A DNA stretch of 64,000 bases from NCBI GenBank assembly GCA_964016885.1, contig OZ024743.1, forward strand, positions 160,394,001 to 160,458,000, read 5' to 3'. The notes beneath the pieces were generated by a model that was not told where the DNA came from, searched no databases, and saw nothing but the letters and a program-made list of their open reading frames with translations. This document shows, piece after piece, positions 1 to 64,000 of this stretch (positions are counted from its first letter, which is position 1; each line of letters begins with the position of its first letter). Position numbers and translations under genes: made by a program. This DNA comes from Eledone cirrhosa (Eukaryota).

Positions 1-1710
1 TTTGTTTCAAAAGGGCATAAGACTTTAGTATTTGCGCCCAAGAAAGGACTCCCCATAATATTTGGACGTTTTGGTCCAAATATTCAACCATTGTGTGTTC
101 AAAAGAAAGTTTTTATCGAAAATAAAAACAAACATGGCGGAGCCACGCTGCCCAATATTGAGTTTGCTGTCGTGTGAGAGCAAGTCATAACTCTGCCCCT
201 CCTGCAACAATTTTAAAATGTAACAACACATTAGGCAATATCGCCAACAACAGCACCACCACCAACAAAAACAACAGTAAGAACACTAATATAAACAAAA
301 ATGACAACACTAACAACAGCAGCAAGTGACATTACCAAAAACAGTAAAGAGACAGTGGTGAACAGCACCAGCATCAACGACAGCAACACAAACAACAACA
401 GCAAGTAGGACAACACCAACACCAACAGCAGGAACGAAAAAAAAGATAGTAATGTACACCACAATAACAGCAACAATAACAACAGCGGAAGCAACAACAG
501 CAGCCACGAGAACAAGAACACAACAGTAAATAACAATGCCGCAGAGAGGAAAATGGCCATCTCTTTTGCGTGGGTGGCACGCACCCTAGAGACAGTCCTG
601 GTCACAGAGGAGGAGATGGCGGTGGCAAGACACATGGTGACCAGAACTGAATTTTCATTCTCCCTGAAACCTCCAGCCGATTTCGTGGAGGAGCAAGAGC
701 GACGGACGGTGTCATACCGCACAATTGACACGAAATCGCAGCGGTGGGTCGGATCGCAAGATAGAGTTTAGCGCCTACCTCGAAGGCATGCTTTAGCTCT
801 CGCCCAATGAAAAGCCGATAACAGCTGCTGAAGTACGGGAGACAATGACCGACTGCACGGTGGGTAAATAGCCTAGTTTGGATAGTTTGCTCTACGAGCT
901 TTAAGTAAACATGCAGACTTGTTCGGCGACCTCCTAGCGGACGTATATTGCAACTGATAACAGAATGGGACGAAATCGAACTGCCCAGTCTGTTCCGGAG
1001 GACGTTCAAGCCGGAGACGAGGGATATCTTACAGAAATCCCTCGCTTGGCTGTGCAGGTGCACTGCCCAAGAGGCGCGCAGATTGATGAAACCGTTCTGC
1101 ACACTCTCGTCTAGTGTCCGTGTGTTACTGACATGAGGAATTATGTCGAACAGCTGTGATCGCGTGCAGGACGGATCCAGCTATCGACGGAGTCCATAAT
1201 GAATATCGCCCCGCCGCCTTCTTTTGGCCAGGAGGGGCAGGCAATTTTCCCCTGTCAGGTGGCAATAGCGAAAGAGGTTGTATTCTGGACCAGGTTGAAA
1301 AGACTGAAAAAAAAACAATTTTTTCTTCGGCCAATCCTTCATCAACAAGTTCCACTTAGAAAGGAAAGCGAGAGTAGATGGAGAAGTGCCCCCCCCATAC
1401 ACACCACACTCAGTATATTTTCTAAAAGGTTGGTGAATGCGGTGAGGAGGGCCCATGTGAAGGTTAATTTGAGGAGGATAAGAGTGCCCTTCGAGAGTGC
1501 ACTCGAAGTATCGGGTGGTTCGGGATTGTTGGGGTACCTGAGTAGCCCCTGGGCTGGTCTCACCCCTATTGGTGACTCGTATTGTAATTTTATTGTTAAT
1601 TGCTTTCGTTACTTTGTTTTTCCTCGGTTTTATTGTGAACCCCCGCTGTCCCTGTCTTTTTTGTACTGTCCCCTATATGTAGGCTCTAGTGGCCAATAAT
1701 GAAACTATTA
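1..1710 (+). mobile_element. L1/Tx1-type LINE, copy A, internally deleted and degenerate
   Basis: ORF1 start context AAACATGGCGGAGCC (ATG ~134) and ORF1 peptide ISFAWVARTLETVLVTEEEMAVAR (553-771) shared with copies at 53.8 and 61.5 kb. RT remnant LFGDLLADVYCN near 920, C-terminal QKSLAW and KEVVFWTRLK, 3' end GTGGCCAATAATGAAACTATT. Confidence 0.85.
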
Positions 1711-1729
1711 ATACTACTGTTGCTGCGGT

Positions 1730-1782
<53 letters not shown>

Positions 1783-1822
1783 ATAGTACTACTGTGCTAC
1801 TACTACTACTGCTGCTGCTACT
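1710..1822. repeat. (CTA)n/(TTA)n trinucleotide tract forming the tail of Tx1 copy A
   Basis: Direct reading of the repeat. Confidence 0.9.
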
Positions 1823-1824
1823 AG

Positions 1825-2085
1825 TTTAACTGGAAATTTGATTAATAATCAATAAGCCGCAACCTGCAGCTTCAATTATTCAGGATATATCTGAGGCTCC
1901 TTGCTTTTCCCAGCAGGCCTGACTTCGTGATTGTTTTAAAAAAGGGACTGGGCTAATATTCTTTAACCAGCCTTGGAAGCTTTTAGAGAAAGTACCTGCT
2001 GTGCCTATCAGGATATGGACGACTTTGACTAATGATAACTCAAAATCCTTTTCTGTTTCCACTTTAAATCCATCTCCTTTTTTGC
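1825..2085 (-). mobile_element. R4/Dong-type LINE 3' fragment
   Basis: Translation VKVVHILIGTAGTFSKSFQGWLKNI matches the C-terminus of the 54716 ORF ([25 protein letters not shown]). The 3' UTR TTCCAGTTAA is also shared. Confidence 0.85.
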
Positions 2086-2109
2086 ACTGTTCTGTCAAAG
2101 TGCCAATAT

Positions 2110-2660
2110 TTACTTATATGAACACCGCCATCCCCACAATGCCGGCAACCACGTCCAACACACCTAACACCACCAACAACAACTAAAACAAAAACAAAAT
2201 ATTAAAATCAACACAGACACCCGTGAGAACAGAAAAAATAAGGATATAGACAACGAAAACAGTAACAACATGAACAAAGATATGAATAACAACCACACTA
2301 CTAACAATAAATATAACCGAAAGAAATAAAAAACATAATAGTATTGCTGACAGGAACGACAACGCAAATGGCAATAATACGAATAACAAAAACAACAGCA
2401 ACAGCAGCGCAAGACCAAACGTATATTTTGTGAGAGCTGCAAACAAAAATATGGCGGTCACCGTGACCCACGAAGAGATGGTTGAGGCCTGGCGAATGAA
2501 AAAACAAAAGGAAACAGGGCCAGGTTCACTCCTTCATCCGATGTCATGGAACAACAAGGGGTAATTACGGTGCCATACCGTACAATTAGCGCGAAACCAG
2601 GCCAGATCGAAAAGACATCGGAGACCTAGATACAAAAGGTACATGTGTAGGCTCAAAAAA
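2110..2660 (+). mobile_element. Tx1-type ORF1 5' fragment
   Basis: AAC-rich low-complexity stretch followed by a degenerate match to VTEEEMAVA and TVPYRT, similar to copy A 550-740. Confidence 0.6.
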
Positions 2661-2666
2661 GTCCGA

Positions 2667-2867
2667 TTATATATATATATACACACACATATATACATAT
2701 ATACATATACATATACATCCACATATATACGCATACAAAAACATACAATCAATTAGGTAGATAAAAATCATAGGTACATAACCCACGTACATACGTACAC
2801 ACGCGCGCACATACGCACGCAATAAAAAATCAACACATGCATACATATAAACATATATACGTAATTC

Positions 2868-2906
<39 letters not shown>

Positions 2907-3167
2907 TAGATAGATAGATAGATATATATACACACACACACACACACATTTATATATATACACATACACACACACACACAATCACATGCATGCATACAGA
3001 CACGTGCGCGTCTGTGTGTATAAACATATAGGCAGACAAACTATAAATACACACACACTCGCAGGTGGGAGTATAAAAAGGGAGTACCAAAATATGAAAA
3101 GGTATACTCACAGATCCATGTGCAAAAAAATCTTTTATAAAAATAATATAAATACACATACATACAA

Positions 3168-3202
<35 letters not shown>

Positions 3203-3293
3203 TTTGTATGTATGTGTATTTATATTATTTTTATAAAAGATTTTTTTGCACATGGATCTGTGAGTATACCTTTTCATATATACATATATATAT

Positions 3294-3352
<59 letters not shown>

Positions 3353-3540
3353 CTTATATATATATACATATATATATATATACATATATATATATTTATA
3401 CATATATATATATATATATACACACACAAACAAAATATATACGCACATATGAACCCACATACACACATAATAATATGTATAAATACACATATATGTGTAT
3501 GTACACATAAGCCTGTCTGCATATGCGCCCACATGCAACC
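2667..3540. repeat. Compound (TA)n/(CA)n/(TAGA)n microsatellite with an internal ~75-bp inverted repeat (3092-3166 vs 3205-3278)
   Basis: ATATGAAAAGGTATACTCACAGATCCATGTGC and its reverse complement flank a (TA)n tract. Confidence 0.9.
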
Positions 3541-3914
3541 TTATGTGAGTACATTTAAAATACCTAGTGGGTAAGTAAGGACAAGGAGGAGTATAACTGA
3601 GATCAAATAATATAAAAACTTTTATGAAATGGTAAGGGAGAAAAGGGGTGTAAAAGTTGGGGTAGAGAGTAAGTGTTTGTGAAGAGATCTGGATAAGGGT
3701 ATATAATTAAAAAGTGATCTGGGTAAAGGATGAAGGTAGTGGGTGTGTATGTGTTAAAGGTATTGTAAAAAATAGGGGGGGGGGGGGTTATAAGTCAAAT
3801 GAAAATAAAATATAGAAAATCTGAGGGAGATAAAAAAGTATATATTGGTAGAAAGTATGTGTTCATAAGGTGATGATATTGGTAGTGAGTGGAAGGCGTG
3901 ATAAGTAAAGAAGC

Positions 3915-5420
3915 TCAACGTGGTTGAGTAATCGTTGGTGTGTTAATCCAGCTAAAAAGTAGATGAGATTTCAGGTGCGGACAACATCTAAAAATCTCGG
4001 GCTTAGAGTTTAGACAACTGGGAGGGGTTTTCAAGTTTTGGAGAATTCTGAATTTTTCCGTAGTACACAAAGAACATTTCTTTGTGCCCCTTTGATATTC
4101 TCTTGAATGGTCTAAAATAGAACAATCAATAGTGTACGGAATGTTTTTGTCTTTAAGCTCCCACACTTTATTCGCCAGCGCCGTTGCTGTTCTTTTTTCA
4201 GGGTGTGTGAAAGAAGCGACATGTGCATAGTACCTGGTTTTAAATCTGTCCTGAGTCATGCCAACATATCACTCACTCCTGGCTAGCTGGTTATTAATCA
4301 TCAGTGTCAATTTGACCTCATACACAATAGATTTGATATTACATTTACCCTGTAATGGGCATTTCTTCCGGCTTCCTGCAGCTGCATCCTGGATTTACAC
4401 TAATACCATTAGAGTTGGTAATTTTAGTTTTCATTGATGGGCAGCAAGAGTAGCTGATTTTAACTACATTTCTATTGAATATCTTATTATATCTATGATT
4501 AGGAAGAAAATGTTTGTCTAGAAGGTCGAGGAAATTTCTTCCTACGTTAGTTTTAAGAATTAGAGAGAAGAGGGTGTAAACCAAATAATTTTTCTTTTCC
4601 TGTTATTGCGTTTAGTGTTAGAAAGAGGACTAGGTAAATATTTAATTTGTTCGGTGAAGCCGCTGTTATTGAGGGCCTTATTATAAGGGGCAGCTTTGTT
4701 TAAAATGTTTATAGACGAAGATAGGGTAGAGATCCTACGGGTAATGTTAGGGATAAGATTTTTAAAGACTATAGGGGATGGCAAGACTCTGTGTGTATAT
4801 ATCTTAAATTTTCATTAGGTTTATGATAAGGTTTAAAAGAGGCATTAAGTAGGTCAAGATTGATATCAAGGAAGTTAGTATTAGTAAGATTCGTATCTAT
4901 AGTAATTTTTAGGTTTAGGTTAGCAAAGGTATTGATTAAATCTTTACGGAATGTATCAAGGTTATGGCCGTTGGTGGTATGAGAAACTGCAAACCGTCGT
5001 CTCGGTATAAACCGATATTACGGCAAGGAAATTTCTCTTTAAGGGTGTGGAGGAGGAATAACCCTACTAAGTCGCACATAACGGCGCTATTATATGAGCC
5101 CATCGCGACATCAAAAGAGTTTTCAGGGCTTTATTTTTTAACCCAAGTACCTTCATTAGCAAAGAGTAGTGTTTTCCTAGCATGAAAGATAAAGTCTTCT
5201 TCTAATTTAGAAATATTATTGAAAAGTCTAGCAAAATCTAAGGCTTTAGTTAATAAGGATTCTGTGATAGAGGGGTAAAAATCAACAATATCAAATTGGG
5301 TAAATCTACCCTTATTGTTTCCTTGTATGTTATTAAACCAAAAAATAACAGAGGATGTATTTAACCATTGGGATAAGTCAGTCATAGTTCTTATTTGAAG
5401 TATTATATTTCTTTATATAT
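3915..5420 (-). mobile_element. Penelope-like element, RT + C-terminal GIY-YIG (Hydra-clade-like), frameshifted
   Basis: RT motifs QFDIVDFYPSI, DVAMGS and NIGLYRDDGL (~4990-5020). Linker RKRKIIWF, KIFNRNVVKISYSC and CSCR. Endonuclease FKTRYYAH, CSLCTTEK and LNSKPE..CCPH. Clade assignment is from remembered motif style, not a tree. Confidence 0.88.
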
Positions 5421-5533
5421 TTATTATATTTATTTATATATTTATTATATTTCTTTATATATTTATTTATTTAGTTATTTCTGCTTCTGAACTACTTCCC
5501 AGTGGTTCGCACATATTGATATGTGCATGTGCA

Positions 5534-5585
<52 letters not shown>

Positions 5586-6050
5586 CGTGTGTGCGTGCGT
5601 GCGCGCGTGTGTGCGTGTATACATGCATGTATTTATGTGTGTATGGATATGTATGTGTATATGTGTGTGTGTATGTGTATATATACACGTGCGCGTATAT
5701 ATAGAGTCTTTTGTGTTTGTATGTATGTATGTGTATGTGTAAATGTACCCCCTTTTTTATGTGTGTGGGTGTTTGTGTGTACATATATGAGTGCATATAT
5801 ATTTGAGTATATGTGTGTGTATGTATTTATGTGTCTGTTCCTATTTCCATGTAGACGCAAATACGCTTATGTGAGAAAGTATACGTCTACATACTATTAA
5901 GTATTAGCACGTGGTTGAGTGTCTGTATGTTTATGTTCGGGATATTTATTTATATATGTTCTCCCCTAATTCCTTTTTGCCCGTTCTTTCAGCCTCACTT
6001 TCATATTTCCTAAATTTTGTTTTCAAATCCATATTTAATAAAAACACCAT

Positions 6051-6118
6051 GTTATTTATTCATTCTGACGACTGAAGACATATAACATCTGCCTTCAAGA
6101 AACCACTGGTAATTGAAA

Positions 6119-6121
<3 letters not shown>
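6051..6121 (+). ncRNA. Type I hammerhead ribozyme motif at the end of a TG-rich PLE-type terminal region (5500-6125)
   Basis: CTGACGA (6065), stem II TGAAG/CTTCA, GAAA, stem III ACCA-C-TGGT, GUA triplet, imperfect stem I TTATTT/AAATAA. Confidence 0.7.
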
Positions 6122-6169
<48 letters not shown>

Positions 6170-6174
6170 CCGAT

Positions 6175-6800
6175 CCTGGTCCAAGCTGCCCTCACCCTTG
6201 TTCAGAAAGTCGACCGCAGCACCACCCTCACAACATGACATGCCATCACCAACACCAATCGATTACCCCTCCCCCACGTTGTTCTTTCGACGATCCTTCC
6301 TCTCTTCCGCTGCCTCCCTTTAGACACCTTCACCTTCCCCATTCCACCCTCCCCTCCTTCAAGCGCGTATTTAACTTCCGGAATCTCCTCCTCCGTAGTT
6401 CCCTTTTCCTCCATAACTCCTACAACGGATCTGTTCACTACTCGGCAGTCACACATGCAGCTTTGTTACAAACACCACGACCCTCAATGGACAACAACAG
6501 CCAGAACTTCCGAGTTAGGGACTCCTTCGGCTGCACTCCCTCTAATTTTATGTACGGGCTCTGTCGCACGATATGCGCGTCAGTCTTCATTGGTCAAGTA
6601 GATCGTCCAATAGCAGGCAGGTTCACCGATTATCTCCGCGACATCCGGCTCGGCCACCAGACACGGGTGGCCCGATATTTCCACTCCGTCGGACACTCCA
6701 TCCACTATCTCATAGATTTCAGCCTCGTTGCTTGCCCCGGAGGAGAAATCAGAACGTAAAGAACCGTAACCATATAATTCGAAGCGATGTCCTGTACTCT
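6175..6800 (+). mobile_element. PLE GIY-YIG endonuclease remnant (Neptune-like)
   Basis: ORF 6235-6759 reads FRVRDSFGCTPSNFMYGLCRTICASVFIGQVDRPIAGRFTDYLRDI...VARYFHSVGHS, a decayed N..Y...C..C..YIGET.R.L..RF.EH pattern. Confidence 0.8.
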
Positions 6801-7094
6801 ACCGCTTCTGCCAGAGAAATAGGGAGTGAGGTGGAGAGAGTGGGGGAGATGGAAGAAAGAAAACAATAAATAACGAAAAAAAGAAACATCAGCGAAACCA
6901 ATAACAAGAATATAAATATATATAACGAATCCATATAAAACTAACACTAATTGGTTCCTTCTACTGCTGAGTGTGAACAACGATAGAAGCAACAAGTTAC
7001 CAATCAGTCGAAGAAAATGAGTCAGGCAAAAGCAGCATTACGACTTTTAAGTAGGTGACGCATCACATGATATTGTCATTATATCATTTTCAGA

Positions 7095-7563
7095 GGACGG
7101 TGGATTGACAGAATTGTTAGTGCATTAGATTAAATGCATTGCAAAATTTCGATATGCCCCTCGAAATTCTGGTTTAAAATTCCACTTTGGTCAACTTTGC
7201 CTTTCATCCTTTCAGGGTCAATAAAATAAAGCACCGATATCGCATTGGAGTTGATTTAATTGACTTTCCCCTCCTCCAAAATCTGGCCTAGAGGTAAGTG
7301 CGTTGGACTTACGATCAAAATGTCGGGGGTTCGATTTCTAGAAAAAACACTTCATTTTATGTTGCTGAAGTATACTCATCAGAAAATGAGTACCTGCACT
7401 AGCTGAGGGTTTAACCCTGCGAATGCGAAGTGGCCAAATGGAGTCTCGTACTCCCTGCCACTTAACGCCACGGAAACTGAGATAAAAGGCTCCGTGCTCC
7501 AGATAGACTTTAAACTTTTTCTTTTGACAAAATTATTGGCCTTGTGCCTAAATTAGAAATCAT
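7095..7563 (+). mobile_element. Old tRNA-derived SINE interrupted by a second, different tRNA-derived SINE (~7284-7520)
   Basis: Outer copy has GGTGGATTGACAG, CTTTGCCTTTCATCCTT and tail GGCCTTGTGCCTAAATTAGAAA (7538). Inner copy has A box TGGCCTAGAGG, B box GGTTCGATTTC and AAATGAGTACCTG. Confidence 0.65.
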
Positions 7564-8007
7564 CTTATCATTTTAATCCTGATCTCACCAGAATAAACAA
7601 AAATACCACTATAATCAACAGCAACACTGTTATTGCCAGCATCACCATCAAAATCATCACAACCAGACAATAACAACATGAATAGCAAAAACAAATCTAT
7701 TAGATTAAAAATAGTGGCTACTTTGATCAAGTAGTTGATAGGAATCGATATTTGTTCATGTTAGAGCGCAGGATCATATCACATTGGAGTGAGTAAGAGA
7801 GAAAAGCACATAACTTTATTATACCATCAAATTTTAACTTAAAAGAACGACTTGTATATAATTTATATATTTCAGTATATACAGTTTTTGTATAAATTCA
7901 AATGTTACACTTTGAAAATATTTAATACATTGTACAGACTATTGTATATTTGAATATTATACACACACACACACACACATATATAAATATATATATTTAT
8001 TTATTTA

Positions 8008-8048
<41 letters not shown>

Positions 8049-8051
<3 letters not shown>

Positions 8052-11000
8052 TACTTGGGGATGGTCATATTGTTGTAATATTGCCAGAAATAATAACAGA
8101 ACACAGTTTGGTTGGTTTTCGCTTTTGTATCTTTTATATCTCCACAGTTTATTTATTTGGCAATCAATGTTTATCATTGATTGACCAGCGGTTAAAAATA
8201 CCAGATATGAATCTATATATATATAGTCTATCAAAGTTCTTTCGTTGCACATCTGCAACATCATCAGTGGTACTATTATGTTTCCTCCTGTTGTATTGTA
8301 TGTCTACGGCATTTTTATTTTAATTAATTAATTTATTTATTCTTGTCTCTGTCCCTGCGCATGCGTTTGCGTGTGTGTATAATGTTTGGTGTGTGTGTTC
8401 GCGTTTGAGTGTATGTGCTTTTGTTTCCGTATTCTATCTTTGTTCACAAGAATGTGTTTATATGTGTTTGTTGTTATTGGACTTGTGTATATATTTATTT
8501 ATTTATTTATATTTCCTTTAAGTCAGTGTTTTTAAATATGTGTTTTTAGTATGTGTTTTAAGTGTGTGTTTATATGTGTTTGTTGTCATAGTACTTGTGT
8601 ATATATTTATTTATGTTTCCCTTAAGCCAGTATTGTTTGTTTGTATATGGTTGTTATTGTTATTCCATGCTGTCTTTCTGTTCAACTTCGGTCTTCTTAG
8701 TTATATCTCAGTTGCTTCTCTGATTTACCTACCTGTTGAGTCATTTCTATGTTTCGATATTATTTTAATTTCTATCTTGTCTATATTACCGCCATGTCTT
8801 TGTCTTTCGTGTTCGAATAGTACTGAACCTTTTTTTTTTACTTTTAGTTCCCCCAGTGTTGGTCTATTTTTTCTCCTATGCTTCGAGCTGTCGCGCCTAT
8901 GTATGTCGTTGTCATGTTTCTGCAAGTACCCATAGACTACATTTCTAGTTTTACAGTTTATCTGGGGGTTCATTTTACATATAACACATGTGTTATTTGT
9001 AGAGTGGGTTTTCTTAAAGGGGCATGTTTTGCTGATCAGGGATTTTATGGTAGTTCCTGGCTTTTCAACCACTTTAATCTTTAAATGGGTCTTTCTTAGG
9101 GCCTTTCTATATTGGTTAGCTAATTTCCCTCCAGGGGTAGCATCCACGAACATGACACTCTGGTATCTCTGGTTGCCGTACCATGAAGTGGCTTTTCCTA
9201 TCTTATGTTTAGTCCTATCTAAGCTATTCCATGATTAGCTCCTGTATAATGGGAAAATTCCTTTCATGTCTATTTCTATGAAGGTCTTATATTTCTCCAT
9301 GGCTCCTTTGTATACTCTGATTATGTCTCTTTGGTTGTAGCCAGAGAACTGCAGTTGATGAAATGTTGGATGTGTCTTTCCATTTCAGTTAAGGCGCAAA
9401 TGTGGGACACATTCTTCATCACTCTTACCAAGTCTGCGATCAGAATATTAAACTTAGCACTATTGGACATTGCTGAGTTTTTGAGTATCAGGTATTTAGA
9501 GGCCATGGGTTTAGCATAGTGTGAGTGGAGAATTTGGGCTCTCTCGTCTATAGTGTTAATCCAGAGTTCCCTGTTTAATACTGGTAGTCTATTGTTAGGG
9601 TGTTTGGAAAGGTAGTCAACAGTTACAGTTATACTCTGGTGTATGGAGTTAGCTATCTGCTGGATGCTTTCCATTGTGCTACTTTCTAATTCATGTTCAT
9701 CTCTCTTGTGGGGGGTGTTCTTATTACTATATTAATATCGTCTACGTAACGAGAGTACATGACGAGGTCTGTGGAGTTCTCTTCAAGGAGTTCTGTGAGT
9801 CTCCTCTCCCACCATACCTTAAATAGATTGGCAACATCTATAGCTATGCTGACGCCAATGGCTGCTCCCTCATTCTGGGTGTAGACCTTTTCGTTAAATT
9901 TAAACATATGGCCCTTTGGGGTAGTTTTGATACTAGCCCCTATTGCATGTGCGACAATTTTTCTCACCTGATTATTGTTTTGGGGTGTCTGTATGGGTTT
10001 GGTCCATCCATTCCATCTTTCCATGGGAGTCTTTTTAACCATTGAGGTTATCGTGGGATTCTATCTCTTACAGGTAAGGCTGGGGCAGAAACAGCTAAGG
10101 TCATGGCTGTCTAAGTACTCGGTGTCATAAGTAAGTCTAAGTAGGAGGCCCAATTCATCTGTGTCGACGTCGCAGAACTCCACTTCGCTCTCACTGGTTA
10201 TTTCCCGCATTTTTCCACAGCAAAATCAATGTTAATGGATGGCTACAGTGATACTACATTCATACTGCCTATTATGGAGTTAGTTAAGTTTTTGTTTTTG
10301 TTGCATTCATTGATTCTGCTGCTGAGGTCCTCTGTGCTGTCACATATATCTGGGGACATCTTAATTATGGGCAGTATAATCATAGAGAGGAAGAAGGAGA
10401 TCCTGTAGTTGCTAACAATATTGGCTCCGCATACAGGTCTTGTTGGTGGTCCTGTCGTCGGGTCTTTGGTTGTCTTATGGTCTTTGTGGAGCCCCTACAA
10501 GAGTGGTATGTCATTGTTAGACGCTTGGAAGTTGTTGGAAGTGCGTCTACCTGGCTTTAGGATGTCGGTCCACATCATCATGTGAGCGTTGATGATCTTC
10601 TCTCTCTCCTCCTTAGTTTTTTGTGTTGTTTCGCTCGTGTTGATGATGTGGGGTTGCATAGCCTTGATATAGGTCCGCATGCTGTCTATTGACATCCTAC
10701 CATATTTATATGTGGGTAGACACACTACCTCACATCCCTTGTGCGCTGTTTGAGCCTAAGTAGGCCTTCTACAGGTTTTCATCGAAGTTGTTGAATTTCT
10801 GGTCTGCTTTGTCTCTAAGTATATTAGTCTACTACCTGTCTGAGTTTATTTCTAGCTATGGTAAACTGTGCCTCTGTTTGGTCATCTATTTGTTGTGGTA
10901 TACAAACTCTTTTATTAAAAGGTAATTTAGTGGGATAAATTTTGTTCATCTTGTATGTTTTGTCAGCTGGGTTGAAGAACAGGTTCTCTAAGGGGTTGTC

Positions 11001-11383
11001 ATTAAATTTACCGTTATAGTTGTGTGTGCTATTATTATTGTCATTATGGCTGTTGTTGTTCCTGCTGTTAACATTATTATTATTGTTATGATTGTTAAAT
11101 GTATTGTTGTTGTACTCTCCATTGTTATTGTTGTTGTTACTGTTATTTCTACCATTGTGGTTGTTACCTGTATTGTTATGTTTCTTGTTTTTATTGTTGT
11201 TTTTGTTGTGGTTGTTGTTGTTGTTCTGTCTATTGTTAACCTTGCTGCTCCTGCTATTTCCATTATTATTATTTTCCTCTCTCCTGCTATTGTTATTGTT
11301 ATGACTATTATTATTATTATAGCTGTTATTTCTATAGTCAAAATTATTGTTTATATTACTACTTTCATTATTATTGTTGTTAT
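8049..11383 (-). mobile_element. Near full-length degenerate Penelope-like element (N-rich N-terminus, RT, decayed GIY-YIG region, CA-rich 3' UTR)
   Basis: FKFNEKVYTQNEGAAIGV, RYVDDINI, VDYLSKHPNNRLPVL, HYAKPMASK, FVDATPGGKLA, IKVVEKPG, CVICKMNPQINCKTRNVVY and SVLFEHERQRH across five collinear ORF pieces. Confidence 0.85.
8225..8275 (-). ncRNA. Type I hammerhead ribozyme motif in the 3' end of the PLE, sense to its ORF
   Basis: Minus strand reads AGTACCA CTGATGA T GTTGCA gatg TGCAAC GAAA GAAC TT TGATAGACT. Confidence 0.75.
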
Positions 11384-11565
11384 GGCGGTGGATTGGCAGT
11401 ATCGGTAGGGGGTCTGACGCCATGTTTTGCAGCATAGAGTTACGACCCTTTATGGTCTAGGTTCAAATCCCGCCGAGGTTAACTTTCCCTTTCATCCTTA
11501 CGGTGTCGATAAAATAAAGTACCAGTAATACACTGGGTTAATTTCTGGCCATGTGCCTATAGTAG
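11384..11565 (+). mobile_element. tRNA-derived SINE (~190 bp, main family)
   Basis: A box TGGCAGTATCGG, B box GGTTCAAATCCC, core CTTTCATCCTTACGG.GTCGATAAAATAAAGTACCAG. Flanked by TTA/TTG repeats. Confidence 0.9.
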
Positions 11566-11676
11566 TTGTTGTTGTTCGTATTGTTGTTATTTATTTTCGC
11601 ATTCCAACGTATTTTCTTGAAAGGTTTTTCTATCTCTGACATGCATTGTACTGAGTTTATCTTGTTATATATTGTG

Positions 11677-11747
<71 letters not shown>

Positions 11748-11786
11748 ATAATAAAAGGACGAAGTGTTAGATATTCATTACGTTTA

Positions 11787-12326
11787 CTAGTAGAAAAACA
11801 ACCTTCAGGGTGTTTTTCTGCGAGCATGTATAGTGTGCATATTTATATTATACACAAATATATATGCATGTAGATATGATGCGTCAAATAAAATCGCAAT
11901 TCAGAATATGCACAGAAATTGAAGAGAGACTGTGTTACAGTGTTTTCTGTAATCAGTAAAGTAATCCATGATACATTTATAAAAGACGATATTATATGTA
12001 AACTGCATTACCGTGATATGTAATGAAAACTAAAAAGGAGAAAATTTTGCGACGGAAATATAAATCGTATATAACGATGTAAGTATATGAACGTGATATA
12101 GCGTTCATTATAGCATAACCGGAAATACTGACATTTAAAAATGTTTAAAGAAGTGAATCTTGAAATAAGCAATAAAATGATTTATATTTAATCAAGAGCT
12201 ACAAAATTTAGTACATAAATTATGTAATATTTATTCATTACTTATTCAACGTAATCCAACTTATTTTACTAACGGGATAAATAAAATATACACAGTCCCA
12301 CATTACTCCCTTTATTATATTATGAT
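11787..12326 (-). mobile_element. Non-autonomous Helitron-like element, paralog of 46272-46975
   Basis: About 540 bp of clear similarity to the 46.3-kb copy. The minus strand starts with TC and ends in a hairpin plus CTAG. Confidence 0.65.
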
Positions 12327-12477
12327 TGAAGTGTGTCACGCGTTTCGCGATTGATCAGTTCAAGGCTCAATCTGTATCGAACAGAAGTCCAACGATATTT
12401 TGATTCCAGAGTCGGGCGAGATCGATTCAGATCGAGCTTTGAGCTGATCAATCGCGAAACGCGCCTCACACCTCAAT
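12324..12477. repeat. Fold-back inverted repeat (~55-bp arms) built from the 3' half of a long-stem-II hammerhead (GAAACGCG)
   Basis: CGCGTTTCGCGATTGATCAGTTCAAGGCTC vs GAGCTTTGAGCTGATCAATCGCGAAACGCG. Related to the 47270-47366 motif. Confidence 0.75.
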
Positions 12478-12636
12478 AAACGTAATGGAGATCTACCGCT
12501 TCATCCTTTTTATTATTATTACACACTGCTTAGTACAACGCCAATATAGCTACTGGAAACTAGGCATCGAATGCTTACTCAAGTGAACCTACAGTAACTG
12601 GGCGTTACAATCCCTTTCTCTCTCTGTATATATATA

Positions 12637-12696
<60 letters not shown>

Positions 12697-12878
12697 GTAA
12701 ACACATATTTGTTCTTCGGGTGCTGCAATACTCCGGCCCCGAATGCAGAAGTCGATGTCACACAAACAATGAAGGTAAAACTACAGGTTTCTGTCAACTT
12801 TCACCGTGACACCAGAGCCCGCCAGGGCCACTCACCGATGTACATGACGATACATCTGCATACTAGCATAATCTTGTG

Positions 12879-13435
12879 TTAAGTACAACATCCATCTTGT
12901 CTTTTGAGCCATATGTAGTAACTCGCTTTCTCAACTACCTCCGATAATGTCCTTGAAAAGTGTTTTCTTTCCTTAGCCTCCCGTCCAATGCCACTGATTA
13001 GCGAGTCAACTATGGCTCCAAAAAAGGCTCTGACTACTATCTCTACAGGGAAACATGATACCTCCCATTCACTGGTTTCACAGAGTTCAAATAGCTCCCC
13101 GTATTTCCTGGCCGACTTGTTGAATGCATCAGTCATATTTGCCTCAAGAGACAGTAATCTCAACTATTTTTACCACAAGTGGAAGCTGAGTCTCTTGGTA
13201 GTAAAAAGGAGAATGTGATATTTGTCATCTAGGTCATCCCAGCTACCCCCACTCCAATTTGGGTCACTCTTCTTTATTTTAGTGGCTGACTTGCAGTGTT
13301 TTCCTTATTTATAAAACTTCATCCTGCTCCTCTCCACTATTTGTGATTTCTCGCTGCTGTTCATCCACTTACCCCCTCATCTACCGTATCAGCCAGTACT
13401 CTAAGCAATTGGTTATGCCACCATGTGTAACTGTT
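12879..13435 (-). mobile_element. HERO/NeSL-like RLE non-LTR retrotransposon 3' remnant
   Basis: YTWWHNQLLRVLA near 13400 and EANMTDAFNKSARKYGELFELCE..WEVSCFPVE..RAF...EKASYYIWLKR, a restriction-like endonuclease C-terminus. Confidence 0.75.
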
Positions 13436-13480
13436 CTTCATGCATAATCAGCAATTGGGCTGTGTGTGTGTGTCTATGTG

Positions 13481-13648
13481 TTTGTAATTTGAAATAGAAG
13501 CTTCCGCCGTATTTTTTACTAAAGAAATTTTAGCCATGTATGTCAATACTCAATTTTTTCTATTTCTTACCGGGTACTAAACCCCACTATCATGCTAAAA
13601 TTTCTTTAGTCAAAAATGCAGCGAAGGCTTCTATACCTAATTTCAAAC
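13481..13648. repeat. ~165-bp element with ~55-bp imperfect terminal inverted repeats (MITE-like)
   Basis: TAGAAGCTTC...CTAAAGAAATTTTAGC vs GCTAAAATTTCTTTAG...GAAGGCTTCTA. Confidence 0.55.
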
Positions 13649-13999
13649 CCGCTCGCTGTTTCAAAACAAACTTAATAATGATGTAATGCATTAAACCTCA
13701 ACATATAATTTCGCACGTTGCAACAACTCCACGTACAACAGGTTTTTATATTTAATTGCATACATTACACAGAGTGTTTCATATAGGATCTATTCTTATT
13801 ACGTTTTGAATTTGGTAAACTTTGTTTCTCATCACATTTCATAAAGAGAAGCAGCAAATATATTATGTATAATATTAATAATTACCAATTAATTATTTCC
13901 AATTTTTCACATATGCATATGCTATTGTAACCATATTGAGACATGTAGAAATTAAGAAATGGATCGATGTTGTCAACCTTGGTCTTTTGTCATTTTGAA

Positions 14000-14000
<1 letters not shown>

Positions 14001-14057
<57 letters not shown>

Positions 14058-14085
14058 ACTCTTTCTCTCTCTCTCTATCTATCTA

Positions 14086-14118
<33 letters not shown>

Positions 14119-14383
14119 GTGTCTGTGTGCGCGCGTGTGTGTGTGTGCGCGCGCGCACGAGAATCTATATATGTTTCCGTAAATATGTATGCATATGTAT
14201 ACATGAATAGAAAGCTAAATAGCAAAACTATTTTGAATAGCTAATTCGATTGTAACCTCCATGTTCTTTTCCCTCTACTACTCACTTTATTTCCCTTTCT
14301 TCTAATTGTCTCTCTCCCTCATACACATACATGCACATACATACACATACATACACATATACACGCACAAGCATGCATACTCC

Positions 14384-14466
<83 letters not shown>
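14001..14466. repeat. Microsatellites (ATCT)n, (CT)n, (TA)n and (CA)n
   Basis: Direct reading. Confidence 0.95.
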
Positions 14467-14468
<2 letters not shown>

Positions 14469-14675
14469 AGAGTGAGAGATATCATCCTTTTCCTTTGCAC
14501 GTTGTTTTGTATTGTAGTTTCTCACTTCATCTTCGGAGTATCGATTTAATTAATGATTCGGTTCTTACATTAGCTACTGATTAGAGTATGGATTTCAAAG
14601 AATACTGTCTTTGATGATTGGACCTGTTTTATAATTTTATTAAATTATTGCCACATATGAAGCAACGTCATTTGA

Positions 14676-14855
14676 GGGCGGTGGATTGGCAGTATCGGTA
14701 GAAAGCCGGACACCATGCTTCCCGGCAGAGTTAGGTCCCTTTTCGTTCTGAGAGCAAATTCCACCGAGATTATCTTTGCCTTTCATACTTACGGGGTCGA
14801 CAAACTAAAGTACCATTCACGCACTGGGGTCGATTTAATCGACTTCCCCCTTTCT
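14676..14855 (+). mobile_element. tRNA-derived SINE, long-tail variant, 3' truncated
   Basis: Same head and core as the main family plus CTGGGGTCGATTTAATCGACTTCCCC. Confidence 0.85.
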
Positions 14856-15010
14856 CAAATGTATACAAAGGACATTAATCATTATTGTAAGGTATATATA
14901 TTTGAAGTTTTCGTTAAATTTTAATTTGTTACCTATGTAACTATGTGTATTTACACTCTTTACAAATTATCCCCTGTGATTGTTTGATGTGTTTATTTTA
15001 TATATATAAA

Positions 15011-15201
15011 GGGCGGTGGATTGGCAGTATCGGTAGAGGGTCGGACGCCATGCTTTCCAGCATAGTTACGTCCCTTTACGATCTGAGTTCAAATCCCGCC
15101 GAGGTTGACTTTGCCTTTCATCCTTACGGAGTCGATAAAATAAAGTACCAGTAATGCACTGGGTAATTGCTGGCCTTGTGCCTAAAGTAGAAACAATTAT
15201 T
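15011..15201 (+). mobile_element. tRNA-derived SINE, full length
   Basis: GGGCGGTGGATTGGCAGTATCGG...GAGTTCAAATCCC...GGCCTTGTGCCTAAAGTAGAAACAATTATT. Confidence 0.92.
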
Positions 15202-16709
15202 CTTAATATATATATACACACAGAAATATCCACGGTTAGTTGTGGGGTCTAGTCTGCATGAAGAACTCAATGTAATCCATATGTTGAAAATGTTGTAGGT
15301 TAAAATAAATCCTGGAAAACAATAAAACATCAAAAGGAAAACAGAGTCATGATATAAGTTAAAACAATGAAATAAAAATTCATGTCATTAGAAATATACT
15401 TCACTGCTTTACGATCGTTTCTAGGTGATAATAATACATTGTACGCATATTTCGTTATCGAGCTGTGTAGGGTTAGTTACAAAATATCAAATAAGGAATA
15501 TATTTACCTACATGTATATCATCAGCCGTTGTCAAAAGCAATGATAATTTTATTCAAAATCAATAGTAAATTGAGTTCTATGACCTAATTTGGAGGTAGC
15601 CGAAGAACAAACCAATCAAATGGTTTTTTGCCATATGATGTTAAGATGAAATATAACTCACTTTAGTTGAGGTCATGGCCCTTTGAAAGGAATGGTTGAA
15701 TGGTGTTGAAAATAGAATTACTATAAAGAAACTATGAAGAAAAAGGAATTGTTATATTGATAGTGGAATGTAGATGGTGGAGTGAAGTTTAAAAAGGAAT
15801 GTAAAAATTAAATGTTGAGTTGTGTTGTATGGAATTTTTAGGTGAATATAAATAAGTAAATATAAAATATACAGAGATAACTAGGATAAATATAGATAGG
15901 TAATGTAATGGTCATAACTAGGAAGGATAGTATATTAAAAGATCAAAATTATGATAAGATAATAAGATATAATAATATAATAATATAACATAATTGTTTC
16001 TACTTTAGGCACAAGGCCAGCAATTACCCAGTTCATTACTGGTACTTTATTTTATAATAATATAACATAATGTAATATAATATACTACAGTATGGTACAT
16101 TGTATATAGTATAATATAGCGTATGATGCATCATAAAATATAAAATAGTGAATATTTTCAAGTGGGTCTATGTATAAGTAATCAAACTCAGATAAATGCA
16201 TGTTGACATATAGTCAAAACGCATAATTTTCTTAGATCACAAAAGTACATATATTCACATATATAGATAGAGGTATAATTACATTGATACTCCATTAAAT
16301 ACATACATAGGCATACATAAATATAAACATATACAAACACATACATACATGCACACAAACATATATATATATATATATATATATACACTTATACATACAT
16401 ATATAGATGTACACACACATACATCTACATACACATAATCACACACATACACATATACACACATATATATATATACATATATATATATATTCTCTTATCA
16501 TACATGCATACATAAATACATGTATACCCATGCAATTACAGGTGGTTATATACCTTGATGCCCTTAGTCAGTAACGCATGAATCTATGGAAGATAAAAAA
16601 TAAAAATGTTAAAAATAAAAAAATAAACAGGAAGGCGTATAATTAGGGGAAGCCGATACTAACAAATGGTACGTCACATAGAACTATAGTGAGTTGCTAT
16701 TTAGAATGT

Positions 16710-18380
16710 TTAATTAGGTTTATAGTACTTAAATGTTTTTCGTATACGGGGATTACAAGCTATAATCAGTTCCTGTCTTTTATTCAATAAATCATCCTTA
16801 GATTTAGTAATTTCCAAGATCTCCCCGGAACATAATCTGCATTCCCTCCTGTTCCCAAGATATGGAGTTCTTTGCAGAATGGTATTCCACGACAGCTTGA
16901 AATCTATTTTTTTCTTTTCATAGTTATTTACTGCTTCAGCTAAAGATGTGGTGTTAGCTAGTTTAGTATTGTTAAAGCTACTGGAGTGTGCGTAATATCT
17001 TTTCTTAAATGTGTTCGATGTAGATCCTATATATGGTTTGTTGGAGTCAGTAGTAGACACAGTGCATTTATATATTACATTATTAATCAAACAGTTGCCA
17101 TTTAAGGGCAAACGCTTCTATTTCTGCAATTACAACCATACGTAAGATGGTTGTTGGGGGTACCTACATAATTCTCATTAATCCTTGAGTTATTCTTATT
17201 GTAATTAATGTTAGAGAGAGAATGGGTGCTGCTTTGAGGGTGATTTAGTGCTGGGGTTGTATTGTGATTTTGTGTTATGTTGTTTTTGTGTTGGTACCAT
17301 TGTGTTACGTATGGTTGTAATTGCAGAAATAGAAGCGTTTGCCCTTAAATGGCAACTGTTTGATTAATAATGTAATATATAAATGCACTGTGTCTACTAC
17401 TGACTCCAACAAACCATATATAGGATCTACATCGAACATATTTAAGAAAAGATATTACGCACACTCCAGTAGCTTTAACAATACTAAACTAGCTAACACC
17501 ACATCTTTAGCTGAAGCAGTAAATAACTATAAAAAAAAAAAAATAGATTTCAAGTTGTCGTGGAATACCATTCTGCAAAGAACTCCATTGGGTGGTTGTG
17601 TTTTCCGGGTTGAAGGATTGTATTATTTGTCCTTTTAAAAGGTGCAGTCCTATTTAAATTATGTTGTGGCGGTGTGGTCATATTTTTAAATTTATAAATG
17701 TTGTAGTTGCATAGTTTTTGCTGGAGATTGTTTGATGTAGAGTATGAGAATTTAACAGTATACCTGTTAAATATTTGGTGGTATCTGTGGTTTGGTGGAA
17801 AATGTTTATGTAGAATTTCGAAGAATTTTGGGGGGATTTGTCCAATAGTTTGCAGGTTGAAGGGTCCGTTGTACCATGTTATGTTTCTTTTGCGGTTTTT
17901 AGTTCAGTTCTTATTACCACTTATATTAATGTGCTGTGTTCTAGAAGAGTTCTTCTGGTTAGTATTTGTATTTGTGGAATTTGGTAAATTGCAGTGGTTG
18001 TATTTGGTGTTATTATTGGGTAGATTATGAGAGGTTGAATGTTTGGTAGTCATATGTGAGTTGTTAACATTGGTCATAGATTGTGTAGTAATAGTTGTTG
18101 TGGTTTTTCGGTTGTTTGGTGTGATAGGAATGACCCATTAGGCATTTGTTTCGATGGTATTTTTTTTTGGTGTTTGTAGTTTTTGCTAGGTTTTGTAGTA
18201 TGGTCCATAGTTGTGTTGGGATGTATGAATTTTTTTCTTTATATCCACTTCTAGTTAGGGCTTCGTTGTAGAAGGGTGCATTTTTATAAAATATATCCTC
18301 ATTGGAAGATAATTTAGAAAGTCTAAGATATATGTTATATACTAAGTTGTTGAGTATAGAGCCAGGGTGGTTACTCTAAC
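16710..18380 (-). mobile_element. Hydra-clade-like PLE 3' half (RT thumb, linker, GIY-YIG) with an internal inverted duplication of the endonuclease (17303-17588, + strand)
   Basis: RKRNITWYNGPFN, HKHFPPNHRYHQIFNRYTVKFSYS, and PLNGNCLINNVIY...YIGSTSNTFKKRYYAH...CRLCSGE...LLNKRQE. ORF 17339(+) duplicates ORF 16710(-). Confidence 0.9.
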
Positions 18381-18929
18381 TAACTTAAAACACTCAATAT
18401 AAACATTAACTAAAATTTAATTCAACATATGTCATGGAAAAGTCTGCAAAAACTCTATGTTTCTCAACACACATTAATTCGAACACTATAAACATTCAAC
18501 ATCCACCATAGACTCTAATACATTAACATATTTGCTTCAACTGCAGTATTTATTCATCCATATATGCATAATAGCTTTGCTTGTCTCCTTCTCATGTATA
18601 TGATTTACGCAGTCACACTATCCATACGCCTGCATTTGTTTTGTTATCGCACTCTTCCTTTCTCAAAACTGCTTCCTCAATGCCTCTTTAATATTTGGAC
18701 TATTCCCTTGTTTTAACTGTTGCATGTATTCCACTCCATGCTTTTGATTTTAATTTTAATTTTGATTTGAATTTGAACTTGAATGTTTGTACAATTATTG
18801 TACAATTCTCGTAAAATATATGTCACATCCATTCCACCCTGTAAATACGAAACTGTTGCTCAAAACATCAATTTATATGTATCTATATTATTGTTCAGTT
18901 GAATAGGAGGATAATTATATGTGCAAACA

Positions 18930-18969
18930 TTGATAATGGCCGATGAGAAACGATTGTCAGCTATTAAAT
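18930..18969 (+). ncRNA. Decayed hammerhead motif lacking stem II
   Basis: CCGATGA directly followed by GAAACGATTGTC, with partial stem I. Likely inactive. Confidence 0.4.
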
Positions 18970-19218
18970 GATTTGAACACAACTTTGATAATTGTATAAT
19001 TTATTTATTATCTGAATATATGTACTTTTGTGATCTAAGAAAATTATGCGTTTTGACTATATGTCAACATGCATTTATCTGAGTTTGGTTACTTATACAT
19101 AGACCAACCTGAAAATATTCACTATTTTATATTTTATGACGCATCATACGCTATATTATACTATATACAATGTACCATACTGTACTATATTATATTACAT
19201 TATATTATAGTATTATTA

Positions 19219-19410
19219 GGGCGGTGAATTGGCAGTATCGGTAGAGGTTCGGATTATGCTTTCCAGCATAGTTACGTCCCTTTACGATCTGAGTTCAATT
19301 CCCTCCGAGGTTAACTTTGCCTTTCATCCTTACGGGGTCGATAAAATAAAATACCAGTAATGTACTGGACAAATTGCTGGCCTTGTGCCAAAAAGCAAAA
19401 ATAATTATTA
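19219..19410 (+). mobile_element. tRNA-derived SINE, full length
   Basis: Same A/B boxes, core and tail as 15011. Confidence 0.9.
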
Positions 19411-20004
19411 TATTTTATTATCTTATTATAATTTTCATATTTTAATATACTATCCATCCTAGTTATGACCATTACATTACCTATCTATATTTATCCTAGT
19501 TATTTCTGTATATTTTATATTTACTAATTTATATTCACCTAAACATTCCATACAACACAACTCAACATTTAATTTTTACATTCCTTTTTTAACTTCACTC
19601 CACCATCTACATTCCACTATCAATATAACAATTCCTTTTTCTTCATAGTTTCTTTATAGTAATTCTATTTTCAACACCATTCAACCATTCCTTTCAAAGG
19701 GTCATGACCTCATCATATGGCAAAAAAACATTTGATTGGTTTGTTCTTCAGCTACCTGCAAATAAGGTCATAGAAATCAATTTACTATTGATTTTGAATA
19801 AAATTTTCATTGCCTTTGACAACGGTTGATGATATACATGTAGGTAAATATATTCCTTATTTGATATTTTGTAACTAACCCTACACAGCTCGATAACGAA
19901 ATATGCGTACGATGTATTATTATCACCTAGAAACGATCGTAAAGCAGTGAAGTATATTTCTAATGATTTCAATTTTTTATTTCCTTGTTTTAACTTATAT
20001 ATAT

Positions 20005-20447
20005 ATATATACATACATGCACACATATATATATATGTACGTATGGGTTTACCGAACATTTATTATAATGTTCGGTGTGTTTGTAAATAAACAGCCCGAA
20101 TTATTAGCCGTACAATGTTCAGCAACTATCGCTGCCCTAGTTTTTCAACACTGACAAAGGAACGATGAACTAGTTTCTAGCTTATTAGCTGTCATCAGCA
20201 CTGTATACTTTCCTGTCAGTTGATTGAACGTTTGAAACTATATACTTTCCTTATGCATAATTAATGTGTTCGGCAACCATCGCTGCCCTATTTGTTCAAC
20301 ACGGACAAAGGAACGATATATATGTGTGCATGTATGTATGTATATAGATAGTACTGTGCGTCTTTATTCATATATGTATGTACCTGTACATACTTACATT
20401 TAAGTATCTGCCGTACTAAGTGTGAGAAATGAAATTTCATTTTTTCC
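20005..20447 (-). mobile_element. Diverged copy of hammerhead-bearing non-coding family A (HHR 20162-20204)
   Basis: Minus strand reads CAGTG CTGATGA CAGCT aata AGCTA GAAA CTAG TT CATCG. Flanks match 25090-25415. Confidence 0.8.
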
Positions 20448-20477
20448 ATATATATATATATATAAATATATATATAT

Positions 20478-21183
20478 ATTGTTATACTTTGGGAGGGTCA
20501 TGTTGCCAATAAGAAACACACGCACCAGTTGCTTTCATTTCAATTTATTATATATTTATAAATTTATAAATTTACAAATCTACAAACTTATAAATTTCTG
20601 GTTGGTTGGTTGGTTCCACAACCAGATAGTTGTTTATATATATAGTCATAGTCCTTTCGTCACACACTCTGTGACCTCTTCATGTGACCTCTTCATGTGA
20701 CCAACATGCTAAGATAGAACACAGGGGTAGATTAGAGAGCATAGAAATAAAAATAGAATCTACACACAGAAAAGACGCAATGTTTAGGCAAATTACAGAG
20801 GCAGCAAGCATAAAAGAATTAAAACCAAAATTAAAAATTAAAAATTAAATAGAAAATATGAGTGGAACAGCAACATCACAACTTACAATTAAGGACAAAA
20901 TGAAAACACACACACACATAGAACAAACAACTTACGATTGAAAACACACACAAAATCAAAACACACACACACATAGAACAAATAACCAACCAACCAACAA
21001 TAAATAAATAAATAAATAAACAAATAGAAAAATAGAAATAGAAAAATAGAAAAATGAACACAAACACACACAGACACCCGGATGTGGCGCATGCGCAAAC
21101 TGAGCACACAACACACACAAACAAAATGGCGTAGGATAGAAGAAAGGAAAGGCACAGAAACGAAGAAAGGAATCCCCAGTCAC
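20478..21183. mobile_element. PLE 3'-end family E fragments in both orientations (decayed HHR ~20645-20690, minus)
   Basis: Similar to 31029-31535 and to the terminus of the PLE at 8049 (GTTATACTT.GG.A.GGTCAT). Confidence 0.7.
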
Positions 21184-21234
21184 AAGAGAGAGAAGAGAGG
21201 GAGAGGGAGAGAGAGAGAGAACGTTTATTATTAC

Positions 21235-21298
21235 ATAAAGTACCAGCAATGTACTGGGTAATTGCTGGCCTTGTGCCAAAAAAGTAGAAACAATTATT
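21235..21298 (+). mobile_element. 5'-truncated SINE 3' end
   Basis: ATAAAGTACCAG...GGCCTTGTGCCAAAAAAGTAGAAACAATTATT. Confidence 0.85.
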
Positions 21299-21493
21299 AC
21301 ATTTCATACGAAACGACAATTACATTTATTCAACAACAAGGGATAAATCTTTTTTAAAACCTCTAAACGAACGTGGATTCTTACAGACTTTGAGTCGAAT
21401 CGGTTTGAAATTGTGCAAATGTATAAACATGGAACATGTGCACACACACGACAACAACAACAATCTGCCTTTTATAGATAATGATAAACAATA

Positions 21494-21768
21494 ATATCCT
21501 CTATGAGGTCACTAAACCTGCTAGAAACAGCAGCTAACTCTCCCCCATATCACACCCCTCCCTACTGTCTTACATTTAGAAAACATATCTTCTATGAGGT
21601 CACTTAAACTCTAGAAACAGCAGCTAACCCTCCCCCATATCACACCACTCCCTACTGTCTTAAATTTAGAAAACGCATATCCTCTATGAGGTTACTAAAC
21701 CTGCGAGAAACAGCAGCTAACTCTCCCTCATATCACAACCCTCCCTACTGTCTTAAATTTAGAAAACA
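21494..21768 (+). repeat. Three tandem copies of a 91-92-bp unit
   Basis: ATATCCTCTATGAGGTCACTAAACCTGCTAGAAACAGCAGCTAAC begins at ~21494, 21585 and 21677. Confidence 0.92.
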
Positions 21769-22028
21769 CACAGACAACCATGCAGAACAACTCCATCGCA
21801 GCTCTGTTGTTTGGCTGGCATCGTCTACGCGCGTGTTGCGCAAGTACTGTGAAACAATAAATTTCAACACTTTTTTGTACAGAGATAATATCCATAGGCG
21901 AAACTACAATTGTCACTGCTGGCGCAGCTCATGCTTCCAGGTCTGCAATTCATTCACCCAGTGCCTGGCAGACAAAAAAGTGGTGCCATAAAATGGGTGG
22001 TGCAACCTACCTTTGGTAACTTAATGAC

Positions 22029-22056
22029 CCCGAGCAACGCCGGGCTTTAATGCTAG
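22029..22056 (+). mobile_element. Helitron-type 3' terminus (hairpin + CTAG)
   Basis: CCCGAGCAACGCCGGG hairpin, 8 nt, then CTAG|T. Resembles the terminus at 32213-32242. The 5' end was not located. Confidence 0.6.
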
Positions 22057-22057
22057 T

Positions 22058-22389
<332 letters not shown>

Positions 22390-22390
<1 letters not shown>

Positions 22391-23366
22391 TTATTAAAAT
22401 AACAGATTAATGTTTAAGCAAAGAATCGCTGCTTTTTATATATTCTGGTACATACGGTTTGGCTATGTGTATACGGGAGTTTTGCGTCTGTGTGAGTATG
22501 TAGGTTCGTACGTATGTAGGGTGTGTGTATATGTGTACTTCATGTTTTGGTTGACTTACGTCTCTGAACATTCGTGTATTTACATGTAGGTATGTGTGTG
22601 TGATTGTTATATACGTATTTATTTATTTATATACGTTTATATAATTATTTATTTATTTGTATACACGCATACACACACACACATTTATATGTGCGTGGTT
22701 TTGTATACCTATGGTAAGTGTTTTGCGTATGCCTGTGTATGTACGTATTTGTTTGCGTGTATGTATTTATTTATTTCTATTACTTCTGTATTGTATTTAT
22801 TTACTTTGTTCTTAACTCTGTAGCGGAGATTCATTCGGTCTCCTAGTTAGAATTTTAGTCTACGACTTCTGCTATACCATTTACGTGGTTTTGTCTTTGC
22901 GTGCTATTGTTCTCCATGCTCCACATATGACGTATTATCTTAGTTTTTTTCGTTCATTGCCAGAGAACGTCTCTATGAACCACTTAAGAGAACATTAGTC
23001 TACGACCTCTTTTATACAATAAACGTGGTTCTGTCTTTGCGCGTAATTGTTTTTCACCGCTCCTATTAATGACGTATTATATTCGTTTTTTCCCGTTCTT
23101 TGCCAGCGAACGTTTCCACGAAGCAAAGTATCGTCTTCCTGTCTTCCTCCGGTTGCAACGTTTTTTGAAATATCCACTTCTGCGTTTACAGATTGACTTT
23201 GTTAGTTTCAGAAGATCCCGTTAAGGGTGAAAGCAGCGATTATTTGCTTAAACTTTAATCTGTTATTTGAATAAATATTTGCTCTACGGTTCTTATATAT
23301 TTGATAAATATTTATCCTTATCGAGCCCTCTTTGGATTTTGGTCTTCAAATTTATTATTATTACTA
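22390..23366 (+). mobile_element. PLE 3'-end family B (5'-truncated, short inverted 5' cap 22390-22436)
   Basis: Reverse complement of 32903-33815. The cap is an inverted copy of 23229-23278. Confidence 0.85.
23202..23258 (+). ncRNA. Type I hammerhead motif with variant core CAGAAGA (family B)
   Basis: Stem I AGTTT/AAACT, core CAGAAGA, stem II CCC-gttaa-GGG, GAA, stem III AGCAG/TTGCT, CUU triplet. Confidence 0.65.
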
Positions 23367-23373
23367 TATATAT

Positions 23374-23757
23374 AAATTAATACAAATAATGAATAAAAAC
23401 AAAGAAACAGTTCCTTATATTAAAAAATTCATCATTTTACGATCGTTTCTAGGATATATATGTTTGTGTTGATATGTATATCATATAGATCTATGTAAAA
23501 TGTTTACAAACTATCACAGGGAATATACATACCTAGACATATATATGCTGTCTTCAAAAATAATTATTATTTCTGAAGACAGCATATATATGTGTAGGCA
23601 TGTATATTCCCTCTGACAGTTTGTAAAAATTTTACATAGATCTATATGATATACATACCAACACAAACATATATATCCTAGAAACGATCGTAAAATGATG
23701 AATTTTTAATATAAGGAACTGTTTCTTTGTTTTTATTCATTATTTTTATTAATTTAT
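23374..23757. repeat. ~380-bp near-perfect palindrome containing a long-stem-II hammerhead (23563-23702, + strand)
   Basis: Arms of ~185 bp around 23563. CTGAAGA (23573) and GAAA CGATCG TA (23681-23692), with stem I TTATTATTT/AAATGATGA. Confidence 0.88.
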
Positions 23758-23886
23758 CTTGACTCTGTTTTCCTGTATTTTTCATCGGAAAAAATTTTTG
23801 AATACATCTTCTCTTTTCATGATATTCGGATTACATTGAGTTCTTCATACGTATTGGACACTACCGTACATTTTGGTAGATTTATC

Positions 23887-24286
<400 letters not shown>

Positions 24287-24499
24287 AGGAAGTTATAGTT
24301 CACTCGAAGCATTGTGTAATGAGGTATAAACGTTTGTATATGTATAATAAAGCGAAAACAATGCAGGTATGGACATAGAATAAAGAATGCAAATGCAAAA
24401 TATAAATATAAATATATATATAAATATAAATATAAATATATATATATAGAATTCCCTTTTTCGGATTATAATACTGTGAGAGCCCTGGTTTTCGGCTGA

Positions 24500-24580
24500 G
24501 CTCTGCTGATGAATGAAATCCAACCGTGACCATCTCCACTGAAAGTTTTCATGAAATAGTCTTTTAAGACTATACAGAGC
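24500..24580 (+). ncRNA. Canonical type I hammerhead ribozyme motif with all three stems intact
   Basis: Stem I GCTCTG/CAGAGC, CTGATGA (24506), stem II ATGAAA/TTTCAT, GAA, stem III ATAGTCT-ttta-AGACTAT, AUA triplet with predicted cleavage after ~24574. Confidence 0.9.
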
Positions 24581-24830
24581 ATTTGATGTTATTCCAAATT
24601 GAAGGATAAGTGTTTTGAACTTTATTTTATCATGAGTTAAAGGTCTATTGATTTTTCCCTGGATTGCACTAAATTCCGTGGATGAATTTGTATCCTGATT
24701 CTCTTTTGAGATGAGTTTAAATTATTTTTCCTAAATCTTACGTTAACTACTTTTCCCATCTTGACGTTATAGTCGCATATATGTTATAGAATGCTCTTAG
24801 CTTCTCGCTAAAACAATCTCTATACCTCTC

Positions 24831-24909
<79 letters not shown>

Positions 24910-25009
24910 TATATATATATATAAATATATACATATATATATATATATAAATATATATATATATATGTATATATATTTATTTATATATATAAATATATAT
25001 ATATATATT

Positions 25010-25084
<75 letters not shown>

Positions 25085-25087
25085 TTA

Positions 25088-25414
25088 TACAATCTGGCAG
25101 GAAGGTATACGTTGCTGACGATAGCTAACAAGCTTGAAACTAGTACAGCGTTCCTTTGTCAGTGTTGAACAAACGAGCAACGGTGGTTGCTAGACACTAC
25201 GGCTTAATACGGGATGTTTGTTTACAAACACACCGAGCATTATAATAAATGTTCGGTGAATCCATACGTGCATATATATATGTGTGCATGTATGTATATA
25301 TATATATACATACTACTGTACGTCGGTATACATATATGTATGTACGTGTACATACTTATATTTAAGTAACAGCCGTACTAAGAGTGGGAAATGAAATATC
25401 GTTTCATTTTTTCC
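25088..25414 (+). mobile_element. Hammerhead-bearing non-coding family A copy (HHR 25109-25151)
   Basis: ACGTTG CTGACGA TAGCT aaca AGCTT GAAA CTAG TA CAGCGT. Stem I extends via CTGGCAGGAA/TTCCTTTGTCAG. Flanked by (TA)n. Confidence 0.88.
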
Positions 25415-25427
25415 TTATATATTTATA

Positions 25428-25472
<45 letters not shown>

Positions 25473-25475
<3 letters not shown>

Positions 25476-27150
25476 AGGAAGTTATAGTTCACTTGAAGCA
25501 TTGTGTAATGAGGTATAAATGTTTGTATATGTATAATAAAGCGAAAACAATGCAGGTATGGACATAGAATAAAGAATGCAAATGCAAAAGATATTGTTGA
25601 CAATTAGTCTTTTACCTTAGATTTATTTAAGTGTCCTTAATTTTCGAGATAATATCTCTTCTTCGGAGGGAAGTAAAGTGGTTAAACCAGTGTTCTAAAT
25701 AGCTTGCCAAGTCATGCTGACAGGAAATGGTATAGAGTATCTGTTCTATCTCTAATGTCAAAGAGTTAAGGTAAGGTTAGCAGTCTCCCTTGAAAAGGGT
25801 ATTTTGTGTACACGCCTGTTTAAGTGTGTGGGAGAACGTGTGAGGTGTAAGTATGTGTATCTTTGTGTGTGTGTGAGTGTGAGAAGATATATCTATACGT
25901 AAATGTGGGGGATAGATGTTATCTCGCGTTAGAACTGGTCTTTGTGTGTGTAATGTGTGTGTGTGAGAGAGCATAAGTGGAGGTGTAAGCGTGCGTGTGT
26001 GTGGGAGGGGGAGTGTAAATATCTGGCTAGATGCTATATCAAGTTATAAATTGGGTGTTGAGTTCTAGTCTATTATTGATTGGTGGTAATGTTTTGTCTA
26101 TAATTAGAGCTTCCTTAATTCTAAGATTGCCGAGGTTTCATTCCTTAGTTTCTATCCTAACTGTTATGGTTTTGTCGGTGTTTTTGCATTTAACTAGGTG
26201 TTTCTTAAATGAGGAAGCGTTAGTATTGAGGTGTTCTTTTATTCTTATGTGGAATGGTCTGGTGGTGCTACCTACGTAGAAGTTGCTGCATTTGTCGCAC
26301 TCTAGTCTGTATACGAAGTAAGCCTGATGGCATAGGTCTGTGTCGTTGATGGGACAGTTGGCTAGCCTGCAGCGGTTGTCATGTATGGTGGAGTGTCTTT
26401 TGGTTAGCTGTCCGCGTAGAGAAGGACCTGAGTGGGCCAGTTGGTTATCTAGTCCCTCTCGTCTGATAGCTCTGCGGATGGCTGTTGTTGTTTCGTCACT
26501 GAAGTATGGGAGCTTCAGGAAGCAAGTGTTAGTGCCTCGGGTGTGGTGTCCTCTTTCTGGCACGGTTTGTGGTGTACGTCGTGTATCCGTTCAGTTTGAG
26601 TACTTCCAGGAAATGTGTGGTGTGTGTGTCTCGGTCTCTAGCGTCGGTGCATTTGTCTGAATACGTGTTACTTCGTTCCTTATGTATCCGAACTTAGCGC
26701 TGGCTGGGAGGGCTGTTCTGAAATGTACGAACAGGTCCCTGCTGGCGGCTTTTTTATAGAAGCAAGTGTGGATGTTGCCTTCCTCTGTTGGAGTCCAGTA
26801 GGGATAGGGATCCGCGGTCATCGGGGTGTTCCATGCTGAACTTTATACTGGCGTCCATGCTGGAGAATATTTTGTATATTTTATCCGCCTCCTCACGGGA
26901 TGATGTAAGGATGAGTATGTCATCTACATATCGGATAAAGAAGGTATAGGAATGGCAGGTGTTGAGGGCTCGGCATTCTAGCTGGTTCATATAGGTGATG
27001 GCCAGCAGGCCCGATAGGCTGGATCCCATGGGTAATCCTGTTGTCTGTTTGTATGTGTGGTGGTGGAAGGTGAAGTACTTGTTGTCCACTGTGAAGGACA
27101 AAAGCTGGTGTATGTCCGTGGGAAGGAGGCCGTAGCAGTGGATTTCCTCT
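25473..27150 (-). mobile_element. Penelope-like element, 5'-truncated RT + GIY-YIG with 3' UTR and decayed HHR (~25635-25670)
   Basis: YFTFHHHTYKQTTGLPMGSSLS, RYVDDIL, IKFSMEHP, LKLPYFSD, VYRLECDKCSNFYVGSTTRPFHIRIKEH. The 3' UTR has CCGAAGA-GAGAT/ATCTC-GAAAATTA. The terminal ~115 bp is repeated at 24284-24398. Confidence 0.9.
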
Positions 27151-27738
27151 GAGTAGCCCAATTTGCATATCGAGTGGGTTAATCGGCCGGGTGCACCGAA
27201 ATCGATAAATATAAGTATGTATACGTACCTACATATATGTATACAGACGTACAGTAGTATGTATATATATATATATACATACTTGCACACACATATATAT
27301 GTACGTATGGATTCAGCTGTACTAACAGCCGTACTAAGAGTGGGAAATGAAATTTCGTTTCATTTTTTCCGTTTATCGTTTTCCATGCACTCGGCCGATT
27401 AACCCACTCGATATGCAAATTGAGCTACTCAGCCGTTAATATGCATAAGGAAAGTATATACTTTCGGACGTTCAACTATCTGGCAGGAAGGTATACGTTG
27501 CTGACGATAGCTTACAAGCTTGAAACTAGTACAGCGTTCCTTTGTCCGTGTTGAACAAACGAGCAACGGTGGTTTCTAGACACTACGGCTTAATACGGGA
27601 TGTTTGTTTACAAATACACCGAGCATTATAATAAATGTTTGGTGAATCCATACGTACATATATATGTGTGTCCATGTATGTATATATATATACATACTAC
27701 TGTACGTCTGTATACATATATCTATGTACGTATACATA

Positions 27739-27742
<4 letters not shown>
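27151..27742 (+). mobile_element. Family A, ~1.3 tandem units with inverted 5' cap (27151-27210 vs 27372-27430); HHR 27495-27537
   Basis: Same hammerhead as 25109. GAGTAGCCCAATTTGCATATCGAGTGGGTTAATCGGCCG is present in both orientations. Confidence 0.88.
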
Positions 27743-27807
<65 letters not shown>

Positions 27808-27811
27808 AATA

Positions 27812-28240
27812 GTATTTCGCTTCAAGCATAGCTTTATACAATTTGTATAAATATTTCGTATCTCCAAAGAAATACGGTTTTAGAAAGCCGTAGCTATGCA
27901 AACACCGGGGGGCTAACACCCTCTGGTGATGTCCAGCAGACGCAAGTAGGACAACCGTCTATGCATTTCAGGGTTAACTGGCCATCGTTAGGACGGTTCC
28001 TACCACCGCAGCTATGCTTGAAGCGAAATTGTCTTTCTTTTTTATTATAAGTTGAACCAACCTATGCAGCTTCATATGCAAATGAGATTAATCACCTCAT
28101 TTACACATAGGAGAAAACTATATATTCTCACCTGTCTTCTAGTCCAGCAGTTGCAAGCGGTGGGAGGGACTGTGCTGACGATGGCCAGTTAAGCCTGAAA
28201 TGCATAGACGGTTGTCCCCCTTGCTTCTGCTGGGCAACAC
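27812..28240. mobile_element. Rearranged non-coding element (family D) with an inverted pair of hammerheads (27953-27998 minus, 28168-28213 plus)
   Basis: Plus copy reads GACTGTG CTGACGA TGGC cagttaa GCCT GAAA TGCA TA GACGGTT. The minus copy has core CTAACGA and perfect stem I AACCGTC/GACGGTT. Confidence 0.8.
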
Positions 28241-28359
28241 CATATATATATATATAAATATATATAAACATATATATATATATATATATATGTAGCTCAA
28301 TTTGCATATCGAGTGGGTTAATCGGCCGAGTGCACCGAAACGATATGTAAATATATATA

Positions 28360-28426
<67 letters not shown>

Positions 28427-28584
28427 AAATATATGTAAATATATATACATATAAATATATATAAATATATGTATACAACATATATATATATTTATATATT
28501 TTAAAAAATTTAACGCACTGCACTAACATGAAAAACATTATATCACAACCTCTAATCGGATTACCTTTAACGATATCTTGTTAT

Positions 28585-28586
<2 letters not shown>

Positions 28587-28654
<68 letters not shown>

Positions 28655-28667
28655 TTATATATATATT

Positions 28668-28699
<32 letters not shown>

Positions 28700-28786
28700 T
28701 TATATATATATTTATATATATATATATTATATATATTTATATATATATTTATATATATATATATATATTATATATATTTATATATA

Positions 28787-28857
<71 letters not shown>

Positions 28858-28890
28858 TTATATATATATATATATTTATATATACTTATA
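28587..28890. repeat. (TA)n / TATT compound microsatellite
   Basis: Direct reading. Confidence 0.95.
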
Positions 28891-29479
28891 GGAATAACCA
28901 AATAATGCTTAGATATACATTGTTTTATTAGCTAACAGTGTGTCATCCATACCCCATGGCAGGAATCATCAGAGCCTATAAACAAGAGTATATCAATAGT
29001 TGCATGCTCCATCGAGCTGCGTCACAAGAATAAGGTTAAAGGACCAACAGGGGGCTCCCGAAGCCAGCGCTATATGGAAAAAGACAGAATACATGATGCA
29101 CATAATGTCATAAATGTCTTTAAAAATGACACCAAAAATGTATCACGTAAATGGTGCAATAGATGATAAAGTGGTTGGGAGAGGGTATCAAGGGATGAGT
29201 GAAGGTATTACTCAGCATGATCAGAAACAATAAAATAAAATAAATAAATAAATAAAATAAAAAATTACAAAATTATAGGGATAACAAAAGAGATAAATAT
29301 AAAAATACAAAACAATAAAGGAACAAAAATCCCGAAATCGTCTAAAATATAAAACAAAGCAAAGCATAGATACCACAAAGAACAAGCAGTGCAAAAACAG
29401 GGTGTACAGGCAGATTAAAAGTGTTTGCAAGCATGAGTCTGTGAGAAGAACAGTTGGTTAGCGGTGGTGCAGCCTTACA

Positions 29480-29900
29480 GTTATGATAGTCCATATGAGG
29501 GATGGTGTACTCCAATTATATCGCCTTGTAACAGGTCGAATCTCCTTATCATATCCGCACCCTACGAACCACATCGATTTGTTCCAAGACCGAACGTTAA
29601 GTGAGATAACACTATTTTTCCAAAACCTATACCCAGGGGATTTACCAGCATAGGCGGTCTGGGATATACACCTAAAATCTAAAATAAAAAATAAAAGAAA
29701 GTACGACGAGTTAAAGAAATGTATGGTACAGCTGGCACACATGTGAGGAAATTGAAAACACGCCAGGTCCACAATAACTGGCATTCCCGAAAGGCTTCAC
29801 GTTCGGTCGCTCAACCCAACGTCCCGGGTGAAATTTACTGTATGTCCAAGTCGGCGTCCAAACAATGTGTCGTACCGTATACAACTATACCACAGTAAAT
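29480..29900 (-). pseudogene. Highly decayed RT C-terminal remnant, possibly a Naiad-type PLE
   Basis: Fragments [26 protein letters not shown] and GYDKE follow the order of the LDLDI-DKRDDF-FPH-YISQLxRYA-GY thumb region. Multiple stops and frameshifts. Confidence 0.4.
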
Positions 29901-29943
29901 ACAAATCGGGATGGCTATCCCGATTAATATATATATATATTTA

Positions 29944-30018
<75 letters not shown>

Positions 30019-30037
30019 TTATATATATATATATATT

Positions 30038-30072
<35 letters not shown>

Positions 30073-30076
<4 letters not shown>

Positions 30077-30301
30077 ATAATAATAAATTTGAAGACTAAA
30101 ATCCAAAGAGGGCTGGATAAAGATGAATATATATCAAATATATAAGAACCGTAGAGCAAATATTTATTAAAATAACAGATTAAAGTTTAAGCAAAGAATC
30201 GCTGATTTCACCTTAACGGGATCCTTTTAGTTTCAGAAGATCCCGTTAAGTGTAAAACCAGCGATTCTTTGCTTAAACTTTAATCTGTTATTTTAATAAA
30301 T
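30073..30301. mobile_element. Family B terminal fragment folded back at the hammerhead
   Basis: 30161-30222 is inverted at 30238-30301 and contains CAGAAGATCCCGTTAAG. Confidence 0.85.
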
Positions 30302-30311
30302 ATATATATAA

Positions 30312-30367
<56 letters not shown>

Positions 30368-30420
30368 GTAGCAACCATATATATGTCTAGCAACCATATA
30401 TATATATATATATATATATA

Positions 30421-31016
30421 TGGTTGCTAGACACTACGGCTTAATGCGGGATGTTTGTTTACAAACACACCGAGCATTATAATAAATGTTCGGTGAATCC
30501 ATACGTACATATATATGTGTGCATGTATGTATATATATATACACACTACTGTACGGCTGTATACATATATGTATGTACGTGTACATACTTATATTTAAGT
30601 AACAGCCGTACTAAGAGTGGGAAATGAAATTTCGTTTCATTTTTTATGTTTATCGTTTTCGGTGCACCCAGCCGATTAACCCACTCGATATGCAAATTGG
30701 GCTACTCAGCCGTTAATATGCATAAGGTAAGTATATATGTTCAACAATCTGGCAGGAATGTATACGTTGCTGACGATAGCTAATTACCTTGAAACTAGTA
30801 CAGCGTTCTTTTGTCAGTGTTGAACAAACGAGCAACGATGGTTGCTAGACACTACGGCTTAATACGGGATGTTTGTTTACAAACACACCGAGCATTATAA
30901 TAAATGTTCGGTGAATCCATACGTACATATATATATGTGTTTATGTATGTATATATATATACATACTACTGTACGTCTGTATACATATATGTATGTACGT
31001 GCACATACTTATATTT
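30421..31016 (+). mobile_element. Family A, ~1.4 tandem units, period 418 nt; HHR 30764-30806
   Basis: TGGTTGCTAGACACTACGGCTTAA occurs at 30421 and 30839. Short inverted TAGCAACCA caps lie just upstream. Confidence 0.88.
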
Positions 31017-31028
31017 ATATATATATAT

Positions 31029-31535
31029 ATTGTTATACTTTGGGAGGGTGATGTTGCAAATAAGAAACACACGCACCAGTTCCTATCACTCCAATTTACT
31101 ATAAATTAAAAATTTTAAAAGGAAAAAATATATATATATATAAATTTCCGGTTAAATAAAAAAAAAAAAGAAATTAAAAAATTATAAATTTATAAATTAA
31201 TAAATTTCCGGTTACAAAAACACACACAGACACCCGGATGTAACACATGCGCAAACTAGCCCACAACACACACAAAAACAAGAGGATGTAGGACAGAACA
31301 AAGGAGAGGCACATAACAAAGAAAAGAATCCCCAGTCACTGAAGATGTCACAGAATGTGTGACGAAAGAACTTTGACAATATATGAAAAACCGTCCGGTT
31401 GTGGAACCAACCATCCAACCGGAAATTTATAATTTTTATTTTTCCCTTTAATTTTTTAATTTATGATAAATTGGAGTGAAAGCACTGGTGCGTGTGTTTC
31501 TTATTGGCAACATGATCCCCCATAGTATAACAATA
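31029..31535 (+). mobile_element. PLE 3'-end family E with inverted 5' arm; HHR 31335-31377
   Basis: GTCA CTGAAGA T GTCACA gaatg TGTGAC GAAA GAAC TT TGAC. 31029-31115 is inverted at 31450-31535. Confidence 0.85.
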
Positions 31536-31592
31536 TCGGTTTCAACACACGTTTTCAGATAAAGAATCTTGCTAAACAAATTCAGAAACGAA

Positions 31593-31623
<31 letters not shown>

Positions 31624-31755
31624 TATATATACAAAATTAAGATAAATCAAAATGAATTTAATCTAAATCAAATTATAGGTGTCATGCCAGAAAGACATGC
31701 ACCATATCACCCGTAAAATAAGCTCTAAGATTCTAATGAATAGCTCCGAGCATTT

Positions 31756-32190
31756 TATAACAACTAGAAATTGATTAACATATAAATAAACATATGAAAC
31801 AATCACAGGGGATAATTTGTACAAGTGTGTAAGCACACATAGCTAGGTAGTTAACTAAATAAAGTTAACTAGAACTTCAAAAATAGATACCTTATAACAT
31901 GATTAATCTTCCTTGTATATATTCCATTAAAGAAATATATTTCACCAATTAATTGATTGGTAAACGACAGTATTTGGATTCTCAACAATTCGATTAATTG
32001 GTGAAATATATTTCTTTAATGGAATATATACAAGGAAGATTAATCATCTTATAAGGTATCTATTTTTGAAGTTCTAGTTAACTTTATTTAGTTACCTACC
32101 TAGCTATGTGTGCTTACACACTTGTACAAATTATCCCCTGTGATTGTTTCATATGTTTATTTATATGTTAATCAATTTCTAGTTGTTATA
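31756..32190. repeat. Inverted repeat with ~198-bp near-identical arms and ~40-bp spacer
   Basis: 31756-31954 is the reverse complement of 31993-32190. A diverged single arm occurs at 14860-15000. Confidence 0.92.
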
Positions 32191-32212
32191 TATACATATA
32201 TATATATATATA

Positions 32213-32886
32213 CTAGCAGCAGTACCCAGCGTTGCCTGGGTAGGTAATATGATATCTGCTTTGATAAAAAAGTGTTGATCTTAGCGACTGCTTCTTGATG
32301 ACTCATCTATGGCCGCACACAGGCCTTGCGGGGGAGGGTGGTGATAACCTCTATCACTGAGAAACGCGGGTGACTGACGACGGAGCCTTCTGGAGGAGTG
32401 AGGTAATGACTTTTAACACTAAGCCAAATTTCCTCACGCTACTTGATTGGAAACCGATGAATTCTCAAATACACAACTAAAAGCTCAGACGACGTCAGTG
32501 GCCACCGTTTTGCCTTTGACCATCTATAAGATGTGCAATGATAGGTTCTATCGTAGTATAAAAGTTGAACCAAATAAATTGATTTATGTGTGAGGTGAAG
32601 CCGAAGTTTCGAATTTGAACGAAATCAGTGGCAAAATGTAGGAGCTAGAGCCAAAAATCTTAATTTTCGATACCAAAAAAAAGGTGACCCCACCCCTCCC
32701 TATCGATTTTTATCTGCAGAATGACCCGGGAATAAAAAAAACGATACGCTGATATATAGAAAACACTCCCCGATGACTAATCTATGAGCCTGTAAAGTTT
32801 TATGAAAATCGGTCGTAAGATGTAGGCCCCTATAGCTAATATACAGACACACAGACACTCACACACATACTTAATTTTATATATAT
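32213..32886 (-). mobile_element. Non-autonomous Helitron-family element (DINE-1/Lep1-like architecture)
   Basis: CTAG with adjacent hairpin ACCCAGCGTTGCCTGGGT at one end. AAAGTTTTATGAAAATCGGTC, an ACAG/AC microsatellite and TTTTATATATA at the other. Confidence 0.7.
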
Positions 32887-32902
32887 ACCTATATATATAT
32901 AT

Positions 32903-34218
<1,316 letters not shown>

Positions 34219-35649
34219 ATACAATAACAGAGATAGTTTAAAGCTAAACTCTGACTGGTAACCATCTCACTCAACAAACATTAGGTTATATTAAAATATA
34301 AACCCAATTTAAGTGTTTGGGGTGCTAACAATATGTATAATGTGGAAAAACCAGTTGTATTATTTTATGAGATATAATTAAAGTTAAAGTATATCTCTCT
34401 TTCCAAACAATTGTTTCATTATAAGTTTGGGAGAATGTTTCCAGTTTATGTAGAAGCCTAATATATATTCATGTAAGAATATATTTAGGTGGGCACTTAT
34501 AAATCGTCAGTGGAAGCCCATTAAACATTGATATAAGAAAACAATTTCTTACCGCTGTCAAAAATCATGTCCGTAAAGTTGGTCTCCCTCACCACGAATG
34601 ACCGCTAAATTTGAAATTCCAGCAGTTTTTGACTGAGGAAGTATCATAGCGACACGAAGCGGGAAGGGGAGACAACCCACGAAATGAGGAAAAAAATAAT
34701 AATATACACGCAGGTTAATTAGTTTTTTTGAAAACATTATCAATCCAACGTGTTTAAGAACTCAATTGAAAATAAAAAAATAAATATATGCTTGTATAAA
34801 TTACACACGCATATAGATATTTTCTTAGGCTAAATCAGAAGTTGTACCCGAATAAGAACCGCTTCTCATAACCGCAGTAAATGCAGAAAGTTATGCTATA
34901 AAGGGCAAATGGGAATATAATTCTCCGGCCGAATTATTAAGAGTAAAATATAAAACACACGCGGGTTAAATAGTTATTTCAAAACCAATATTAATTCCTC
35001 GTGTAAAGAACTCAATTAATAAAAGAAAATAAATACATATATGGATGTAATTATATACGTAGGCATATATATATATTTTCCTAGGCTAAAAAACAGAGAA
35101 GTTACAACCAAAAAAAAATATATATATATATAAATATTACAACCAAAAAGTATTACAACCAAAAATATATATATATATATATATATTAGAAAGATCGAGT
35201 ATCGAAAAATCGGCGCACGAGTTCACGATAAACAATATTCGAAATGAGCGGCAGAGGGCTCAATAATTCAGATGAATCAGAGCTATAACTATCGTTAAAA
35301 TACCGTCACACATAGAACAAGTCTAAAATCAACCATACGATAAAAAATCGATAATAGAAGATTCGGGACAAACAGATAAAAAATATCAATAAAACAATAC
35401 ATCAATAATTTAAATGAATGTAAAATCATACCCGGACCCACTAGAAAGGTGTTAAATCTAGCTTCTTGGGTTTCTGTAAATCCTTAGATATATATATATA
35501 TAAATATTAAGTTGTTAAACAATATTTGATGACTATGTCAAAGAATGAGTTCTACAGTAGAATGGAAGCACTCAACGGGTATTAATTTTCAGGAGTTATT
35601 AATATTAAAATATAAGTATTAATATCACTACCTCAGGGTATGTCATGTA

Positions 35650-35711
35650 TCATTATATTTTGTCTGATGAGGAAGTACTGTTGTACATCCGAAATATGTA
35701 TAATAAAATGA
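35650..35711 (+). ncRNA. Type I hammerhead motif
   Basis: CTGATGA (35664), stem II GGA-a-GTAC/GTAC-a-TCC, GAAA TATG TA, weak stem I TCATT/AATGA. Bracketed by a ~22-bp inverted repeat (35602-35624 vs 35736-35758). Confidence 0.65.
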
Positions 35712-35749
35712 AATTGATCAAAAGAACATCTATTTTATTAATACTTATA

Positions 35750-35845
<96 letters not shown>

Positions 35846-35879
35846 TAACATACAGCGGCATCTGCTTGGTGGTCAAAGT

Positions 35880-37345
35880 TAATAGCCCCCTCTCAGAACC
35901 GTTTCAGATCTCCAGATCGGTCCGTTAAGGGTGCCTTCTCTGCTTCCTCCTGTACGTATTGACTCTTGAGCCTTTATTGCGGAAACTGTTGCGGGGCAAC
36001 CCGCTCGAACCGGGACGCGGAAAGGCTGTGTCCGTTTAGGCGGACGACATCACCGTGATGGTGTCGGGAACCTCGGAAATTGTCGTGATCGGCACCTTAT
36101 TGGAGGAATATCAAAGGTTGACGGGAGCGAAACTTCACCAGGAAAAGTCGGCGGGCCTGCAGCACCTGGAGAGGCAGTTGTATTCCATCCAATAGCGTTG
36201 TTGGGCGCTGGATGGACGGGCTGGTATCAGGCGATCCATCTGCTGCCATTACTCTCTATGCGGAGGGCTAGGCATGCAGCGGCTAATCAAACGCAAACAT
36301 GGGCTGAGGCAGTGGCATCTCCAGATATACTGCCTACACAGTGAACAGGTGTGGTTACCGTTTGTCAGACGGGCCTTTTCGTAGCTCGTCTCTTTGACTG
36401 TGTCACAGTCCTGGGTCAAGAAAAGACTGAGACTGGTTGATTGGCATCTGGAATGTTGCCAGGCACTCACTGTTCTCTACCAGGAAGGCAATGTGATCAG
36501 TGGAACTTCCATTCTCGAGTTCTATTGAGGAGTAAAGTTGGGCAAGTGCCACGACGCACTCGGAGAGGCTCTGGGTGTCGACGAAGTCGAACTAGGCACT
36601 TTTTTTCGGGGGACTTTCGAGCCGGGGACGATGGATAACTTCCAGAAATCCTTTGCTTGGCAGTGTTACTGATGGACACTGCCGGTTCGTGATAAACTCT
36701 ACAGGCACGGAAGTGCTGTCAGACGGACCTGCCGAGATGTGCGCAAAGCGACGAAACCGTTCTGCACGCATTTATCCAGGGTCCGTGTATTACTGACATG
36801 TGGAGTTTCGTTGAACAGTTGTTGTCGCGTGTAGAACAGCAATTTTCCTGTCTGGCGGCAGTAGCGAAAGAGGTTGTATGGTGGACCAGGTTGAAAGGAC
36901 TGTAAACAGACACTTTTCTCTTCAGCCAATGCCTCGTTAACGTTTCCGAATTTTACTTGGAAAGGAAGGTGAGGGTGAAGAGCGAAGTGCTTCCCCCACC
37001 CCTACCCCCAGTATTTCTGCTAAGAGGTGGGTGAATGTAGCGAGAATGGTCCTTGTGAGTGGGACTACTATGATCATACGCCTGTAGGCTGGTGAATTTG
37101 AGGAAGAGAGGTGTGCCCTTTCCGGGTGTCCTCAAATCGTCGGATGGTTCAGGATTGGTGGGGTACCTGAGTCAACCCTGGGTGGTTCCCCCCCCTATTG
37201 AGGAACTTCTGTTGTTATTCATTTTCTTGTTTATTGTTATTGTTTTCATATTTATTTACTCGATTTTTGTGTAAAACACCCGCTGTCCCCGTCTATTATA
37301 TTGTCCCCTATATGTCGGCCTTTGTGGCCAATAAAGGAAATTACT
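35880..37345 (+). mobile_element. L1/Tx1-type LINE, 5'-truncated degenerate copy E
   Basis: Remnants of ADDITV, MDNFQKSFAWQCY and LPVRDKLYRHG..CPRCAQSDETVLH. 3' end GGCCTTTGTGGCCAATAAAGGAAA followed by (TTA)n. Confidence 0.88.
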
Positions 37346-37373
37346 ATTATTATCATTATTATTATTATTATAA

Positions 37374-37563
37374 GGGTGGTGGATTGGCAGTATCGGTAGA
37401 GGGTCGGACTCCATGCTTTCCAGCATAGTTACGTCTCTTTACGATCTGAGTTCAAGTCCCGCCGAGGTTAACTTTGCCTTTCATCCTTACGGGGTCGATA
37501 AAATAAAGTACCAGTAATGAACTGGGTAATTGCTGGCCTTGTGCCTAAAGTAGAAACAATTAT
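37374..37563 (+). mobile_element. tRNA-derived SINE directly after the (TTA)n tail of Tx1 copy E
   Basis: Full head, core and tail. Confidence 0.92.
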
Positions 37564-37576
37564 CATTATTATTATT

Positions 37577-39958
37577 TCCATTATGACCAGTGTAGTTTCT
37601 ACTGATGTTGTTTCTATTTTATTGATAGTACTTTTTGTAATATGTGTGAGGTGCCTAGTAGTGCTATTTTTGTATGCTATATATATTTGTTAGCCCTGGA
37701 GCTTTGGATATGTATTTATCTGTGTTTTTTATCATTCCCAGAGCACCTATTATTATCGGTATGATTTCGGTTTTCATTTTCCACATTCGAGTTATTTCTA
37801 TCTCTAGATCTTTATATTTGGGGAGTTTCTCTATTTCTTTGGAAGATATATTGTCGATTGTAGGGATTGATACATCTATGAGAAGGCATTCTTTTCTTTG
37901 TGGTCTTTGGCTATAATTGTTTCTACTTTTGGCACAAGGCCAGCAAATACCCAGTGTATTACTGGTACTTTATTTTATCGACCCCATAAGGATGAAAGGC
38001 AAAGTTAACCCCGGCGGGATTTGAACTCAGAATGGCAAGGGCCGTAACTCGATGCGTCAAAGCATGGCGTCCGACCCTCTACCGATACTGCCAATCCACC
38101 GCCCTATAATATCTGATCGGTTCGCTTTGATCTCACTATCTGTATGTATTGGTATGTCGCAGAAAATGGTTGCTTTGTCATTCTCTGACACTTTTTTCTG
38201 GTGTGTGTTTGTACCATCTTTTTTCTGTTGTTATTTCTTAATGCTGGCATAACCTCCAGTGTATGAAGATCCCAACACTATCTTGCCTGTGGATATATTC
38301 TTTTTGGGCTAGAGCTTGGCATCCAGAGACTATGTGGCTAATTGTTTCTTTCATATCTCTACATATTTCACAGTTAATCATAGCGCTTTGTTTAATTATG
38401 TAGTTTCTGGTGGGTACACCCTTGTCCTGTGCTGCAATTAGAAATCCTTCCGTCTGAGCTTTTAGTCCAGTGCTTCGTAGCCAGTTTTCTGGGGGCTTTT
38501 TTTTTTATAGCTATTTGGGGTATTGGCCATGTACGAATTTCTCTTGCCATGGTTTTAACATGGCATTCTGAAGGTGAGCTTTCTAGTTTCACAATGTCCC
38601 TTTCTCCTTGTCTTCTTGGTAGGTATAATCTTTCTACGTCTGATTTTCAAATCAGGTTGTTGGTGTGCTTCATAATTAATCTTCTTTTTAACTGTCTCGA
38701 TCCATTCTGCCCGATTATAATATTCCACATCCTGCTCCCATGTCCCTCTCCAACATGTGTTCGTCTGTTCAGACTCAGGAATAGCTTCGTTGCCCCACCC
38801 TCCTCCTCAAGTTATTAAAATAACATCTTCTGGTTGTTATTGAAAATGCGGTTTTGTTTATATTAGTTAACTCTGCACTCATATTTGTTTATGTTTGCAC
38901 CTTTGGGCTATGACTTGTTGCTTTATTTCTTCTATTATAACATTCAGCCCTTCCCTTTGTGTTGTATTTCCTAGTCAATCTATCCTTAGTATTTATATTT
39001 TGTTATATCTTGTTTAATAAAGACTCAAGTTTCCCGATGTCCTTTCTTATTTTTTTTATTTGACCATTCAACAGCTTCTTCCAGCAAGGTTCTCTTTTCT
39101 CGTCTGTTTTCCCTTGTTTTGATACTAAGGGATTTTTTCACCATATTTTCGGTTGCTTGAGGATGTTGTTGCATTGTTGAAGATTCTTCGCCTCACGGTA
39201 TGGTCGACGCTGTTTACCTAAGCTGGCGTTTCTTTTAACATTTTCTGTCTACAAATTTAGATTCATAAGTTTTCACTATCATTATTCATTTCATCCCTCA
39301 TTAAACTCAGAATATGAACAAAATCTTGCCCTAGCCCGTCAGTGTTCATTTTCGCAATGACCATATCTTTATTTCAGATGTTATCGATCTCAACCATTAG
39401 ATCATTGTCTTCATCGGTTAATTCCTCAATTTACATAAACACTTCATCCTCATTTTCTACAGGATCATTTGTCTTATCTACTCCACATTCCATTTCCAGA
39501 TTAAACTCTCTACTGAGTTCCTCCAATTCCAAATCGATCATCCATCCATTAGTTCATATTACATGAGCCTGACATGCTAGGTTTAGTTCACCTAATTTAA
39601 ATAGACCAATATCGATCCTGATTTTATGCATTTGTTTCCTCTAGCTATTCTTAGTTGGGTCACTTTTCAGATAACATTTCATTACAGTTTTATTCAATTC
39701 CTTCGTCCAGTTGGTTCTTGCCACATTCCTTCTCATTCAGTATTTGGATGATAACCAGATCCCTGCTGCCGAGCCAGGGAACACTTGCTGGGTGAGAGTC
39801 CTTCAAATAAAGTTCCAACCTCCTGATCACAGTTATTTGAACTTTTTAGGTTCGACATTTAAGCACACATAAAGAGGATTAGTGAATTTAAGATTGCACT
39901 AACAGTGTTTTTAGCATGACACCATCACTAAATCAGGGGCGGGAATACATGTTACGTT
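37577..39958 (-). mobile_element. Second R4/Dong-type LINE family, degenerate and internally deleted, flanked by (TAA)n
   Basis: N-terminal RTNWTKELNKTVMKCY and EPCWKKL motifs, then an RLE C-terminus (IDVSIP, KYKDLEIEITRMWKMKTEIIPIIIGALG). The 3' part is the reverse complement of 49985-50480. Confidence 0.78.
37913..38104 (-). mobile_element. tRNA-derived SINE inserted in the R4/Dong remnant
   Basis: Full-length reverse copy, with TATAAT at both junctions as a probable TSD. Confidence 0.9.
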
Positions 39959-40437
39959 TTATAATTATTATTATTAAAGATATTTGGGCCGTTTTTAATG
40001 TTTCCTTAATGTGAGCCCTGTGTAGCAAATTTTCATTTGTTTAAATTGTTACGATTTTCAAATATTTCTGTGGTAGCTTTAGTGGTTGGGGTGGTTGGGA
40101 GGAGTGTCATTGTAATCGTCCGGGGCTGTTTGTTTTATCATTTTATTTACTTATTTATTTATTGTTTCAAGGTCAGTAATATTAGATTTATGTCTATTTT
40201 TTGAAGTCATTAGGGGTGCTAGTGTTCCTTTTGTTGTTGCTGTTTTGTATTTTGTTTCGGCTAAGTTAAACATTGTAGCTGTAACAACGGGATTGGGTGG
40301 GGTGTTACGTTGTTTTGTATGTGTTGTACTATCTATGATAAAACTCCTGTCATTGCTACTAGCAAAGTTGAGATCTAGCTTCCGCTTTCACGTCAAAGAT
40401 TTTTTTTTTTAGACAGGCCATTTTAGATTGCATTCGT

Positions 40438-41525
40438 CAGTTTTATGTCGAATAATAATAATATTCGCTCAGTTTGCAAGCAAACAGCCTCATTACAATA
40501 TGTGTTTTAGATGACCATTAACATTACGTAATGCACAATAAGGCTGTTTGCTTGCAAACGAAGCGAATATTATTATTATTATTCGATATAAAACTCCCCA
40601 AGTATCCACTATATAAAGTGCTTGAAAACTCAACAGTATGTATAAACGGAAGCAAAAGATGCTCGCTCTGCCTGAGTAAAAATTTCAGGATCTTACAAGG
40701 TTGCGTACCTAAACTGAAAGACAAAAATCTTCACCATCTCAATGGACCTCCTCAATCCCATGACACCACCTACCTCTTGTAGTAACTCTCAGCGAGCACA
40801 CCGTGCACATACACTCATTGGCGCATTGATGAAGGAGACATCGAGATTACAACACCACACTACAACCAACGAGCACACAGACATGCAACATTTTACATCT
40901 CAGATCTTTGAATTGGCGAAACTCCAATAAGGACACATATTTTGAGTGAATATGCATGTTTTCGAATATATCTATATATATATCTATATATGAGTATAAA
41001 GATATACACGTATGCATGTATGTGCATACATTATGTCTGTGTGTGTATATGTATGCATGTATGCATATACAGCTACCCGTACAGTTGTGTGCAAAGATAT
41101 AAATGTGCGAGCGTACGTAGCGCAAATGCATGTCTATTATAGTTTTAAATCTTAATTATTTATCATCTCTGCCCATGTGTGCACGTGTGTCCGTTTACAT
41201 ACAACAGATCAACTACCTGATAAACCCTTGAGTTATTTCATTTCATCTTTTCATCCACTGCACTGAAAAGCCCTAGTAATTGATACATTCGTATACCAAC
41301 AGTTCTCGGACCAGAATTACCCCCGCTCATCAAATATACATCTCTACTTTTAGGACAGAGATTTACCCGAGGAACAGCAACTTCCCTTTTTCATATTTGT
41401 GTCCATGTACCTGAATGAAGGGCCAGTTTAAAAGTTTCTCCTCCATCATACAGTGGCGGCTCTGATTAGACCTCGAAATCATTGGTAGCATATACACGTT
41501 AAGTGTATGAAACTTTGCTTACACT
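40438..41525 (+). mobile_element. Hydra-like PLE 3' end with fold-back (40438-40499 vs 40536-40595) and decayed HHR (~41401-41495)
   Basis: NGSKRCSLCLSKNFRIL matches GTKKCSLCTTEKFRIL of the 3915 ORF. TG-rich UTR, then CTGAATGA...GAAATCATTGGTA. Confidence 0.7.
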
Positions 41526-41788
41526 ATATATATATACACACATAGGCATACATATATTTAGGAGCAGTTTAGGTATGATACATTTTATTACTAATTATAT
41601 CTAAATGTTTCTTCTCTCTTCATAATGTATTTTTAACTCTGATACTGGTTCAGTCTAGTTCAACTGAATTGGTCTGTCCCAGTCATTCATTGAGCAACAT
41701 CGGTGAAGTTGGCACCCTTAACTCACAGTTGGGTGCGGATGCATTCATGTATATATGTGTGTGTCCGCATGTATCTGTGTGTTTCTAA

Positions 41789-41831
<43 letters not shown>

Positions 41832-41844
41832 ATAATAATAATAG

Positions 41845-41928
41845 TAATAATAATAAATTTGAAGACTAAAATCCAAAGAGGACTCGATAAGGATAAATAT
41901 ATATCAAATATATAAGAACCGTAGAGCA
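41845..41928 (-). mobile_element. Family B terminal fragment
   Basis: GAAGACTAAAATCCAAAGAGG.CTCGATAAGG, near-identical to 32920 and 30090. Confidence 0.85.
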
Positions 41929-42152
41929 ATTTCATTGAATATTTGCAACGTCTTTAACTTGTGTGTATTTTCGTTGTTGAGGTGGCTTTTGTGGCAACAT
42001 CTCTCCGGTCGCAATTTTCGCTGTGTCACACCCCCAACGTATTATTTTACTCTGAGCTATAATTTATTGATTTATTGATATCATCTCACTGAGGGCTTCG
42101 TGCCAGCTTCTGAAGATTGATTTCGAAAAATCTGTTATTTTAATAAATATAT

Positions 42153-42239
<87 letters not shown>

Positions 42240-42720
42240 AATATAAATTAGCGAGAATCGTTCTCAGCTCAGGAATTAACGAAAATCAACGTCCGATATG
42301 TGTGGCAAGCGATCGATGATTCATGTGAATCAGAGCTACAACATACGTTAAGGGCCAAACACACTGAGATGATGGTTAAACATATCATCCGCACAGCCAA
42401 AACAAACGACCAAGTAATTCGGGTCAAACAATAAAAATATATGTGTTGATACTTTCCCGGACCCTGGACTGATGGTAAAATCCTGTATTGGTTTCTGCGA
42501 CTCCAAAATCAGGTACTGTCCGCCTACATAAAGAATGTTGGGCTTCTGGTGAGATGATGAACAAGGAAGTCGTGTTATCAACGGGTTTTGCTCCAAAATG
42601 CTATAGATAGTGTGGCTATTACTGACCCTGCGTGGGTTTCAGCAAGGGAGGCAACTGATTCAGTTGCGTATAATATTGCGAGAATGAAAAATATCACAAA
42701 TCGAATAAAGCTCTCGACAG

Positions 42721-42774
<54 letters not shown>

Positions 42775-43017
42775 GTTGGTGAGTAAAATCGAAGTTCCTG
42801 CTGCGATTAGCATTTTTCGAAATAAATCTTCAGAAGCTGGCACGAAGCCCTCAATGAGATGATATCAATAAATCGATAAATTATAGCTCAGAGTAAAAAT
42901 AATACGTTGGGGGTTGTAACACAGCGAAAATTGCAACCGGAGAGATGTTGCCACAAAAGCCACCTCAACAACGAAAATCCACACAAGTTAAAGACGTTGC
43001 AAATATTCGATGAAATT
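41928..43017. repeat. ~200-bp inverted repeat arms (41928-42131 and 42811-43017) enclosing two (TA)n tracts and ~480 bp of unique sequence
   Basis: TCATCTCACTGAGGGCTTCGTGCCAGCTTCTGAAGA vs TCTTCAGAAGCTGGCACGAAGCCCTCAATGAGATGA. Confidence 0.88.
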
Positions 43018-45257
43018 GCGATGAAATTGCGGAGTGTGCTTACAGAAAGAAAAACATTGTTTAAAGAACAACAAACAGAGGAAAGTGGTATCGAAACAAG
43101 CACTTGAAACCATCAATATCACACCATCCATATTCTTGTTTGAAATGGTAAATTATAATGTTGATGACATAAATAAAAGCAGTAACAAGATGTTGCGTAG
43201 ATTTTCCTCCTCCAATTCATAGACATTATGAACCAATCCAGTTTTGAGTGTTCTGTCTAGCGTGTATTTCAAGGAATCGTACACTTTAATCTCTTTTTCT
43301 AAAAATATCTGACAGATCTGGTTTTTTTCCATTGGTAAGTCTTCTCTTCTTTTCTTTTCTTTTTTACAGAAAACCAGTAAATAACTCCCACTGAATAATG
43401 GTTATGGAGTAGTAGCTGCATAAAGAGAATGTCAACCTATTTGGGTGGTCAACCTATTTGGGTGGTCAGTCATACGAGATTTACATTATTTGACAGATTT
43501 GTTCGATGAAACCGTTGGCAGATATCTACTGCAAGTAGCAGAAGAATCGGAGAATCTTGATTATGTGAGACAAGGCTGTCGAAGAGCTGTAATGCTGCTG
43601 AGGAAGGCCTTGAATAAGATGGAACGCTTTCGTTTAGGTTGATTATATATTCTTGGCTGCTGTCCTCAAAGCAGCTTATTTCGGTACAATCTTCCGAGGA
43701 CGGATTCCTCCTATGTACAGCAATATGCTCGCTGATCAGAATAAATGGTAACTTATCGGAAACCTTCTGTCCCATGCGCTCGACCCGTCAAGATTGTCCA
43801 CTGACGCCACTTCTATAGATACTGACTATAATAAGTAATAGTATCAATCTGTCTTAGCTACGGATTTACGAACGCAGAAACTACAAGAAAACTAAATATA
43901 AACGGCAACACGAACAATTACAGTAAAAGTGCTGCCAATACCAGGTCCTTTTCAAACGCCGCAACAATAGGTTTCTCAGGAAGAGAAAAATATATTTATG
44001 AGAGAGATCAACACGCCTATCCAGTGAGACGAGAAGAAGACCGCACTTCCTCCAAAACTTTAAACTCAAACGGCCAGGAGTATGGTGATGTACCGCTGCA
44101 TAAAACCGGCGAGTAGAAGAGCCATAATCCTAGCTAATATAGTGCCTCGGAGGGATATGGATAAATACAAATTCATCACCTGAGCTAGGCAATAGGGGAC
44201 AATGGGAGTGTTACTCAGAAGTTCACGCACACACGTCTCGTACTTCTCCCACAGTCTGAAAAACGCAAAGTTAAATATTTTGACTTTGGTGGCCTGCATT
44301 GAGGAAGAGGACATAATCTTTGGTGTAAAGAATTAGCAACATGAAAACTGGTACAGAATTTGCGGGAAATCCCTAATGCAGGTTCATCGGAAAAATCTAG
44401 AAAAGATTCTCAATCCGATAGACCTTATAAAAGGTACCCAAGTACACAACATAGTCGAAGATAGAAAGCCCACGCCTCTATCAATACCAACGGAGTGTCT
44501 TATGCCCACAACAAACCACTACAACTTAGATTTGCACATCTGATGACATAATATCCTCTCCGGCATCAACGATAATTTCACCAGCGATACCTAGCGTAGC
44601 AGTGACTAAGCGAGAAATAATTTATATCAGACCACAGCGACGCAATAGGATAGTTCTTCTTATCAAAATCGGATTCACATACCAAAAACAACAACAAAAA
44701 CGAGAACACGGATCATACAGACTGTAATAGGTGACACAAACATATGTGCGATTAACCCGCTGGCTCTGTCCACTTTAGACTCCTTTCCTTGCAATATTTC
44801 TTTAAACGACGAAGATAAGAAGACTCAATAGAAAAAAGGCGAGGCAGAAACGAAGGAAAAGAAGAAAACCAACTGGAGATATGCAACACCGAAGGCTAGA
44901 AAATTTAAGGAGACCTCGAAGAAACTGCTAGCCCCATCACCACCAACATCAGTAGAACAAAAGTATTAAATAAACAAAACCAATAGCCACAGCAGGAAGA
45001 CCTACAAGGACAACAACCACACCAAAAATTATCTAAAGAAACATCAACATAAGCTACAACAGCTCAACCCGAAACCATACCAGAAACAGGAAAGCACACT
45101 GACAACAGCAGCAGCAACATAAACATGCAGACGCAAACATAACTCTCCTCCCCAACTGAGCTGTTGTAAACAGAAACTGCAGTGAGCAAAAAATACAAAT
45201 ATTGGTTTCAGTATCCCAATATTCATAAAGTTCAAGGAACGTTGGGACTCCATCGAC

Positions 45258-45430
45258 TTGGCAGTATCGGAAGAGGGTCGGATGTCATGCTTTGACGCAT
45301 AGAGTTGCGGCCCTTTCCATGCTGAGTTCAAATCCCGCCAAGGTTAACTTTGCCTTTCATCCTTACGGGGGCCGATAAAATAAAGTACTGGGTAATTGCT
45401 GGCCTTGTGCCAAAAGTAGAAACAATTATT
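45258..45430 (+). mobile_element. tRNA-derived SINE
   Basis: A/B boxes, core and tail GGCCTTGTGCCAAAAGTAGAAACAATTATT. Confidence 0.9.
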
Positions 45431-46071
45431 AAACTATCCTAGGTGATGATGAGCCCATAGAAGATTTTTACAGTAAAACAGGGAGGAAATGGTATAATAT
45501 CTACTAACTCCACTGCTTTCTGGACATCATCCCTGAGAAGACTAACCCGAGTTTATAAAGCTCACCTTTCTCTATCTTGGTGGGTGGCCATCTCTCCAGT
45601 TCTACTTCTTAGCCCCAGGAGTTTAACACCAAGCTCGTTGGATGGCTAAGGTTATATATGTGATCAAGATAGTTCTGTTCAAAGAAAAGCTTAAGCTAAC
45701 ACCATGTAAGTCAAATGTCTATACAAATTAATTTGTTGTTATAGATTTCATTCATAAAAATTGTTTCTCTATTTAGTCGCAATATTATTGTGTATTTACA
45801 ACGTATTCCTCCTGCTTATTTTCATTTCATTACGTCGTTTCATGTGGTTTCCAAATTGGATATAGTAAAGTGAAACAGAAAGGGCAATATACCACAGGCC
45901 AGATCCAGAAACATCGTCGTAAATAAAAAGATGCGAAAGTATGCAACCTTTAAATATTATTCGATTGACCTATAATTTGTCATATAAAATTAATGTATCA
46001 GCCCAAATAAGGGCAGTAATCAACATGAGATGATTAGCAAATAGATTGCAAACTGGAACACCCTTCGTGGG

Positions 46072-46237
46072 AGAGGAAAGTCAATAAAATCAACCCCACT
46101 GCATTACAGGTGCTTTAATTTATCGACTCTGTAAGGATGAAAGGCAAAGCTAACATCGGCAAGATTTGAACTCAGAACATAATGGACCTTAACTCTATGT
46201 TGTCCGACGCTCTACCGATACTGCCAATTCACCGCCT
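46072..46237 (-). mobile_element. tRNA-derived SINE, long-tail variant, diverged
   Basis: Reverse complement of head and core. Confidence 0.8.
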
Positions 46238-46271
46238 TGCCGCCATTTATAATAAAACTGGTTTATATCTA

Positions 46272-46975
46272 CTAGCAGAAAAACCAACCTTCAGGTGGTT
46301 TTCTGCTAGCATGTGTAGTATGCATATTGATATTATACGTTCGTATATTATACGCATGCATATTGATATTATACGCATGTAGATATGATACATCAAATAA
46401 AATCGTAATTGACAATATACACAGAAATTGAACGAAAACTGCGTTACACTGTGTTATCAGTAACGTAATCCATGATACATTAAAAAAAGACGATATTATA
46501 TATAAACTGCATTAGGAGAAAATTAGTGACAGAAATATATGAATGTTTATTTAACCGATCGCTAACCGGAAGTGTTGACATTTGAAAATTTTAAAGAAGT
46601 GAATCTTAAAATAACCAATAAAATTATTTATATTTAATCAAGAATAACGAAATTTAGTAGATAAATTATGTAATATTCATTCATTATTTATTCAAAGTGG
46701 TGGTGGATTGGCAGTATCGGTAGAGAGTCGGACGCCATACTTTCCAGCATAGTTACGTCCCTTTACGGTCTGAGTTCAAATCCCGCCGAGGTTTACTTTG
46801 CCTTTCATCCTTACGGGGTCGATAAAATAAAGTACCAGTAATGCACTGTGTATTTGCTGGCCTTGTGCCTAAAGTAGAAACAATTATTTATTCAAAGTAA
46901 TCCAACTTATTTTACAAACGGAAAAAAATATATTGTGGACGTAGTCCCGCCCTCCTTACTTTATTATAGTTTAGA
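46272..46975 (-). mobile_element. Non-autonomous Helitron-like element carrying a SINE insertion
   Basis: Minus strand A|TCTAAACTATAATAAAG at the 5' end, hairpin + CTAG|T at the 3' end. Paralog at 11787-12326. Confidence 0.7.
46699..46886 (+). mobile_element. tRNA-derived SINE with ~13-bp TSD (TTTTATTCAAAGT)
   Basis: Duplication visible on both sides. The paralog near 12240 shows the empty site. Confidence 0.92.
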
Positions 46976-47269
46976 TTCGTACAATAGATGTTGTACCGAT
47001 CCAAAGTTTACAGATATTAGAGAATAAGGGAGTCACCTTTCGCTAGAAAGGATGCGTGTTTTACAAGGATTTATCAAACGTTAAAGAGGTATGAATGGAG
47101 ATTTTAGTCACATTGATTGTTTGGCTTCTCTGCATGGAAATAAGATATCTGTGTAAATAAAAGCGTCATATGAATACACATATGACACGTGAGAAAAATA
47201 CATCTGGTATATATCATAGGAATAATAAGGAGCAGGAACCAAATATCAATATAACATCATTATATTTAT

Positions 47270-47366
47270 TCACATGTGAAGTACGTTTCACGATCGATCA
47301 GATCAAGGTACGATCGGTAGTGATCACGCCCGTTTCTTGAAACGATAGCTCATCAGACTTGTGGAT
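47270..47366 (-). ncRNA. Type I hammerhead motif with ~60-nt stem II domain
   Basis: Minus strand reads AAGT CTGATGA GCTATCG...CGATCGT GAAA CG TA CTT. Confidence 0.6.
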
Positions 47367-47649
47367 TCTCGAATGACTATATATATATATTCAGATAGAA
47401 TGGAGCGTGAAAGTTTAAAACGAGCTATACAAAAGGGGAAAAACACGTAGTTCACGAAATATAGGCACTCTGACCTGGATACAATGAATTGTATCATTCC
47501 CCATACCAAATCCATAAAAAGATTATAAAACAACCTGAAATACTACTGAATTTAACACAGTGGACTTGCATCATGTAGAAGTGAGTTGTACCTCACAGAG
47601 TATACTGAGCTATTTAAATATATCTATCTTGTTCATGACAGAATAGTTA

Positions 47650-47790
47650 TATCGCCGGATAGAATGATTTGTGTTATTTGTTCCGGCTCTCTACGCCCTG
47701 AGTTCAAAACACGCCAAGGTCAACTTTGCATGTCATCCTTCCGAGATCGATATATCAGTCACGGACTGGGGTCGATTCTTCCTATTTATC
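47650..47790 (+). mobile_element. Old diverged SINE copy
   Basis: GAGTTCAAA, CAACTTTGCATGTCATCCTT and CTGGGGTCGAT remnants. Confidence 0.6.
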
Positions 47791-49127
47791 TCTTTCTTTA
47801 TTCCCTCTTTCTCTCACTCTCACTTTCCCTCTCTCCTTTCCTTAAAAAAATCGGCTGTGTTCAGACGTGGTGAGAGAGGCCCACGACACAGTGTATGTCG
47901 CTACGGCGCCCTTACGAACCGATCTAGAGTTTCGGGTACATACAAGCATACACATTTTTCATGGACACAGCTCAGTCACCGTAAAAGAACGAGGCGAATG
48001 ATGGAGCATTTAACTGATTGTTTAGTTCGTTGCTTATCCTTTACGTAATACACAACCAACTTTTAGTTTTGACGACGACGACAAAATGGAAAAGATTACT
48101 AGCCGCAAAGCAACGTAGCAGATCACCATCATCAAATGCTTTCATTTATCAGAATCACTTCAATAATGTAACAGCTTGAGAAATCATTGAGAAACTATCT
48201 CGAACATACGATTTGATTTCTACATAATGGATAATAGCCACAGAGAAAGAACACTTGTTATGCCACTCTTTGACAGCAATCCTTCTGATTAGCAATTGAT
48301 CGAAAACTTCTCAAGGAACATCGATTGCTATTAATCGTGACTTGATAAAACGGCAAGACCACATTCACTGAGCTTCTTGACATTTTATGTCACTCGAGAA
48401 AAAGGAAAAATTAATCTGTTAGCTTGAAACATAACGAGAAAGCAAAGTGTGTATCGTAGGTGATAAACACTTTTGCACATTCTAATATGTTCACATCGAT
48501 TTGAAGCTATATGCAACTGGACAATGCTGCCTGTAAATATTTTGATCCAAGTGTTCATTGAAGCATACATTAACTTATAACTTGCCACTTTGTCAAGGCT
48601 AGCGGCAGCTCATTGATGGGAAGGGATATGACAGCTAAATCCTAAATGAAGAGAAAGGGGTGTCTCTTGTTTCTTCTTTCGTTTTCTTTCTTTCTACCTT
48701 TTATTTAACTTACTTTCTTTTCCGTCAGCTTTATTTGTCTTACTATCTTTCTTTTTGGCTTTCTTGTTTCTTCATTTTTTTTCTTCGGTGCTTTTCTTAT
48801 TCATCTTCATCTTCGTTAGAAATGCCATGACAGGGCACCGGATTAAATGTTCCATTTGATTTAGTTACGTTATTTTATATTCTGAGTTCAATTCCGTCGT
48901 TAAAATATTAAAGAGCTCTACCTAAGCAGGCGACACGACAGTGCTACTGCAGATGCCAACCAGGATTATTTCATGCTGTTGATACCCCCTCTCCCCAATC
49001 ATAACATCTGTTTCATATTTAGGCTGATATTATTAATGCTCAATTAAATATTAAATATTAACTCGACTGATTTGTTACTTGCTTGTGGTGAAGTTTAAGA
49101 TATGCAAGAATGCAAATAATAATAATA

Positions 49128-49312
49128 ATAACTTTTGGCACAAGAGCAGTAAATTGAAGGGAATTTGAAGTGCATTATTGGAACTTTAAATTATCAACCC
49201 CGTAAAACAAAGCTAATCCCGATGGAATTAGAACCCAGCAAATAAAAAGAAGGGACACATAGTGCTAAGTATAAAAATACTTTCCCGGCGCTCTAGCGAC
49301 TCTGTTATTTGA
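49128..49312 (-). mobile_element. Old diverged SINE copy next to (AAT)n
   Basis: ACTTTTGGCACAAG tail remnant and TTATCAACCCCG core remnant. Confidence 0.45.
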
Positions 49313-49479
49313 CGCCAGAAGGATAAAAGGCAATGATTTAAACTACTAACAAAATATTGTCTGCTATGGTGGTTGTGATGGTAGTATTGCTTTCACAACT
49401 GTTGTCGTTGTTGTTGTTGATGTTACTGTCTGTTGCAATGGTGGCAACCGTAACAGCGGAGAATCTGTGTTTGTGAAGG

Positions 49480-50500
49480 GGAGGGGAGAAAGTGAAACCA
49501 ATATTACATTCGGATCTGCTTTACTTAACAAATACATGAGAACAAAAAATTCAATAAAATATATTGCCAAAGGTGCAAACTTTGAAATATAAATCGAAAA
49601 TTACACAGCAGAAACAAAAAAGAGTAGCAAACATATTAGGAAACAAATATAATAATAATAATTAACTCCAAACACTGCTACAAACTGTACACGGATTCAC
49701 AAAATAAATACACATGAAATTTGGATTAGAAAAATGAGCCAAGGCAATATCATGTTAGATAAAGAAACAGAAATAAGAGAACTAGATCAAACTCAGGCAT
49801 ACAAATACTGAGGAATCAAGGGACTAGATAAGATACAACATACACAGATGAAAGAAAAGATTAGAAAAGAATACTACAGGAGAATTAGATTAATACTCAA
49901 AACTGAACTAAATGCAAAGAATAAGGTGATTGGCATCCACACTTTAGCAGTCACAGCAATGAGCTACAGCTTTAACATTTAGGTATGATAGTGTTGGGAC
50001 CTTCATACCCTAGAAGTTATGCCAGCATTATGAAATACAAACAGCAAAAATATGGTACAAACACACACCAGAAAAGGTCTCAGAGAATGACAAAGCAACC
50101 ACTCTCTGGAATATGTTAATACATCAAAGCCAACAGACCAGATATTATTTTAAATGCTTTCTAATAGAAGTATCAATCGCCACAGATAACAATATATCTT
50201 CCAAGGAAATAGAGTAACTCTCTATCTAGAGATTTAAAAAAATGGAAAATGAAGACAGAAACAATAACTATAATAATAGGTGCTCTAGGAATGATAAAAC
50301 AAACAGACACAGACAAATACTTAGCCCAAACCCCAGGACTTACAAATATATAGAGTACACAAAACATAGCACTACTAGGCACTGCATACATATGACGAAA
50401 AGTGATATCAATACAATAGAAACAACATCAGCAAAAACTACACTACTCATACAAAAGGCGCACAGAGTTGTGCTCAATAAAAATAATCATGGAAATAACA
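49480..50500 (+). mobile_element. Second R4/Dong-type family, degenerate RT/RLE 3' portion
   Basis: MKFGLEK, AYKY.GI, MKEKIRKEYYRRIRLILKTELNAKNKVIGI.TLAV, then RLE remnants. Ends in AAT repeats. Confidence 0.8.
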
Positions 50501-50523
50501 ATGATAATGATAATAATAACACC

Positions 50524-51070
50524 TAGCCGAGACTCACAATAAAGGATGGAGACACGATATAATAGAAAAAGTGGCATTTATGCAAACTAAATAATTCACC
50601 ACATTCTGAAAAGTGGTATGAGCATAAGCCGGAGTGGGTGATAGCAAACGATCGAGTGAAGGTGCTATTGGATTTCAGGATACAGAGAGACAAGAAATTA
50701 GAACACAATAGGCCTGACCAGGTGGATTTTGACAAGGAAAAAAGATCGTGTCTGATTTAGACACAAGATTGCAAGAAAAGGAGGAGAAAATTAACCGATT
50801 CCAGGATGTAAAGTGGGAATAAAAAAAGGATTTTGGACTGTCATGAGATCAAGGCCATCCCGATTGTCATGGGAGCAGTAACTACTATCTCGAAGAGTTT
50901 TCAAGGATCGTTAAAAAACATTAGTCCAGCCCCTTTTCTGGAACACTTCAAAAGGCATGCTTGCTGGGAACAGCAAGAACTCTCCGATACGTCCTGAATA
51001 TCTGAGGCTGCAGCTAGCGGCTTGATGTTCATTTGAACAAACTTTTCAGTTAAATAACATCAATGATTCT
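50524..51070 (+). mobile_element. Dong-type 3' fragment of the 54716 family, between (AAT)n tracts
   Basis: [33 protein letters not shown] and [15 protein letters not shown] match 56215-56707. Confidence 0.92.
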
Positions 51071-51088
51071 AATAATAGTAATAATAAT

Positions 51089-54000
51089 GGTTTCTTTATT
51101 GGCCACAAGGGTTAACATGAAGAACGGATCAGGACGATACAAAGTGGGTTTTGGCCGTGTAAAATGGTTATAACAAGAAGATAAAAATGTGTAAAAACAA
51201 ATAAAAAATTCAAACAAAAGTTCCCTAACAGGGGGGGGGGGGACTTCCGAGGGTCACACGTGGCGAAAACCACACAAAGGACCACGGTCACACTGACCAC
51301 CAGGGTAAGCGCCCTCTCTCAGTTCTCCCACTCCTCAGTCTACAGGCGCATACTCAGAGCGACCCCGTTTATTCGGACCAGACTCGCCACTTTCACCCAC
51401 CTTTCAACAAACTTACCTGATTTTCCTCTTAAGTGAAATTTGAAAATGTTAATCAGGGATTGGCCGGAGAGGAAACGAGTCCGTCTTCAATCCTTTCAAC
51501 CATGTCTACCATAAACTCTCTTTCGCCATGGCCACCAGGCAGATGAAAACTCCCTGCCCTTCCTCTTCCTTAAAGGAGGACGGCCGGGCTATCTGCACAA
51601 AGGACTCAGTCGATAACCGTATCCGTCCTAAACGTGACAGCAACTGTTCGACATTGCCCACAAGTCAGCAATCGTCGGGCACTGAACGAGTGCGTGCACA
51701 ACGGTTTCGTCGCCCTGCACGCATCTCGGACAGGTTCGGCTGACGGCACTCCTTTGCCTGTAGAGCTTATCTCGAACTGGCAACACTCCCCGGAGGCACT
51801 GCCAGGCCAAGCATTTCTGGAATTTGTCCATAGGCCCCGGGCTGAAATTTCTCTTGAAGAGAGCAAACAGCTGATTGTCTTCGACACCCAGGGTCTCCTC
51901 GAGAACGTCGTTGCACTTCCCATCCACTAGCCCTCTATAGAACGCCGAGGTGGATGTTCCACCGATATCAGTGCCCAGCTGGTAGAGGGTGGTGAGCGCT
52001 TGGAGATATTCCAGCTTCCAAGCGCTATCACTCAGTCTTTTACGGATGCAGGACTGCAGCTCCGTTAATAAGCCGAGCAGGGGAAAAACACGTCTGACAA
52101 ACGGCGACGACACCTGTTCACCATCAAGGAAGCACCAAAGATGTTACAGCCTGAGCGCATGTTTGCGCATCATCAACCAGGGCATGCCCACTCCTCCACG
52201 CAGCGGGTGCTGACAAATGGACCGTCTGACCATGGGAGCACGGCCCTTCCACAAAAAGCGGAAGCGAAGGTGATCTATTTTGATCAGAGTTGGGCGAGGG
52301 CAAGGTACGACGGTCAGGTGGTAGCAGATGACGGACGCGATGTACGCATTTGCCACCTCCGCCCGACCTTTCAGTGATAGTCTCTTCTCGGCCCATTTCC
52401 GGGTAGAGATGCCACCCTGCTCGTCACCTCGCTCCAGTTTTTCACATCTGGAAGTCCGGACCGAACCAGATCCCGAGCAATTTAACCGGTCCTTCCGTCC
52501 AGCGCCCCACGACGCTGTCGGACGGCATGTACTTGCCTCTCATGGTACCGAGTTACAAGCCCACTGACTTTTCCTGGTTTGTCTTTGCTACTGTCACCGC
52601 TTCGTATTCCTTGAGAGAGGTAGACGTGTTTGGTGCTTGACACCACCACGGTGACGTCGTCGGCGTAAGCTGACACTGATCTCCCGCATCCCAGTTCGCG
52701 TGGGACCCCGCCTCATCGTCTCCAATTCGTGCAGTATCGGCTCGAATGCCAATACGTACAAGAGGGACGAGATGGGACAACCCCGGCGGACCGAGCGCAT
52801 GATGCTGAACGGCTGCGACAAGTGAACATTTACCATCACAATCGAGCAGATATTGCTGTGCATTGCAGCGATCCAGCCCCTAAAAACTGGCCCATTGTGG
52901 TGTGGTTGCTGGTGTTGATGCTTGTGGTGGTGTTGCTGCAAATCACCTTGCAGCCTTTACCCCTCTTTCTTTGCTTTCGCTTTTGGAGGAAGAAACTGTG
53001 GTGTTTTTGCGTCTGTATTTTTTTTTTTTTGACAACCGTTTCCCACTCCTCTGTCGCCTCATACTCCATGTCCAACTGTGAGAGGTCGGGGAGCGGTATG
53101 AGTTTTACCCTCTCATTTGTCTTTGTTGTTGCTGTAGGTGGTGGTGGTGGTGGACCCTGGTCTGCCGTTCTTGGCACGGGTGCAACTAGTGCAACTGTTT
53201 CTGTTGCTGCAGTTGCCGCTGATGTTTTTATTGTCCGTGGCTTTGGTGTGAGTGCCACGGACGTTCTCCTCCTACTCCCTGTAGAAGCTCCCTACTTTTA
53301 CGCTGACTGCTCTGTTTCTGATGGCAGCGGTTTCGACGTTGGAAGGAGAGGGACCTTCGCCTTTGTTATTTTCTGTGAGCAGAAGGTCCTGAGGTGAGAC
53401 TTTGGGCGCCTTCCTACCACATATATGGGAAGTTGGGAGCCATTCCCGTGGTCTATTATGTCGGGAATATCGCTGATGCAGTCCTGGTCGGTTTGGATGA
53501 GCATCTCTATTCCAATACCGGACCAGTCCTCTCTCCCCAACTTCTAAACCTGCAGAATGGTTATTCTATCCTCGATGCCCGCAAGAACAGACACGACAAG
53601 CCAAGGCACGTGTACGTAGGGTGGGACCGGGTTACCCTGACCTTTGCAATTTTTCCCGCAGTAAAACGGGACTAATTTTATGTCATCATTTCGTAGGGTC
53701 CTCATTGAGTGTGATTTTGCTTCCTGGGTGGTAGCAAAAAGGACGTCCATGGTAGCACACCTCTTGTCTCGGGTGATGTGGGTTTTCCGTGCTCACACAG
53801 TTCCCAAGGCCTTCTGGACTTGGGCCTCTGTGGCTCTCTCCACACAGCGTGATTTCGTGGCAATTGTTCGGTATGACATTGTGGGTCGCTCTTGTTCCTC
53901 CAGGAAGTCGGCTAGTGGGTTCAAGGACACTGAAAATTCAGTTCTGGTTGCCATGTGTCTTGCAACCGCCATCTCCTCCTCTGTGATCAGGACTGTTTCT

Positions 54001-54666
54001 ACGTTGCGAGCCACCTTTGCAAAAGAGATGGTCTTTTTTTTATTGGCATCATTGTTGCCGCAGATACTGCTGCTACTGGTCTTGTTGGTGCTGTTGCTAC
54101 TGCTACAAACGGTGTTGTTGGTGTTGTTGCTGTTATCACTGTTGCAGTTGGTTGTATTTTTGGTGCCGCCGTTGCTGTTGTTCTCGGTGCAGTTTGTATT
54201 GTTGCTGTTGGTGTTGTCGTTGTTCATTTTCTTGTTAGTGGTGTTAATATCGTTGTTGCATTTGTTGTCATTTTGTCTGTTGTCTGTATTGGTTGTCGCT
54301 GTTGCTGTTGTGATTGGTGTGGTCATTTTTTTCAAAATTAGTGTTCTCAATATCGTTGTCATTGTTGTCTTTGTTCACGTTGTTTGTGGTGGTGTTTGTT
54401 GTATCAATTTCTGTGTTCGCTGTACGCCATTGTCATACGACAGCAGACATATCCCGGGGGGGGGGGGGGGCTCAGCCATGATGTTTTGTTTCTTTTTTAT
54501 AATTTTTAACTGTAAAAAGTTTAAATATTTCGTCCAAAAGGCCCTTCACAGGGCAAAGTCCAAGGGCTTATGTCCCTTACACGACAACAAAAATTTACAG
54601 TAAATGATTTATAACAGGTAAATAAAGAGACTTACGGCAGCGAGCGAAAAGACGTCCGATCAGGCC
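51089..54666 (-). mobile_element. L1/Tx1-type LINE copy B; both ends present, endonuclease and N-half of RT deleted
   Basis: ORF1 from ATG ~54479 (MAEP) through 53298. Fusion near 52895 into GPVFRGWIAAM, then SAYADDVT and CPRCVQGDETVVHALVQC. Flanked by (AAT)n. Confidence 0.92.
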
Positions 54667-54675
54667 AATAATAAT

Positions 54676-54717
<42 letters not shown>
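54667..54717. repeat. (AAT)n tract at the Tx1 5' / Dong 5' junction
   Basis: Direct reading. Confidence 0.95.
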
Positions 54718-54719
<2 letters not shown>

Positions 54720-56707
54720 AAGACCGAATCAAGGGTAATGATGTTACCAACTATAGACCTATCACATGTCTGCCCGTAATGTGGAAACTGTTGACGAGCA
54801 TTGTGTCTGAGGAAATCTACCATCACCTCCACACAAACAACTTGTTGCCGGACGAACAGAAAGGATGCCGAAAGAAGTCACGTGGTACAAAGGACCAGTT
54901 GCTTATTGATAAGATGGTAATGGGGAATTGCAGGAGGAGACACACTGATCTTGCCATGGGATGGATAGACTACAGAAAGGCATTTGACATGGTGCCTCAT
55001 TCCTGGATCACCAAAAGCCTGGAGATCTTCAGGGTGGCAGATAACATCAGAGAGTTGCTGGGCAGGAGTATGGGGTCCTGGGAGACAGAGTTGACATCAA
55101 CTGGAGTATCCTTGGGAAGCGTGAAGATCAAGAGAGGTATCTTCCAGGGAGATAGCCTGTCCCCTCTGTTGTTTGTCCTTGCCCTGATGCCCTTGACCAT
55201 TATGCTGCGAAAAGTGAGAGCAGGATACAAGTTGGGAAGGGGAGAGCTTACCATCAATCACCTCCTCTTCATGGACGATCTTAAGCTCTTCGGGAAAAGT
55301 GAGAGGGAGTTGGATGTGCTTGTTGACACTGTCCGTATTTTCAGCAGTGATATATGTATGCAGTTTGGTATTGGTAAATGTGGAGTCATTGTGATGAGGA
55401 GGGGTAGGTTGAGCAGAAGTAACGGGATCCAGATACCAACAGGTGAGATGATAAAGGAAATTGACTCTGAGGAAGGATACAAGTATTTGGGCGTTCTGGA
55501 GGCTGATGGCATAAAGAACAAAAAAATGAAGGAATTGTTAAGAACTGAATACATTCGGAGAGTAAGGAGCGTATTGAAGTCACATCTGAACAGCAGAAAT
55601 GCCATAAGCGCAGTAAATTCCCGAGCTGTGTCTATTATTAGGTACAGTGCGGGAATTCTGAGATGGAATGTTGCTGAACAAAAAGAAATGGATAGGAAGA
55701 CTAGGAAGCTATTGACTATCTACAACATGTTCCACAAGAGGAGTGATGTCGATAGACTCTACCTAAGGAGATCTGAGGGTGGAAGAGGTCTTATCAGCAT
55801 AGAGGACTGTGTTCAGATGGAGAAAAACAACCTATACAAATACGTGACCTATAGTAAGGAGCCAATGCTCAGAGCTGTACTGAAGGAGGGGAGAGTAGGC
55901 CAGGGGATACCCAAGGAGGAAATAACATCAAGGAGGAAGAGCAGCCTTAAGGGAAAATCCCTTCATAGTACCTTCTTTGAGAAAACTGAATTTAGAGATC
56001 CACAGACATGGAACTGGTTGAGAAGAGGAGACCTCAAAAAGGCTACAGAAGGAATGCTAATGGCTGCGCAGGAGCAGGCCCTCAAAACGAAGTGGTTGAA
56101 GCACCATATCTACAAGGAGGAGGCTAGCCCACTGTGCAGGATCTGTGGAGAGAGAGAGGAGACTGTGGCTCACATTGTGTCCGAGTGTAAACACCTAGCC
56201 CAGACCCACTATAAGGGCTGGAGACACGATGTGATGGGCAGGGTGATCCACTGGCACCTGTGCAAAGTAAACAATCTACCACATTCTGAGAAATGGTATG
56301 AGCATAGGCCAGAGGCGGTGATGGAGAACAGTCAGGTGAAGGTGCTGTGGGATTTTAGGATACAGACGGACAAAAAACTGGAACACAATAGACCTGACCT
56401 GGTGGTTGTGGACAAAGAAAAAAGATCGTGCCTGATTGTGGATGTGGCCTGCCCGTTCGACACGAGAGTGCAAGAGAAGGAGAGGGAGAAAATTAACCGA
56501 TACCAGGACCTAAAGTGGGAGGTGAAAAGGATTTGGAACTGCCATGAAGTCAAAGTGATCCCGATTGTCATAGGCGCACTGGGGACTATCTCCAAAGGTT
56601 TCCAGGGATGGTTAAAGAAAATCGGCCCCTTCACGCTTTTTGGAACGCTTCAAAAGGCATGCTTGCTTGGAACGGCAAGAACCCTCCGATACGTCCTGAA
56701 TATCTGA
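54716..56707 (+). CDS. R4/Dong-clade non-LTR retrotransposon protein (RT + CCHC knuckle + restriction-like endonuclease), 5'-truncated but uninterrupted, 663 aa
   Basis: [93 protein letters not shown]. The element ends near 56781 in (AAT)n. Confidence 0.95.
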
Positions 56708-57087
56708 GGCTGCAGGTAGTGGCTTGATATTCAATCCAACGGACTTTCCAGTTAACCAACATCAATGACTGAGATTCAAGGAATAACAATAATAATAATA
56801 ATAATAATGATTTCTTTATTGGCCACAAGGGCTGACATCAAGAAAAACATCACAGACGGAACAGGACGGTACAATGTGGGTTTTGTGCGTGTAAATATTT
56901 TTATTATTTATATAAGAAAAGAAGAAAAAAAAGGACATAGAAACATATATATATATAAGCAATAAAAATGAAAATTGAAACAATGAAAAATTCCCCAATA
57001 GGGGGGGGGGGGGGAACCTCCGAGGGTTACTAGTGGCGAAAACCACACAAAAGACCACGGCCACTCTCAATTTTTCCATTTCTCAAA

Positions 57088-60028
57088 CTACAGACGTATA
57101 TTCACTCGGACCATTCTCGCTACATTCACCCACCTTTCAACAAACTTGCTAGAAGGAAGCACTTGCCTCTCCACCCTGATTTTCCTCTTCGAGTGAAACT
57201 TGAAAAAGTTAATCAGGGACTGGCCGGAGAGGAAAGTCTTCAACCCTTTTAACCTTGTCCACCACACAATCTCTTTCGCTATAGCAACCAGGCAGATGAA
57301 AATCGCCTGCCCTTCCTCCTCGAAGGAAGACGGTGAGACCATCTGCACAATGGACTCAGTCGACATCCGGATCAGTCCTACACGCGACAGCAACTGTTCG
57401 ACATAGCTCCACAAGTCTGAACGAGTGCGTGCACGACGGTTTCGTCGCTCTGCGCGCATCTCGGACAGGCTCGGCTGACGGCACTTCCGTGCCTGTAGAG
57501 CTTATCTCGAACCGGCAGCGCTCCCCGGTAGCACTGCAAGGCCAGGGATTTTTGGAAGTTATCCATAGGCCCCGGGCTGAAAGTTCTCCGGAAGAGAGCA
57601 AACAGCTGATCTTCTTCGACGTCCAGGATCTCTCCAAGAATGTCGTCGCTCTTCCCCTCCACTAGTCCTCTATAGAACGCCGAGGTGGATGTTGCACCAA
57701 TACTGGTGGCCAGCTGGCAGAGGGCAGTGAGTGCATGGAGACATTCCAGTTTCCAAGCGCTATCCCTCGATCTTTTTCTCACCCAGGACTGCAGCTCCGT
57801 CAAGGAGACGAGCTGTGGGAAAACATGCCTGGCGAACGGCGACCACACCTGTTCACCATCAAGGAAGCACCAGAGATGTCGCAGCCTCAGCGTATGTTTG
57901 CATCATCAGCCATGGCGTGCCCAGTCCTCCACGCAACGGGTATTGAGAGCAGATGGATCACCTGACCATGGGAGCGTGTCCCTTCGACAAAAAGCGGAAG
58001 AGGAGGCGCTCCATTTTGGTGAGAGTTGTGCTGGAGCAAGGGACGATGGTGAGGCGGTAGCAGATGACGGATGCGATGTACGCATTCGCCACCTGCGCCC
58101 GGCCTTTCAGGGACAGCTTCCTCTCGGCCCATTTCTGGGTGAGGGAGGCCACCCTGCTCGTCACCTCTTTCAAGTTTTTTCTCCATCTGGAGGTCCGGTC
58201 CGAACCAGACCCCGAGCAATTTAACCGGTGTCCGCCCTACGCCCCACAGCGCTGCCGGACGGCATGGACTTGCCTCTCAAGGTGCCGAGCTGCAAGCCCA
58301 CCGATTTTTCCTGGTCTATCTTTGCTCCTGTCACCACTTCGTATTCCTTGAGAGCGGTGCCGAGCATGTGGACGTGTCTGATGCTCGACACCACCACGGT
58401 GACGTCGTCAGCGTAAGCCGACTCGGATTTCCCGCATCCTAGTTCGCGTGGGACGCCCCTCATCGCTCCCAGTTTGTGCAGTAACGGCTCGAGAGCCAAT
58501 ACGTACAAGAGGGACGAGAGGGGACTACCGTGGCGGACTGAGCGCATGATGCTGAACGGCTGCGACAGGTGACCGTTCACCCTCACAACTGAGCAGATGT
58601 CGCTGTACATTGCTGCGATCCAACCCCTGAAAACGGGCCCAAAACCGGCTGCCTCGAGGACCGCCACCAGGTACCGATGGTCGACCCTATCGAATGCTTT
58701 GGATTGATTCAAATTGATCAGGGCCCCACCCGTGCCAGGCTCCTTAACCACTCTCTCTATGATGTATCGCATGAGGTGGAGGCTGTCTTTTATGGATCTG
58801 TCCGGAATGGCGTCTGTCTGCGCATCTCTCACTAGACCCCTGACGACAAGCGCCAACCTCGTTGCTAACACCTTGGCCAAAATCTTGAACTCTGCGTTTA
58901 GCAGGGTTATAGGCCTGAAATTATCGATAACATCCCCCTTGTTCGGGTCTTTTCTCAGCAGCGCCACTGCTCCCCGGCTCACAAAACTGGAAATGCTCCC
59001 GTTCTGCTGCCATTTGCAGTAGACGTCTGCCAAGAGGTCACCAAACAAGTCTGGCATAAATGCATAAAGCTCGTAGGGCCGACCATCCAAACCTGGCGAT
59101 TTACCCCTTGTGCAGTTAGCCATCGCTTCCCGTATTTCACCGGCTGTTATTGGCTTTTCGCAACACTGTGCTGCGGTCGTCGAGAGCCGAGGCAGTCCGT
59201 CGAGGTATGCACTGAAGTCCATGCCTTGATCCGGGCCGCCGCCGCTCCCGAATATTTCAGTAAAATGCTGCTGAAAAGCCTCACACATCCGCTCGAGTTC
59301 GAGCATCACGCACCCGTTTTAGTCAGACAAAGACCGAATTGTGGCTTTGTTGCCACGTCTGCCTCTTCCACCTGGGCCCATTGGACGGCTTTTGTGGACA
59401 ACTTATACTAGCCTTATCTAGTTCTCTGCAGAATATCCATCCTATCGAGATACGATCTGGATGACCCGATGCGGTTTGTCCATGTCCACATTGGCACATT
59501 CAGGTGATCCAGTCGATACCTGTCAGACACTTCAAAACGTCTTGCACCCACCTCCCCTATCCACTACCCCCACACAATCCCAGCGTTCATCCAAGATACC
59601 GTTCCAGTCGCCCACTAACACTAAAGAGCGGGACGTTCCAAGAAAGGTCTCTAGACGTTTGAAGAAATCTGGCCGTCCTGCCCCTGTTTGGGCGTAGACG
59701 GCTACTAGCCTGAAAGCATTGCCTTCGCTGCCAGTCACGTCCAGCACCCCCGACTTACCTTCTGGGTCTAGGAAGATGGCCGTATCGCGAGATCCAAGCC
59801 TCTCCGAAAAAGGGCGGCAAAACCTTCCCCCGATCCTGGACGGCTGGGAGATGCGTATACATCGTAGCCGCCGAAGATCGGTGCGAAGGCTTGTGCTTCG
59901 GAGATTCTGGTTTCACTGATGGCCACCACATCTATGTTTAGTGACCCGAGGTTGTTGAGCAGGTGACCCTGCTTCCAAGATGACCCTAGGCCACGTGCAT
60001 TTATACTGCCTATTCTGAGTACGGCCAT
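57088..60028 (-). pseudogene. Tx1 ORF2: APE endonuclease + RT + C-terminal zinc-binding domain, frameshifted and partly deleted
   Basis: MAVLRIGSINARGL..ISETR, LVAVYA, LVGDWN, GKSPGLDG, NFRPITLLNAEFKILAK, KAFDRVDH, SAYADDVT, CPRCAQSDETVVHAL. Confidence 0.93.
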
Positions 60029-60630
60029 GCTGGATGAGAAACGGGGCAAGTGAGAAAGGTCACTAACCTTGATCGTGTGGTGAAGGGACAGTAGAACCGT
60101 CCATTTCGCTGGTCATGGGTATTTCCAAGAGGTTGTCAGTGTATATCCTCTTTGTAACCGACCCTCTGAAGTCTCCAACTGCGTTGGGGAATTTTTGTTT
60201 TAAAGGTTTGTACTGTTCTATTGAGACTTCGAAGATGCTTATGTTTGTCGGGAGAGTTCTTGGTGTTGGTGGGGTGTAGTAGTTTTTTTTCTGTGACGTC
60301 TGTGTGCTGCTTTATATATTGTATGAGTTCTTTTTTTGCCATGTTTATGGCTGTGAACATTTTGGGGGGAGGGGTGATTTTGTTGCTGTTTTCTTCTTGT
60401 TGCTGTTTGGTGTGTGTATCTTGTGTTTGCGTTGTTGGTGTTTTGGGTGATGCTGGTGGTGGTGTGGTTGTTGTTGTCAGTGGTGCTTGTGGTGGTGATG
60501 GTGGTGAGGGTGGTGGTGTTGCTGCAAGTTTCCTTGCTGCCTTTACCCCTCTTTGTATGCCTTCGCTTTTGGAGGGTGAATCTAAGGGTTTTTTTCTTTT
60601 TTGTTTTTTTGTAGCAGACCGTTTGCCACG

Positions 60631-62172
60631 TCACTCCCGCCTCAAACTCCATGTCGGATTCTGTGGCGTCTGGGAGTGATATGCGCTCCAGGGCTGTTGG
60701 TGGGGGTAGTGGAGCCCTCTTCGGCAATTTGTTGCTGGTGTAGCTACTTCAAATGTAGCTATTGGTGTTGCCGCCACTGACGATGATGCTTTAGTTATCC
60801 GTGGCCTTGGTACGAGTGCTACGGACGTTGCCCTCCTACTCACCGTGGAAGGGGCTTCTTCGTTTGTTTCCTGCCCTGCTCTTGGTAGTAGCGGACCAGG
60901 TATTGGAAGGAGAGGGGCCTTCTTCGCTGTCTTTTTCGGGCAAAAGGCCCTGAGGTGACCCTTCGACCCACAGAGATAACATTTTGGCCGTCTTCCTTCT
61001 ACACTTATAGGGAGTTGGAGTCCTTCCTCGATGTCTATGATATCGGGGATAGCGTGGATACATTCCTGGTCAGTTTGTATAAGCATTTGCATGCCTATAC
61101 CTGACCAGTTCTCTCTCCCTATTTTTTTTACTTGCAGCATGGTCGTCCTGTTCTCGATTCCAGCAAGGACAGACGCGGCCAACCAAGGTATGGGCACGTC
61201 GGGTGGGACCTATGTCACTTTGACGCTCACAATTTTCTGCCCGTAGTAGGAGGGCACCAAGACTATCTCCTCACTCTTTAGGGTTTCCAAAGAGTGAGAC
61301 TTTGCTTCCCGGGGGGTGCCGAAATGTACGTCTACTGTGGCGTACTTTCTGCTCCGGGTGATGTGGATTTTGCGTGCCCAGACGCACCCCAAGGCCTTTG
61401 GGATTTGAGCCTCCTTGGCTCTCTCCACCCGATGTGAGATTTTGCTTACGGTGCGGTAAGTCACCGTCTGTAGCTGCTGGTCCTTGAAAAAATCGGGTGG
61501 AGGTTTCAGGGAGACTCTATTGGCGCTTCTTGTCACCATGGCTGATGCGACTGCCATCTCCTCCTCTGTGACTAACACTGTCTCGATATTTCGGGCGACA
61601 CCTGCAAAAGAAGTGGTCCCTTTTTCAGCAGCACCACTATTGCTGCCGCTACTGGTCTTACTGGTGGTGCTGAGATCGCTATTACAGGTATCGGTGTCAT
61701 TGTTGTTCTTTTCGCTGGTACAGTTGTTGGGGTTGTTTTCGTTGATACTGTTGCTGTTGTTACTGTTATTGTGGGTGTTGTTATTATTGTTGTTTTTGTT
61801 GATACTGTTCCTACTATTATTGTTGTTGTGGCTGTTGTTATTGTCATTGTTATTGTCGTTCTCGACCTTACTGCTGTTATTTTTGTTGTTGCTGTTGTTG
61901 TTGCTGTTGTTATTGAAGGTGTTGTTGTTGGTGTTGTTGTTGGTGTTATTGTTGGTGTTGTTTGTGTTAGAAATATTTGTTAATTTTAAATCTGTAACAA
62001 TCTTCTTTTCCTTTGTAATATTTTCGTTTATATTTACCTCCGCTCGAACGCTATCTTGTTGACATGCTGATAAAGTCTCCCTCTCTCTGTGTTGTCTGAC
62101 AGCGCTCTCTCTCTTTCTTGTGTTATCAATGTTGAAATTTAAAAAAAAGATATGTTTACACGAATACGACAC
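60631..62172 (-). pseudogene. Tx1 ORF1 (Asn-rich N-terminus, conserved core, CCHC knuckle) with a premature TAG at 61210
   Basis: ORFs 61210-62172 and 60631-61197 are in the same frame. Contains VEGRRPKCYLCGSKGHLRAFCP. Confidence 0.88.
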
Positions 62173-62360
62173 CCCGTAAAGGGGTGCCGTATTATTTACG
62201 AGTGAACTCCTATATTAGGTGGGTCACTTCTTCTAAACTTTTATCAAATTTAAAACTTGAATAAAAGGTTTAGAACGGTTGAAAACGAGGTAAAACGTTG
62301 AAAAAAACTGGAGGCGGTAAGAAGCGTGGCTTCACCAACAATAGTAATAATAATAATAAT

Positions 62361-64000
62361 GCTTTCTTTATTAACCACAAGGGTTTACATAAAGTAGACA
62401 TTAAGGACAGTACAGGACAATACAGGACGGTACAAATGGGCATTTCTGCGTGTAAAAACAAAAAAAAACAGAGGATGTAACAAAAAAATAACAATGAAAA
62501 ACTCACAAATAGGGGGGAGACTTCCGAGGGACATTTGTGGAGAAAGCCCATTAAAAGGCTAGAGTGACGCTGACCACCAGGGCAAGTGTCCTCTCCCAGT
62601 TTTCACCTTTAATTTACAGACACATACTCAGAGTAGGCCCATTCACTTGGGCCATTCTTGCTTCTCTCACCCATCTTTCAACAAAATGCTGGGAAGAGAG
62701 CACTTCCCTCTCTACCCTGATTTTCCTTTTCAAAAGAAACTGGAAAAAGTTAATCAGGGCATCACCGAAGAGGTAAGTGCTCGTCTTCAGTCCTTTCAAA
62801 CGCGTCCACCATACTATCTCTTTCGCCATGGCCACCAGACAGATAAAAACTGCCCTTCCTCGCTAAAGGAAGAGGGTGGGGCAATCCTCACGATGGACTC
62901 AGCTGATAGTCGGATCCGTTCTACATGCTACAGCAGGTGTTCGACATAAACCCACAAGTCAGCAATGCTCGGACACTGGACGAGTGCAAGCAGGACGGCT
63001 TCGTCGCTCTGCGCGCATCTCGGACATTCCCGGCTGACGGCACCTCCATGTCTGTAGAGTTTATCCCGAACTGGCAAAGCTCCTCGGTAGCACTGCCAGG
63101 CCAGGGATTTCTGGAAGTTGTCCATAGGTCCCGGCCCGAAAGTTCTTCCGAAGAGATTGGCTAGTTGATTTTAGTCGACGCCTAGAGTTTCCCCAAGTAC
63201 GTCGTCGCTCTTCCCCTCCACTAATCCTCTATAGAACGCCAAGGTGGAGTTTCCACCGATCACATTGCCCGATTGGTCGAGGGCTGTGAGCGCCTGAAGA
63301 CATTCCAGTCTCCAAGTGCTCCCTCTCGGTCTTCGTTTGACCCAGGACTGCAGCTCCGTCAAGGAGATGAGCTAGGGAAAGACGCGTCTAACAAACGGCG
63401 ACCACACCTGATCACCGTCGAGGAAGAGGTGGAGATGTCGTAGCCTGAGTGCGTCTGCGCATCATTAGCCACGGCATGCCCAGCCCTCTACGTAGCGGGT
63501 GTTGACAGCAGATGGACCGCCTGACCATCGGAGCGCGTCCCTTCCACAAAAAGCAAAAGACCAAACGCTCCCGCGCAGTCAGGCGAGGCTTAGGACAAAG
63601 CACGACGGTCAGGCGGTAGTAGATGACGGACGCGATGTACGCGTTAGCCACCTCCGCTCGACCTGTCAGGGATAGCTTCCTCTCCGCCGATTTATGGGTG
63701 AGAGAAGCCACCCTGCTCGTCACCTCGTCCCAGTTTTTGTCAGTCTGGAGGTCCGGACCGAACCAGACCCCTAACAATTTAACTGGTCTGTCCGTCCAGC
63801 GCCCGACGACGCCGTTGGGCGGCATGGACCTGCCTCTCCAGGTGCCGAGCTGCAGGCCCACCGACTTTTCTTGGTTGATCATTGCTCCTGTCACCGCTTC
63901 ATATTCTCTTAGTGTAGTGCCGATCGCCTCCATGTGTTTGGCGTACGACACCACTACGGTGACATTGTCCGCATATGCTGACACGGACCTTCCGCATCCT
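62361..64000 (-). mobile_element. L1/Tx1-type LINE copy D, 3' part (runs off the window)
   Basis: SAYADNVT, VKLLGVWFGPDL, MDNFQKSLAWQCYRGALPVRDKL, KEIVWWTRLKG. 3' end CCCTTGTGGTTAATAAAGAAAGC(ATT)n. Confidence 0.93.

Follow-up and report, generated by a model that had tools for sequence, protein, structure and literature searches.

Microsatellite preference is a described trait of several APE-type Tx1 families: as far as the portions of the two source papers used here describe them, the teleost fish families Kibi and Koshi favour (TC)n and (TTC)n, respectively, and crocodilian Tx1 families (TTCC)n or (TTTC)n (PMC4494074, PMC3812793). In the same portions, TAA repeats are given as the target of Dong, a member of the R4 clade (PMC3812793), and tandem SINEU-3 copies are reported to sandwich a duplication (PMC4494074). 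Head-to-tail stacks of non-LTR elements are known from HeT-A, TART and TAHRE in Drosophila (PMC6719617). L1-Tx1 and Dong-R4 elements have both expanded in coleoids (PMC8967140), and in Octopus vulgaris both were recently active, with 13 families and 421 insertions of L1-Tx1 and 5 families and 1129 insertions of Dong-R4 (PMC13282606, its Table 1); that paper, in which the words 'target' and 'nested' each occur 0 times, appears to give no target analysis.

The Tx1-like family of Eledone cirrhosa described here, probably among the annotated L1-Tx1 families of O. vulgaris, is a new target variant of this known microsatellite-targeting behaviour. Like Kibi, Koshi and the crocodilian families it is APE-type with a microsatellite preference, and it passes the working rule of >20% of flanks, as worded in the portions consulted of PMC4494074 and PMC3812793. 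It differs from them in its TTA unit, in a target common with an RLE-type element, in a likely SINE partner that exposes a short motif, and in strong stacking behind the ends of kin; by their targets as described, (TC)n or (TTC)n, Kibi and Koshi are set apart from it. A search of published papers, with Repbase and Dfam outside its scope, returned no (TTA)n-targeting Tx1 family. Compared with the Drosophila arrays, the stacks found here are interstitial and dispersed. HeT-A is characterized by an upstream-promoter arrangement.

The window, i.e. the whole stretch of 64,000 nucleotides that was analysed, harbors one such stack (Table). The initial annotation had placed three diverged Tx1-type copies (B, C and D) on the minus strand, each bounded by (AAT)n, with plus-strand Dong elements in the tracts. 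All three copies and all four tracts were recovered. The mutual identity of the copies is only 67-81%, so that they are no recent tandem duplication, and chance is excluded for the tracts, since in 390 kb of genome sampled at even spacing 0.18% of random positions coincide with the end of a TTA run of at least 8 nt. The bounding by repeats does however not extend to the 5′ end of copy D (locus L130), which runs approximately 2.9 kb past the window and there abuts a clipped SINE without a TTA tract. Dong fills the B-C linker and is represented by two older fragments, whereas the C-D linker is empty of it.

Table. Features of the nested array and of a related SINE in the window.
Feature	Position	Strand	Basis or remark
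(AAT)4 tract, outer edge of stack	49651..49662	+	
Decayed old Dong/R4-type fragment, second Dong family	49670..50451 (ends approximate)	+	tblastn/tblastx against Dong proteins
5′-truncated old Dong/R4-type 3′ fragment, 76% to young Dong	50518..51066	+	tail-to-tail with copy B
(AAT)n linker, common tail of old Dong and copy B	51070..51088	none	
Tx1-type copy B, oldest; both 5′ and 3′ ends present	51089..54666	-	
(AAT)n linker, copy B 5′ flank and young Dong 5′ junction	54667..54717	none	
Young Dong/R4-type element, 5′-truncated, fills B-C linker	54718..56781	+	open frame: RT, CCHC, PD-(D/E)xK-type C-terminus
(AAT)n linker, common tail of Dong and copy C	56782..56808	none	
Tx1-type copy C, near full length	56809..62336	-	ORF1 with CCHC knuckle; ORF2 with APE, RT, zf-RVT
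3′ terminal hairpin (CTTGT loop) and AATAAA, end of copy C	56809..56840	-	
(AAT)n linker, copy C 5′ flank and copy D tail	62337..62360	none	
Tx1-type copy D, 3′ part only in window	62361..64000	-	93-94% to young intact subfamily
SINE sharing the Tx1 3′ hairpin	37370..37564	+	outside the stack; head-to-tail behind older Tx1 copy 35851-37345

Copy B has lost its endonuclease and the front of its RT to an internal deletion near 52894, and copy C is broken by stops and frameshifts and lacks 417 bp near 59392; the 3′ hairpin of copy C recurs in the SINE and in a sister lineage. Among the fetched loci, the best identities were 99.7% for the window Dong, to another genomic copy, approximately 94% for C and D, and 85-87% for B, and the young Dong was most likely the latest arrival, inserting into the B-C linker. 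No tRNA gene was called in the window. Contigs from four sequencing runs skip repeats and none bridge the AAT linkers; one of these runs, which may be the source sample, yielded exact matches to low-depth pieces of copy B, including one spanning its internal deletion. The array is real, and one instance of a genome-wide pattern.

The family comprises thousands of copies, with a young subfamily that keeps intact ORFs at 99% identity. It encodes two ORFs, the second combining an N-terminal APE endonuclease, an RT and a C-terminal zinc motif in the layout of the L1 group; the best PDB match of ORF2 is human L1 ORF2 (over residues 69-919), with which the APE catalytic residues of the intact subfamily line up. 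A quick RT tree, the rows of which include no vertebrate L1, Tx1L, Kibi or Koshi, places the family on a branch of its own (SH-aLRT 100). The enclosing group (94) also contains U2- and U1-flanked elements, along with a protein named TX1. Pairwise ORF2 scores favour Keno-type elements (31% identity, 477 bits, whole ORF2) over human L1 ORF2 (181 bits, as scored by another program). The Keno-type, U2-targeting Tx1 elements (L224 and L227) have the same ORF2 layout and an ORF1 with a CCHC knuckle that is weakly alignable, but they form a separate branch of the RT tree and their target is U2 snRNA. A CCHC zinc knuckle is characteristic of ORF1 in the Tx1 clade: the zf-CCHC match lies under the curated cut-off in copy C and above it in the sister lineage, and CX2CX4HX4C is visible in the young subfamily. 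Target preference with target-site duplication, also a feature of the clade, is present as well. Viral contigs contained no relatives of the family, an ESM Atlas search recovered RT clusters only, without names, and contigs of other organisms end at the repeats. A look-up of expression listed no RNA holder, a result without weight in either direction.

Throughout the genome, 5′ flanks of full-length copies are dominated by the repeat. Directly preceding the young full-length 5′ ends is TTATTATT in 1327 of 1350 cases, and among the 58 top-scoring older 5′ ends located outside the window, 56 come after at least three TTA units, these older sets being best-scoring matches rather than random copies; all 12 intact young copies are flanked by tracts on either side. 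A predominance of non-(TTA)n 5′ flanks, which would have made the repeat a 3′ tail only, was not observed. Of 85 5′-truncated junctions, 23 show a TTA repeat, approximately 150 times the 0.18% background, another 5 have a tract within 25 nt, 3 lie in TTG, TTC or TAC tracts (TTC occurring only occasionally, at L315 and L319), and 27 are devoid of tract, duplication and recognised partner. An element strictly specific for a microsatellite would have nearly every junction, even those of truncated copies, within the repeat, and 23 of 85 falls short of that. The initial proposal of an APE-type Tx1 family specific for (TTA)n holds regarding Tx1 likeness and (TTA)n at both flanks genome-wide, while 'specific' is too strong a label: the specificity is graded, considering the truncated junctions, a non-repeat insertion (L210), the ATTAT sites of the SINE, an effect of kin ends, and a 5′ tract that in full-length copies, as at L161 and L167, seems partly RNA-borne.

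The SINE is informative on the putative cut site. Of 26 unbiased copies, 12 show a duplication of 11-22 bp, which in nine of them begins with ATTAT; only 2 of the 26 have a tract of at least 9 nt at the 5′ end, and the base preceding the seven non-repeat duplications is C or T. Such ATTAT starts at non-repeat sites point to Y|ATTAT as the likely cut motif, of which (TTA)n would represent a dense array, although ATTAT could reflect annealing to the RNA tail instead of enzyme choice. The hairpin common to SINE and LINE has four pairs, with 78% of cells paired and two-sided change at three pairs in nine hand-picked rows. Judged by this short hairpin, in nine sequences chosen by eye, the SINE is likely a partner moved by the Tx1-like LINE.

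Downstream of 84 Tx1 copies, the 3′ neighbour is Tx1 in sense orientation in 29 cases and antisense in 1, SINE in sense in 9 and antisense in 2, Dong antisense in 21 and sense in 0, and unique sequence in 22. Dong is always antiparallel to Tx1 (21/21). The suggestion of self-extending head-to-tail stacks is supported, as is that of Dong in the same tracts and in opposite orientation. The RT of these plus-strand elements is closest to R2-type proteins, followed by CCHC and a PD-(D/E)xK-type end (motifs read by eye), so that the name Dong appears appropriate from architecture and target. On their sense strand, a (TAA)n tail is found at nearly all of the 47 3′ ends listed, and some of the truncated 5′ ends carry a tract. 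Two Dong families, approximately 42% identical, coexist; Dong as such offers no novelty. The idea that Dong and Tx1 are mobilised together was rejected, as Dong copies vary in length and identity from locus to locus.

Taken together, we consider it probable that the Tx1-like copies stack in (TTA)n through APE nicking at a motif recreated by their own tails, with Dong nicking the opposite strand. The nick would fall on the A-rich strand, at a short motif that reads Y|ATTAT on the top strand, and the freed 3′ end would anneal to the AUU tail of the RNA and prime reverse transcription; since each tail restores the motif, head-to-tail stacking would follow. (TTA)n would be a hot spot because the motif is offered every 3 bp. 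Full-length RNA may start in the upstream tract, bringing and annealing a 5′ tract, which would explain why full-length copies are 98% flanked and truncated ones often tract-less. Every insertion would turn one tract into two, and Dong, nicking the other strand of the same repeats, would land antiparallel. Target-site duplications of approximately 17-21 bp at two LINE loci (L220 and L210) are in line with this reading; against it count that these two were the only clear ones in 140 loci scanned, the 27 truncated junctions devoid of tract, duplication and partner, and the rarity of tracts at the 5′ ends of the SINE.

Alternatively, the protein may primarily recognise kin 3′ end DNA (hairpin region and AATAAA) and insert behind it, (TTA)n then originating mostly from tails, duplications and slippage. 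Congruent with this, 38 of 58 full-length 5′ ends immediately follow the 3′ end of a Tx1 or SINE copy, as compared to 5 of 23 tracts in the background set (Fisher p 5e-4), counts that rest on listed coordinates and fetched loci and on a small background set, and on one chromosome arm 6 of 55 young 5′ ends come no more than 100 bp after an exact young 3′ end. The position behind a kin 3′ end is hence a second determinant of insertion. The sister RT lineage, with the same hairpin, goes further: 47 of its 48 3′ ends are met at once by another copy, (ATT)3 follows 0 of 48, and duplications of approximately 17 nt precede truncated newcomers, resulting in self-stacked arrays without microsatellite, in which no tRNA, Rfam RNA or repeat linker was detected. 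Against kin recognition as the primary determinant, the other 20 of 58 ends sit in tracts lacking a kin 3′ end upstream (13 unique, 6 Dong bodies, 1 other), and the SINE inserts at plain ATTAT sites; on balance we find this explanation unlikely. A short fixed 5′ tag taken from the upstream copy was also sought and none was found, the upstream pieces varying from approximately 300 to >1100 bp.

That specificity is strict, every non-repeat junction being a later deletion, gains from the flanking of young full-length copies, from the large internal deletions common in copies, and from the many tract-less junctions that abut clipped bodies of Dong, SINE or Tx1, at the place expected of a linker. 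It is nonetheless very improbable: at L210 an insertion outside any repeat has a clean duplication, TTC and TAC tracts also harbor copies, the SINE mostly inserts away from repeats, and only 2 of 20 copies picked by their 5′ end lack the 3′ end, far fewer than the tract-less 5′ junctions. At the opposite extreme, there may be no targeting, the RNA carrying (TTA)n at both ends into loosely AT-rich sites and stacks arising from tandem duplication, recombination, survival in tolerant regions or misassembly. A variant 5′ tract common to L161 and L167, on different chromosomes, fits this scenario, as do identical variant linkers in near-identical neighbours (L161, L330 and L331), for which unequal exchange would give the same. 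We regard it as hardly credible given the strict polarity, the differing ages of the diverged window neighbours, and the tract enrichment at truncated copies, which cannot bring a 5′ tract along and so count for stacking by nicking in (TTA)n. Moreover, among the 140 loci scanned no full-length copy had a duplication outside its own tracts.

With this family the Tx1 clade gains a new target, and the likely cut motif is, unusually, exposed through a SINE. Intact copies provide an endonuclease that, alongside a self-stacking sister, is available for testing how APE target choice evolves. In the 390 kb even sample, approximately 6% is Tx1-type and 5% Dong-type, and 8 of 17 long TTA tracts touch an element end; hence the loop may help explain octopod repeat growth. 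A broader scenario is possible, if rather doubtful, in which an ancestral self-targeting Tx1 turned its self-target into a microsatellite in octopods, makes much of the (TTA)n of the genome, acquires its 5′ tract, and perhaps also a promoter, from the upstream copy, and feeds an unrelated RLE element cutting the other strand. If true, this would demonstrate how self-targeting can pass into microsatellite targeting, and how a loop of two enzymes builds a considerable share of a 3 Gb genome.

The three minus-strand Tx1-type LINE copies (B, C and D) and the four (AAT)n tracts, which read (TTA)n on the element's own strand, were recovered at the positions assigned by the initial annotation. Its proposal that (AAT)n bounds each copy holds on both sides of B and C, but not for D, of which the window contains the 3' end only; the 5' end of D lies ~2.9 kb further on, against a clipped SINE and without a tract. 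Similarly, of the Dong elements thought to occupy the linkers, a young, 5'-truncated RT plus RLE element indeed fills that between B and C, whereas the C-D linker has none; two old remnants of such RT plus RLE elements lie beyond B. Best identity to another copy is 99.7% for the window Dong, about 94% for C and D, and 85-87% for B (among fetched loci), pointing to Dong as most likely the last arrival in the stack.

Elements of the window and snRNA-flanked relatives on other contigs
Feature	Position	Source	Remark
Tx1-type copy B, minus strand	51089-54666	window	
Tx1-type copy C, minus strand	56809-62336	window	
Tx1-type copy D, minus strand	62361 onward	window	
(AAT)n tracts	51070-51088; 54667-54717; 56782-56808; 62337-62360	window	
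Young Dong, plus strand	54718-56781	window	
Older Tx1 copy and the SINE behind it, plus strand	35851-37564	window	arranged head-to-tail; ATT linkers
Additional fragments of Tx1 and Dong	236-2066	window	
Tx1-like ORF2, then U2 snRNA sequence	L224 4675-4885; L227 5815-5977	metagenome contigs	Keno-type
Tx1-like ORF2, then U1 snRNA sequence	L229 9202-9356	metagenome contig	possible U1-associated element

The stack is one case of a real genome-wide pattern. Exact matches across the 3.0 Gb genome number 1313 for a 32-mer taken from the C-type 3' end and 2619 for a 56-mer taken from a second, young-type 3' end. In the young subfamily, found by protein search, the ORF2 of 12 fetched copies is open over about 1200 codons (97-99.8% identity for 11, each against one of the 12). 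ORF2 comprises APE, RT and zf-RVT domains with catalytic residues alignable with human L1, and the closest named match to the family is an Argonauta hians protein (71%), which suggests an octopod host. Closely related ORF2s are preceded by no fewer than four distinct 5' UTR plus ORF1 modules (loci L311, L312, L322, L338, L345 and L130), with the switch point recurring just before ORF2. The young sequence is also present in sequencing runs with ten organism labels from nine studies (word share at least 0.34), and contigs from four of these cover most of it. Genome-wide, 1350 exact young 5' ends accompany the 2619 exact 3' ends, an unusually high full-length share, and the two patterns may cover different subfamilies.

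At least three repeat units lie directly upstream of 30/30 C-type and 28/30 B-type 5' ends (the 30 best matches each), or 56/58 with the window's own copies removed, and TTATTATT precedes 1327 of the 1350 exact young 5' ends, which are unranked. Thus, the repeat is not merely a 3' tail, as the 5' flanks of full-length copies hold (TTA)n. A variant 5' tract common to L161 and L167, on different chromosomes, and the GTT or GGTT shared by C-type copies right before their start suggest that the full-length RNA begins within the upstream tract, so that full-length copies alone overstate targeting.

Truncated copies were sampled from 39 best-scoring C-type 3' ends, a further 48 C-type ends taken consecutively (one C locus left out), and 36 ends of the young type that had no listed 5' match; of their junctions, the 85 lying inside the element and in view were counted. 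At least 8 nt of TTA is found at 23/85, against a background of 0.18%, with a tract within 25 nt at 5 and related trinucleotide tracts at 3. Another 14 were labelled as abutting antisense Dong (2 of them really Tx1 3' ends), 3 abut a clipped sense partner, 1 is a SINE insertion, 9 are chimeras with another subfamily and 27 are without explanation. The (TTA)n targeting originally envisaged for the family is real, but graded rather than strict. Scanning of 140 loci, where later insertions displace many 3' partners, recovered target-site duplications in two LINE copies: that of L220 begins in a tract and extends into a SINE head, and that of L210 is at a non-repeat site. Separately, truncated Tx1 and truncated Dong are joined head-to-head without a tract at eight loci (L113, L126, L194, L198, L311, L327, L328 and L335), suggesting that sequence was deleted from the 5' junctions as the elements inserted.

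The arrangement is strongly polar. Behind 84 Tx1 3' ends, 76 with tails of at least 12 nt, Dong is antisense in 21 cases and sense in none, Tx1 sense in 29 and antisense in 1, and SINE sense in 9 and antisense in 2, with unique sequence in 22. The simplest inference from this polarity is that the Tx1 and Dong enzymes would nick opposite strands. Full-length 5' ends sit directly behind a Tx1 or SINE 3' end in 38/58 cases, versus 5/23 for background tracts. Near-identical young copies form tandem runs (L161, L330, L331 and G000 C1 at about 55.42-55.45 Mb), some with identical variant linkers, which could reflect repeated insertion or unequal exchange. A second Dong-type family (protein ~42% identical) is likewise antiparallel in the same tracts at L320 and L322, and at L073, near a B-type 5' end, a copy lies beside an opposite-polarity tract belonging to another Tx1-like 3' end, possibly of a family whose tail is (AAT)n.

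The SINE, 190 bp long, terminates in a hairpin whose CTTGT loop is also that of the LINE; the stem shows two-sided changes across nine rows picked by eye. Of 26 SINE copies in an evenly spaced 390 kb genome sample, 12 have duplications of 11-22 bp, 9 of the 12 beginning ATTAT, and only 2/26 5' ends have a tract of at least 9 nt. If the LINE mobilises the SINE, its putative cut motif would be Y|ATTAT, and (TTA)n an array of such sites. Tract use at 8 nt, 9/34 for LINE and 3/26 for SINE, did not differ significantly in these samples (p 0.2).

Microsatellite targeting by Tx1 elements is itself known; the new target, TTA, sets this family apart. Passages of the literature consulted give TC, TTC, TTCC and TTTC for Tx1 (PMC4494074, PMC3812793) and TAA for Dong (PMC3812793), and include both Tx1 and Dong among active octopus elements, with no analysis of their targets in those passages (PMC13282606). 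In the literature searches, as within these and the portions covered of PMC4640811, PMC3747384, PMC4758252, PMC9115989, PMC8967140 and PMC6719617, no TTA-targeting Tx1 was found; other targets may be named in the labelled Tx1 tree of PMC4494074, and a Repbase or Dfam note is possible.

In a quick RT tree (61 rows, none from L1, Tx1L, Kibi or Koshi), the family is sister to 13 unnamed proteins (40-45% identity) and adjoins, from outside, a group with two U2-flanked and one U1-flanked element. One sister cluster (L346-L385, for instance L350 and L354) consists of pure head-to-tail arrays with a period of 6.4-6.8 kb, having the hairpin of the LINE and no repeat linker. These contigs come from an assembly labelled as a bacterial genome, but judging by their content they are evidently contaminating host DNA. 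Another copy follows immediately at 47/48 sister 3' ends, and truncated newcomers are preceded by a ~17 nt duplication; the sister lineage apparently inserts at its own 3' end, and some arrays could also have grown by tandem duplication. Self-stacking is a tendency common to the family and its sister lineage.
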